This document shows, one piece after another, positions 1 to 64,000 of a DNA stretch of 64,000 bases. Where the stretch lies: assembly GCA_951406725.2 (NCBI GenBank), contig OX597818.1:15004001-15068000 (forward strand). The letters are read 5' to 3'. This stretch comes from Octopus vulgaris (lineage: Eukaryota). The number at the start of each line of letters is the position of its first letter. The stretch's first letter is position 1. Both the position numbers and the translations under genes were made by a program. A model generated the notes under the pieces. It worked only from the letters and a program-made list of their open reading frames with translations. It had not been told where the DNA came from and ran no database searches.

Positions 1-355
1 TCGTTAGCACGCTGGGCGAAATGGTTAGCGGTATTTTGTACGTCGCTACGTTCAAATTCTTCAGAGGTCAACTTTGCCTTTCATCCTTTCGGGGTCGATT
101 AAATAAGTACCAGTTACCCACTGGGGTCGATATAATCGACTTAATCCGTTTGTCTGTCCTTGTTTGTCCTCTCTGTGTTTAGCCCCTTGTGGGTAGTAAA
201 GAAATGAGTATTTTGTCTGCTGCTACGTTCTGAGTTCAAATTTCGTCGAGGTCGACTTTGTCTTTCTTCCTTCGGAGTCAATATATACTGGGATCGATTT
301 AATTGACTTATTCCCTGCTCCAAAATATGACTGTCCTTGTGGCAAAATTTTAAAC
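1..355 (+). mobile_element. Two adjacent copies of tRNA-derived SINE family B (Meta/core-type body), first cut by window edge
   Basis: Shares GAGGTCGACTTTGCCTTTCATCCTTTCGGGGTCGAT...AAGTACCAG body with 5654-5864 and 14293-14525. Confidence 0.85.
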
Positions 356-487
356 CACTGTTATAATAATGAAAAAGCCGTGATATCTTACAAATTCACG
401 AAACTCCAGATTTATAAGTGTGAGATTTTATACTGCCCGGGTTTTTTCACAGGAAACAAGCACGCAGCTTCTGGTTAATAGACATTT

Positions 488-800
488 TTAATCGCAATAG
501 TACTGCTTAACTACTATCTTTACTTCTTCGTGTATTCTGGTGTTATAATCTGAAAGCTTGCATATTTGTGGTTGTCTCAATCCAACAGCTTTAGGACTAT
601 CACTATGAGCAAAACATATGCTCCTCTGCATTTGCCTGTAAGTTCTACCACTTTGGCACGCCACTGCCACCTTCCGAAATTTCCAATCTCTACGATCGGA
701 TCTCATAACTAATCCAATTTTAACAGCGTATCCAGTAGTCTGCTTAAAAATATCTACAAAACATTCTGATCCGTTGTCGTTAGTCCCATTCAGCTCGGAA
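488..800 (-). mobile_element. Possible FAR1/MULE-like transposase N-terminal remnant
   Basis: Frame reads ...YAVKIGLVMRSDRRDWKFRKVAVACQSGRTYR, loosely like the FAR1 DNA-binding region; weak. Confidence 0.25.
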
Positions 801-2241
801 TTTCCTTTTGCTTCTGAACCACACGTCTGCTAAATAACTCATTCGACCACTTCGATTGCATTTCCTCTCACCTAATATACGGCATAGTATGCAAACACTG
901 TTGTCAAGATGAGGTGCTGCTCGGGTGATCGGTTGGTTCTATGAATATTTAACTGTCTGGAATCATGTCTGAAGAAATCCTAAACTCGTACTCCGTTACT
1001 TTAAAGCACTCGATTGCCCCAACTAGCTGGTCTTCGCTATAGGGAAAAACGTCTCAACTTCAGCTTGGGTACCTCTAGTTTCAGGCTTTGAATACATTCC
1101 TCAACTCACATATAATTACTACTCCCATCGACCTGTACCCAGTATCCTTTCCTTTTTGCTCTTTTAATTAAGAAGAGTCTATGTCTATACAATTCACATT
1201 TGTGTAGATGCGTATATATGCATGTGTACGTGTGTACACTCCTACGAACTTGTGTCTGTGCATGTCTGTCTGTCTATAAGTGTACTTGTTTGTATATGAG
1301 TGCATTTTGCCTATGCTTGCTTCAGTTAATAAACTAATAATTCGGCAACATTAAAAATATTCTTGGGTGTCTTTTTACATAAAAAGCTTTCTAGGTGTGA
1401 TTGCTCTTTACTTCCTTATCTTTATCTGAATACAACCCTTTTATCTTTTGACTGGTTCGAGATGTTAATTCATTCTATCTTCCTTCTATAATTCTTATAC
1501 CCTTCCCTTCGTTCGCCACTGATACAAAATTTCTCACCATATCGTATAACCTGTTTCTATCCCACTCCTCTCAATTGTTATATTATTATTTCACTTCTAT
1601 ATTACTCTTTAACTTCCTTGTTTACCTGCTGTTTTGTGTAGTTTTATATTTGAAGTATTTCACGTTAAGAGAGAACGTAGGTATAGAGAGATAAAGTGAC
1701 GAACACTTGTAAAAAGGTAAAGTTAAAGATGTTAAATATTATATTCAGCTGTCGTATATAGCCAGCGATTATCTACGCTTATACATAATAGCAACGTATT
1801 TTGATGATTCGGTGGTAATAGGGTTTAAAACCTATTTAAAGTACAATCGTTGCATGTTCTACGAATAGCTGGTTTATGAAATACTGTTAAAACGAATAAA
1901 AAAAGGAAAAGAGAGTGTACCACACACACACATACACATACACACACACGCACACACACGCACATATACACACACACGCACATACATACACTCTCACATG
2001 CTAAAACAATATCTTGAAGACAATGTTTTGCATTGGTATCATTGTATAATATATTATTAGAGTATGTATTTTTCAAGAAAATCATTGATTATATTTAAGG
2101 AATTTGTGCTGCAGTACGCTTTCGTTTGTTATTTGAATTGATTAAGCTCATTTCATATGTATCGGCAACAACCTCTATCTTTATCTCTTATCTCTTATGA
2201 TAATCTTATGATAAAAGGCAGATTTTCTCTGCCTGTTCCCA

Positions 2242-2308
2242 TGATTTTTGATTTTTGATTTTTCCAGTTTCAGCTAATGAGCTGTGGCCATGCTGGGGCA
2301 CCGCCATT
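2242..2308 (-). mobile_element. Stem-loop retroposon 3' tail with (AAAAATC)3 terminal repeat attached to tRNA-Gly
   Basis: AATGGCGGTGCCCCAGCATGGCCACAGCTCATTAGCTGAAACT, 41/43 identical to the tail at 56478-56520. Confidence 0.85.
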
Positions 2309-2322
2309 GAAATAAATATCTT

Positions 2323-2387
2323 TGCATCGGCCGGGAATCGAACCCGGGCCGCCCGCGTGGCAGGCGAGCATTCTACCACTGAACCAC
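2323..2387 (-). pseudogene. tRNA-Gly(GCC) copy lacking first 6 nt of acceptor stem; probable retrocopy
   Basis: Reverse complement GTGGTTCAGTGGTAGAATGCTCGCCTGCCACGCGGGCGGCCCGGGTTCGATTCCCGGCCGATGCA matches eukaryotic tRNA-Gly-GCC; expected 5' GCATCG is replaced; no CCA; followed by AAGATATTTATTT and a retroposon tail. Confidence 0.9.
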
Positions 2388-3448
2388 AATTCTACAATAT
2401 AGAATTTCTTCAATTGGAATTTACCTATGATTTTTCCAAGTAGATTCGATTGGGTCATGGCTTGTAAAGTTTTTTTCAATTTGACCCCCAATTAAGCAAA
2501 AATTCGAGAAAACTCAATATTTTACGATTTGCCTCTCTCATTTCAAGTGGTTTGCCCCTGCTATTACCAACACACTTTCTCCTTTCTCTTTGCAAGTGTG
2601 AAATTATTAAAGTGAAAGTATTAGATAACAGGGATGAGCCATTAATACTGGTCATCCTTTTTGCTTGAGGAAGATCCGCTATGGTCTTATATGCTACACC
2701 ACTGGTTTTCAATTCATATTAATCAAATTAATATTCAATTTTTCACCCTTATTATGTGTGTGTGTGTGTATTAGCAATTCGTATAAAATTGCATCAATGA
2801 CTTGAACTTGAATAAGTGCTTTCACATAAATGGGGATAAATTAAAAAGGTTTGTTGTTATTATTATTACTGTTTGACTATTGTAATCACGTTTGTTGGTT
2901 CCGCGTCAGGGAAACGTTGTTGTGTTGCATTTGTTAAATAATTGTAAACCGTAACCCTCCCCTTTCGGAGAAGGGGCTTTGGTTATTGTTTCAAAATTGA
3001 ATTGTGTCCCTGTTTGGGAAAATTGACAATATTTTCACCGTCTTTACGGAAGCAATTTTGTTAAAATGCCTTCGATAGAAGAAAGTCCAAAAATGAATTT
3101 CGCTGCAGCCCTACACTTCTATACAAGAGGGAGGACAAGATCCAATTGATCGAAATTGCAAGAGACGGGCCTACAATTCCAGTCTGTTATATATTTTGAG
3201 TATTGTTATCACTAGCGATATCAAGATATAACTTTGTATTTTGTATTTTATGTGTAGATGTATATATATAGATGTACATGTAATATGTACACATATATAT
3301 ACACATATAGACATGCATAATATATCTACCCATACGCACGCACACACACATACATAGGGGCAGGTGTGGCTGTGTGGTAACAAACTACATTCCAAACACA
3401 TGGTCCTGGGTTCATGTACATATATACAAACATACATCCATACATACA

Positions 3449-3497
<49 letters not shown>

Positions 3498-3513
3498 TAA
3501 TGTGTGTGTGTTA

Positions 3514-3905
3514 TCTCTCTCTATATAAAGCTGAAGTTGTCTGTGTGCGCCAGGTTTGGTAACCTTCAACTAACACTATCTCCTCCGAGACCCTGCGGTG
3601 CAAGTTGACCAAAATTGAGAGTATGATAGAAGAAGGGTTGCCCTTCCTTCCGTAGCAGATAAAATTCAAATCGGACCAGGTTAACACCAAAAATTATTTA
3701 CATCAAAAAGGTACTTTTTTCTATGAAAATCCCTATTTTTTTTAACGATTTTTCACTGCTGTGTCGCCACTTTTCGGTGTATTTCAACCAGAAAAATGTT
3801 CACTTGAAGAGAATAACAAGCTACATAATGCAAAATTTTACTTTTCAAAAATTCCAATTCCAGCGGCTCGAAACAAACCTGAGCAACGCCGGGTGATACT
3901 GCTAG
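3514..3905 (+). mobile_element. Non-autonomous Helitron
   Basis: A|TC 5' end, 3' CTAG|T preceded by CCTGAGCAACGCCGGG hairpin-like motif; same termini as 30596-30971. Confidence 0.8.
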
Positions 3906-4199
3906 TCCTTAATAAATTGAAACATAAATCACAGTAAATCAAAGTTTCAGAACCGAATCAGCCAGCTTCTTACACGCTTATGTATTTTCCGTTAATCTTA
4001 GATAATGATCGATAGTTGGTACCCCTGCATGGTTTGTGAACATGTCAGAAATAGCAACCAAATTGGGTTGGAATCCATTCTGAATGCCGGGTTCGAATCC
4101 ATTCTGATCAGCGGTGTTCCCCGTAAGTAAGCTCTTCTTGTGACATCTCTCCGAAACGTGTTTTCTTGGAGCAAACACCGTGTTATGCATAATTTTGGT

Positions 4200-5450
4200 T
4201 GGGGTTAATTCTTAGGATGCTTCTGGACTCTCCCGTTTCACAATAATAGAACCAGCATTATATTTGGCAAGTTTCAACCTATTGGATGCGGCTATTATAC
4301 TGGCCACGATGTGTAAGATAGAGTAGGATAGCGCGATAGTATTCATGTTGAAAACTCTTTGGAGGATCGAAAAGATGATCTACAGACGTTAATTTTCACA
4401 CCAGACGAGAAGGATGGATCGCACTAAATCACTTGTCTTCTTTTCCGCCTATTTCCGCTACAGGGATACATGTTTCCATCAGAAGGATGATCAGAGGCCA
4501 TTGGTTTCATCACCGTATATCTCGGTTCAGAGTTCCACATTGATCTCTGTGTGGATCTAGAGTTGTGAACGATCCATCCAGATCAACTGCGATCCTCATG
4601 CCTGGGGTAACCGCGATGCACAGGAGGCTGTATTCTGCCTCCTACGTGGGTGATTACTGGAGTCAGTAAGTGTTCCATTTGGTTCGCCGGAGTCAAGTCA
4701 GAGGTCCCAGGGTTCTCGACCAATATTGAATGAGAAAACACCCAAGAAGGTCCCACCGAGTATTCTGGTATGTTTCTCTGTATCTCTGCATCCCATTCAG
4801 GACCAGCTTAATTATGTCATTGCAGCCAGCTCTCTTAAGAGCTTCATTATAATATTCTGCATAATTGTTGAAAATCCCTTCCGCGGAGGCAAGGTTTGAA
4901 ACTCTGATTGAAATATTCCTCAACTATCAACAGCACACCTAGGATAATTAGACAATCGATGAACGCCATGGAGGATTTCGTTAGATATATGGTACAGTTA
5001 AGACGATTACTAATCCAGATCTAATATTAAGTTAAGTTAACACTTTTGCTACACTTTTCGAAAGAAATACAGATCAAAGTTATTGAAAAAGGAATAAAAA
5101 TAAGTGTAACAATTTTCTTAGTCTTTCCCATCCACAATGGAAAGATGCAGAAGTGGTTAGGAGAGCTTAATCTCTACAGAGTTCCACCAGGTTTGGAAAG
5201 TTATCTTTCAATTTGAAGAGTGAATATAAATTTACAGGTTCTGTAACCTGGGTAGAATCGGAGGACTCCATATCCATATCAAACTCATTTGTCCAAGACT
5301 ACTTACACTAATAATCCACACCGGAAGGAAATTAGCGTCCTGTTAGTTAACTAGCTAATAGTAACACATTCTAAGTAATATCCGAAACATTTCTAGTCAT
5401 AATAATTGGTTTATTGAGTAACAAGATTATGCTTAATTCACTAACATTTC
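4200..5450 (-). mobile_element. Degenerate Penelope-like retroelement (RT and post-RT region)
   Basis: Fragments FDMDMESSDSTQVT (FDVTMGS-like), SNYP...RNISIRVSNLAS...YNEALKRAG, NTIALSYS; many stops and frameshifts. Confidence 0.65.
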
Positions 5451-5653
5451 CTTGTGAAGGAAACACTATATTCGATGATTACATTGACTTGTATATTCAT
5501 AAAATTGTATCTTAGAGTCTGAAAAGTTTTGAGTTTTATAAATTGCAGAATTTCATGCAATAGATAATTTTAATTCATATATTGTTTGCTGATGATTCAT
5601 TTTATAAGTGGAACAAAATTGGTCCCAAACATATTTAATATATTTTGTTGTAA

Positions 5654-5864
5654 GGTGGTAAGCTGGCAGAAACGTTAGCACTCCGGGCGAAATGCTTAGC
5701 GGTATTACATTTGTCTTTATGTTCTGAGTTCAAATTACGCCGAGGTCGACTTTGCTTTCCATCCTTTCGGGGTCGATAAATTAAGTACTAGTTTCGTACT
5801 GGGGTCGATCTAATCGACCGGCCCCCTCCCCCCAAATTTCGGGTATTTGTCTAGAGTAGAAAAG
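5654..5864 (+). mobile_element. SINE family B, full length with 17-bp TSD
   Basis: TSD AATATATTTTGTTGTAA at 5637-5653 and 5865-5881; tRNA-like head with GAGTTCAAATT B box. Confidence 0.9.
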
Positions 5865-5888
5865 AATATATTTTGTTGTAAAGAATAC

Positions 5889-5920
<32 letters not shown>

Positions 5921-6339
5921 AGATGTGTGTATATATAAGTTCCCTACTTTGGGTAAAAGAAAATACAGGAGGATTAGTTAATTATGATTTTATTCAACGC
6001 GAGACAAATCCAGAGAATGCGTTTTGTATTTGACTTATTGTTTAGAATATGGAAAAAAAAACTCAAAGTTGAAATCGATTATTGTGATTACCAAAAGCAT
6101 GAAAAAAATTGAAAGAATAAAATCAATGGTAAAATTATCAAAGGAACTATATTAAAAATATTAAAAATAATTCCTCGATGCTCAAACATAAATAATGTAA
6201 GTAGCAATTCAAATGAAAAATATATAAATTAATTTAACAATAACTTCTCATACAACTCATAAAATTGAACTGCGCCTTGTCGTTGTTGTCCAGCTATTTT
6301 TTCATTTGTGGTTTTATTATTAGTTTTTTTTTAAATCTA

Positions 6340-9300
6340 TAAAACTTCATCTAACTTTTTCATCTTTTGTATGATAATACAGATTAAGATCTCCCCCAAT
6401 CTCAAAAGTGATACATATAGTTGTCCATGAGAAAATACTTCATTTTTAATATTGATGCCAACTTTTTTTTTAATGTTTGGCCTTGTGATTTATTTATTGT
6501 CATAGCAAAGGGTAGTTTAACAGGAAATTCTAATCACTGGATCCTCTGCAATTAATTTAATTCTTAATGATAATATTAATCCATTTGTGTACTTTCCATT
6601 TAATATTTTTGCTTCAGTTACATTATTTGTAAGGGATTCCACTATTCCATTGCATAACTTTGGAGTTTGTAAATTTCTCAAAAGATTAATTGGAGCGCCT
6701 TTCTTCAAATTTATTTCATTTGGTGGAAGCCCCGATATTTCTAATGAATTTCAGGACTCAACTGGAAAATCTAATGCTTCAGTTGTATCAACTACTTGAT
6801 CTATAGAATTGTATATTTTTAATCTATGTTCTATTTTGTTAAGCAATCGCATATTAATAGCATCAACATCCTCATTTGTAGCATCTAAAATTGTTCTTTT
6901 TTTATATCCATTCTCTATTAGTGTAATTAACTGCAATGTCCTCAAAAATAAATGTTTCTAAATCAATTTGATTCTCAACTCTATTTCCCACTGGTAATAA
7001 TATCATGTGACTGCCGTAACTTGGGATCCTATTTTCTCCTACGGCTAATAGTTTATTTGCAACGACCTGTAAGTCATTATTTCTTAGGATATGCACTCTT
7101 ATATTAATTCTTAATGACAATTTGTGGACTAATGACCATAAATGTGATGCCTTGATTGATGCAGCTATTTCATCATCTTTTATACCTCTTGGTTCTACTG
7201 GAAGTATTTGTCTAAAATCACCAGTTAGTAAAACAGTAATATCACCAACAGATAAATTATTGTTTTTTATTTCTTTCAATGTTTTTTCAACAACCTCTAA
7301 AATCTTTTTGTTTGACACTGTAACGTAATCGCATACTAATAAATGTTAACCAAATTTTACTATTTTTTCTAATTGATGTTGTAAATTTATCAACTATTGA
7401 TGATGAAAATGGTAATGTATTATAAACAATACCCTCATGTGTTTTTACGTCTTTGAAAGATTTTGAACCTCTGACTACATTCAACAATAATCTCATACAA
7501 CAACATTCTGTTTGATTAGGTGGTACAGTGTAAATTCTAGAACATGTTTGCACAAATCTACCATTCAATCTTTTTTTCCATGTTTTATTCGAAGTAAGAG
7601 TATGAGATGGAATTGCTTTATACAACAAAGTTCTTGCATATTCATCATTTTTATTCAATTTGTAGAATAAAATTAGGGGATTTCTAATTCTTTGTTCCCT
7701 ATCATTACAGATGAAGTATACTCATTGGCCATTTTCTAAATCTATATCCAATTGTTGAACAGCTGGTATTGCATGTGAACATTACTTTGAAAGATTTTCC
7801 AAGCGACCTCATTACTGCTGAGATAACGTCCTGCCATAAAGTTATTAATCTTCATTATATTTTTAATTATTCTTTGTTCTGCGTACAACAACATCGCTAC
7901 CTTTATTCACGCATTTTGTTATATATATACAATGGATTGAACAGAGCATTAATGTGGCCTTTAATTGTTTTCAAAAGTAGTAGATAATAAGGTACAATCC
8001 ACCTATTGTCAATAGTATACATTTTTGAATTTCTTGTTATTGTTGCTGTTTTTCCTCCATCTTCTGTATTTCTCCGTCTGCATAAAGGATATCTAGTAAC
8101 ATCTGGCCTAGTTTCATAAATAAAATATTTTGGTAATTTTATTTCTCATTTTCCATTATTCATACATGGACATTTTGAATTTAATAAACCTCATGGACCA
8201 TGTACCATTTGTGTAGTGACAATAGCATAAAGATCAGGATAATTAATTTGATTGGGAATTTCGGCAGAGATTACTTTATTTTAATTGATTTGGATAAATT
8301 GTTTGCTCTAACCAAAGTAAGATATAAACATGTGGTAAGCCTCTTTTCTGCCATTCATGTCGGCTTTTGTTTTTTCAAATATTCCAGCACCCTTTTCAAC
8401 CAACATTTTCATTTTATTCAACTTTTGTTTGAAAACTCTGGCAATTTTACCATGCCTCCTGTCTTCATTTTTTTCTCTTTTGTACATGTTCTCTTTGATT
8501 TCATCCCAGTTAGGATTGCAAGTGAATGTTATGAATAAATCAAGCCAACCATATTCTCTCACATTACACTTTGCATCTTGAGTTCTTTCCTTCCAATATC
8601 TTGGACTTGCAACAAAAGTAGAAGGTAAAATTGCAACCATACGTAATTCTTGTGGATTGAGTAATCCTACATTATTTAAAGACTCTTTTAAAAGCGAATA
8701 TTATTCGACTCTGAGCTTGGTTTGATACTCTTTAATATAAAATAACCATTCAAATTCAGTTTTGGCATACATATCAACTGAATACATTTGGAACAATCGT
8801 TTACATCTTAGAATTTGATTCCAACTGTTTTTTTCTTGTAAAAGATATGCATAATATTGCCTGCATGTGACTTTCTTATTTGGGCTGTTTGATTTGTATT
8901 TGGGTCGTATAAAGGTATATCCAACGAGTAGCCATCATTTCCTCTCCAATTAATCAAAGGATTTTGTAACAGATTATAGGATCAATGTAATTCATTGACT
9001 TTTTATAGTATTATTTTTATAGGTAAAATTGTTTCTTCGTGGAAATTCTATTCCAGCCATTACTAATCCTACATCGTTAGATACTTGGTTATTGTACCCT
9101 CGTGCATGCTCACCAGCTGGTACTATATCTGCACAAATTGACAATTTAAGATTAGGTTTGTTAACCAAAGGCGCCACAGTTTTAATTTGTCAAATAAGCT
9201 CATTATTTTCCAAAAGCATCTCTTGAATTTTCTTATAGTGTGCAAGTTTGTTGCAAGAAATTTAATATTTCTGATATTAATTTGGTCATTTAAATCATCT

Positions 9301-10000
9301 ATAAAGTAAACTTGAGCATATTTAGGAATATTTTCATCTGTATTATACAATGAACTTATTCTGTGGTAAATTTGACCCTGTGTTTTGAAAACTGGCATGA
9401 ATCCCGGGAGAGATATTGATTCATTAACTCCAAAGGATGTCATTGAAAACAATTTAATTATTTATTTTTTGATAATTTAAAAAAAGGTTCTGGAATCCAA
9501 ATTTCCCCCTAGCATTAGTGTATTTAAAGGTTCGAGTGATCTTTCAATCAAATTTAGTTTAACTTTACAATTTGAACAACGTAATCCCTTACGTTCGTCA
9601 TTAAATTTCGCACGACAATGCCGACAAACAACTGACAGTGTTCTTAAATTCGATAGATTATCATAATGTTTAGTTCGATCATAATCAAATGCTGCATTTC
9701 TAAATGATTTAACAGAAGTACGTAGTTCAGCATATCTTGATTTTCTTACTTGAGTTATAATTTCTTGTTCCTCCATAGTCTGAGTATTTCTTGCTACAAT
9801 GTACGAAATTCTAATTTCCCCTCTTATTTCTGGTGTCGAATTTTCTCTAGTTTCATTCCTTCTTTAAACTGAGAGTTTTTCCCGTCATCGTTTTTGATAC
9901 TTTCGATTTCTTGCTCTCTGAATTTCTCTCTTTCCACTTATTTCATTTCCTTTTTGGAGTTTTCTTGCAGTAATATTTAAAATTTTCCTCTTGTCATTGT
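6340..10000 (-). mobile_element. Decayed autonomous Helitron (Rep-PIF1 helicase pseudogene)
   Basis: Collinear fragments FKTQGQIYHRIS, DLFITFTCNPNW, LLTGDFRQILPV, LLRNLQTPKLCNG, FAMTINKSQGQT, FSHGQLYV split by frameshifts. Confidence 0.92.
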
Positions 10001-10012
10001 TTATTACACTTT

Positions 10013-10180
10013 AAAGCGACAAGCTGGACGAAATTCTTAGCAGTATTTCGCTCGTCGCTACGTTCTGAGTTTAAATTCCGAGGTCGACTTTGCCTTTCAT
10101 TCTTTCGGGGTCGATAAATTAAGTGAAACACTGGAGTTGATGTAATTGACCCAGGCTTTGTGCCTATAGTAGGAAAGATT
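10013..10180 (+). mobile_element. SINE family B, internally deleted
   Basis: GAGGTCGACTTTGCCTTTCAT...GGGGTCGATAAATTAAGT body. Confidence 0.8.
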
Positions 10181-10839
10181 ATTGATTACATTTATTATTG
10201 TTTAAATAATCGATTGCGTTATTTAAGTTCTGGTCGGTAACGATGAAAAGCTTATCATTATTATGAGCTGTATATGCATAATATTGCATAATTTACTGAA
10301 ATGACACTATTGTTAAAAGTATTTGTATAGTTTGCTTCAATGGCAATCATTATATATACTATTTACGTTATTATCGTTATTGGTAACGTGATTTTCTGGA
10401 GTGACACTATTGTTAAATGAATCTATCTTCTGCTGACAGGAAAAATTTGGCTGCTATTTCTAGCACATCCAGCTTAAACTTAAGATGGATTCTTGGCGAA
10501 GAGAATGGTAACTGACAATGTGAACACTAGACGATCTAACAAAGAATTTAGAAATGTACTTCACCTTAATGTTGACTATAGACGTCTTATTTTGGAAGAG
10601 TTCGGAGATTAAAAGTCATCAAGCAAAAGTGAGATGATTCTAAAACATTGGCGTAGCTTTAAAAAGCTATCGTCTTCTCACGATTCGTAAAATAATACTT
10701 CGGTTATTTCCGGTTAATCTCGCTTTAAACGCTGTTTATCAAATACCTCCGTGTGTGTGTGATGTGTGCACACGCGTGTGAGTGTATGAGAGAGAGAGAG
10801 AGAGAAAGGATAATACATACATATCTATATATATATACA

Positions 10840-10901
<62 letters not shown>

Positions 10902-10949
10902 CTTACTTGGAGAAAAGAAACGAAACGACGCGAGGGCGCTCAGTCATAC

Positions 10950-11019
10950 AATAATTTAATAAATAAAATATATGCATACATACATACATATATGTACGTA
11001 CCTACATCACCATGTATAT

Positions 11020-11086
<67 letters not shown>

Positions 11087-11749
11087 TACAGGACACTACA
11101 AATAAACGTAGAACTCAACGAGAAACGAAAACATAAAAACAAACTAGGAAACGGACTTTTTTTAACAACGAAAAAACAGAGTACAAGACAAACAATACAA
11201 GGAATATCCCCCTTCATCAGCTGTCTCTGGTTCGACTCAATGCGTTTTTCGAAGGTAAGGACAGAACATTATCCGGTCGAACCACTCCTTCCTGCAAAAG
11301 AATTAAATAAAATTCCTTTGCAGAAGAGTAAAAATAAGAAAAGAAAAAAAATGTGACAAGAACAGGACGTAAAAGCAATACAAATAAAAATACAAATACA
11401 AATACAAAATAAAAATACAAATAAAAATACAGTACTTTGTATTTGTATTTGCATTTTTATTTGCACTTGTATTTTTATTTGTATTGCTTTTACGTCCTGT
11501 TCTTGTCACATTATTTTATTTCCTTGTTTTTACCCCTCTGCAAAGGAATTTTATTTAATTCTTTTGCAGGAAGGACTGGGTCGACCGGATCATGTTCTGT
11601 CCTTACCTTCGAAATACGCATTGAGTCGAACCAGGGACAATTGTTTGTCTTGTACTCTGTTTTTTCGTTGTTAAAAAAAGTCCGTTTCCTAGTTTGTTTT
11701 TATGTTTTCGTTTCTCGTTGAGTTCTACGTTTATTTGTGGTGTCCTGTA

Positions 11750-11813
<64 letters not shown>

Positions 11814-11873
11814 CATGTAGATGTAGGTACGTACATATATGTATGTATGCATATATTTTATTTATTAAATTAT

Positions 11874-11874
<1 letters not shown>
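10950..11874. repeat. ~925-bp imperfect palindrome centred near 11433
   Basis: Arms are reverse complements including (TA)n and flanking sequence; centre (AAATAC)n-AGTACT-(GTATTT)n. Confidence 0.95.
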
Positions 11875-11906
<32 letters not shown>

Positions 11907-11909
<3 letters not shown>

Positions 11910-12107
11910 ACCGCGTGTGTATCGTTGCCGATTTTTTCCCCATCTTCCCTTCCTTTGATCTTTCCTTTCCGTATGTTTCTAACGAAGAGCTCCGCTTAAA
12001 ACGTTAAATCCTCCTTCTTTCTTTCCTTTCCTGAGTGTCCAATAACACTATACTTGTTCCACGTCCTCGCGTTGTTGTTTTTTCTCTTTGTATTTTCATG
12101 TCTGAAT

Positions 12108-12111
<4 letters not shown>
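11907..12111 (+). mobile_element. Short (TA)n-associated element, Penelope pLTR-like, with decayed hammerhead motif
   Basis: Homologous to 31356-31490 and 55139-55317; ends ATTAAC before (TA)n. Confidence 0.7.
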
Positions 12112-12146
<35 letters not shown>

Positions 12147-12722
12147 AAAAAATGAAGTTCGAAAATGCTGCTATATTATACAATTTTTAATTTTTATATA
12201 TACATTATAACATGTTTCAGTTCCTAAAATGAACCTTATCAAAAAAAGTTATATATAAAAAAAGATAGCTCATGCCGTCAAACACAAGAAATTCATTTAC
12301 AATACACAACGGAGTCAGACATCTTAAAGTTCAAATATAGTTTGAAGTAAGTTCATTCATGCTATATGTTCAAAGTGTTCGATGCAGTGGCCCACGGTGG
12401 CGATACGTATTCAATACAAAAAACAGATCAAAGTGGTGGAAAGCAGTCAATACAGAAGATTGATGTTCCCGAAAGAGCGAGGAATTCATTTTTACCTTGA
12501 GCAATTGTGATGACTCATGGTGGGTGTTCGCTGGGTGATTCTAGTGAGTCTTGTGAATTATTCGGGTTTTATAATGCCTGTTAGGTGGTCAGTCCAGCGT
12601 AGCGTGACGTCATCAACGTTTTGACCAATCGTTTCGTTAGGTAGCTTAGTCAAGCAGAACGGGACGTCATCAAGATTCTGCCCAATTCTGTATGTATGTA
12701 TGTATGTATGTATGTATGTATG

Positions 12723-12775
<53 letters not shown>

Positions 12776-12834
12776 GTATATATATATATATATATATATA
12801 TACATGTGTATATATATATATATATATACATACA

Positions 12835-12870
<36 letters not shown>

Positions 12871-13858
12871 TATATACAAACATACATAAAATTTATGGCA
12901 TATAAATATACACATATATAAATATCCTCCTTCACCCCACATAAACACACACACACATTTCCACACACACGTATGCACTTCTCCCTCCCTCTATTCTCAG
13001 TCTTTTGTCCAGTCGCCATAGTGACATGACCAGGTAAAAAGTTTACCTGCCGAGAAAGTTTATTGGAACTGTAAAATCTTTGTAGGGCTAGTTGAGGGAG
13101 GAGGAGGGTGTAGTGACTTTAGCAGACTAACAATTGACACGTCAGTCTTACCAAATCAATTTTATTGATATAGATGTGGGTGAGATCGACACGAGTAATA
13201 ATCCATAATGTCGAATTGTATAAATGAGACAATATTCTTACTGCTAAGGTTTTTGAACAAGAGTATTACCTCCCCGGTGCACTCTCATAGACTGAGACCC
13301 ACGAGTTGCTTAACCTTGGGAATAACCCTGGCTGGAATATTCTTACTAATACTGCAGTAACTGACTTCGAGGAGAAGATCAATCCAATAGACGGATTATT
13401 GGTAAAGACTTGCTTGCAGTCCTTAAGAAAGAAGTGAGGGCTTTTGGGGTCTAAAGGCTCAATTTAGCCATCCACCTGAAGTTTAGTCACTGAATAATAG
13501 GTTTGATCATAAACGTACTCATTGGTTTCGGGATTAACCGTCTTATATTTCTTTAATAACATGTGCATGTGTTTGTGTGCATGTGTGTAATAATACGAAC
13601 GATATACATATCGGCGAGAAATTACTGATAAATCGATGCGTCAAATAAAAGTACATTTAATTATTTATAATCCGAGCAATTTGCACAGACATTTTTTTCA
13701 TTCTCAAAGAAATAAAGGGAAGACAGACTATGTCGTATGACGAGGCTAAAGGTCACATTCTTCCATGAGCGTATGTGTATATTATAGGTAGGGAGATGAA
13801 TTTAATGGTACTGAACTATTTCATTTATCTGTACCAATTTGTATTTGTCACTGACCAA

Positions 13859-13896
<38 letters not shown>

Positions 13897-14235
13897 ATGA
13901 TTGGTGTAGAAAAGGGTATTTGGCGCTAGTAATTAGCTTGACTTAAGTGGCTCTAATTGAGCTGACGGCTTTAGTATAAGGATGGTATACGAAACATTGA
14001 CTGATAACCCAGAAAAGCATGTATTTTTCATGCTTTTCCTTAGAAAGATATTATTTTGTAAAATACGTCTGAATTTTTCTCGTTGAAACACAAGACAATT
14101 ATGACCTATGATCAACGATATTCCATTGTAACTATAGACCATAAAAAGTAGCTAAAACCTATCAACTGCACAATTGCTCAGAAATAATTGAAACTGTAGT
14201 GTCAAAGAACTTATTCGGTATATTTATTTGTTAAC

Positions 14236-14525
14236 GTATTTCGTCTGCTGTTAAGTTCTGAGTTCAAATTCCGCCGAGGTCGACTTTACCTTTAAGGCGG
14301 TGAGCTGGCAGAAACGTTAGCACGCCGGGCGAAATGCTTAGCGGTATTTCATCTGCCGTTACGTTCTGAGTTCAAATTCCGCCGAGGTCGACTTTGCCTT
14401 TCATCCTTTCGGGGTCGATAAATTAAGTACCAGTTATGCACTGGGTCGATATAATCGACTTAATCCGTTTGTCTGTCCTTGTTTGTCTCCTCTGTGTTTA
14501 GCCCCTTGTGAGTAGTAAAGAAATA
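14236..14525 (+). mobile_element. SINE family B with a duplicated internal segment at its 5' side
   Basis: Full copy 14293-14525 preceded by partial copy; TSD GGTATATTTATTTGT at 14217 and 14526. Confidence 0.9.
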
Positions 14526-14829
14526 GGTATATTTATTTGTAACAGTTTCAACGGAGATGAGAAAACACTTTTGTATTGCACACTCAATATTATTTGGCGC
14601 TCTGCAGTCAATGCAGCCATTTTCTTCGAACAGTTAGCCTCATGTTGTACCGTACTGAAGACGACTCTTTTGAGTCTTTATATTTACATTGTCTTTATAT
14701 TTTTTACTGCCCAAGTTTCTTTTTCTGCCATCTCCCTTTCGAGTGTGTTTTTCAGTTGTTTCACTATGGAGCATTGCTTTTTTGAAATAGCAACTTTTCT
14801 CTATACTTTAGTGACCTGGTAAGGCGATT

Positions 14830-16735
14830 CGAGATCTTTATTCGTTGTCACCTCAAAATTTTCCTATCTCTGGGAATCATGTTTTTATGTCGGCTTGACA
14901 TTCTTTCTGGAGCAAACTTATGCAAGAGTGGGTATGTAGTAAGAAGCTTCCTTCCCTCACTACTGTGTGGACATGTTCTTCTTCGCTGCTGGAGTCACGT
15001 CTTTGTATACCAACGTCGTGAATTATCGAAACACAACAACTAGGTAAGACATTTGCTTTTTGGGATTCAGTAGGGGTTTGTTGCTCGTGTTTATTTACTT
15101 TTGTCGAATAAGAAATCTCCACTGAGTTCCATGCATTTGTCTGCTTGTGGTTGTGTTTAAAGTCTCATTTAGCGGTGCGAAGTGTGTTTAGGGGGCGTAT
15201 CCCTCCGAAAATTGTGTTATTTTTTGTGACTGTTTTGTGCCCTTGCCAGGAGGATTACCAAGTTGGACAGGAGTACCAGGACAGCCAGAAGAATGTTTTA
15301 ACTGTTTCTCGGAAATTTCAACCAATCAATGACGTGTATTCAGCTGAATAAAATTACTGCTGTTGTTTGTCAACAACAACTTCCACCTCTAGATACCAGT
15401 AATATTCATCGTCAGATATAGGGAAAAAAGTCAAGTCATTGATGGAGATGTTGCTAGTCTGATTTACAGATTTCCCCCTTTTTCCAACCATATAACAACA
15501 TTTATCCTGACCAAACTCCAGCCCTACATCCTTTGAGAATGTTGTAACTAGGTTAGGCTCTTTTTTATCTCGTGCATATTTTTTGCATAAAGTTTCAAGT
15601 TATCCACAAAGAAAGTCTGTAATTTTGGTATTCCTGTTTTCTTTTGAACCAGTGAGATATCATTCAGACTTCCTTAACATAAATGATAAAGGGTTTACGG
15701 TTTTGTTGATTAACAAATTGTTCGGCACATCCCCAGACTCCCTTTTCCCCAGCTATTTGTTCTGCTGTGATGATGTTATTGGTTTCACAATGGTCCTGGA
15801 GGAAGAGGCTTAAGCATCTTATGCATTAAGTTCTGGCATGCAATTGGCCTGTAGTTTTTCGCCATGTGGGTGGTTCTGCATTTCGGGTTCAATTTTGTCT
15901 CTGCCAGAGCAAACCAGTGTGGTATGCTTCTGTTCCTATTGAGAGCTTGCTAGTACAGATTGATAAGATATGTTAGTTTCTTGTACCAATATCCAATTGT
16001 CGAATCTCTTCCAGGTGTTTTTCCATCCTGGAGTTTCTGGATCATCGTTGCAAAGGTATCACCATTAATGTTGTATGTCTTAGGTGTAACGCAGGAGTAA
16101 TAACTTCGGATTTCTTCCAGGCACAGGGATTCTTAGTTAAACTCCTCTTCCCTCCAGATTTTCCTTCTTGTGAAGGAGCTTCTGTGACGGCCACTGCTCC
16201 TCCTCTCATGTCTCTCTATACAGCTGCCTGGTTCCGGTTAAATTTTTTGTTTATTGTTTTTCTCGCGGTTATTCTCTTCTGATGCCGGAGTTTCTCAGGC
16301 AGCTTTTAGCTCCTACTTTAGGGTAATCATTTTACAAGTGAGTGTCCTCTTTTTGCTGTCTCCAAATATCATTTCTATCTCCTTTACCTTCTGTTGATGG
16401 GACATATAGTGATTTGCTGATGGTCTTCCGTAAACCAGTTATCTTTTTCTCTGTCTTCAAAACCCATGATGGTACTTTCTTTGTTGTCTCGGTTCTGTTC
16501 ATTCTTTTAATGTCATTCATGTACTGCTTTGCAGTAGTAACCAGAGCATATTGATAAGCGTTAATCTGCCAGAATGTGGATTCATCACACTGCTGTAAAT
16601 ACTCATCACCAATTTCGTTAATAGCGTTTAATACTGTATCTGGAGGGGTTTTTTTTACTTACTTTGGTAGAGAGTACTCTCTCCTCGAGAAAGCACTTCA
16701 AAGCCAAAGTTATTTTTCCTCGGAAAATTTCAGTA
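14830..16735 (-). mobile_element. Decayed RLE-type non-LTR retrotransposon (R4/Dong-like)
   Basis: Fragments GLEFGQDKCCYM, IWYKKL, PSWVLKTEKKITGLRKTIS; similar in character to 61955-63905. Confidence 0.6.
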
Positions 16736-16764
16736 AGGGCACATTTCACCGGTATATAATCCTG

Positions 16765-16808
<44 letters not shown>

Positions 16809-17153
16809 AACAACAATAATCGTTGCGGTTGTGTCTGCTGTTTACCATAGACGTAGTGGGGGGACAGTGGTCGGTTAGTTTGGTCGGCACTGTGGAATCT
16901 ATTGGAATGTCGCTAGTTGCGAAACAACGTGGTGGTCTAACATCATTCACGTTTTCGTTTTTGCTTTATAGAGCTGGGAAGAATGTTAATTTTCCATTTC
17001 TTAATAAAGTTACAGTTACTAACCTTCTTCCTATGTGCTACAAATATTGCTTGTTGGCGTAGTTGCTTCACAGTAAATTGATTTAATTCTGGATGAAGAT
17101 TGTCCTAATATGATTTCAAACCATGTCTGTCTGTCTGTTTGTCTGTCAGTCCT

Positions 17154-17202
<49 letters not shown>

Positions 17203-17289
17203 ATGTATGTATGTATGTATGTATGTACATGTTTGTTTTGCATCATTTTCTTGCCAGTTTGTAGCATGTTTCACAAAGCTGTATTTATT

Positions 17290-17686
17290 CCTTTATTCTT
17301 TTACTTATTTCAGTCATTTGACTGCGGCCATGCTGGAGTACCACATTGAATTGTTTTTGTCGAACAATTCGACCTTAGGATTTATTTCTAAATCTAGTTC
17401 TTATTCTATCGGTGTCCGTGGCGAACCGCTAAGTTACGGCGACGTAAACACACCAACACCGATTGTCAAGTGATGATGGACACACACACATCACGCGCGC
17501 GCTCACGCACACACACGCATACAAAGGTCTTCATTCAGTTTCCGTCTACCAAATACACTCAAAAGGCTTTGGTCGGCCTAAGGCTATTGTAGAAGACGCT
17601 TGCCCAAGGTGTCACACAGTGGGACTGAATCCCGGCGCCATGTGTCTGGGAAGCAAGCTTATTACCATACGGCCACACCTGCGCCT
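17290..17686 (-). mobile_element. SINE family A (tRNA head, internal microsatellite, stem-loop tail)
   Basis: Head AGGCGCAGGTGTGGCC...GGATTCAGTCCC; tail CCAGCATGGCCGCAGTCAAATGACTGAAA; homologous to 54925-55533. Confidence 0.88.
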
Positions 17687-18477
17687 CTTTGTATATATTA
17701 ACACAGTCAAACAATATATTTGCCAATCCATTCTTTTTCTCTTCACATATATATGTATGGGAATCGGGTCAGTGCATGTACATTCTAAACGCGCTTTTTG
17801 ATACTTCCTCCTCCTCTTCTTCCTTCTTTACTTCAAACAAAAAAACAAATTAAACTTGCATTTCGACTTACACTGCGTCTTTCACTTAATAAATCAAAAA
17901 GCAAAAACACTTTCCGCCGTTAAAACATGATTGTGTTAGTTGCAAAATGAGTATGAGGGTATGAAAATTACCTCATACATTTTTCACTTTATCAGTTTTA
18001 TGTTGAACTTGCAAGGCGATAGAAATGGACAAAGCAGCAGTATATCAATCCGGATTTTATTGTTTAACCAATGAGAAATTACAGTATTGAAATCCTATAT
18101 CACCTGTATTTAGTCATTGTTTTTCATCTTTGAGTCGGTAGATGAAATTCCAACGATACTCTGGAATATATTATGACATTTCGTCACCTCCCCCACCTCC
18201 TGTGCTATGTCAATTGGGAAGTATTGCTTTAAGTTATATGGAACAGTGGAAAGAAACTATAAACGCCCGGAGAGACGGCTCTTATCTGGTGGCATTTGGC
18301 TAGGTACTGTTCTATGTACAAATCGCACCCAGATTCACTCTATCTTTCCCCGGTCCGATGTTGATAAGTATCGACACAGATCTACCCAATTTTATTTTTA
18401 AAGGTAGAGTCCAAACCTAACCACAGTATAATGATTCAAGCCAGTGAAAAATAAAAGGAAAACTAATTTAAATACAT

Positions 18478-18534
<57 letters not shown>

Positions 18535-18865
18535 TTCTCTCTCTCTCTCTCTCTCTCACACTTTAGTATATTAGGATGTTGCGGTTAAATCTATGAAATC
18601 TATGAATAACTTTTCCCTGCGTAGGAGGAAAATAGTCTACACTGTTCCTTAATTATTTCCTTCTCAGTTTTTGATAATGACTTGGTTAGAATACAGTTAA
18701 AATGTAATCTTGGTGACATACAGATAAATGCTTATGTCCACCGGAGAGATTAGCATGTGAGTGATAAGGAGTAATAATTTAGCTTTCTCATTTTTATGAC
18801 ATTTAATACAAAGAAATGGCGTTCCACAGTTGTAAAAATGAAAACAGGCTACTTATCAATCTTAC

Positions 18866-19830
18866 CTTTTTTGTGTGCCCTCTACGTCATTTGCACCATT
18901 GTAAGCTTTGAGAATCCGAACAAGTTGATAATTGGTCTTCAATGGAAACTCTTGTCCAGTGAGATTAATGAAATATTTCCATTTGTAGCGTAAAAGTTGT
19001 TTCATACACAGAAGTTCCGGTTCCAAAACTGAGAATTCTCCCCAACGTACATTAATTGAAGGGGAAAGAATATGAACGTTTGTAAAACATTTTGCAATTG
19101 CTTTCATTGTTTTTAAAATACTACTTTTACTTTTTTGATCTACATGTATGCAGTAAAAGTTTTGTGGACGGTAAATAGCTCTTAAGAGTCTTTCAACTTG
19201 TTCAATGTCTTTATACATTAAAATGCTATAAGCCAAAGGAAAATATAACTCTTCTTCTGTCATATGACTGGTAATGTAACCCATTTTTTGCTTGAAATTA
19301 TTACAATTTTGAGTCAAATTTCTAAAGTAGGAATCCGGCAAACCAATATACTGTTTTGCGTTTTGAAATTTAATACCCTTATTCACTTCATTGATATCAT
19401 CGTGTGCCACTTTTTGACAATCAATTTTTGTCATGAAAACTTTATTTTTAAACAACGACTTTAAATCAGTTTGGTCATTGATGAAAAACTTATTTGTATT
19501 ACGAGTTTTTGTAAGTAATTTCGCCCCAGGAACTTTTGACATTTGCTGGTGTTTTACAGTACTGCTCTCTACGCTAAATTTACTTTTGAAACTATCAGTT
19601 TTTATTGCAGAACTTCCATTGGATATAATCAATTTTGTATTCGAAACAGAAACGGAGGAAGCTCTTTTTCTGTGTAAATTAAAATGCGACATTACTGCGT
19701 GATCTTCAATAAGTAATTGTTCACTATTCTTTACATTTCTGAATTGCAATTGAAAGATGTACAAGAAGAAGCACAAAGTAATTAATGTCACACTAAAGAA
19801 CACCTTCTTCAAAGAATATCTAGTCTTCAT
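18866..19830 (-). CDS. GCNT: Beta-1,6-N-acetylglucosaminyltransferase (GT14, core-2/I-branching enzyme), major coding exon; gene continues past donor
   Basis: Type II TM (VFFSVTLITLCFFLYIF), stem, then FPLAYSILMYKD, ERLLRAIYRPQNFYCIHVD, WKYFINLTGQEFPLKTN. Acceptor T11-AG at 19851-19852 (exon starts 19850); donor AG|GTAAG at 18865; ATG at 19830. Confidence 0.93.
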
Positions 19831-20302
19831 TTTGAAGCAGCAACGCAAAACTAAAAAAAAAAACAATAAAAAAATACAATGAATGCATATAATAGAGAGT
19901 GTAGCAATAGGTACATAATTGTTGAAACAACATTGAATAATATACATTCCTATCATTTTATCATTCTCTGCAAATTAAAGCAATGATTACACAGATTTCA
20001 ATTACAAAGTATGAATGTAATTCATAACAATTGTTCAATTCTCATATTATGAAGAAAAAGCCAATGTCTATTGATCAAAAATAGGAAGTCCTTCTAAATG
20101 GCATTTGCATTGAATGACAATTTCAACATTATCGACATAAAGCAAATACTATCAGCCCTTCCTAATCCAGCATGTCTGGAATAGTTAGATTAGTACATAT
20201 AATTTACCCAACGCCTAACCACCTTATTCTGCTTTTAAAAAGCACTGTAGTTCAGAGTAGAATTTAGTTAGAACACATAAGGGTACAGTTACAGTAATAT
20301 TG

Positions 20303-20488
20303 GTTTCAAATTTTGGCACAAGGCCAGCAATTTCGGGAGAGGGGTAAGTTGATTATGTCGACCCCAGTGCTCAACTGGTAGCTATTTAATCGATCTCGAA
20401 AGGATAAAAGGCAAAGACGACCTCGGCGGAATTTGAATTTAGAACGTGAAGACGGACGAAATGTCGCTGCCCGGCATACTAACAACAA
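20303..20488 (-). mobile_element. SINE family B, 5' truncated, 14-bp TSD
   Basis: TSD TTACAGTAATATTG at 20289-20302 and 20489-20502. Confidence 0.85.
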
Positions 20489-20802
20489 TTACAGTAATAT
20501 TGATTTTTCGGAAGAAAGTTCACCACTACTGCTTCCAGGGGGAATAGATGCAAGTAACAATTAAGCAGTGATGCATATCAAGAAACAGAGGCTCTCTGGA
20601 TTACTATTTACATTTTGAAATGTGAAGGAAACTTCAAGAAATAGTAATGACGATGGTAGTACATTGTGGGGATTGGAAGTTAATAGCAAAAAATTTTTAA
20701 ATGTTGACTCCTCTGTTACATAGTTTTTGGAAGAAATCTTTCAAGCAAAGTGGTTTCATATACTTAAGTATTTCCTAGATAAATTTTCTTTCTTTAATTA
20801 TA

Positions 20803-21555
20803 CAAAGGTTCACTAAAAGTTCATAGGCTAACCAAGATACTCTCATGCAATGTTGCCAGATGACGTCTATTTTTCGATATAGTCCCGCTAGTAGTCCACA
20901 TTCATTTTCCACCTATGTTGCAGTGCTTGAATACCATTGGTGAAGAAGCTTTCATCCTGTTGTTCAAAATCCTCAACAAAAGATAAGACGTCATCATCAC
21001 TATGATACTGGTTCCAAGTCAAGTGTGTTTTCCTGTTTTCATATTGAGGAATAAATGATAGTCAGATGGAGACAAATCAGAAGAATAGAGAGAGTGATCA
21101 ACAAGTTCAAAGCCACAGCCATGCACACGCACAGCAATCATTGAAACCCACCACTTGTGTGTTGGAGCATTGTCCTGAAGAAACAGTTTCTTGAACGTTT
21201 TGTTTTGATAGCCTTTCGTCACTGCCTCTGCAAGTTAGCGTAGTACTCCCTATTGATGGTAAGGCCTTTTTGGAGATAGTCCCAAAATACTGAGGCCATC
21301 ACCTTCACTGCAGATGAAACGACCTTGGTTTCCACTGGAATTGGGTGTAGAAGGGTGCTTCCACTGCATGGATTATCTCTTTGTCTCTATCTCAAAGTGA
21401 TGAAGCCAACACTCATCCTGGCCGATGAAATGTTCAAGGATACCAGCTGAATCTGCCTTAAACGATGTCAGATTTTGCCGTGATGTGATCAACGTGGTGT
21501 GCTTTTGTCCAAGTATCAGAAGACGTGGCATCCACGAAACATAAACTTTCGTCAT
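20803..21555 (-). mobile_element. Mariner transposase remnant (5' truncated)
   Basis: WMPRLL, GQDECWLHHFEIETKR, LQDNAPTH, YSSDLSPSDYHLF motifs of mariner DDD transposases. Confidence 0.88.
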
Positions 21556-22774
21556 TCACGTGATTAGAGAAGAGGGAGAAAGAAAAAAAGGAGAGAGAAA
21601 AAGAAGAAGAGTGAAGCGTCCGTGACGTGAGGTAGAGGGATGTAATTGTATTGCTTTCATGTGATTAGTTGAAGGGAAAGAGAGAACAAGAGGGAGAAAG
21701 AAAAGAGAGAGAGGATAAAGTGAAGAGTGAAACAGAAAGAGGGTGAGAGAAAAAGAGGGACAAAGTAAAAGGCGGAAAGTAAAAGAGAAAAAGGGAGGAG
21801 AGAGAAGCATCCATGACGTGTGGTAGGGGGAAAATAATATTGACTGTAGTTTAAAAAGTTAGTTTAAGGTAGTGATGTAGAGGAGCGGAGTTAAAAATAT
21901 AATTTGAGCAAAGAGGTGAAGTTCTGATGGTGAAGTTAAAGGTAGAGAGATAGAAGGGGGAGAGAGGAGGAGAAAGAGAGATGATAGTGGTGGTGGTGAT
22001 GGTGGTGGTGATGAGTGAATAGTGAAAAGTGTAAAATTTTTTTAACTGAACTAATTTTTTTATGTCACTTATCACTTGATGTATGCACGTAAGTTCAATT
22101 CCATGAAATATTCACGATTATTTACGTAGCAGATATGCGCAATTTAACTAAAGGTTGTATCATATGGAGGGCAATATTTTTTATTTGAAAAAAAAAAGAA
22201 AGATAAGAGTGAATGTTTATTTTAAGAGTGCTATCTATAAAATTGTCTTTAAAATTATGCATAAAGCATATAAAGTGTATATATAAAGTGCATTAACTAA
22301 TCATCGTATTTCAATTTCTTTCAGTTATCACTGAGTAACAAATGAGTGACTATTTTCCCATACAGACACAACATAGGCTACGCTTTCAGGATTTTTGAAT
22401 AAAGTTTACAGACATTACCCAATAGGTTTACCATTAATTCCGTGAAATATTCACGGGTCTCGCGAGTATTCATTGATTCTTTAACATTAACTTCACCTAC
22501 CCTAGATGCAGCAGGAATGGTAAGATTATGAACGAAAGAAAGTATTTCATGTAAAATTTTCTGTATTAAATTTTTTCTTAAAATCTTATAAAATCATTTC
22601 TAGTTTCTTCTCGAAATGCAAATTCAAACATTAAACCAAATATGATGCTCATTTTCAGTGTGATCGCCTCTATAGACTTCCAAAATGGCAAAAATAGCTG
22701 AGTCGTTAGAACAGCGAACGAAATTCCTTGCAGTATATTTTCCTCTTTTTGGCGTTTTTTATTCAAATCACGCC

Positions 22775-22868
22775 GGGGCCCATAATCACGAGATAGTGAG
22801 TTCGACTCCCGGACCGACCTGTGTGTTGTGTTCTTGAGCAAAACACTTTATTTCACGTTGCTCCAGTC
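22775..22868 (+). mobile_element. SINE family C fragment
   Basis: GAGTTCGACTCCC B box and GTGTTCTTGAGCAAAACAC core, homologous to 40640-40876. Confidence 0.7.
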
Positions 22869-23159
22869 TTTACCTTTTAGTATAGCCGACAGATTAAATT
22901 AAGAAATGGAATCAAACACAGGTGTTATTCAAACCATTTATACTTCCAACATATGTTTCGAAGAAAGCATTGATATTATTCCGGAGGGAATAAAAATGAT
23001 GTAAAGCAATTTAATCATCGTGTCAAAGAAAGAAAGTGAAACAAACCGCATCAACAAGCCATTTTAACTGAATATAATCACCGTGTATATGATGAAGGGG
23101 AACGCTGACAAATTATTTTTAAAAAAACGCTAATATATATATATATATATATTACGGAG

Positions 23160-23331
23160 ACTTGATCTGAGATCGTGTGCTGGAACGAAAACAATTGCAG
23201 CGTGGAAGGTGTTTATAAGCCATTTAAGAAACACACAAAAACCGTTAGATTCACTTCAACATTTAAATTTAATTTGTCAAAATATTTTCGTCGCTTTGAG
23301 ATCGCGACCTGTTCACTGACAAAACTTCGTG
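23160..23331 (-). mobile_element. Short Penelope pLTR-like element with hammerhead-like fold
   Basis: Homologous to both arms at 42595-42871; minus strand TTTGTCA-GTGAACA-GGTCGC..GCGAC-GAAAATATTT-TGACAAA. Confidence 0.6.
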
Positions 23332-23361
23332 CTTCATCTGAGAAAGTAACAGTTAGTTCAT

Positions 23362-23775
23362 GATATATATGTACGTATGTATGTGTGTGTGTATGTATGT
23401 ATGTATGTATGTATGTATGTATGTATGTATGTATGTATGTATGTATTTATGTATGTACGTATGTATGTATGTGCGTATGTATGTATGTATGTATGTATGT
23501 GCGTATGTATGTATGTATGTATGTATGTGCGTATGTATGTGTGTACATATATGTACGCATGCATGTGTGCATGCCTATACGCATGTATGTATGTATGTAC
23601 TTACGTATGTATGTGAGTATTTAGGAGAGTGCGTAGACGTGTCTGTATGTGTGTAAATATGTATGTACTTGTGAACGTATGTGTATGTAATGATATGTGT
23701 CAGTTCAAGTTGTATACATTACTGTTACCTTGTTGAAGGTTGTATATATATATACATACAAATACATTTATATAG

Positions 23776-23807
<32 letters not shown>

Positions 23808-23989
23808 GTGCGTTTGTCCCTCTCACCACCGTCTAACGGTGAATGGATACAACCTCTTAGATACATATATGCACATATAACCTTATATATATATACAAGT
23901 ACACACAATCATATAGACACTTCCACATACAAATATACGTATAATCTTAAAGTATACACACATATACGCTCATCCATCTCTACATACAT

Positions 23990-24023
<34 letters not shown>

Positions 24024-24330
24024 TTATACATACATACACACATACATATACATATATATATATACATATATATGACACTCTTTTCAAGGACAACGGTTAA
24101 AATTCAAACTTGCTTTATTTTATTCTATTAATCCTTTTTTATTTTTTATTTTTACATGCATACATATATATATATATTTACACATACTCATATGTGCACG
24201 CATGTACATACTTATACACTAACATACACAACACACAACACATACGCACACGTATACACACATACATCTACACATACGTACATACATATCAAACAATGTA
24301 CGCTCGTACGGTTACATATAACTGCATATA
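23362..24330. repeat. Compound microsatellite tract (TATG)n/(TA)n/(CA)n
   Basis: Directly visible. Confidence 0.95.
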
Positions 24331-24523
24331 TGTATTTTAGTACCATGCATTTCAACATGTAAGGATGGATTACTAAATGTAAATGAGAGAGAGATGGGTG
24401 GTTATAGAATGGTACTCCCGAGTGGAATCTGGATGTTACCCCATTCGGATTTTCGGTTGAGAGTGGGTTTGTATTCTTGTATACAGACAGCTTCAGTGAC
24501 CTGTTTCAGCATTGCATCAGTGG

Positions 24524-24642
24524 ATGTGTAGATAAGATGTTTAACTTAAGTCTCCCTAAGGAGCCCTTGTAGCAGTCTACATGCTGTAGACTGCCACAAG
24601 GGCTCCTTAGGTAGACTTAAGTTAAACATCTTATCCACACAT
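24524..24642. repeat. Near-perfect 58-bp hairpin with 3-nt loop
   Basis: ATGTGTAGATAAG...GCAGTCTACA-TGC-TGTAGACTGC...CTTATCCACACAT, 3 mismatches. Confidence 0.95.
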
Positions 24643-25287
24643 TGAAAAGAGCACATAAGATCAGATGAACTCGTACTTCTTCCGCTCTATTTGTGCCACA
24701 GCTCTGGAGAAACCATGGTACTTCAGGGCAGCTGTAATTAAATTATTTGGCGAATTGCCTTCTGCGATTTCCCAGGCACGCATGAAAAATGATATCTCTG
24801 CAGACTTCCAATTTCTCGTCATCTTCTTTGTGGTGTGGCTATGGTTGTGAGTGCAGTTGGTTTTTGAGTGTAAATATAGAGAGAACAGAGGTGTGGTGGA
24901 AGAATGAGGGGAGGGGAGTGATAATAAGTTGGGGTAGATGAGGGGATAAGAGCAAGCTGGGGGGTAAGAGACCAAAGGGGTGACAGGGAAATGTAGGCAA
25001 TTTGAGGCAGAGAAGAAGTTAAGAGGGAAGCAGAGATGAGGGAAGTGTAGGTCTGCAGGGGAGATGGGCAGGTACCGGTGGGAGATTGGGTTCTAGGTGT
25101 GGGTGGATGGAGATAGAAAGCAAATGAGGAGGGGATTAAATGGGAGTGAGAGAGAGGAGAAGATAAAGACTAGATACACATTGATTCTAGTACAGGAAGA
25201 GAGCTAAAAGAGTGACAAGGAAGAAGGATATATATTTGGAGACTGAGGGAGAGGGGTAGAGAGAGACTAACTACACATTGATTCTAG

Positions 25288-25334
<47 letters not shown>

Positions 25335-25600
25335 TATTGCTAGTGTGTAAGTGAGAATGTAAATATCTTCGTAAATAGGAACAAAGTGACGGAGAGAAAA
25401 AAGAGTGAAAGGAAAAAAATATATATTTGGAGAATGAGAAAGAGACGGGGAGAGAGACTAGATATACACATTGATTCTTATATAAAGAGAGAGAGAGGAT
25501 GAGGAGGAGGAGGAGGATGTATTGCTAGTGTATGAGTAAAAAGTAAATATCTTTGTAAATAAATAAGACCTGAGTTATAAGAAGAAAAGAAAGAAGTTAC

Positions 25601-25664
<64 letters not shown>

Positions 25665-25834
25665 AATTGAGATAGGGGTTGTAAATGCAACCCTCCATGA
25701 GATAACATATATCCAATATACTGCTAGTGAAGTACCCAACAAAGTTAATACATAAATGTTAAGAATTGCGATGCAATTAATTCATTTACTGTATTATATG
25801 GGCAAAGGTAAAATGTTTTACCACAAATTCATAA

Positions 25835-26220
25835 TACAAAATAAGAAAATGGAGAAATATATCCAAATCAAATATCAACTACCAGATAATACCCAATCAC
25901 ATACTTTATTAAACCACCACATCAGAAACTTTAAGGTCAAACATAATGATATAGAACAAAACAGTGTACATAAAGAAGTGTACATAAAGGAGTAATATGA
26001 TACAATAAGTACAATATGTATAAGAGAATATGAATATAAATAAATATAAATATAAATATAAACTACATCTTACAGCTGTTTCGGCCATGCAGATAAGTAT
26101 GTCTCATTTTACTTATATTAGCAATTTGTGGTAGATCGTGGTGGTTTAATGAAGTATGTGATTGGGTATTATCTGGTAGTTGATATTTGATTTGGATGTG
26201 TTTCTCCATTTTCTTATTTT

Positions 26221-26223
<3 letters not shown>
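25835..26223. repeat. ~86-bp inverted repeat in Penelope pLTR-like fragment between (TA)n tracts
   Basis: 25835-25920 is the reverse complement of 26138-26223; spacer has CCGAAACAGCTGTA on minus strand. Confidence 0.8.
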
Positions 26224-26259
<36 letters not shown>

Positions 26260-26890
26260 CAGACTGGTTTGTTTTTGTTTTGTAAGCTCCTGAAAGAAAA
26301 ATGAATTATTAGAACAAGAAAACGCCTGCATAACTATTAACGGAAATAAACGAACAGGATAGCAGAACTAAAAAGCCAATATTTATCAAACCTATGGGAA
26401 AGAAAAATATACAAAGAAGAGAAGAAAAGAAAATGTCGTTGCATAAATCAGAAATAAAATACAAAAGAGAGAATCGATAACTTATAGCTTTCTTTCAGGA
26501 CCTTTGGTTAATTAGTTTATATAAAATGCACGTATATTATTTTTATCTCGAGTTTTTCTTAAAAGATAGAGTTGCACGTTGTTGTGAATTTTATGAAATT
26601 TTCTCTACTTTCTCGTAAATACGTGGAAGAATTTCCAGTTGGTATGTGGGAATTTCTTGATTGAAGAGACAGCGATGTTTGACTTCATGTTTTGTGTTGA
26701 AGATTCCTTCTGCTCAATACATTTATGTAGGTAATTTTAAATATATCGTAATTTTATAGATATACAGTATTTTAGTATACTTTCCTGATCAGTTTACTGT
26801 TTTCATTGAAATATTCTTAGGGTTTTTCAGGAGCACAGAAAAAAATCGTGAGGACCATACGGAACCTGAAGTGTATACATATATATATTC

Positions 26891-26977
<87 letters not shown>

Positions 26978-27130
26978 CATACATATATAATTATAATTAT
27001 GTGGATAAATTTATCTATAAAGTTTATTTTAACGCACCGATCTACTTGGTAAAATTATTGATTAATTGATTAATTAATTAATTAATTTAATTGATAAATT
27101 TTAGCCTTTTATTTTTAATTTTAAAATATA

Positions 27131-27185
<55 letters not shown>

Positions 27186-27600
27186 TGTTCATAATGGCCC
27201 TCTCAGACATGCCCTCAGCCACGCAGAGAGCCACGATCACAAGTTATGCAGATGATACAAAAGTTTCACAAGCAATACAGAACCCTGAAGACACTAAACA
27301 CCTGCAATGTGAGCTGGACAAAATATACAAGTGGGCTGAAAAGAATAGCATGCAGTTCAATGCTGAAAAGTTTCAAGCTTTATGCTATCAGCATGCAAAA
27401 CTAAATGCAATACCCAATGAATACACTGGACCCGGAGGGATTGCAATCCCAGAGGCACAATCAGTGCGTGGCCTGGGTATTTACATAAGTGATGACGCAA
27501 CATTTCATGTACATGTTGCTAAATTGGCAATGAAATGTAGACGACTGGCCGGATGGATTCTTAGAACCTTTAGAACAAGAGAACAAGAAACCATGATAAA
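27186..27600 (+). mobile_element. CR1/L2-group LINE RT fragment
   Basis: SYADDTKV...LQCELDKIYKWAEKNSMQFNAEKFQAL; related fragment at 28170-28465. Confidence 0.85.
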
Positions 27601-28169
27601 CAATTTAATTTGGATTGGTTGATTCTCTCCATTTCGTTCCCTTATGATAAAAGCAAGGAATTTTGCCATCTCTAATTTTTTATTCTTTTTTTCTAAAACT
27701 CTCCTTGCAAACACGGTTATAGAACGTGCTTATCGATGTAAACATTGGCAGAAACATTCCTTAGTTCATATAAGTGATATCTACCATTAAATATAATTTA
27801 AACATTGATTTTCTTCTTACATTTCACTTCCACTAGATATATATTGTTTCCAAGACTTTAGGCTTTTATTTAATTCACATATTCTATATTTCTCATTTAT
27901 TTGATTTCTGATTTTTTCTTTCTTTTACCTCTTCTCTTTCTATAGGCTGCCTTTGACGTTATGACCTCTAACGTTTTTTAAATAAACTTAATAGCGTTCA
28001 GTTCATCACTATACATATCCATCATATTCTGTTAAAATGTCTTATTGACGAGTTTTATTTCTTCATTTCTCTAAAGAGAAGATTACATTGTTTTACACCA
28101 CACCATTTTATTTTTGAATAGTACCAATGATGTCTTCGAAACATGAGTCAGAAGTAAAAGAATTTGAAT

Positions 28170-28465
28170 AACAATCCCAGAAGCTAAATCAGTGCGGGAC
28201 CTGGGTATCGACATGAGTGATTATAATTCTTTCCAAGTGCACATTACCAAGATGGCATGAAAGTGCAGACGGCTGGCTGGCTGGATTCTGTCCTGAGAAC
28301 CTTCAGACCAAGCGAGAAGGAAACCGTTATGGTCCTTTGGAATACATTCGACCTTAGCCGCCTGGACTACTGCTCCAGCTTTGGTCACTCCATAGTGTAA
28401 AATTAACAGCGGAGCTTCAAGCAACTTAGCGAATATTCACAAAGAAGACCGTCTCATTGCAATAC
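28170..28465 (+). mobile_element. Second fragment of the same CR1-group LINE
   Basis: CAATCCCAGAAGC...TCAGTGCG...GGCTGGATTCT matches 27444-27580. Confidence 0.75.
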
Positions 28466-29359
28466 AGATAACGACAAATATATACATTTAGATTGACTAC
28501 TGTCAGATCGGTGATGTTTGTTGAGTACTCTGCTTTCATTATTTGGTTGCTGTTATACAGTTGTAACTCGGGCAAATACGAACGAACCTTGTAAGGTGCA
28601 AAGACTGACATTTCTTGTCAAGGGTACAGGCGTCAGTCAGATCGTTGGTGTTTGATGTGCACTCCGCTTTCCTTATTCGATTGCTGTTATTCTGTGCATG
28701 TGTAAAGACCAGCTGTGTTTTGCATGGATGCCGTATTTTTACCCTTAACTTAGAAGTGGAGAAAGGCATAGTGCTAGATATAAAATATAAGCCATTTGGA
28801 GCTAGAAATATTGCGGTAAAACGTGAAGCATTCTTTCGTTAGAAGCAGCAACATTGCTTACTGTTAAATTATCCGTGTGGTAGCATTGCGTTTCTTACCT
28901 TCTTTTATACATGTGTCCTACGCGAAATCTCTGATGAGCCCGAGTGACATTGATGACCTGGAGTCGCCTCTGATTATATATATATACTTTCTATATATGC
29001 AAGCCAAAAGGTAAGCTTCAATGATTTTACTCGCCATGCTAGAAATAGGAGCCAAATAGTCTTCAAATTGTTTCCTGCTGCCTTAAAATGTTACTAAAAC
29101 ATATGAAGTATACACTGAATAATATATTCCTCACCTATATAAAAAAGACAGGAATATTACACCCGGATAATTTTCATAGGCTTGCTTATAAGAGTTGACA
29201 TGGGCTTAAACAACTTGTTTCTTTTTCTCTTGTCTAGCTATACTTCTATCTATGTATCCTGTTCTCTACTTCCTTCTCTGACTAAAATATCTTCTTGACT
29301 GATGGTTTTCATCATTTCTTTCTCTCGCATTCACACGCCCCCGTTTTACTCATGCAATA

Positions 29360-29862
29360 CAGTGATCCCTCGCTACTTCGCGTTTCAACTATCGCAGATT
29401 CACGACTTCGCTGATTTTAAAAATATATATATATATGAACGCCTAAAAATTTTCATTAAATCCTTTAAAATATTGATAATAAATATTATTTCCTAGTCTA
29501 GGAACAACAAAACAAGAGTAACATAACAAAAAAAGAAAGAGCATATACTAGGGTATTTGAACTTAAGACTGGCTGTGATTGGTGCAATGGAGAGAGACGA
29601 CGAATCACAGCTTTCTATTTTGTAATCTGGCCTGTGTAACAGTAAGAATATTTAAAAAAAACCTAAAGTGTTATTGCTTAACAGTTGTCCTTGTTATTAA
29701 TAGACTACTATAATGGGTGGGTTGTTAACAGTACTGAGAGGGTTTTAAAAGTCCAAATACACGTTAAATAAATACTGTAAATATGGTGTCGCTACTTCGC
29801 GGAAATTTAGTTATCACAGCCTGTCTCGGAACCATTCTACCGCGATAAACGAGGGATCACTG
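29360..29862. mobile_element. Tc1/mariner (pogo/Tigger-type) MITE
   Basis: TIR CAGTGATCCCTCG / CGAGGGATCACTG, TA on both sides. Confidence 0.9.
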
Positions 29863-30595
29863 TATGTTGAAAAATACTATGGACAGGGAATCATTGACTC
29901 TGTCTACATAATACGTCCACTTGTTCTGGACATGTGCTGTATTGTCACACCAAGACTACAGTTAGTTTAATCATTCACTAACAAGAACGTAGTCGAGAGT
30001 AATCTTCTTTTCTTCCTCAGTCACATCTGCTTGACTACGTCATTCATCTCTCACACGACAGTCTCCACACTTCTCAATACTCGTTATGCAAATACAAGCA
30101 CAGACATGCATGTCGTACGCACGCACACACACACATATGCAAGCGTGCATGCACATAATCACACACATAATTATTTTATCCTGCTACTTTCAGTCACTGG
30201 GCTGATGCAGTCATGCCAGAGTACAACTTAAAAGAGCTTTAGTCAATCATATCGAGCGCAGCACTTATTTCACTCTGATAGATATATTATCGACGGAGAT
30301 TCATCGAATCGCTATGTTCCGTATTGTTTTCTCTGATATACAACACTAATCTAATGCTGATAAATAAACAAGAACACACACGTACATACACACATACACA
30401 CACAATATTCATACGTGCGTGTACATGCACATGAATATATTTTCTATTTCTTTACTTACTCTCGCAATTCATTTTATTTTTCTCTTTGCCACTACACATT
30501 CTCATTCTTCTTTTGTCCACTCTCACTGTTCATCTGTCAACTATTGGCGCAATCTTGCGATCCGCCTTAATGGTCTATTTATTTAAACCATATTA

Positions 30596-30971
30596 TCTCT
30601 CTCTATATAAACGGCAGTTTGTCTGTGCGTGTTTCTGTGTGTCTGTTTGCTTGTACCCTCACCCTGACCACGGCTTTCAACCGATTCTGATGAAACTTGA
30701 CACACACATAGCCCAATGTCATAATTCAAAACTAACGCAGCGAAAATTTTGAAAAGTTCCCCCAGTTCTGAAAAAAATCGATAAATTCGACATGGGGTCG
30801 AGAATTAGAAAGACAAACCACAAACTGTCTAGGGGACGCAACTCCACCTTTTTTTACTCTCAAAAAAATTTTTTTTTCCCATTTTTTTGCTATTTTTTGG
30901 CTATAACTCTCTAAAAATGCTTTATAGTTATTTCCCTTACAAACCTGAGCAACGCCGGGCGATACTGCTAG
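30596..30971 (+). mobile_element. Non-autonomous Helitron
   Basis: A|TC...CTAG|T with the same 3' end (AAACCTGAGCAACGCCGGGYGATACTGCTAG) as 3514-3905. Confidence 0.8.
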
Positions 30972-31204
30972 TACAAGAATAAAAACACACAGGATCAACC
31001 ACATATGCAAAACTTAATACACACACTCTCTGTTTCACACACACGCACCACTCCACACTAAACAATGGATTGATTTTGCCCATTATCTAAAAATATTTGT
31101 GTTTTTTAATCAACAAATGCATTTTGTCTAATCTTCATATATGAGTGTGTGTGTGTGTGTGTGTGTGTACATAAATTTATACATATATATATATATACAC
31201 ATAT

Positions 31205-31256
<52 letters not shown>

Positions 31257-31261
31257 ATACA

Positions 31262-31312
<51 letters not shown>

Positions 31313-31355
31313 ATATATATATATATATGTGTGTGTATATACATACACAAATAGA

Positions 31356-31490
31356 GTTAATCCAAACATGAAGAAAGAGAAAACACAACGCTAGGACGTG
31401 GAACAAGTATAGTGTTATTGGACGCCTAGGAAAGGAAGGAAAGAAGAAGGATTTTAACGTTTCGAGCGGACCTTTTCGTCAGAAACATAA
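31356..31490 (-). mobile_element. Short pLTR-like element with hammerhead core
   Basis: Minus strand CTGACGAAAAGGTCCGCTCGAAACGTTA; homologous to 11907-12111. Confidence 0.7.
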
Positions 31491-31620
31491 AATACATATA
31501 TACATATAGATATACATACATATACATATATATACATACATATATACATATACATGCACATATGTATACTTACATATACATACATGCATACACATATATA
31601 TACATACATACATATAAATA

Positions 31621-31653
<33 letters not shown>

Positions 31654-31671
31654 ATATATATGTATGCATAT

Positions 31672-32211
31672 ATTATATAAAATCTGTTCTGGCCGTGTGT
31701 GCGTGTGTCTCTTCTAGGATCTCGGGCATCCTCCATCCGATTGCGCTCAAATTTGATATGTAGACGGTATTAGGGCGTGTATAAGTCTTAAAAAAATTAC
31801 AAAAATCGATTCCAGGTGAGAATGCGATCAACAAAGCCGTGGAACGTGCATTTGTACGCGCAAGTATATCAACTGTTGGGATCGATACTACGCTTACGCG
31901 AGAAAAATGCACGTACAGTTTGCGCAAACAAAGCCGGCTGGCTTGAAATAATGCCAGAAAGTGCAGTATATTTAAGAGACCCAAAAAAGTAAGATGCAAA
32001 AGAGATATTTTCTTCAAACTTGGCATGAAGGAAGGAAAGACAATTTGGTTTCTTAAGTTCTTTTTTTGCCTTAACTTCATTTATCAAAACCAAAATTTTT
32101 ATTGAAATAAATGCATGCTTAATTATTTTTAATGAAACGAAAACACTGATTGCTTTTTATTCAGCAGATATGAATCAGCACCGTCCATTGGACGGGGTGT
32201 GCATTTTGTTC

Positions 32212-32213
<2 letters not shown>
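31672..32213 (+). mobile_element. Probable non-autonomous Helitron/Helentron
   Basis: TATATAAAATC...GTGTGCGTGTGTC 5' end, CCGATTGCGCTCAAATTTG motif, 3' hairpin CCGTCC-ATT-GGACGG. Confidence 0.55.
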
Positions 32214-32289
<76 letters not shown>

Positions 32290-32551
32290 TTTGGATATGA
32301 TAGGCGAGTTCAACAAAAATTTAGATTCAGATGAATATGGTACTTAAGTTGAAGCACCAGAATTTAGTACGGTATTATCCATACAATTTCAAAGTAAGAT
32401 GATTAAAATCAAAATAAGCCACAAGGATATCCAGACGTAATGCAGTACGATCGTTTGATGCAACTCCATTTAATTGAACAATGTAATCATTACATCAATT
32501 TAAAATGCAGAGCAAACCTCAGCTGCACAAAGACATAGAATTTAATTAAAT

Positions 32552-32793
32552 TAGAACCGATGGACACATTAGTATAATTATACCTAAAATCTCCAAGAAG
32601 TTAAGGAAATAGACAAAGAACATGATGAAGTTTATGTACACACACACACACACACACACACACGCTCATATATAGAACCGATGGACACATTAGTATAATT
32701 ATACCTAAAATCTCCAAGAAGTTAAGGAAATAGACAAAGAACATGATGAAGTTTATGTACACACACACACACACACACACACACGCTCATATA
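32552..32793. repeat. 121-bp tandem duplication (2 apparently identical copies)
   Basis: TAGAACCGATGGAC...(CA)n GCTCATATA starts at 32552 and 32673. Confidence 0.92.
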
Positions 32794-32929
32794 TGAAGAT
32801 GAGAATAATTGACAAAATTCTTTTGTTGATTGAAAAACGCAAACATTGTTACATAATGGACAAAATCAATATATAAATTGTCATTTCAATTACGCAAAAA
32901 TGATAATAACACTGACAACACATTTTAAC

Positions 32930-34152
32930 AGATAAATTTGTCAAAATTACATAAAAATATCTTGAAATACTAAAGAATAAATTTATTCAATAAAATCGCC
33001 ATTGACTTCGATTACGGCCTCCAGATGACTTCGGAATCTTCCGCAACTCTCCTGGACTGTCTCCTTGTTTAAGCTGGTGAATGCTGCCATAATCCCCGCC
33101 TTCGGTTCGGTTCATCTTTGCTGTTATAAGGCGTTTTGTTGGTCTCTCGCTCGACTGCGCCCCACACATAATCAAGAGGGTAGCAGTCTGTGGAGTTAGG
33201 TAGCCAGATGTTATGTGTGATGTGGTCACAGAAATTGTCAGACGGTTATAATTGGGTTCTCCTGCTAGTGTGGCATGGTGCAGAGTCCTGACGCCAAACA
33301 TAGGGTCTTTCAGCAGCCACCCTCTTGACCCAGGGCAGCACTACTTCATCCAGGCACTTGTTGAGTCTGAGGCCATGTGGGAAGATGAATGGAGGCATAA
33401 CGTCGCCATCACTAGTAATCATTCCAAATACCATGATGTTGACTGGATGTTTGATTTTTATCACTCTCGATACATGTTTTGGGGATACGGCAAGTCAAAG
33501 GTTGTTCTGTGTGTTGACCATCTGACCCATGTAGAAATTTTTCATGTCTGAGAAAAACCAAAGTATGCTCGGTTGGAGGGGATGCTTGAGTTTGTTTAAA
33601 AGCTTCGTGGCGCGGTCTTTCATCTTGTCCTTGATGGCTTGGGGTAAAAATTGGCCCTTTCTCATCTTGTACGAGCAATAACGAATGTCTTCATGCACTA
33701 CCTGACTGATTAGAAACTCAGACACTCCCATGTCCCTGGTGATAGACTTGATTCACTTGGAGGGATCGTTGTCAATCTTGACCTGGATCTCACTAAAAGA
33801 TTCCGCAGTTCTCTGCTTATCAGAACGATCAGTGTGAGTTTTCCGAGCTACTGTACCTCTGTAATAACTATGATAGACTCATCCAACTCTTTCCGAATCC
33901 TCTGCACTCTCCTCAGATTGACACCTGTACACTCTGAAATGTTCGTATTGGAGTTTCCGACACGAATGCGAAGCAGTACGGCATTTCATTTCTAAATTTC
34001 TAGCAGAGTGGATTGTTTCATGGTGTTGTTTTTCTCACAGACGGTACCCAACTGACCTTATTATAGTGTGTCGTAGACAAAACCAAAAACAATCGATGCG
34101 CATGCGGGGAATTAAAAATATAAAATAGCGACAATTTACCCATTGCCCCCTG
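32930..34152 (-). mobile_element. Tc1/mariner-superfamily (maT-like) transposon remnant
   Basis: WFFSD, MVFGMITSDGDVMPPFIF, WRQDSAPCHTSRRTQ; right end ...CCCCCTG|TA. Confidence 0.8.
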
Positions 34153-34840
34153 TATATATATGTGTGTGTGTGTTCAAATTTACAGGAAAGACGAAGACAG
34201 GTGAAGGAACAAGAAGGTACACTAATTTAACGTTCGAGAAGAATAATAATGTATTCCTAGTTATATAAATATTCTTACAGACAAGAACTGTAGGTCATAG
34301 CAAGAACGCTTTTGATAATAGGCCTATGCATTTGAAGCCGACCTAGGTTTCAACACCAACAGCAACAACAACAATAATGATAATGTGTTTACACAAACCT
34401 TCAAATACATGCAAACCTACTTAACAAAACAGGCATCAACCGATATTGCTTAGCTAAATGCCAGTAAACTCATCTACCATAAGCAAACGTGTAGATTGGC
34501 ATAACTCATCTAGTAGACACTTCCATTTATCAACCGGCTTATTCACTGGTCTTCTTTCTTGCATTTGTGTACTGAACGGCATTTCAGCAGTTAAACTTCT
34601 TAGCAGGTGTTGTGTAGGAAAGAGAGAGAAAGAGAACAGCTTAGTCAGAGAAGAGAACAGTTTAGTCAGAGAAAGAAGAACAATGAGATCATGACCTATT
34701 TCATAGTCGTACCGACTAGTAAGAGGAAAATTGAAAGATATCTTCAGACGGGAAAGTTTAAACGCTTGCAAATCTATCACTTAACAACAGGAAAGGCTTC
34801 TTTGAAGGTTCCGCTTACAAAAATTTCACTAAAAAACTTT

Positions 34841-35262
34841 GGATCTTTTCGGTTTGAACGGCAGTTTTTTTCTAGCGGTGTCATGTGAAATTGTCACCCA
34901 TAATTATGACCTTAGTATCGATCTATTGCATTTCAATCTCTTTTAGGGTTAGGGTTAGGTTTGAGGTGGGGGAAGGGTATCTTTTTTTTCTTCACAAATG
35001 TAAATAAACCCAATCAGTTTCTTAAACGAGGGACATATTCATACGGCACAGAAAGTTTTTTTTTACCTCAATAGACGTATTTGATTGGTTGAAATTGCAG
35101 AAATTGAAGAAAAACAACAACAAATATCTTACAAACTATAGAATTTTCTCAATAAAGCCAAGAGAAAAATATGTTTTATAAACACATTCTACCAGTATAC
35201 GAAGTTTAAAATATTTTAGTTACCTAGAAATTATGTTAAAAACTGCCGTTCAAACCGAAAAG
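34841..35262. mobile_element. MITE with ~25-bp TIRs and internal TTAGGG repeats
   Basis: CTTTTCGGTTTGAACGGCAGTTTTT / AAAAACTGCCGTTCAAACCGAAAAG; TTAGGGTTAGGGTTAGG at ~34943. Confidence 0.8.
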
Positions 35263-35724
35263 GGGACGATCGGATTGCCCAAAAGAAAAGGCAGGAGTTG
35301 TTTGACGAGAATGATGTAACCATCATCCGTCTTACTGAAGCCAAACTTAGGATGCACCTCGCATTCGAGAACCATGCCACTGCAGAGAACAAACGAAAAC
35401 ACCAACAAGCGCCAGGGGAATGCCACCGAGTAATTAGAGAAGCTCAGGACATCTAATGGGAGAGGAAAGCAGAAGAGATGAAAAAATATGCGGAACACCT
35501 GTAGTTACTCGGTGTTGTTTCTGATATCGTTTTTCGTAAAGTAGTAAGGTGCACGGAGCTACTTTGCGTCGCCTGCCGCGATATGGGTTCTTCCGGTATC
35601 TCAGATAGAAACCAGTCCAGACCCCCCTTGCATATATATATATAATAATATATGTATATATGAATATATATATATGTATATATATAATTATATATATATA
35701 TATGTATATATGATTATATATATG

Positions 35725-35799
<75 letters not shown>

Positions 35800-35849
35800 A
35801 AATATTGAGTTTCTAAATCTCTTGTAGAGAGGTGTACGGTGGTGGAGCG

Positions 35850-36013
35850 ATATAATGGTTGTATACTGTCAATCTAACAAGAACGTGACAGTAGGGGTAC
35901 ACCACCGTTATATAGCCCTAGGAGGCATCGAACGCGTTCGATGTCTCCTAGGGCTATATAACGGTGGTGTACCCCCTACTGTCACGTTCTTGTTAGATTG
36001 ACAGTATACAACC

Positions 36014-36020
<7 letters not shown>
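35850..36020. repeat. ~170-bp loopless palindrome
   Basis: 85-bp arms, centre CGAACGCGTTCG, one mismatch and one indel; abuts (TA)n. Confidence 0.95.
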
Positions 36021-36088
<68 letters not shown>

Positions 36089-36511
36089 TGTAAAAATTGA
36101 AGTTCGAAAATGCTGCTATAATATAGCTGGGGAGGAACATATCAATACATAATATATATATATACGCGTGTGTGCGTGTGTGATAATATTTTCAGTATTA
36201 ATAGTGACAGTATTAAACTGAAAGTATCATCTCACATTACAATTGAGATGTTATTGTTGCACTTTTGACACGTGACACTGAAATAGTGTAAGAGATGAGA
36301 GATTGCTCCGGGCTTGCATAATCAAGAAACTGAATAAATTGTTTTGGCTCATTACTCTGCATGGACGCTAATCAGGGCATGTGCAAATTTGAATGAAATC
36401 GGTTGGGTAGTTCTCGAGTTTTAGTAATGCACACATTAAGACAGGCAGTCACACACCTTCTTATATATGTGTGTGTGTTTATGTGTGTATATATATATAT
36501 ATCTATCTATA

Positions 36512-36543
<32 letters not shown>

Positions 36544-36581
36544 CACATATACATATATGTATATATATGTATGTATATATA

Positions 36582-36638
<57 letters not shown>

Positions 36639-37197
36639 TACATACATACATACAGACCATAAATGCACACACATATCTATCTATATTGGTAAAAGGCTTC
36701 AAATCAAGGGATATGATTATTAAAGTGTGTGCGTGTGTCTGTGTCTGTGTGTCTGTCTATCTGTCTGTCTGTCTTTTTTGAAGGTTTTCCCTTACATACA
36801 TAAGTGCACCGGAATTAGATAAAGAAGAACTGTAAAACAATAATGATACTAGAATATATTATTGCAGTAAAAGTATCAATACAACTGTCCTGTTAACTAC
36901 AGCAACGACAGTAGTAACGTATTAATGAGGGCTAACTCCATTGTGTACTGTAATACTTCAAACCCTTAAAGGACTGGATGGTCATGAATCGAGTGCTTTC
37001 TTAGATCATAGAATCTCTCAATGAGTTCAGACTTGGGGTTTGAACAACAGTAATACATATCAACAATAAACAACAACAGTAACTACTTAATATCAGCGTT
37101 AATAAACCACAGTGCCTCTACGTAGTTATTAACCCGCTAGAAATAGAAGTCAGATCTATAAAAGTAAAAGCAAAATTTATTGAAATAGAAATCAGAT

Positions 37198-37450
37198 CAG
37201 TGGTTCTCGACAATTTTTTACCTATGGACTCCTTTAATTCTGGTGGGGATAGGGGAACCCACCAAAGCCATTCAATATCTAAAAGCTCCTATTATATTTT
37301 TATGATTAAATATTATTAGGAATTATATAAAAAATGTTTAAATATGCTGTGTATTATAGAAATATAACCGACTCATTACACAAAATATTAACAACAAAAT
37401 ATTTTATGTATCCCGTAGGACCATACGGACCCCAGTTGAGAACCCCACTG
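37198..37450. mobile_element. hAT-type MITE (decayed)
   Basis: Ends CAGTGGTTCTC / GAGAACCCCACTG; 8-bp TSD only partly retained. Confidence 0.6.
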
Positions 37451-37639
37451 CGTTAGATGAAGCATATTAGATATTATATGTGTGATGTTCGGATGGAATG
37501 GTGAACTTTAATGAAAAATTTGCTCGATCAGAGGCAGCCAGAAGCTGCGCAAAAACTACTTTAACGGCAAACATGAATGAAAATAATAGATATTTCGGTA
37601 ACAGGTATCCGACAGAATATGTACCAGACTTTAAAAAAA

Positions 37640-37750
37640 TAAATAAAAGGTACTGGGATCGATTTGTTCGACTAAACCCTGCAAGGTGGTGTGCCCCAGC
37701 ATGGCCGCAGTCCAGTTACTGAGACACATAACAAAATAAAAGATAAAATA
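37640..37750 (+). mobile_element. 3' fragment of SINE family A with stem-loop tail
   Basis: GGTACTGGGATCGATTTGTTCGACTAAA...GTGCCCCAGCATGGCCGCAGTC. Confidence 0.75.
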
Positions 37751-37884
37751 GCAACAAAACATAATAAACATACCATTTGCAGAACTTTTTTCCCCCGTCG
37801 CTATTGTCATCATGCCTCACTAATTGTAATGTCATTCATACATTCATTTGTATATAAATAATACGCCTTTACATATACACTATA

Positions 37885-37969
<85 letters not shown>

Positions 37970-38081
37970 ATAGTATACGTGCATAAGTTTACGTGCACAT
38001 ATATACACACACAGTATTCCCATAGTTGACAGCAACACCAGCAGCAGTATAACAATGCAAATAGCAGAATCAGCAGCAGCA

Positions 38082-38131
<50 letters not shown>

Positions 38132-38138
38132 AGTGGTG

Positions 38139-38205
<67 letters not shown>

Positions 38206-38228
38206 TAGTAGTAGTGGTAGTAGTAGTG

Positions 38229-38275
<47 letters not shown>

Positions 38276-38362
38276 CTATACAAGTATTTACTTATTTCTT
38301 TTGTAGTTGCCACTGAAGCGAATGATGTTTTAACGATATACCCAATAGTAAACGTTGTACAC

Positions 38363-38395
<33 letters not shown>

Positions 38396-38559
38396 CACAC
38401 ACACACGCACATATATATATATATACATATATTTATATATATATATATACACATACATACATACTCGCCCTACCTCACACGCCTACACACAGACGCACAC
38501 ACTAACACATACATATATTTTTTGTTTTTTTACCTCGCCTCTATATGTATGTATGTATG

Positions 38560-38595
<36 letters not shown>

Positions 38596-39098
38596 AATAT
38601 ATATACAAATAGCATATGTATATAAATGTGTGTGTGTGTGTGTGGTAGGTTCATTTTCTTTTTGTGCCTTGTAATTTAACGCACTCACCGGTAAAATTTC
38701 CTCTTGTTTCTTGTTTTCCTAAAATTTTCGTTGCGTCTTGCAAGTTTTTCAATAGTTTTGACTCTGTCCATTAGTTACACTACGTTCCTTTTTGTTTGTG
38801 CGCATGTGTGTAGGTCAATGTGTGTGTGTGTGTGTGTGTACCTATGCATGCATGCATGTATGTATGTATGTATGTATGTATGTATGTATGTATGTATGTA
38901 TGTATGTATGTATGTATGTATGTGTGTGCATGTATATATGTGTGTGTATGCATATATATGTATGTATGTGTGTGCATCTGTATGTATTCTGCATATTCAT
39001 GAGTTTGCGTGTCCGGTGTTTGTGTGTGTTTTATGTATGTGTGTGTGTGTGCATGTTTGTATATGTATGCACCACTGTCTCCTTGTGTGTGCGTGTCT

Positions 39099-39134
<36 letters not shown>

Positions 39135-39180
39135 ATGTTTGTATATGTATGCACCACTGTCTCCTTGTGTGTGCGTGTCT

Positions 39181-39219
<39 letters not shown>

Positions 39220-39309
39220 GCAAATATGTACCGTGTTCGTATGTATGGATGTGCATCTCCATATGTGCGGACACGTGTCTCCATATGTGTCGTTGTGTGA
39301 ATATATGGT

Positions 39310-39356
<47 letters not shown>

Positions 39357-39540
39357 GTGTATGGTCATTTGTGTCAGTCTCCATCTGCGTATGTGTGCTT
39401 GTCTGTTCATATAACCTATGTACCTATCCGTCTGTATGTTGATCTGTCTATTTTCATATCTATATTCTTACATACATGTGCATACACACACTCACATATA
39501 CATACACCCCACACACACATACATACATATGTCTACATAA
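37885..39540. repeat. Compound microsatellites (TATC)n, (GTA)n, (TATG)n, (GT)n with an ~82-bp internal duplication near 39040-39215
   Basis: Directly visible. Confidence 0.9.
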
Positions 39541-39639
39541 CAGCCCACTAACTATTCTACTCTACCTGTGTAAACTGTAGGTATGGGGCTATAATATCTA
39601 CTATGTATATTTCCTATTTAGTATTGAGGAAGTTTCAGT

Positions 39640-40105
39640 TATAAGTGCGTACTCTCGTATTTCTCTGAGTGTTGTGTTTTTTGTGTGCTCGGATAAGATG
39701 CGGATGTCAAGTTGACCCAGGTTGCCTCCATGTTCGTCTTTGGCATATTGGCAGAGTTTGGAGGACTATTTTTTTTTTTGTCGTCATATTGTCTCAGATG
39801 TTCATTTAGTCGTTCCGCAATGCTCCTAGATGTTTCCCATATGTATGTCATGTTCATGTCTTTACAAGCACCTTCTATGCATCTTATGCTGTAAACTACA
39901 TTTCTAGTTCTACAGTTAATGCCAGGGCTAATCCTACATACCATGCAGTTATAATTGGTGCATATAGTATTCTCAAAAGAAATCATTCTCTAAGATGAAT
40001 TTGAGTCCTTCTAAAATAAATTCCTTTTTGATGCGGTGTGGGAGTTCGTTGGAGTAATTATCCAGCCAGAATTGGATAGCTTCTATTCCTAGGTTGTGGA
40101 ACACT
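39640..40105 (-). mobile_element. Penelope-like element remnant, RT fragment joined to GIY-YIG endonuclease
   Basis: LGIEAIQFWL...FILEGLKFILEN then NVVYSIRC..C...YIWETSRSIAERLNEH. Confidence 0.85.
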
Positions 40106-40516
40106 ACAATCAACAGAAAATTATGATCAATAAGAAATTTTAGGCGCGACACTAGCCAAATTTTAACATCTCTGGAGCCTATTTTCTTACCCCAACACCA
40201 ACTTCCATTCAAACATTCACGTGACCCCTTTATAATGACCAATCAAAATTGTATTGACCATTGTCCACAAGAAATTTTAGGCGCGAAATCAAGCAAATCT
40301 TAAACAACTCTGGAGCCTCTTTTTTCACATATAAGAGACAGCAAACCCAACATAAAGTCAGATAAGAGAAAAAAATCTATCAGAAAGGAACTCTATCTCT
40401 CTTTAAAAAATATCTTTTGATAAGCATAACAAATGCGCAACCGGTAAAAAGAACTTTCACCTAATTAAATACACTCTCCCTTACTTAAATTATTTTGTCA
40501 GCATTTTCTTCATTTC

Positions 40517-40552
<36 letters not shown>

Positions 40553-40555
40553 AAA

Positions 40556-40613
<58 letters not shown>

Positions 40614-40639
40614 TATATACATATACATAAAAAATAAAT

Positions 40640-40876
40640 GCGCCCTTTTTAAAGCCTAGCCAGGTTCATGGGCCCAGTTTCCCGGTTTCTATGGCGCATG
40701 TGTTTCCCACTTGGACGGGACGCCAGTCCATCGCAGAGTTACTCATTTTTGGCAGCTGAGTGAACTGGAGCAACGTGAAATGTTTTGCTCAAGAACACAA
40801 CGCGTCGCCCGGTCCAGGAATCGAAACCACAGTCTTACGATCATGATGCTGATACCCTAACCACTAAGCCACGCGA
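40640..40876 (-). mobile_element. SINE family C (tRNA head, CORE-like body)
   Basis: Minus strand GCGTGGCTTAGTGGTTAGGG A box, GGTTTCGATTCC B box, GTGTTCTTGAGCAAAAC. Confidence 0.85.
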
Positions 40877-41005
40877 CTCTACACACATATATACATACAT
40901 ATATATACATACTTACATTCATACATTTATATATACATATATATACATACATATACAGGCATATATATGCATACATACATATATATACATATGCATACAT
41001 ACATA

Positions 41006-41064
<59 letters not shown>

Positions 41065-41067
<3 letters not shown>

Positions 41068-42525
41068 AAGGCCTAATTCCCCATAGGAGTGTTTAGCGAC
41101 AACAAGACACACACCAGTCATTCCATTCATTTCCCAGCTGAAAGAGGTGAACCTCGTCCTATGCTCGGGTCAAGCCATAGAAAGCAACCCCCAAAATCAG
41201 CAGTGGGGCCCGACAGCATATGTTGGTTTACTCCTGCCGCATCATGCTGGTTCCGTACCCATTTGTGCAACATCAATTCTCTCATCCGTCCAGCAACTCT
41301 CTCCAAGCTTTCCTATCATTTATAAACTCTCGTTTCACACACTCCAACACCTTTCACTGCCAAAGCTTTCCTCACTCCATCCATCCACACAAACTGAGGT
41401 CTGCCTCTGGTTCTGCTGCCTACCCCTTCTGCCTTCATCACCCTCCTTACTATCCGCTTCTCATCCATCCTCTCCATGTAGCCAAACCACCTCAACATTC
41501 GTCTATCCATTCTGGTACATGGATTTTCCCTTATTCCCGCTCATCTTCACACTTCCTCATTCCTCATCCCATCCATCCGTGTCACAGCAACCATAGCCCT
41601 CACAAATTTCATCTCAAACATGTAGTCACCTCCTTTCTGCCTCTCTGAGACCTCACGACTCTGCACCATATAACATTGTCAACACAATCACGTCCTCATA
41701 CACACCTGTTTTCGCTGTCATACTCAACCTTTTATCTATCAGCATACCTTTCACAACTCCAAGTATCTTATTCCCTTCTCTCACTATATCCCACTTCCTC
41801 AGCCATCACCCCCTATCCGCCGCCACATGCGATCCCAAATACTTGAAAACATCTCACCATTTATACTCACATTCATCCTACCAGCCATTCTATCTCTCGA
41901 ACATCTCATCACCTTACTCTTAGCTAATTCACTTTCAGTTTCCTCCTTCACACGCTTCTAAACTACCACCAGCCTCCTCAGTTGCTCTTCTGAATCCGTC
42001 ACCAGTGCTGTATCATCAGTCAACAACAACTGACATACCTGCCATTTCTCACCATTTTCCCCCACCATTTGAACTCCCATACTATACGTTCTAGCATTCA
42101 CCTCTTTCACCACACCATCCATATATAAATTAAAACGCCGCGGAGACATCAAACAACCCTGTCTCAAGCACACCTTCATACCAAACCGCTCACTTGCTTC
42201 ACCACTCACCGTAACGCACGCCCTACTTTCTCTATAGAAACTCTGTACAGCTCTCATCAATTTACCATATATTCCATACAACCGCAACACCTGCCACATT
42301 GCATCTCTGTCCACACAGTCATATGTCTTCTCCAGGTCCATAAAGGCCCTATATACATCCCTGTCTTTTGCCAAAACCTTCTCACACATCTGCTTTACAA
42401 CGAATATCTGATCTGCACACGCCCTTCCATTCCTAAAACAGTATTGCTCCTCCCTTAGTACATTCTCTGTTTGGTTCCTCACCCTTACAATCAGAATTCT
42501 CCCATACAGTTTACCAACCACTTAT
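41065..42525 (-). mobile_element. 5'-truncated RTE-clade LINE
   Basis: EEQYCFRNGRACADQIF, FMDLEKTYDCV, LRQGCLMSP, LLTDDTAL, MLRWFGYMERM; ends at (TA)n. Confidence 0.9.
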
Positions 42526-42594
42526 ACCCCTAAAATTTCCATGAATATGTACATATATATATTATATTTACGGGTATGTACTTGCATAGCAAGT

Positions 42595-42871
42595 GACCTG
42601 ATCTGAGATCGTGTGCTGGAAAGAGAACAATTGCAGCGTGGAAGGTGTACATAAGCCATTTAAGAAACACACAAAAACTGTTAGATTCACTTGAACATTT
42701 AAATTTAATTTGTCAAAATATTTTCGTCGCACAGAATTTTGTTAGTGAGCAGGTCGCGGTTTCAAAGCGACGAAAATATTTTGACAAATTAAATTTAAAT
42801 GTTAAAGTGAATCTAACGGTTTTTGTGTATTTGTTAAATGGTTCATAAACACTTTCCACGCTGCAATTGTT
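42595..42871. mobile_element. Inverted pair of pLTR-like fragments
   Basis: 42626-42730 is the reverse complement of 42767-42871; same family as 23160-23331. Confidence 0.85.
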
Positions 42872-43204
42872 TATATTATATTTGTATATTATGAACACGT
42901 TGTCATAATGAATTATTTACAGTGTTTCAGTTGAAAATCTGATATTTGTACAATCTGTTATGAATAATATATAAATATGTGTGTGACAATGTTTTGACAT
43001 TTCGTTTCCTTTACTGTCGTGAAAATGATTGCCAACTAATAAATAGGTTTGGCTTATTCCATACTAAGAGAAAAAAAAGCTACCAAAATGTTCGCGCAAT
43101 CAAAAGCTGCTATTTATATAATGTTGTAACCTAAATCTGATATTTCAATATATTACAAACGAATATAGAACTCATGCGTTGTTTCTATCGAAAGCATTGG
43201 TGCA

Positions 43205-43585
43205 TATCTATATAATACTTTGTACCATAGGTACAAGATCTGCAATTTTATGGAAGGGTTCTAGTTAAATGCATCGATCTCGATGGAATTACATCACAGA
43301 ACGTAAAGCCGGAAGAAATATCCGGTATGCTAACAATTCTTGAAGCTCGCCGCTCTAACGTATATCTATATAATGGTCTCAGATTTTGGCAAAGGTCCAG
43401 TAGTTTTGTAGGGAGACAGAAGACGATTACATCGACCCTGGCATTTGACTTGTACTTATTTTATCCTAAAGGATGAAAAGCAAAGTCGACCACGGCAGAA
43501 TTTGAGAGCATAACGTAAAACTCGAAAGAATGTTGCTAAGGATTTTGTCCGGCGTGCTAACTTTTCTGCCAGCACACCACCTTCG
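43205..43585 (-). mobile_element. Two decayed SINE family B copies
   Basis: AAAGGATGAAAAGCAAAGTCGAC...GGCGTGCTAACTTTTCTGCCAGC. Confidence 0.7.
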
Positions 43586-44244
43586 CATGTCTTATTTCAT
43601 TGCTTATTGTTAACGCACAACATTATAAGTTTTCGCTAATTTCTGCTGTTTTACTAAGCTACGTCTTACAAAACAATAGTTAAAACTTATGCTCTGTAAT
43701 ATGGGCACAGTAAAGAGAAAATAAGCTACCGCAGTTCTGCAATAATAACATGGTTTCGACTAACAACCAAAATCTTCTCGCTTGGGAAAAATGTCAAATT
43801 CATATCCTCTTCAACATTTTATCTAATAATTAATGAGAAAGTAATCAATTTTGACACGTACCTCGCAGCTAAGTTTAATGGAGTTATTATTAAAAGATGC
43901 ATACAATATGATGGAATCTCCCGTCGAAGACGACGTATGAGTGAATGAGCGTTCAATTTTTACTGAACAACCTACCCAAATGATTTGTTTATAGCGATCA
44001 ACTGCATGTTCCGTACATTAGCTTACTCTTCCATCAAATTGACATAGCGTGTGCAAGTGCACAAGTGTTTCACACGTCCGATGTCGAAATAATCGCAGAG
44101 CATCATGAAATGGAGTGTTTCGTTCAAGAGTACTATGCAGCAGCTGGTCCGGGAATCGAAGCCTTGATCTAAAAAACGTGAGTGCGACACCCTAACTACA
44201 AGGTCACGCGCCTTCACATCTCGAATAAACAGCTACAAGATATT

Positions 44245-44431
44245 CTTTTATTTGTTTCAGTAATTTGACCTCAGCCATGCTGGAGCACCGCCTTGAAGAG
44301 TCTTAGTCAAACAAGTCGATCCCAGGACTTTTTCTTAAAAGCTTAGCTCTTATTCTATCGGCATCTTTTACCAAACAGCTACGTTATGGGGCCGTAAACA
44401 TATCAATACTTTGTTGCCAAGTGGTAATGAG

Positions 44432-44511
<80 letters not shown>

Positions 44512-44662
44512 CACATGTAAATATACGGCGGATTTCTTTCAGTTTCCGTCTACCAAATCCACTCACAAGGCTTTGGTCGACCCGAGGCTATAGTAGAAGA
44601 CACTTGCTCAAGATACCACGCAATGGGACAGAATCTGGAACCATAAGGTTGGAAGCAAGCTT
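44245..44662 (-). mobile_element. SINE family A copy
   Basis: CCATGCTGGAGCACCGCC tail, (CA)n centre, TTTCAGTTTCCGTCTACCAAATCCACTCACAAGG. Confidence 0.85.
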
Positions 44663-44764
44663 CTTTATTTCATAAATTAGCCATAAAGGCTTTACACAGA
44701 GAAGCTGCGGGCTGGACAAGACATTAATGAGATGAGATGAATGATGAACAAGATGATATTAATA

Positions 44765-47700
44765 GGGGATGCTAGAGGACACCCGCCGATCCCTACTTCT
44801 CTAAAACATTGTTCTTTTTTTTCTTCTAAACAGTAAAAATTACGAAAACGAGTTAATGAGCATCACATCTTGTTTCCAAACTGAGGCGCTGAGCCTCTTA
44901 CAAACAATAACACTTATCCTTCCTCGCCGACCAGGCCATATGTCTCCTGCAGGCAATCCTGCAGTTCCTGGTCGGGGACCCAGAAGGAGAACCTATAAAG
45001 ATCCTTCGGGAAGGAGTCCATTACCCTGAACATCTCAACTTCCGTTATGATCTCTGCAGTCACCCAGGGTCTTCAATCCAGGGCAAGGTCAATTCCCTCC
45101 AGACCACTATCTTCCTTAAGCAGGTCTGAATTGCCCCTCCTCTGTGGAAGAAGAGGACAAAATCACCCTTCATCGCTCCTAGAAGGGTCACAGTTACCTC
45201 CATCGGTGGCACAATTCCCACTGATGAGGCTTCGGAACACGCCGGTAGTGTATTAACTACCGGCACTGTACCGTTTTTCTTTTTTACAACTTCCACAGTC
45301 GGTGGCACAAATTCCACTGACGAGTCCTCAGGACATGCCGGCAGTGCACCATCAACCGCGGGCAATGTCCCGTTCTTCTTTCTCCTTCGTTTTTCCCTTG
45401 TGCAACGGGAGAGTGTGGTACCTCCACTTTATCCGACAGCCTTATGGTCCTCAGGTGGGCAACCATTGTTGCCCACCTTTCACTTTTTTCCCTTTTTCGA
45501 GGAGGTCTCCACCTTCCCAACTGCCTCCATCTCTCCCTCCAATGGGAGAGCGGGGAGCGCGACTTTTAATAACTGCTCCAGGACTTTACCTTGGTCCTGG
45601 GGACAGTTCTTTTTAATGTGGCCTGGTTCCGGTCACAGGTGACACTTGGGGGCGTCCCTCAATAATAAGTTTCGAGAAATCCGGCAATACCAGATTTTTG
45701 GCTGACTGGGTCCACAAGGTCAAAACCGCTTTCGATCCTACCCAATCAGCCGCAGGCAATATTTTTACATTGATGAGCTTGGCTCCGCTGCCACCCAGAC
45801 CCCAGTGGATAGTATCCTCTACTCACTCGGGTTCTATTCCGCGTGGCAAGCTACAGAGCCCAAACACTCGTCAACTTCCTCACACAATACGTGGGAAGAA
45901 ACAAAATCTCTCTGCCTTCCAAGGGCTGGCTTGCAAATTTGCGAGCCTCCTTAGTAAGAAAAACTATTCACTCCACCTCCTCGACTGCCTCCATCTCTCC
46001 CTCCAATGAGAGAGCGGGAGCGCGACTTTTAATAACTGCTCCAGGACTTTACCTTGGTCCTGGGAACAGATCTTGTTAATGTGAACTGGTTCCAGTCACA
46101 GGTGAAACTTGGGGGGCGTCCTTCAATAATCACTGGATACCTAGAACCGGCCATTTTCAAGAAATCCGGCAATACCAGATTTTTGGCTGACTGGGTCCAC
46201 AGGGTCAAAACCGCTTTCGACCCTACCCAATCAGCCGCAGGAAAAATTATTACATTCAGAAGCTTGGATCCGCTGCCACCCAGACCCCGGTGGATAGTAT
46301 CCCCTACCCGCTCGGGTTCTATTCCGCGTGGCCAGCTATAGAGCCAAGCCCTCGTCAACTTCCTCCCATAATACCTGGGAAGAAACAAAATCTCTCTGCC
46401 CTCCAAGAGCCTGCTCGCAAATTTGCGAACCTCCCCGAGGGCATCAAATAGCAACCACACCGTTGCATATTTGACCCCACTGGATATCAATTTACTAGTT
46501 GGCAGATACTCTGCCAGCTCCCTTTCGATGACATTCTTTTCAAATAGGGTGATGTTGTCGAGCGACTTGGAGTAGGTTCTTAACACCATAGTCCTCTCTT
46601 TGAAGTCTTTCAACCACTGCAAAACATTGTTCTTGTTCTTTGCCATGTTGTTTTTAAAATAAAATGTCCAAAAATAGTTCACGATAAAAATTTTTTTAAA
46701 AAAGCGAAGAAAAAGAATGAAATCAAAAGAAAGTCTCAACAAAAGGATGGAAGAAAAAAGAAAACATCTTAATAAAAGAAAGTCATAAACAAAAGATACA
46801 AGAAGAAAAGAAAACAGACTACAGTTAAAAGAAAACACAGCAAGCAAAAAAATTTGCTGGCCACTAAGTAATTCTGGCCTACTTTGTAATCCAATTTGAA
46901 CCCGAACGCCACAACTTGGAACACAGCTTCCACAAAAATTGGTAAAAGTTGTTATATCTTCATTGAATTCTCACAATTTTTGAAAAACATTATTCACTAA
47001 AAGTGAACAAATTTTGGAAGTGAGATACGTGCCCAAACAACAATTCTCACAAGTGAGAAAATATGTTCACTCCACCTCCTCGACTGCCTCCATCTCTCCC
47101 TCTAATGGGGGAGCGGGGAGCGCTACTTTTATTAACTGCTCTATGATCTTACATTGGCCCTGGGGACAGTTCTTTTTAATGTGGCCCGGTTCCATGCACA
47201 GGTGACACTTGGGGGGAGGGGCGTCCCTCAACAGTCACTGGATACCTAGAACCGGCCATTCTCAAAAAATCTGGAAATACTAGATTTTTGGCTGATCGGG
47301 TCCATAGGGTCAAAACCGCTTTCCGCTGCCACCCAGACCCCGGCGGATAGTATCTTCTATCCACTCAGGATCTATTCCGGGTGGCAAACCACAGGCCCAA
47401 GCCCTCGTCAATTTCCTCACGCAATACGTGGGAAGAAACAAAATCTCTCTGCCTTCCAAGGGCTGGCTTGCAAATTTGCGAGCCTCCTTAGTAAGAAAAA
47501 CTATTCACTCCACCTCCTCGACTGCCTCCATCTCTCCCTCCAATGGGAGAGCGGGGAGCGCGAGTTTTAATAACTGCTCCAGGACTTTATCTTGGTCCTG
47601 GGAACAGATCTTTTTAATGTGAACTGGTTCCAGTCACAGGTGACACTTGGGGGGGGGCGTCCCTTAATAATCACTGGATACCTAGAACCGGCCATTTTCA

Positions 47701-48665
47701 AGAAATCCGGCAATACCAGATTTTTGGCTGACTGGGTCCACAGGGTCAAAACCGCTTTCGACCCTATTCAATCAGCCGCAGGAAAAATTATTACATTCAG
47801 GAGCATGGATCCTCTGCCACCCAGACCCCGGTGGATAGTATCCTCTATCCACTCGGGTTCTATTCCCTGTGACAAACAACAGAGCCGAGCCCTCGTCAAT
47901 TTCCTCCCATAATACCTGGGAAGAAACAAGATCTCTCTGCCCTCCAAGGGCCTGCTCACAAATTTGTGAGCCTCCTCGAGGGCATCAAACAGCAACCACA
48001 CCGTTGCATATTTGACCCCACTGGATATCAATTTAATAGTTGGCAGATACTCCGCCAGCTCCCTTTCGATGACATTCTTTTCAAATAGGGTGATGTTGTC
48101 GAGCGACTTGGAGTAGGTCCTTAACACCACAGTCCTCTATTTGAAGTCTTTCAACCACTGTTTGGGTGGTACAATTTCCCACTGCAAAACATTGTTCTTG
48201 TTCTTTGCCATGTTGTTTTTTAAATAAAAAGTCCAAAAATAGTTCACGATAAAAATTCTAAAAAGAAGGAAGAAAAAGAAAGTAATTAAAAGAATGTCTC
48301 TAACAAAAAGGAAGGAAGAAAAAAAAAGAAAACAGTTCCATATAAAAAAAATCACAAATAAAACATAGAAGAAAAGAAAACAGACTACAGTTCAAAAAAA
48401 CACGGCAAGCAAAAAGTCTTCTGGCCACTAGGTAATCCAGGCTCACTTTGTAATCCAGTTTGAACCCGGAACGGCACAACTTGGAACACAGCTTTCACAA
48501 AAAATTGCTAAAGGAAGTTGTATCTTCTAAATTCTCACAATTTTTGAAAAAAACTATTCACTAATAGTGAACACATTTTTGGAAGCGAGATACGTCCCCA
48601 AACACAACAATTCTCACAATTAAGTGAGAAAAAAATTATTATTCACTTAAAGTGAACAAAATTTT
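44765..48665 (-). mobile_element. Tandem array of Tx1/L1-like 5' UTR + ORF1 copies, no ORF2 seen
   Basis: ORF MAKNKNNV...LPDFLKMAGSRYPVIIEGRPP followed by zinc knuckle CHLCMEPGHIKKNCP (47160-47207); four units ending at 45508, 45971, 47071 and 47509. Confidence 0.75.
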
Positions 48666-48974
48666 GGAAGCAAGATTCGCCTATTAGAAAAAATGTTTAA
48701 ATATTCATTTTCGCATTTAAAAAGCAAACGTTAAAGAAATTATAAGGTGGATTTTGAATCTTGTGTTTCTTTTGATGTTGGATTTCCTCTGTAATTTTCG
48801 AGCGAAAAAGTTGTATACAATAATGTGATTGAACAATGGGGATAATTGTTCCTTGTATACGCAGAGTTTACTTCGATAGGATTTTCACCTAAGAATTCCA
48901 AGTGATGGACAATTAACAATTCTGTCAGTCATTGCTTCTGTTGAAAATAATATGCGTTTCGAATTTACGCAAAA

Positions 48975-49630
48975 GCAGCAATTCTGAAGAGAGGTCAGAT
49001 GATTCTATCATCATCTAATCCCCTATTACTTAACTGGTACTTTATTTTATCCCCACATCCTCGGTGGGATGAAAGGTAAAGGTAAAGTTGACCTCGAATG
49101 GATTTGAAACCTGGACGGAAAGAACCTGAACAAATACTACAAGGCATTGTACTTTATTTTCTTGCGATTCTGCTATCTACTGCTCTGGTTGCTAATAACT
49201 ATAGGGACAAGGCTTGAACTTTTGAGGAAATGGGCTTACCGATTACCTCGATCCCAGTGCTGAATTGGTGCTTATTTTATCAACCCTGAAAGGATGAAAG
49301 ATGAAGTCGACCTCGGCGAAATCTGTACTCAGAACGTAAAGACATACGAAATGCCGCTAAGCATTTTGTTTAGCGAGCTAACGATTCTGTAAGCCCGCCG
49401 ACTTACCCTTGCTGCAAACAATAATAGTTTCAAATTTTGGCACGAGGCTAATAGTTTTAAGTTTTAAAGGGAAGGTTATATTGACCCCAGTACTTAACTG
49501 GTACATATTTTATCGATCTCGAAGGGATGAGAGATAAAGTCGATCTCGGCAGAATTCGAACACAAAATATTAAGGCAGGCGAAAGCCGCTAAGCGATTTC
49601 TTCGGTGTGCTAACTTTTCTACCAGCTTGC
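48975..49630 (-). mobile_element. Cluster of three SINE family B copies
   Basis: Repeated GGATGAAAG..AAAGTCGACCTCGGCG body. Confidence 0.8.
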
Positions 49631-50082
49631 TGCTTTTCCCTTACTACTACCAAAAATAATGGTTCCGCCAGATATAAATATTAGTTCCTCCTTTGACGAT
49701 AATATATGTCTAAAAATGGAAGAATCCAAAGGAACAAAGATAACCAGAATGTAGGAATTGAAAACAGAAGCCATCTCTAATATATTTGGTTTCGGGATGA
49801 TTAAATAATATGCAAACTAAAATCCCAGGAGTTACAACTATGTAGCATAGTAGAATATACAGAATGTAGCACTACAGATACTGTACACACACTTAAGTAC
49901 TCAATGCAACAGAGGACACAAAACCAAGATAAATCACTACTCGTACTCGTGGTGCACCAAGTTACGCAGGTTTCTGTAGAGAAATAATCCTATAGAAATT
50001 AAGCTACTGAACAGATAATATTAGCTCACGGAACCTGCAGAAATTCCACGGAGCAAGTCAACATATTCGAACATCTACTTAC

Positions 50083-50137
50083 CCTTCTGCAGATGACTGT
50101 ATCTGTCTACTCTCATAATATCGAAAAACATTTAAGC
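50083..50137 (-). CDS. Candidate 55-nt upstream exon of the GCNT-like gene (coding from 50131: MFFDIMRVDRYSHLQK)
   Basis: ~40-nt polypyrimidine tract + TAG acceptor (50138-50139), donor GG|GTAAGT (50082), splices in frame to the exon at 19850. Confidence 0.5.
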
Positions 50138-50187
50138 CTAATGACAAAAAAGAAGAAAAGAAAACAAGAAAGGAAAAGGAAACGAAT

Positions 50188-50252
50188 AATGGGGGTGCCC
50201 CAGCATGACCACAGCCTTTGGTCTGGAACACGTAAAAAGATAAAAGAGTAAG
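50188..50252 (+). mobile_element. Stand-alone stem-loop retroposon tail
   Basis: AATGGGGGTGCCCCAGCATGACCACAGCCTTTGGTCTGGAAC then AAAAGATAAAAGAG; same start as tails at 2308 and 56478. Confidence 0.75.
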
Positions 50253-51274
50253 ATTCACAACTATTTCCTTGGGTTATTTCAATTTAATTTATCTTTCGAT
50301 ATATCTGAAGGCATAAATTTATAGATCTTCATGACTTTCTTTCATTATGTTAAACATTTAGTCTGTGCCTGCGATTTGAACACACAAATGCAGAATAATA
50401 TAGACCTTCTCTCTCTCTCGAAATTTTCTTCCCATTTGTTTTCACTGACTCCACTATTTCTGTTTCTGTCTTCTCTTCTCTCCCGACTCTGTATAAATCT
50501 TTCTCCATTCTCGTTATTACTTCTCTTGTTGCAACACAAGGAGAAAATTAACCGACCGCAGGAACAACTGCCACCAGAAACCCATTCATAGATACAAAAG
50601 GCATTACGAAAGTGTTACGAAAATATGACGGGATATACAAAGTTATATAAAAATTGAGGGTAAAATACATAATACAATATATTGGGATATATTAATTTTT
50701 TTAATTACACATAATTAAATGGAATTAACACAATGTAATTAAAAGATATATAAGGAACGCGAGAAACAAGTAAGTGCAAACATCTAATGAATGGTGAAAC
50801 TGTCAATAGGATTTATATAATAAAGAAATAACTTTTCAGAATAAATTTAAAGAATAATGGAAAGAGCAAGAAGTAAAATGGTGACAGTGAAGACAAGCAA
50901 AAGAGGAAGAAATTGAAAGTCAAGATAGAAGACGGCGAAGAATGTGAAAACGAGGAAAAGGAAGAGAAAGGACTCGAAAAAAAGTAAAAGAATGCGTTAA
51001 ATGAATATGATTTGAGGGAAAAGAAACGGTAGAAGAATAAGATTGAGAGAAAAAGGAAGACAAAAATGGAGGAGAGTAAAGAAAAATGTGAAGAAGGATA
51101 AAGAAAAAGTGTACTGTGAAAGGAATGAGCACATAGAAGGAAATATGAAAAATAGTAGCTCTTAGGAGACAAAGGTAAATGGTAACAAGGATGATCCTAT
51201 CTTCGAAATAAATACATACATCCTCATAAGAATGCAACAATTATTCTAATCAGTTCTAATGTTGATACAACGAA

Positions 51275-51870
51275 ATAAATTTTGTGGCGGAGGAGCTAAG
51301 CAATTAAATCCACTCTGATACTTGGCTGGTATATTATTTCGACTTTGGACGGATGAAAGCAAATTTGATCTCGGCTGAATTTGAATTCAGTACGTAGACG
51401 CAAAGAAAAAATATTGTATGCCATTTTGCCCGATGCACTAACGATTCACTCTATCCACCACTTCGGAAAAATAAAATAATTCTAACACATGCTTTAGGCC
51501 ACAAAGTTGCAGTGAGGGAGTTAGATGATTAAAATTGAGCCAGCATTTGATTGATACTTTACTTCATCGACCCTGGAAGGGCGAAAGTTAAAGCTGACCT
51601 TGGTAAGATTTGAGCTGGTAACCTATAGAATGGTAACTAAATCCTACCAGACATTTTGTTCCATGCACAATAATTATAATCTATTTTACTAAAGACAAAA
51701 CTTGAAATTTTGTTCGAGAGAGTTAGTCGATTACATTGACTCCGTTGGTCAACTGGTACTTATTTTATCGAGCCCGATAGAATAAGAGGCAAAAATCGAC
51801 CTCGGCGGAATTCAAATTCAGAACAAAATGACGGACCAATTGTAACTTAATATTTTGTCCGGCGTACTAA
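51275..51870 (-). mobile_element. Cluster of three decayed SINE family B copies
   Basis: Repeated ACTGGTACTTATTTTATCG...GACCTCGGCGGAATT. Confidence 0.7.
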
Positions 51871-52699
51871 ATGCACAGTAATAATAATGCTGCATTTTGA
51901 ACAACAACTGAAACCCACTTTCACCATCGTAACCATATACACTCACATTCCAAGGGCAAAACTTTGTGAAGTTTTTAACCTTTATTCCATGCTCGACTGT
52001 ATGGACGTTGATCTTCACGCAGTTAAATTATGGGCAGCTTCTTTTGACTCAATAATTTTTTTAGTGTATTCAACTTACCGCCAATTGTCTCTAACTTTCT
52101 CACATTGCCACCAAATGTTGTACTTTATCACTTCTAAATACCAACGTTATTTATTCTTCATATTTAACCAGACAACGAATACTACATTGATTTTTGTAGA
52201 TTATATATTTTGATTTACTCGTATATCGTCGCACAAACTATCGCAAATTCTTGAGAACATATGACATGTATATTGACTTTGACTATCTGTAGATCGATAT
52301 TATACAAATATAAATAATAGTGGAATGCAACAGGCCCAGATTTGACAAGGATTCAGTTCCTGAACAAAATAGTGGTTGACACATTTGAAAATAAGCTAAA
52401 CAATAATTGAATGGCAAAAAGTAGATAAATAAATAAAAACACGTAAAACATATACTGCGCTTGTCGTCCAAATTCTATTATGATCAATAATATAATTACT
52501 AGTCAATAATATAATTACTAGTCAAAGAAAATGGCTTGTTCAATTTAGTTACGTGCCGATTTCAATACCTCAAGGACTGACTTTGACATTTTCCTTATTC
52601 TAATATTTATAAAAAAAAGTATCATGTGGCTTATTGAAAGAATTTTAAAATTTATTATGCCTTCCAAAAATCATTTATTTTAGGAATCATCAGTATTGT

Positions 52700-53200
52700 T
52701 ACAGGTGGAGACCATTCAAACCAGGCGATATTCCTGCTGTGCAACCAACCATTGCTTCCTGTATATTCGCTGTTGTTATAGGATTTTCGCAATATCACCG
52801 CTTTCTTGTAGAGAGTCCTAGCAGGCTGTCGAGGTAAGAAGTGAAATCCATCCTACGTTTCGATCCGTCATTCATCCTGAAGAGTCGAATGAAAGTGCTG
52901 CTGAAATGCTGTACGCATCTACTCGGGGGTCAACTAATATGCGCCCATTATAATCTCCCAATTGTAGCTTTGTAGCCAAGTTGCATCTCTGCCATTCGAG
53001 TCCATCAGAGGGCTTTCGTGTCTTAGAGTATGTGCATTATTTCTGACAATGCAACTTTCGTGCTTCGTATTGAAGAATTATTCGAACAGTCAATCTTGCC
53101 GTTTAACTAATTCTCTGATCCGGTTTCTGAAAGCCTGGCGTGCCGAGAGCGAGATATTCATTTCCCAGTAATCGTCACCCCACTTCGGTACCTATCTAGG
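52700..53200 (-). mobile_element. Possible highly decayed Gypsy gag region
   Basis: PBS-like AGTGGGGTGACG near 53180 and weak gag-like peptide fragments only. Confidence 0.25.
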
Positions 53201-53604
53201 TCGATCATACAGATCACACATTTGTGGTCTGTATAGCTGACGATTTTAAAATGGACCACACAATTCATCCTAATCTACTAGGCTATAGAATACTCTGTCT
53301 AGATACGATATGAATGATCTGATGTAGTTTGTCCATATTCATATAGATAAATTTAGAGATTCAGTCGCTACCTGTCAAATATTTGGAAATATCTGGGTAG
53401 GTTTGCAAGGTTTTGCACTCCACTTTCTTATCAGCTAGCCGAACACAATCCATATGTACATGCAAGATGACTTCCCTGTCGTCCACTCGCACTGAAGAGC
53501 GGGATTTTCCTAGGAAATTACAAAGTTTTGTAACTAACCAGCAAATTTCCATAAAAATTACAAACTCTAAATCGACGTCTTCTGCTTGTAAATACTATAA
53601 TAAA

Positions 53605-53647
<43 letters not shown>

Positions 53648-53814
53648 GAATAAGCTTCTCTGCTCTAGGTGTACGGAAAACACTCGTCGAGAAATGGAAG
53701 AAAACTTGAAGAAAGTAGGAAAAAAAACAATAATAATAATAATAGTTTCAAAGTTTGTCTTAAGGGTAGAAAATATGAGGGAGGAGACTAGTCGGTTTCA
53801 TCGACCCAAGTGTT

Positions 53815-53846
<32 letters not shown>

Positions 53847-53929
53847 TATCGCTCCCGAAAGGATGAAAGGTAAAGTCGTCCTCGGCGGAATTTCATAATA
53901 ATAATTATTATTATTACTACTATTATTAT

Positions 53930-54130
53930 GGAATGAGAGAGCATCGCATGACTTCAAAGTGACACTTTGGAGCACAAATATACAAAGCCCAATATATTCT
54001 TTATGACTACTCGTCTGATAAGGGTACACCAGGCACATACATTACAACCATATGTGCGTGAAATGGTGATCTCATATCAAGATGAACATCGCATGACCTT
54101 GAAGGTGGGATCCTGTTAGAATTTTCTTCG
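53930..54130. mobile_element. Diverged copy of the (ATT)n-associated repeat forming the 57406-58638 palindrome
   Basis: GAGAGAGCA..CATG.CTTCAAAGTGACAC...TCTGATAAGGGTA...GTTAGAATTTTCTTC shared. Confidence 0.85.
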
Positions 54131-54204
54131 GGTCGAGTGTTGACTGGAAAATCCGAGAGGATAGTGACATTTCTTACCTGCAACGACTGGCTCACGATGA
54201 TGTT

Positions 54205-54360
54205 CATACTAGTAAGCAGTATGCTACCCTGTCGTGGGGATTTTTGTATTCGTTTGGTGTCAGCACAAAACATCTCGAAACGAGATGGTCTATTGTTTCG
54301 TCAAATGTCTCGCAGAATCTGCATTTAGGGTCAGAACCGTTTTTGGTGAACATTAGCCTT
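54205..54360 (-). mobile_element. R4/Dong-like zinc-knuckle fragment adjoining (TAA)n
   Basis: CRFCETFDETIDHLVSRC...YKNPHDRVA. Confidence 0.8.
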
Positions 54361-54443
<83 letters not shown>

Positions 54444-54446
54444 CAT

Positions 54447-54479
<33 letters not shown>

Positions 54480-54505
54480 CTGGTCCCGTGCAGTTCTTAG
54501 TTTAA

Positions 54506-54700
54506 TCACTCTCTTATTACCAATTTTTTAATGAAAAATCTATCCGCAATTAGCATCCCTTGACTGCTTGTTTCCTTCAAAAGAAATTTTAAGTTTTCCT
54601 TCCTTCTTGTACTACTTAAGACCACATAAAGCTGTCCGTGACTAAATACGGGTGGTGGCAAGTAAATACCAACTATTTCGAAGCGACGTTTCCTTTCAAT
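54506..54700 (-). mobile_element. Helitron helicase C-terminal fragment
   Basis: VGIYLPPPVFSHGQLYVVLS. Confidence 0.75.
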
Positions 54701-54924
54701 TGCACTCTCCATTACTGAAACCAACCTAAGCCACAAAAAGCAGTCCGTGACTTATCGTGGATATCGTAAAAACTCCCTATTCAAAATTTATTACATACAT
54801 TTCTTAATATAAATAAATTAGGCACATGTATGAACTGTTAAATGTGTATTCATATTATACTTTTCAACCGCAGTCGTTTTATATTTTTGATACACTCAGG
54901 TAATGATTATTTTCTCTAGTGAGT

Positions 54925-55316
54925 TTTTACTCTTTTACTCTTTTACTTGTTTCAGTCATTTGACTGCGGCCATGCTGGAGCACCGCCTTTAGTCGAGCAA
55001 ATCGACCCCAGGACTTATTCTTTGTAAGCCCAGTACTTATTCCGTCGGTCTCTTTTGCCGAACCGCTAAGTGACGGGGACGTAAACACACCAGCATCGGT
55101 TGTCAAGCAATGCTAGGGGGACAAAGACAGACACAAATGTGACCTCGTGTGTACCGTTGGCGATTTTTTTCCTCTGTCTTCCTATGTTTCCGACGAAGAG
55201 CTCCGTTCGAAACGTTAAACCCTCCTTCTTCCCTTCTTTCCTGAGCGTCCAATAATACTATATTTGTTCCACGTCCTCGCGTTGTTGTGTTTTTTGTGTT
55301 TTCTTGTTTGGATTAA

Positions 55317-55367
<51 letters not shown>

Positions 55368-55533
55368 TACGACAGGCTTCTTTCAGTTTCCGTCTACCAA
55401 ATCCACTCACAAGGCATTGGTCGGCCCGGGGCTATAGCAGAAGACACTTGCCCAAGGTGCCACGCAGTGGGACTGAACCCGGAACCATGTGGCTGGTTAG
55501 CAAGCTACTTACCACACAGCCACTCCTGCGCCT
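54925..55533 (-). mobile_element. Full SINE family A copy interrupted by a pLTR-like element (55139-55317)
   Basis: Head AGGCGCAGGAGTGGCTGTGTGGTAAG...GGTTCAGTCCC; tail GGCGGTGCTCCAGCATGGCCGCAGTCAAATGACTGAAAC + (AGTAAAAG)n. Confidence 0.92.
55139..55317 (+). mobile_element. Short pLTR-like element with hammerhead-like motif nested in SINE
   Basis: CCGACGAAGAGCTCCGTTCGAAACGTTA; homologous to 11907-12111. Confidence 0.7.
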
Positions 55534-56220
55534 ATGTTTGTATATGTATTATGTATATATTTGTGTAGATGGGTGTGATTGTAATAATTATTTGTAACAC
55601 AATGGATAGGATATCGATGGTAATTCAAATCAATACACTAGTCAACGTTATCTAGTGGTTGTCTTTTGAGATGTGACATCGATCATCGTTTGTTACGGAA
55701 AGTGCACTAGCTCACACACACAAGCTATCACATAATTCCCTTGTACACGCCCACATATATTCACACGGAGTTGAAACGGTGTTTTTCCTTTTCAGCGTTG
55801 AATATTCACCATCCCACTTCCATTGCACACATACACACACACATACACATGCACACACACGCACACACGCACACGCAAACATTCATATACCTTCCTTTTA
55901 CATACACACACACATACTCACACAGAGTTGAAACACTGATTCTTTGTTTTTTTTCATGCCTTTCTTCCTTATTCATCTATCACCCCTTCCTTTCTCATTC
56001 ATGTTTTGACGGAGAAAAACACAACATATAGAAAGTACATGACGCTCTCTTTGCCACTTCCTCTCTCTTTCTCTCTCTCTCATTCCTATTACTTCCTTTC
56101 ACTCCCTCTCAGTCATGGCTATTACTCTCGTTACTTCTTCTTCACTGAATTACTATTTTCTCACATCTCCCTTCACTTTTACTACTCTTTCTCCTACTCC
56201 ATCCTATTTCATGATTTTGG

Positions 56221-56272
<52 letters not shown>

Positions 56273-56351
56273 TGGTAAAAACGGTAAGATAACAAAAGAA
56301 AGAAAGATACCTCAATATTATGTAAATAGAGGACATTTATCTATATATATG

Positions 56352-56472
56352 GCTTACGGCCATATCACGTTCAAAGCACCGGTTCTCCTTCGATCACCGA
56401 AGATAAGCAAGATCGAGCCTAGTTAGTACTTAGATGGGTGATCGCTTGGGAAACCTAGGTGCTGTTAGCATT
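56352..56472 (+). pseudogene. Full-length dispersed 5S rRNA copy (retrocopy or SINE3 head)
   Basis: GCTTACGGCCATATCACG...CGATCACCGAAG.TAAGCA...GTTAGTACTT.GATGGGTGA...GGTGCTGTTAGCATT; several substitutions at normally conserved sites, no T-run terminator, sits in (TA)n. Confidence 0.92.
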
Positions 56473-56477
56473 AAAAA

Positions 56478-56534
56478 AATGGCGGTGCCCCAGCATGGCC
56501 ACAGCTCGTGAGCTGAAACTAGATGAAATGAAAT
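56478..56534 (+). mobile_element. Stem-loop retroposon 3' tail attached to 5S
   Basis: AATGGCGGTGCCCCAGCATGGCCACAGCTCGTGAGCTGAAACT + AGATGAAATGAAAT. Confidence 0.85.
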
Positions 56535-56551
56535 ATATATATATATATATA

Positions 56552-57072
56552 CCGTAAATCTTCGAGTATAGTCCGCCCTTGAGTATAATACGCAGGGGAT
56601 TTTTAGAGGGGTGTACTTCTGAAAAACCTAAACCTTGTGTATAATACGCATCCCTTCTCTAACTTGAGTCGTGCGTAATTAAGCCAGCAGCACCTAGTCG
56701 AACAAACACTTCCGCGCATGCGTAATACAATAATGGTGGTGTTCTTAACTGTTATATGGGAATGTAAATGTTTGCAAATTGTGTTTGTTACATGTTATTC
56801 TGTGTTCTGAATACTTTTATTTTAATAAATGTTGCTTACTGCAAGTTATGGGTGATTTCGTTATGACTTCATTGCTTTCAGGCTGAGCTTAAGGTATTAT
56901 CGCACCTGACATCACAAAATGCGTCTGAATAAACATTGCCGGACAGCAAATAGAGACTCGGACATTGCTTAGAAAAGATTTTTCATTTTTAACCTCGTAT
57001 ATAGTACGCACTAGGGATTTTGACCTTTAAATTTTGAGGGGAAAAATACGGATTATACTCGAGGATTTACGG
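56552..57072. mobile_element. Tc1/mariner (pogo-type) MITE
   Basis: TIR CCGTAAATCYTCGAGTATA / TATACTCGAGGATTTACGG, TA flanks. Confidence 0.9.
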
Positions 57073-57214
57073 TATATATACTTATATATATATATACACA
57101 CACAAATATATAAAAATACTACGCTCATTATCATATTAGGAAATTATTATTATAATTATCATCATCATCATCATCATCATTATCATTGTTGTTATCATTA
57201 TTATTATATTTCAC

Positions 57215-57366
57215 CCGTCTTTACATTCTGGGTTCAAATTCCGCCGAGGTCGACTTTACTTTTCATCCTCTCGGAGTCGATAAAATAAGTAGCAGTTGAA
57301 CACTGGGATCAATGTAATCGACTCATCTCCACCTCCCCCAAGCTGCCCTTGCGGCAAAAATTTGAA
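57215..57366 (+). mobile_element. SINE family B, 5' truncated
   Basis: GTTCAAATTCCGCCGAGGTCGACTTT body. Confidence 0.8.
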
Positions 57367-57405
57367 AATGATGATAATAATAAAAAGAAGAAGAAGAAGA
57401 AAATG

Positions 57406-58048
57406 CCCTGATGCAGTACCAGGCAGTGGCTCTCATGGCTTCTGATCTTAACTGATTTGAAGTGTTATCATGAACATTGTTTTGTCTTGGTATAAAAGAT
57501 GGGCTACAGCAAATATTCTGCTCAATATCACAGATTTGCTTGTCAGTTGTTTGCCCTTAACCAGTTGAACATGTCCCTTAGTGGCTGACGATATGTGCAT
57601 CTCTGATCACGAGCAGAAGTATTGCTGGAGCATCATAGCCATCTGTTGGAACGGATTCTTTGGGGTTTGAATAATTCACCTCTGGAAACATGGGTGTTTC
57701 ATTCAGCATCCTTATTCAGGGACATTTTGAGCAGGATGAGTTACTCGACTAGAAGAAAATTCTAACTGGGCCCCACCTGCAAGGTCATGCGCTGTTTATC
57801 TTGATATGAGAACACCATGTCGCACGCATATGGTTGTGATGCATGTGCCTAGTCTACCCTTATCAGACAGGTAGTCATGATGGGTATACTGGGCTCCGTA
57901 TATTTTACCCCAGTGTCACTTTGAAGTCATGCACTGCTCTCTCACTCAATGATGATGATGATGATGATGGCGATGATGATGATGATGATGATGATGCTGA
58001 TGACGATGATGATGATGATGATGATCATCATCATCATCATCAGCATTA

Positions 58049-58091
<43 letters not shown>

Positions 58092-58638
58092 CATTGAGTG
58101 AGAGAGCAGTGCATGCCTTCAAAGTGACACTGGGGTAAAATATACGGAGCCCAGTATACCCATCATGACTACCCATCTGATAAGGGTAGACTAGGCACAT
58201 GCATCACAACCATATGCGTGCGACATGGTGTTCTCATATCAAGATAAACAGCGCATGACCTTGCAGGTGGGGCCCAGTTAGAATTTTCTTCTAGTCGAGT
58301 AACTCATCCTGCTCAAAATGTCCCTGAATAAGGATGCTGAACGAAACACCCATGTTTCCAGAGGTGAATTATTCAAACCCCAAAGAATCCGTTCCAACAG
58401 ATGGCTATGATGCTCCAGCAATACTTCTGCTCGTGATCAGAGATGCACATATCGTCAGCCACTAAGGGACATGTTCAACTGGTTAAGGGCAAACAACTGA
58501 CAAGCAAATCTATGATATTGAGCAGAATATTTGCTGTAGCCCATCTTTTATACCAAGACAAAACAATGTTCATGATAACACTTCAAATCAGTTAAGATCA
58601 GAAGCCATGAGAGCCACTGCCTGGTACTGCATCAGGGA
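57406..58638. repeat. 1.2-kb palindrome: two ~545-bp near-identical inverted copies around a (GAT)n(CAT)n(TAT)n centre
   Basis: CCCTGATGCAGTACC...CTCACTCAATG versus CATTGAGTGAG...GGTACTGCATCAGGG; about 5 differences seen by eye. Confidence 0.97.
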
Positions 58639-58671
<33 letters not shown>

Positions 58672-58780
58672 CATTATTCGTAACACAATGCCTCAAAAAT
58701 GTTTTATCGATGATTAGGTGATCCTTGGTGCCCTGAGAACTCTTAATACATCTTTTATTATTATTATTATTATTATTATT

Positions 58781-59002
58781 CTATGGTTTGACTTTTGCTT
58801 TATATTTGTACAAGTTGGCTCCAAGTCTCACCCAGAGACCTCAAGAGACAACGGGTTGGAAGTTCGTGATGTTGTTATGCCTAGTGTGCCATATATTTGG
58901 TTTTGTATTTAGTGTTGTACTAGTGAATGTCTAAAAAAAACTCCAAAAAACGAAAATTATGTTTGTTTTAAAACTTGAGATTACATAGAAAGTATTTTGC
59001 GT
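58781..59002 (-). mobile_element. 3' end of an R4/Dong-like element in (TAA)n
   Basis: Minus strand RKILSM-stop then UTR running into (AAT)n; flanked by (ATT)n both sides. Confidence 0.55.
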
Positions 59003-59639
59003 ATATTATTATTATTATTATTAATACTTGAAAAGAAAAGACGCAACGTCGGAAGCTCTACAGGTATTTGTAAATTAAGTTGTTTCAAAAGGTTTATTCA
59101 TATTTCTGTTGAACTGTATTGCCAATAAGCTACCAAGCAAATATTCAGTCGTCCGCAGTCTCAAAACTACCACATTTTAAAAACAAAGTGAGAGGAAGGA
59201 AAGGAAAATTTCTTTACTGCTTTCCCACGGTTAACACAAAACACCACCGCCGCCAGTACCACAGTTTGTGCCCAAATAACAACAGCAACAACAACATAAA
59301 TGACAATGACAGCAAGAAGGTAAATGAAAGGGAACATTAAAACAACCGCTATGAAACCACTAGCAATAACAAAAGTTTTAATTGTCCACCCAAAGCACCA
59401 ACAATTTCTACCTCTACCGTCACCACCGGAAGGAAAGAAAACAGAAGGACAATTTCCCCGTCGTCACCTTCGCTAATATTGATCACCAAGTTCAAGAAGA
59501 AATCAGTAGCCCAGCGGACGAATTGAAAGAAGTCATGCATATTTTGGAAAACAGACGGGGGACACGTCACTTTGGATATTCCCGTTTCCGTTCAGCAAGA
59601 AACAAAATCGAAAACTAACATATATAGAACACTAGGAAT

Positions 59640-61900
59640 AAAAGCTAAGAAACAAGAGTGGATGACACAACAAGAAATAGGAAAATGCCCCTGGCCCATC
59701 TGGAGCATCAAAACATACATCACCAATGAAAAAAATATGGCATGTTAAGTCGAGATTTCCAACAGATGGGAAGTAAGAAAACATCCCACGACACCATTAT
59801 AATGAGTGAGGAACTTGTGCTTATACCAGTCTATCTTGGTTATAGAGTTTTCAAAGTTAAAACAGTCGATGCCCTCCCCACCGCCAACCAGAAATAAACT
59901 CTTAACTGATAACAACGGTTCTCTTCGACATAAAAGAGAAGGTCAATATTCTTGCAGATTCAGAGGCTACAAAAACAAAATTGGTCGGGTCAGTGATGGA
60001 ACTTCTAATACAAACTGATAACCATAGTATCAAATCTATCGTGGACCTGATCAGTTTGCCAGGCTGCTTACAACTTTATGTAGCCGTTGAGGACAGAAGC
60101 CTAGATGTCGTTTGTGTAGTGATACAAACAATATCAAGGAAATAAATAAGACCTCCACTTCTGTCAACACCACCATCACAGCGGCAACAGCACCGAAGAA
60201 ATCAGAAGTAGCATCAACTGCAGCGTGTGGCCAGTAGAGCAGAAGCTGCAATGCCAAAATCAGCAACCACCAAAGGAAAAACAACAACTGGAAACCCCCC
60301 AAACAACATCAAAACAAAACGAATGACTCCTAAGATATGTACCTCCTCGATTGGGATCATTCAGAAGTCATGTGACGAAGGTGACCGGGAAGAAAGGCTA
60401 TATGTAACAAGCAAGAAAATAAAAAGAGAACAACAACAAGCAAGGGGATTCAAACGGAGAGAACCTCTCAGCAACAACATATATAATTTCCAACAACATC
60501 ATTATCACCATCACCACCGTCACAACTATCATCAACTGCACACACATCAGTAAATCCAAAAACAATGGCAAAGAAATGTCACAAGTTTCCCTGCCATAAG
60601 CACGAACAAGACAATAATGGAACACATATATAAGTACACAAACATCAATTAGAGCAATTTCATCGCACCAACACAACGCATAAAAATCATCCCAAAACCA
60701 CACAACGTATACAGCAGCATAAAAAAATAAATTCTCTAATTCAATAAGACGATTTCAGAAAAAAACATTGGAACAGAGGAACGAAACATCTATCTTCCCC
60801 TGTCCTCTTTCTTTTCTTTCTTTCTCTCTGTCTAACATGGCTTTTCTCAGAATAGGCAGTATAAATGCACGTGATCCGAGATTGTCTTGGAAAGAAGGGT
60901 ACTTACGCAACGGCCTGAAGTCACTAGATATAAGTGTTGTAGCCATCAGCATGACTAGATTTTCTGATCCAGAAGCTTTCTTTCCCATTTTCGGGGGATA
61001 CAAGATTTACTTATCTCCATGTCAACTAAGAATGGGAAGTGGAAGTGCAGTATATTGTTCCGGAATGCCAAAGCAAGGGCCATCTTCTAGGACCTAGAAG
61101 GTAAGTTGAACCTGGGTCTGAACGGTAGCGAAAGGGTGCCTTTAGACTGGTAGCTGTTTATGCACCGACAGGGTTGGGACAGCCAGATTTTTTTGGGGTG
61201 TCTGGAGGTTTTCCTGAGAACATCCCAATCTTAAGTGCTTGTGGCCAACTGGACATGTTTGGATTATGTGCGGCTAACTGGTAGGAGAGGGTGCAAAGCC
61301 CTCGTAAAACTCAGATGTTTTCAATGCCTGACAAGTGACGACTGGATTTCCTGAATGTGCCGATGTTGACATGTACGAACTACATCGGATCAGCTAGTAT
61401 GTCAGTAGATAAGGATAGCTTAGGTTGTCCGTATTTCATTAAATCGTCGGCTACACAGACTTGAAATTTATTATCTGTACGGTTGAACCATTTAGGCTTC
61501 GCTTCGTGAGAAACGATTCAGTTAATGGAAGCTGATCACATCAGTCCCGATTTGCCAGGTTTACTGAAATAGGATTAACGAATTACTTGAGCGAGCACCA
61601 ACGTCGCCAACAACAAATAGTGCTTTACCTTGAAAAGTCGAATGAAATAGGTTTAGTAAGGTTGTAGCGATGCGAAGAAAGAGAACAGAGGGAAACTTAA
61701 TTAGAAACGCAGAAGCGGCGCTTAAGAAAGGCATTGCAACTGATGTGCTTACGGCAAGATTAGCCCTCAGCAAATTCTTGAACACTAAGCATAAAGTTTG
61801 TACTGACAAAGTTAAGGTGCATACTCTAAGACACGAGTCAATGGAAGCTACTCGATTGGGTCCAACTAGTGGTCCAGTTGCTATCAATACATGCTGAGTT
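59640..61900 (+). mobile_element. Decayed Tx1/L1-like element (ORF1 and APE endonuclease remnants)
   Basis: ELVLIPVYLG and VAV-GQKPRCRLC resemble the 46-48 kb ORF1; MAFLRIGSINAR...LDISVVAIS and FRLVAVYAP are APE-like. Confidence 0.6.
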
Positions 61901-61954
61901 GGCATACCGTGGCTGAATTCTGTTTCCATTTCTTGCCGAGTGTCTTCCTGACAC

Positions 61955-63905
61955 CTAGGGTAGAGAAACGCCCTGTTTACATTGGTAGGCCATTAAAATA
62001 AACACACCAAACTGTCCGTTTACGAAGTCCTGTGATAGAGAAAAAAGGAAAGAAAGACAGAGAAAAATAAAGAATAAAAAAGTAAAAAAGTAAACAAAGA
62101 AAATAAAGGGGGAAATGGGAAAGAAAATTCGCAGTGACAATGCTCTGTTCATTATGTGTGATGTACTAGTTAAGACAATCTTTTGCACTTCCTGTATGGA
62201 CGGTAAGCCAAGAATCATTCTTAAATAATTTTCAGTTCGCTTTTTGATCATTCCAAGTGCTACTACAATCACTGGTATTGTAACCGTCTTGAGATGCCAC
62301 ATCTTTTCGATTTCGATGGGTAAATCTTCAAATTTTCTGAGCTTATCAAATTCTTTTACCAAGACATTATGGTCACAGAGAATGCTCATGTCAGTCGATA
62401 AACAGACTTTATTGCTTTTGTCTTTCACAACAATATCTGGTTTGTTTGCTTTGATGGTCCGGTCTGTACATACTGGGAAGTCCCAAAGAATAGTTACATT
62501 TTCTCCCTCAGTTACAGCCTCAGGGTGGTGCTTGTACTTTTTGTCAGCGTTTTTGATTTTATAATGCCAATACATTTTCCAGTGTAGATATTGGCCATTT
62601 TTCATCACATTCGCTTGATAGTTCCGGGTCAATAAGCTCTGATCTTGAGTAACCAAGATAAAGCCTTCACTCTCTGCCTTTAGCTCTGAGCTCCGTAGCC
62701 ACTGATGGTTTGCTTCTTGTCTACATCAGCTTGTTTGCTACGGGCCATATATTTGCCATGCAGAGATTTTTTGTTCCTACCTATCAGCCAATTGTTCAAA
62801 CGCATTTTGCTTTGCTATTGATTTAACCTTCTTTGCAACTACAGTTATAGCACTTCCATCATGCTGTTCAGCCTGAGTATTATGCATAAGCTCACTTGAA
62901 AATATTTTACTTTCCTTCATAACAGAATGTAGCTTCTTACGTCTTTCGTGGTTTTCAACGAGCTTTAGCATCCAATCGTTAGATATTTCAAGATATTTTG
63001 CCAGTTCATTTATGGTGGTTTTGTAAGAGATTTCAGATTGCATCAAGCCTCGACCTCCTTGAGCTCTGGCTAGAGAAAGACGGTCTACGTCTCCTTTTGG
63101 GTGGTGCATCTTACTGCAAGTCGGGAGCTTACGGATTTTCCAGTCAATCTTCCTTATTTAGCTCATATTCCAGTGCAACACATTGAATAACAACCGGAAC
63201 AGCTAAGGAATTTATAGCTAACACTTTGTTACGTGCATTTAACTCGGATGTTAGGACTGCTCGAACTCTTCTGTAACACTCCTTCCTGATCTCCTCTTTC
63301 ATACTTGCATGCTGAATGGCATAGCCCTCATTTATTCCGAGGTATTTGTAAGTTGGTTCCTGCTCGAGTAATTTTATGACTGTCAACATCCATTTCCACT
63401 GAATGTGAAATCTTCAGTTTCCCTTTCTGGCACATTTATCAAGACCAAATTCCCTCCTAATGTCATCACTGAATGCTTTCCCAGTGCGTAGTAGTCCTTC
63501 AAGCTCATTATCGTCTTTGCTATAGAGTTTTAAGTCATCCATATAAAACAGGTGACTTATTTTCTTGTCGCCAATTTTATATCCACACTTTGTTCTGTTG
63601 AGTTCACTTGTAAGGGGTATTATGGCTTTGCAGAAAATTAAAAGTGAAAGTGAGTCATCTTGAAAATGTTGCAGTTGATATTAATATTTTTTGTGGTCAG
63701 TACTCCATCAGAGTGGTATAGTTGGATATTCGTATTCCACATTGATATGTTGTGCGTCAGGAGGTTTGAAATCGCAGGAGAAATTTTGAAGATATCCAGC
63801 GATTTCAAGATCCATGAATGCGGTACGCTGTGGAAGGCCTTTTTATAATCAATCCATGCAGAACTGAGATTTCTGCGTTTATTATGACATTTCTCTAGGA
63901 TCATG
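61955..63905 (-). mobile_element. 5'-truncated R4/Dong-clade non-LTR retrotransposon (RT + RLE)
   Basis: WIDYKKAFHSVPHSW, HLFYMDDLK, YKYLGI, GGRGL, ILWDFPVCTDRTIKANKPDIVV...IEIEKMW. Confidence 0.92.
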
Positions 63906-64000
63906 CTCAGTAGGGAAAATGTTCTGTTTCATAAATTTGTATGTTTACTCCACGAAAATGGACGTTAAAATTTTATATGTGGTAGATAGACATGTTATTG

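What the first reader, a model, noticed from the sequence alone, without database searches (positions are those of the whole stretch)
2242..2437. Pre-tRNA-Gly fused to a short stem-loop retroposon tail shared with a 5S copy
Seen: on the minus strand an otherwise canonical tRNA-Gly(GCC) lacks 6 nt at its 5' end and has no CCA. It is followed by a trailer-like AAGATATTTATTT, then AATGGCGGTGCCCCAGCATGGCCACAGCTCATTAGCTGAAACT and (AAAAATC)3. The same 43-mer (2 differences, both in the hairpin loop region) starts at the same AATGG after 5S at 56478. GGAAAAATCATAGG at 2424-2437 resembles the 3' junction AAAAATCATGGG and may be the TSD. Known: LINE RTs recognise 3' stem-loops plus short repeats, and chimeric retrocopies exist (U6-L1, platypus snoRTE). 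Inference: a minimal tail module is repeatedly joined to unrelated Pol III transcripts and mobilises them, a SINE-generating system.
Basis: partly seen in the sequence, partly recalled or inferred. Interest (0 to 1): 0.85.

Follow-up and report, generated by a model that had tools for sequence, protein, structure and literature searches.

The report
LINE tail captures nascent small RNAs
In this genome, likely an octopus, the short folded end of a jumping gene is found joined at nearly the same spot to many different small cellular RNAs (unfinished tRNAs, U6, 5S, 7SL, vault), likely because its copying enzyme jumps onto them, and one young repeat family likely arose at that same joint.

Summary
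The 43-mer is the 3' end (two hairpins plus a short repeat) of an APE-RT LINE, CR1-like by recalled motifs, with 6,715 exact 30-mer copies in G000. In a 3'-anchored sample of 100 copies, 46 are LINE-attached and 13 belong to one young SINE; the other 41 all begin at -5 to +7 of the first stem. Heads fused there include pre-tRNAs for 15 amino acids with their own trailers, plus U6, 5S, 7SL and vault RNA. The focal copy matches one intact tRNA-Gly gene through its terminator. Head and tail sit as one insertion inside a host repeat, replacing about 11-13 nt; the proposed TSD is host sequence. Truncated tRNA heads start mostly at position 58-60, and two Pro copies start at 38, as expected for RT stops at m1A58 and m1G37 (inferred). 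Most chimeras look like independent one-off events. The young SINE is an older SINE's 5' half joined at the same junction. Chimeric retrocopies are known (U6-L1, U6-L2). The fixed, structure-set junction, the pre-tRNA breadth and the modification footprint were not found in ten literature searches.

The parts
2323..2387 (-). tRNA-Gly(GCC) head, positions 7-73, identical to the parent gene; first two bases (GT) shared with the host repeat
2310..2322 (-). pre-tRNA 3' trailer ending in the Pol III terminator T-run, identical to the trailer of the intact gene in L032
2309..2309 (-). single C between trailer and tail; not in the parent gene (likely non-templated)
2266..2308 (-). LINE 3' tail: hairpin 1 (2306-2285) and hairpin 2 (2284-2271)
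2243..2265 (-). terminal short repeat GG(AAAAATC)3 of this LINE subfamily; last bases overlap the host target (CAT)
2204..2243 (-). host repeat, part 3' of the insertion
56352..56470 (+). 5S rRNA head, full length, diverged
56471..56477 (+). junction (TT then A-run) between 5S and tail
56478..56520 (+). same LINE tail, different subfamily loop and terminal repeat (so an independent event)
54940..54990 (-). related double-hairpin tail at the end of an older SINE; further copies near 44275, 17326, 37684, 50188

Best explanation
The locus is a one-step chimeric retrocopy: the double-hairpin 3' end of a LINE is joined to a nascent pre-tRNA, likely because the LINE reverse transcriptase reached the end of a roughly 55-65-nt tail template and jumped onto the RNA's 3' U-run. 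Step 1 (shown): the tail is the end of the LINE's 3' UTR, and about half of its genomic copies begin within a few bases of the base of hairpin 1. Step 2 (inferred): ORF2p binds the two hairpins and protects them while the upstream LINE RNA is cut or degraded 5' to 3', leaving a short RNA with a physical 5' end; target-primed reverse transcription starts from the terminal repeat. Step 3 (inferred): at that 5' end the RT either finishes, giving a tail-only insertion, or adds a few untemplated bases and jumps end-to-end onto an abundant nuclear RNA ending in oligo-U (pre-tRNA, U6, 5S, 7SL, vault, SINE transcripts). Step 4 (positions shown, cause inferred): synthesis on the head often ends at tRNA position 58-60, or at 38 in tRNA-Pro, as expected from blocks at m1A58 and m1G37. 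Step 5 (shown at 3 loci): head and tail integrate together, with a short duplication or a small target deletion. Step 6 (inferred): because heads carry Pol III promoters and the tail carries the RT recognition signal, a rare product amplifies as a new SINE.
For: 18 of the first 30 copies continue into an APE-RT ORF. All 41 of 41 other breakpoints lie at -5..+7 of stem 1, 27 of them at -3..-1, against 9 truncations in about 21,000 nt further up the LINE (about 100-fold per nucleotide, my arithmetic). A sister LINE shows the same pattern: 62 of 100 copies are not LINE-attached by hand count. The structure is kept by compensatory changes across tail families (93% paired, 3 pairs changed on both sides). 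U6: 37 of 100 listed 3' ends run into one of four tail versions and 34 of 100 into the 5' start of whole SINEs (hand count); 12 of 30 fetched loci join at LINE nt 3109-3114 and 0 of 30 inside the LINE. Of 100 T-run-junction copies, 36 have tRNA, 7 5S, 3 U6 and 1 vault heads (control 1 of 500 windows). 8 of 30 top Rfam tRNA hits, not selected for the tail, carry one. One head keeps its intron (L040). Stub starts: 11 of 14 at 58-61; 10 of 14 Gly matches at 58/59; 8 of 11 truncated Pro copies at 58/59 and 2 at 38 (hand count). The same parent trailer recurs with different tail subfamilies and different 5' ends. R2 RT jumps only from a template's 5' end and adds untemplated bases (10.1101/2021.04.30.442027, passages).
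Against: No RNA evidence for a discrete tail RNA could be obtained. Breakpoints are blurred by A/TA microhomology with flanks. 53 of 100 T-run copies had no recognised head. Host continuity could be tested at only 3 of 56 headed loci. Most long heads keep A at position 58 (30 of 32), so misreading is at most suggestive. The Gly pattern excluded intact copies by design and cannot see starts beyond 59, and the score cut-off hides stubs under 10 nt. Two C3 Pro stubs may not be independent. A few breakpoints fall 10-13 nt upstream (L010; one row). Two Pro copies join inside the tail by microhomology without a trailer, so not every chimera follows this route. Clade assignment rests on recalled motifs.
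Confidence: 0.7

Rival explanations
1. RNA ligation before reverse transcription: a cleaved LINE tail fragment is ligated to the small RNA (as proposed for human U6/L1) and the fused RNA is then copied.
For: It also predicts sense orientation, heads ending at their U-run and a fixed junction if cleavage is site-specific. Law and Burns describe ligation for U6/L1 (PMC11838501, section 27). U6 heads are common here.
Against: Most heads are pre-tRNA, 5S or 7SL transcripts, which end in 3'-OH rather than cyclic phosphate (established knowledge, not tested). U6 is also joined to the 5' start of whole SINEs, which are expected to carry a triphosphate. Extra bases including C lie at many junctions.
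Confidence: 0.12
2. No short RNA exists: RT copies full-length LINE RNA but stalls or lets go just past hairpin 1, where ORF2p grips the template, and switches template there.
For: It gives the same structure-linked breakpoint and needs no extra processing step.
Against: For R2, an enzyme paused in mid-template does not jump. The same U6 heads join natural 5' ends of SINEs. This was not tested for this enzyme.
Confidence: 0.14
3. Sequential events: tail-only units insert into the T-run beside resident Pol III genes or older retrocopies.
For: The LINE favours A/T-rich and TA-repeat targets. No TSD encloses head plus tail at the focal locus.
Against: The parent gene has no tail. One host repeat is continuous around head plus tail at 3 loci. 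No tail followed a tRNA in the clustered Pro, Phe, Cys, Arg or Thr gene loci examined. Heads are 5'-truncated at tRNA-specific positions.
Confidence: 0.02
4. All hits belong to one or two ordinary SINE families with fixed heads.
For: 13 of 100 copies are one uniform SINE.
Against: Heads cover tRNAs for 15 amino acids plus four other RNA classes, each with a gene-specific trailer, a different 5' end and different tail subfamilies.
Confidence: 0.02

Closest known systems
U6-L2 / U6-Mon1 chimeras of platypus and U6-L2/RTE chimeras of Anolis (Doucet et al. 2015, PMC4476161, passages read)
   Same: A stringent-type LINE or its SINE gives a short 3' piece behind a small RNA; heads are often 5'-truncated; TSDs are short or absent; template switching is proposed.
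   Different: In the passages read these are U6 heads in vertebrates (40 in platypus; one doubtful U6-CR1 in turkey), and no fixed junction is described. Here the heads are mostly pre-tRNAs plus 5S, 7SL and vault, the junction is fixed at a stem base, and about half of all LINE ends are tail-only.
Human small-RNA/L1 chimeras (Law and Burns 2025, PMC11838501, sections 22 and 27 part 1 read)
   Same: tRNA, 5S, 7SL, U6 and SINE sequences are co-inserted 5' of a truncated LINE.
   Different: Their tRNA chimeras are 21 loci, tRNA halves, mostly antisense, with 9-19 bp TSDs. Here they are sense pre-tRNAs with trailers, estimated in the hundreds, at one junction.
SINEs sharing a 3' stem-loop tail with a partner LINE (Hayashi et al. 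2014, PMC4176376, abstract; Ohshima 2013, PMC3747384, passages; octopus OK/OR1/OR2 SINEs known to me only as a reference listing)
   Same: The tail is the LINE's 3' stem-loop plus short repeat; the young SINE and older SINEs here carry it.
   Different: A SINE has one uniform head and many copies. The RNA-headed copies here are independent events, that is, the intermediates from which SINEs are thought to arise.
snoRTE/PlatSINE1 and SINEU (PMC7245038 and PMC4494074, passages)
   Same: An unusual small-RNA head on a LINE-related tail.
   Different: Those are uniform amplified families; here head, 5' end and tail subfamily vary from copy to copy.
R2 end-to-end template jumping (10.1101/2021.04.30.442027, passages)
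   Same: Jumping from a template's 5' end to another RNA's 3' end with untemplated bases.
   Different: Shown in vitro for an R2 enzyme; here inferred from genomic products of an APE-type LINE.

Membership tests
LINE-mediated chimeric retrocopy | Cellular RNA copy directly 5' of a LINE 3' end, same strand | tested here: met
LINE-mediated chimeric retrocopy | Source gene elsewhere, head bounded by transcript ends | tested here: met
   intact gene with the same trailer; Phe source cluster
LINE-mediated chimeric retrocopy | Head and tail inserted in a single event | tested here: met
   host repeat continuous around both at the focal locus, L066 and L079; not shown for the 5S copy
LINE-mediated chimeric retrocopy | TSD enclosing head plus tail | tested here: not met
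   focal locus has an 11-13 nt target deletion instead; short duplications seen by eye at L080 and L040. Short or absent TSDs are also reported for L2 chimeras, so the other features carry the assignment
APE-type non-LTR retrotransposon (source of the tail) | AP endonuclease plus RT domains upstream of the tail | tested here: met
   Pfam RVT_1 and Exo_endo_phos_2
CR1 clade | RT phylogeny groups with named CR1 elements | not testable with these tools
   no named reference set; homolog and atlas hits carry no clade name; CR1-like is recalled from motifs
Stringent-type LINE | 3' stem-loop plus tandem repeat instead of poly(A) | tested here: met
Stringent-type LINE | ORF2p binds the stem-loop | not testable with these tools
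   needs a binding assay
SINE family (for the tRNA-Gly chimera) | Many copies of one fixed head-tail structure | tested here: not met
   this head and trailer occur in one chimera only
SINE family (for the young element with the same junction) | Uniform tRNA-like head, body and LINE tail in many copies | tested here: met
   13 of 100 sampled copies; 4 fetched copies 97-99% alike
Catalogued octopus SINE or LINE families | Sequence identity to Repbase, Dfam or SINEBase entries | not testable with these tools
   libraries not held; the supplement of PMC13282606 was listed but not read

The most novel reading that the evidence does not exclude
The ORF2p-bound double hairpin is a nuclease-resistant mini-RNA that works as a portable adaptor. 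It is released from LINE transcripts, inserted alone in about half of all events, and routinely extended onto whatever nascent Pol III transcript is at hand. The genome would then hold a standing library of proto-SINEs, at least one of which became a young SINE family, and a fossil record of tRNA modifications (m1A58, m1G37) written by RT stops.
Probability: 0.45. Interest if true: 0.82.

Novelty: new variant of a known kind. Interest (0 to 1): 0.68.

Why it matters
How small-RNA heads acquire LINE tails, the founding step of most SINE families, is usually reconstructed from finished families. Here the intermediates are abundant (6-8 of 100 sampled tail copies, so an estimated several hundred for one tail alone), their source genes can be traced, the junction is set by RNA structure, and a young SINE plus independent repeats of the same fusion sit beside them. 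That makes the template-jump model testable with stem mutants and 5'-end sequencing. It also matters for annotation: 8 of the 30 best tRNA hits fetched were such retrocopies, and tail-only units fall under the 100-bp filter that one recent octopus repeat annotation applied to its summary statistics.

Tried and rejected
Host continuity for the 5S copy: the left flank repeat is not resumed on the right, so it is inconclusive. Expression of a discrete tail RNA: no RNA holder listed, only contigs; no reads were laid, so this is no evidence either way. A58 misreading in long heads: 2 of 32 tail chimeras have T; more among Lys copies with other partners, but a variant gene is not excluded and the control finder was noisy, so it is kept only as a hint. 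Clade by homolog names and atlas: uninformative. Two rows (starts 46 and 49) were long heads scored against another isoacceptor and were dropped from the stub count. Asn-, Met- and Lys(CTT)-like stubs lacked a reference and were not counted. The idea that the tail is itself a tRNA-like Pol III unit cut by RNase P was considered; breakpoints lie mostly 1-3 nt before the stem and spread over 12 nt, which fits less well. Earlier findings of the scan: none. Literature searches found no description of a fixed-junction pre-tRNA/LINE-tail system or of RT-stop footprints in genomic retrocopies; the library lacks most subscription papers, including Ohshima and Okada 1994.

Full report
Observation. The minus strand carries tRNA-Gly(GCC) positions 7-73 (2387-2323), a 13-nt trailer, one C, the 43-nt tail (2308-2266) and GG(AAAAATC)3. 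The 5S copy (56352-56470) is followed by the same tail at 41 of 43 nt. Chance expectation is 0 in 100 shuffles. The tRNA end plus trailer occurs at exactly 2 places in G000: this copy and an intact gene ending in TTTT with no tail. The head is therefore a nascent transcript of one identifiable gene.

The TSD is wrong, but single insertion holds. The 14-mer is inside a host repeat with 99 matches. Aligning 10 host copies shows the repeat running to the first two bases of the tRNA head and resuming right after the terminal repeat, with about 11-13 host bases missing. Head and tail therefore arrived together. Of 56 headed loci, 3 had both flanks in one repeat represented among my loci (focal, L066, L079), and all 3 showed this pattern; the rest could not be tested this way.

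What the tail is. The first 30 nt occur 6,715 times in the 2.8-Gb genome (reversed control 0). Of the first 30 loci, 18 continue upstream into a LINE, 3 into one SINE, 2 into U6 and 7 into other sequence. The LINE is at least about 3.2 kb with an endonuclease-RT ORF, and young copies are up to 99.6% alike. The nearest named homolog is from Argonauta hians (63%), so the host is likely an octopod. 'CR1-like' is my recollection from motifs and was not tested. The tail folds into two adjacent hairpins. Across 11 sequences from four tail families, 93% of cells pair and 3 pairs change on both sides (related sequences, so not a probability). Two other tail versions sit on sister LINEs 62-81% identical in protein.

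A fixed junction. A pattern anchored in the 3' part of the tail gave 7,826 matches. Of the 100 listed, 46 are LINE-attached, 13 are the young SINE and 41 are neither (hand count; the pattern's first letter under-samples the last class). All 41 begin at -5..+7 relative to the first base of stem 1, 27 of them at -3..-1. Further up the LINE there were 9 truncations in about 21,000 nt, so the rate at the stem base is about 100-fold higher (my arithmetic). The sister tail shows the same: 38 of 100 LINE-attached and 62 not (hand count). Rare exceptions lie 10-13 nt upstream.

Heads. In 53 distinct loci from the T-run search and all 100 listed, heads included pre-tRNAs for Ala, Arg, Asp, Cys, Gln, Glu, Gly, Ile, Leu, Lys, Phe, Pro, Ser, Thr and Val with gene-specific trailers, one with its intron, plus U6, 5S, full-length 7SL and vault RNA. 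For the sample the tally is 36 tRNA, 7 5S, 3 U6, 1 vault and 53 unrecognised; the scoring control was 1 of 500 windows. These samples are enriched by design. In the unenriched sample, 6 heads are established and 2 more are probable. From the other side, 37 of 100 listed U6 3' ends (178 in all) run into a double-hairpin tail, 34 into the 5' start of whole SINEs, 2 into U6, 10 into other repeat pieces and 17 into nothing recognised (hand count). Of 30 fetched, 12 join at LINE nt 3109-3114 and none inside the LINE. Of 30 top Rfam tRNA hits not selected for the tail, 8 carry one. The same trailer recurs with different 5' ends and tail subfamilies, so these are independent events.

Modification footprint. 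Of 14 short tRNA stubs among 168 loci, 11 start at 58-61 (6 at 59) and 3 at 63-64 (two mis-scored long heads dropped; weaker stubs at 65-66 appear). Genome-wide, 10 of 14 Gly matches start at 58/59 (intact copies were excluded by the pattern). Of 23 Pro matches outside the gene cluster, 12 are long, 8 start at 58/59, 2 at 38 and 1 near 53 (hand count). m1A58 in most cytosolic tRNAs and m1G37 in tRNA-Pro block RTs (established knowledge). This supports copying from modified RNA, though the modifications were not measured here. These stubs also sit on other repeat ends, so the jumping is not unique to this LINE. A-to-T at position 58 is only a hint (2 of 32).

SINE birth. The young SINE is the first ~156 nt of an older tRNA-headed family, which otherwise continues into three different 3' halves, joined to this tail at the same junction with a 2-nt overlap. 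Independent fusions of the same SINE head to this tail (L237, L216) and to the sister tail, one at the same point, also exist. Template jumping is the likely origin, but DNA recombination is not excluded.

Mechanism. I favour end-to-end jumping from a short, protein-protected tail RNA (0.70) over mid-template stalling (0.14), prior ligation (0.12), sequential insertion (0.02) and fixed SINE families (0.02). The argument is indirect: U6 joins natural SINE 5' ends as often as the tail start, extra bases lie at junctions, and R2 RT jumps only from template ends. No RNA data could be brought to bear.

Comparison and novelty. Chimeric retrocopies are known for L1, L2 and RTE, and template switching has long been proposed for SINE tail acquisition. 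What I saw of each paper: PMC11838501 abstract, section 22, section 27 part 1 and passages; PMC13282606 parts 1-2 of 3, supplement not read (it or the deposited library may already list the LINE and the young SINE; its table has U, U-L1 and 5S SINE categories); PMC4176376 abstract; PMC4476161, PMC4494074, PMC4758252, PMC5786205, PMC3531059, PMC7245038, PMC3747384, PMC4233971 and bioRxiv 2021.04.30.442027 passages only; Ohshima and Okada 1994 as a reference listing only. Ten searches found no report of the fixed stem-base junction, the tail-only half, broad sense pre-tRNA capture or RT-stop footprints in genomic copies. Verdict: new variant of a known kind, interest 0.68.

Noticed in passing
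L191, L202, L205, L207, L321, L328-L332: Pre-tRNA heads are also fused at recurring points to ends of other repeat families, so several octopod retroelements capture Pol III transcripts.
   Followed up: no
L206: Mature tRNA-Lys copy with CCA, flanked by a direct repeat of about 14 nt and no tail: a different, L1-type retrocopy route; it has T at position 58.
   Followed up: no
L056, L061, L153 upstream of the tail: tRNA-like heads that match no standard tRNA; L056 and L061 share head and downstream flank and may be a small amplified family.
   Followed up: no
L089, L091, L072 upstream of the tail: Unrecognised heads ending in T-runs; reading what is fused to the tail may reveal unannotated Pol III RNAs.
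   Followed up: no
L070, L071, L074 5' junctions: Short tandem duplications of target sequence just 5' of tail-only insertions, suggesting repeated priming on target DNA.
   Followed up: no
window 27185-27613 and 28168-28382: Internal fragments of the same LINE and of a relative, without the tail.
   Followed up: partly
window 2204-3395: Host repeat of about 1.2 kb, ending in TA or simple repeats; class not determined.
   Followed up: partly
L036, L083, L108: A U6 variant with a distinct 5' stem occurs among the heads beside canonical U6.
   Followed up: no
L181 near 3280-3200 (minus strand): The LINE ORF begins with a Cys/His motif resembling a CCCH finger (recalled; no Pfam hit).
   Followed up: no

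Follow-up and report, generated by a model that had tools for sequence, protein, structure and literature searches.

A 5S rRNA copy fused to a short repeat tail: probable template switching from a LINE RNA

Introduction

How did a complete 5S rRNA sequence come to stand directly in front of a short, GC-rich repeat tail inside a TA tract? The question arises from one locus in a 64-kb stretch of DNA, referred to here as the window. The original prediction for this locus set a one-off template switch from the tail RNA onto 5S RNA beside a cephalopod SINE3 family, and held that its reading would fall if the tail were part of the normal 5S rDNA repeat unit.

Results

A full-length 5S rRNA copy precedes a short tail

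The Rfam 5S_rRNA model matched positions 56352-56470 over its entire length (model positions 1-120 of 120, 91 bits, E = 2.8e-18), in agreement with the predicted complete copy of about 120 nt starting at its natural 5′ end. TT adjoins the match, so that the copy ends in ...AGCATT at 56472. A run of seven A (56473-56479) lies between the 5S end and the GC-rich tail, whose start can be placed at 56477 or 56480 and which closes with (GAAAT)2 at 56525-56534. The succession of AGCATT, A run, tail and terminal repeat was therefore read as described originally. The parent element of the tail aligns from 56477; the last three A of the run are thus the parent's, and four A are extra. A single additional G at 56351 sits just before 5S +1. 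The T4 terminator is absent for 128 nt past the 5S end, the first run of at least four T lying at 56600, again as predicted. The whole element spans 183 nt and is interspersed, containing the sole 5S match in the 64-kb window (Table 1).

TA repeats were also confirmed on both sides, with the 9-nt sequence TATATATAT at 56342-56350 and again at 56534-56542. As a candidate target-site duplication (TSD) this sequence proves little, because it sits in a microsatellite, and no empty-site joint was present among the 15 joints listed in a comparison with public contigs. This comparison covered 56273-57140 in 4 of 24 runs (X1, X4, X6, and X8, from four organisms), with X1 covered to about 80%. Summed contig depth is not equal to copy number; depths were scaled to a single-copy unit, defined as the depth of the longest unique-looking records (for X4, one 171-nt record).

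Both flanks of the element are repetitive. Depth over the left-flank repeat reached 0.08-1.3 million in its first two bins, and loose ends behind 56333 and 56345 indicated that it continues differently elsewhere. One X1 contig (depth 661, about 10 units) joined this repeat at 56333 to the tail at 56485 without 5S. To the right, a 521-bp MITE-like element at 56552-57072, with terminal inverted repeats of about 26 bp (30/32 nt inverted match) and seen in 4/4 runs, is inserted in the same TA tract as the 5S-tail copy.

Table 1. Features of the 5S-tail locus and of two related loci in the window
Start	End	Strand	Feature	Basis
2245	2392	-	Comparison locus: tRNA-Gly(GCC), 14 nt, and a LINE tail of the same subtype with (AAAAATC)3 at its end	
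27185	27613	+	RT fragment of the putative donor LINE family, not physically linked to the 5S copy	82% to P0001
56225	56272	.	(TA)24 microsatellite, context	Sequence
56273	56345	.	Fragment of an unrelated high-copy repeat, breaking off just before 5S	Contig depth
56342	56350	+	TATATATAT, candidate left TSD, degenerate, within the TA tract	Repeat comparison
56351	56351	+	Additional G preceding 5S +1, from the flank or non-templated	
56352	56472	+	Full-length 5S rRNA copy, sense, 6 private substitutions	Rfam, contig depth
56473	56476	+	A4 linker, in neither 5S nor the usual upstream sequence of the LINE	Loose-end contigs
56477	56534	+	Putative extreme 3′ end of a LINE: AAA, two hairpins (56480-56501, 56502-56515), (GAAAT)2	
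56534	56551	.	TA tract with candidate right TSD	
56552	57072	.	MITE-like DNA transposon, distinct from the 5S-tail copy, high-copy, with terminal inverted repeats and flanking TA	

The tail very likely derives from the 3′ end of an abundant LINE

The tail consists of two adjacent hairpins (folding z = -2.7). A profile built from 6 window copies recovered 7 copies at E ≤ 6.6e-10; an eighth match was weak (E = 0.026). The double hairpin is kept across the seven, and at 2 of its 12 pairs both letters have changed in a compensating way. Four of the window tails form the end of longer SINE-like repeats, and the one at 50188 is headless; the six others in the window are without 5S.

Within the compared interval, the bin holding the tail was the deepest of 30 in 4/4 runs. 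Among the ends listed, 80, 60, and 38 contigs departed from our sequence at 56477 in X1, X4, and X6, respectively (agreement 0.48-0.58), sharing one common upstream consensus, while none departed there in X8. Translated by hand, the consensus read I-L-E-V-K-L in X1 and I-H-E-V-K-L in X4; no C-terminal LINE match was readable from the upstream sequence of X6 or X8.

A donor was sought with the RT fragment at 27185-27613, a query chosen on the assumption that it belonged to the donor family. Its best relative, P0001 (82% over 141 aa), is a 1033-aa protein with the C-terminus ...IPEVKFVK. Domain matches to PF14529, PF03372 (below cut-off), and PF00078 place APE and RT in a single ORF, a trait of several LINE clades, CR1 included. 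The only named relative of P0001 was a protein from Argonauta hians (62% identical), which, taken with the look of the repeats, suggests an octopod host. The pattern IxEVK[LF], composed after both the consensus and the P0001 C-terminus had been seen, matched 1 of 132 C-termini (that of P0001); across the 116,994 positions of the remaining 131 proteins it was never complete, with 7 reaching 4/5. When the tail itself was translated, frame +2 scored at least 26 against the C-terminal 30 residues in 6 of 132 related LINE proteins; internal windows reached this score in 5 of 2640 cases, and each of the remaining five frames yielded 0-1 of 132.

Because the upstream consensus matches the P0001 C-terminus and frame +2 aligns to LINE C-termini, we consider it very likely that an abundant P0001-type APE+RT LINE terminates in the 58 nt of this tail, a link made through translation of sequence. 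The C-terminal motifs of P0001 look like those of the CR1 clade, in which we provisionally place the donor on these protein motifs. A literature search for the CR1-like C-terminal motif gave no match, and a PDB search with the LINE protein returned distant L1 and R2 proteins only.

RTE had been considered as the tail donor because of a resemblance and was discarded once the sequence upstream of the tail matched the C-terminus of another LINE. The tail profile had no match at or just 3′ of the other window RT fragment at 41958-42521. A 27-nt tail pattern found 0 matches in viral, metagenome, and genome contigs. A 17-nt pattern found 120 loci, none of them BLAST-similar to the window at E < 1e-5, and these were treated as chance. 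The tail motif was likewise absent from the literature searched and from supplementary files 1-4 of PMC9115989.

A tRNA-Gly copy and SINE-like repeats carry related tails

A second Pol III-type head is joined to this tail near the start of the window. The tRNA-Gly lies at 2323-2392 on the minus strand, and its tail agrees with that of the 5S copy at 43/46 nt in the core and 88% over 59 nt. The loop and the terminal repeat (AAAAATC) are other than those of the 5S copy, so the two tails are not identical, contrary to the original claim. It held true that the tail is shared by two types of Pol III promoter, but this is expected if one abundant LINE donates its 3′ end.

An 11-nt match brackets the tRNA-Gly head and tail together, its upstream side lying about 35 nt before the tRNA; 2 of 1500 random stretches matched equally well. 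If this match is a TSD, the insert (window 2245-2438, minus strand) included about 30 nt from upstream of the tRNA and 14 nt of trailer, which would imply a precursor or read-through tRNA-Gly RNA. With its bracketing match, this locus leans toward single events.

Four SINE-like repeats, at 54990, 44295, 37685, and 17348, end in an older variant of the double-hairpin tail (62-72% relative to the tail of the 5S copy, 28-33 of 45-46 nt, for the three that were scored). These endings suggest an abundant SINE family that moves with the machinery of this LINE lineage. A further SINE-like repeat, also abundant, occurs at 57207-57370 and in about 12 other places (74-88% alike over 38-173 nt); the tail profile had no match in the copy at 57207-57370.

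Other features of the window include two near-identical repeat copies in inverted orientation about 500 bp apart (57600-57760, minus; 58283-58490, plus), two further RT-bearing retroelement fragments (41958-42521 and 61955-63928, both minus), and an ORF with a Core-2/I-branching glycosyltransferase domain (18862-19974, minus). PIF1-helicase fragments at 6902-9863 (minus) are presumably Helitron-like.

The 5S-tail junction is rare in public contigs

The lowest depth over 56472-56476 was 1775, 739, 95, and 241 in X1, X4, X6, and X8, equal to 0.76, 0.28, 0.27, and 0.10% of 5S depth and, across 4/4 runs, to 0.011-0.055% of tail depth. These values correspond to about 27, 13, 14, and 35 single-copy units and are upper bounds, since tail contigs with A-rich flanks also cover 56472-56476. 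No contig piece spanning the junction was present among the pieces listed, no 5S-to-tail joint among the 15 joints listed, and no variant in the length of the A run was found in the four runs.

These depths make it unlikely that the element belongs to a high-copy SINE3 of such structure, or that it is a normal 5S unit. The junction, at no more than 0.8% of the depth of 5S and 0.06% of that of the tail in 4/4 runs, gives no support to the cephalopod SINE3 family proposed originally for this structure. The values are no genome-wide count, and a family of tens of 5S-tail copies may exist within the bound.

The same figures bear on the circumstance that the original prediction saw as fatal to its reading, namely that the tail lies within the normal 5S rDNA repeat unit. 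In a broader form of this explanation, our element would be an orphon of a normal or variant unit. The 5S copy is full length and begins at +1, and 5S-like sequence is highly repeated in 4/4 runs, as this explanation would have it. It is nevertheless highly improbable: the junction amounts to at most 0.8% of 5S depth, a single 5S occurs in 64 kb, the TA tract on its 5′ side does not resemble the loose-end consensus found before 5S +1 in X1 and X8, and the tail traces to a LINE. The tandem arrangement, spacer, and T4 terminator of a 5S rDNA unit were all lacking.

The 5S copy is decayed

Among the positions listed, the 5S copy carried six private substitutions in 4/4 runs (56372, 56388, 56403, 56411, 56442, and 56466). 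The majority letter at these sites accounted for 87-100% of 5S depth in 4/4 runs and the window letter for 0.006-13%. At 56403, the window letter had a depth of 215, 416, 48, and 14 in X1, X4, X6, and X8 (about 2-7 units, at most 0.2% of depth). Four of the six changes break stem pairs and a fifth replaces a G-C pair by G-U; the sixth lies at an unpaired site. No compensating change accompanies any of them. By Xenopus numbering, we take two to lie in box A and one in box C. The copy is probably neither a working gene nor an active SINE master, and its substitutions are consistent with an inactive sequence that has decayed neutrally.

In X1 and X8, 19 and 17 contigs, respectively, start at 56352 (5S +1) among the ends listed and have many different 5′ flanks (agreement about 0.5). 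The depth of 5S-like sequence amounts to thousands of units, highest in X8. Varied flanks and depth together reflect either a large number of dispersed 5S copies or variable spacers. Another letter made up 2-36% of depth at 56390, which implies at least two 5S types.

Could the 5S copy and the tail have arrived separately? A dispersed, A-ended 5S copy might have entered the TA tract first, with a severely 5′-truncated LINE landing later at its 3′ end. The tail is extremely abundant and has a headless example at 50188, the TA tract took at least two other repeats (the 521-bp inverted-repeat element and the left-flank fragment), and 5S copies elsewhere show many different 5′ flanks. In addition, the 5S part appears more diverged from the majority than the tail among the positions listed (6/120, or 5%, versus 0/46), a gap that could point to two ages, though it falls short of significance (Fisher p = 0.19). 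However, two events would require the LINE to land precisely between the A run and the TA tract, in sense and with no A or 5S letters duplicated at its 3′ side. The 11-nt match around head plus tail at the tRNA-Gly locus fits one event. On balance, we regard separate insertions as unlikely.

Another reading makes the element an old copy of a low-copy, body-less SINE3 with a 5S head and a LINE tail, spread to tens of sites by a Pol III master. The layout is that of a minimal SINE, Pol III would read through the tail to the first T4 at 56600, and the depth bound leaves room for about 13-35 units. Vertebrate SINE3s use CR1 tails in the available parts of PMC7245038 and PMC3747384 (Table 1 of the latter), and four 'SINE/5S' families covering 9.83 Mb appear in the annotation of Octopus vulgaris, their structure not being given in the accessible text of PMC13282606.

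SINEBase, as far as its description in PMC3531059 goes, assigns a sequence to SINE3 on at least 60% identity to 5S over at least 60 nt and at least 100 copies. At 183 nt, the element is below 1 kb, interspersed, and not tandem, and its head covers Rfam model positions 1-120 with 6 differences from the majority 5S. Its number, by contrast, has an upper bound of about 13-35 units, taken from contig depth and not from a genome count, which is under the 100-copy criterion. Neither a body nor a shared diagnostic change was found; the substitutions of this copy, whose sharing had been proposed as the mark of a SINE3 master, were not common to other copies in the four runs (the 56403 letter staying at or below 0.2% of depth in 4/4). 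According to the portions of Kojima's study at hand (PMC4494074), many LINE copies with the same 3′ end mark independent template-switch chimeras, not SINEs. LINE copies with the 3′ end of our tail are abundant, and the 5S-tail copy fits this pattern. A low-copy SINE3 is accordingly quite unlikely in our view.

A model of template switching in one event

The element is probably a dead chimeric retropseudogene, produced by a template switch from LINE RNA to 5S RNA, probably in one retrotransposition event. Its head is a cellular RNA in sense, immediately followed by the 3′ end of a LINE (the latter recognised through translation), and many LINE copies carry this 3′ end without the head. Of the two branches originally proposed, the one-off switch is thus retained, with the LINE 3′ end as donor, and the SINE3 branch is not.

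In our model, the LINE protein would bind its own RNA by the 3′ double hairpin and prime reverse transcription in the (TA)n tract. After about 58 nt, at AAA, the RT would shift to the 3′ end of a mature 5S RNA, whose short oligo(A) tail would pair with TTT of the cDNA and supply the four extra A. The RT would then copy 5S through to +1, and the product would integrate with a short TA duplication. Neutral decay of the 5S copy would follow integration.

What the sequence and the depths show directly is the layout of the element, its private substitutions and broken pairs, the rarity of the junction, and the abundance of the tail; the steps of the model, with the single event and the oligoadenylated 5S template, are inferred, as are the inactivity of the copy and, with more strength, the LINE identity of the tail. 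Short non-encoded A tails, with a median of 3-5 nt, are described for 5S and pre-tRNAs in the consulted part of PMC3102002, in yeast rather than in the host. Two other routes, ligation of the RNAs ahead of copying and addition of untemplated nucleotides by the RT, may have operated instead and would give an identical structure.

A bolder version holds that the 58-nt tail of an octopod LINE is enough by itself for mobilisation and that this LINE repeatedly captures whole Pol III RNAs (mature 5S at this locus and, 54 kb off, a tRNA-Gly precursor), with tens of 5S-tail copies coming from one master. We consider this rather improbable. If true, the tail would maintain a standing pool of head-plus-tail SINE seeds, and the element would be the smallest SINE3 and the first structurally described in a cephalopod.

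Comparison with known systems

The preferred reading, a chimera formed by one template switch, has its closest relatives among U6 pseudogenes. U6 pseudogenes made by L2 and RTE LINEs arise solely as template-switch chimeras, and in platypus the L2 piece is short and the TSDs are 1-9 bp, according to the available sections of Doucet et al. (2015; PMC4476161). The U6-L2, U6-RTE, and U6-Mon-1 chimeras of platypus and Anolis resemble the present element in that a Pol III RNA stands in sense 5′ of a short non-L1 LINE 3′ piece, and their short TSDs and origin in independent events invite the same comparison. The heads of the platypus U6 chimeras are mostly 5′-truncated, whereas the 5S head here is full length; the A4 linker, the invertebrate host, and the CR1-like LINE are further differences. 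CR1 is represented in the parts of that study seen here by one unresolved turkey case only.

Human 5S/L1 and tRNA/L1 chimeras likewise join 5S or tRNA to a LINE 3′ end in one insertion (10.1101/2025.02.02.635956). From the accessible text of that work, the human 5S/L1 chimeras are mostly antisense, truncated, and formed with L1, whereas our 5S copy is in sense and full length, like U6/L1.

Among SINE3 families, zebrafish SINE3 and AmnSINE1 (5S, Deu domain, CR1 tail) share with our element a 5S head and a LINE-derived tail with a simple terminal repeat. Ped-1, CoeSINE5, HaSE3, and SINE-1_Pmo, which combine 5S with RTE pieces, also have a 5S head and a LINE-derived 3′ tail; such 5S-plus-RTE SINEs are listed in the part of PMC5786205 at hand. 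Compared with SINE3 families, the 5S-tail element is without a body or a LINE 5′-UTR piece.

Within cephalopods, the octopus tRNA-derived SINEs OR1 and OR2 (Ohshima and Okada 1994) probably come from the same host group, and the four SINE-like repeats of the window that end in a related tail are a further point of comparison with them. The 'SINE/5S' group of O. vulgaris, compared by its description in the accessible text of PMC13282606, includes 7 recent insertions averaging about 6 kb, versus 183 nt here. Our literature search found no description of a cephalopod 5S-plus-tail element, a weak negative that covers publications.

As an ordinary dead retrocopy, the locus is of modest value and probably does not represent a new repeat family. 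It does provide a likely donor for a very common repeat tail. It also extends chimeras of small RNAs and LINEs, mostly known from vertebrate U6, to 5S, to a CR1-like LINE, and, as far as the host can be inferred, to an octopod. Should many fusions with different Pol III heads exist, they would offer a clean system for studying the birth of SINEs by template switching.
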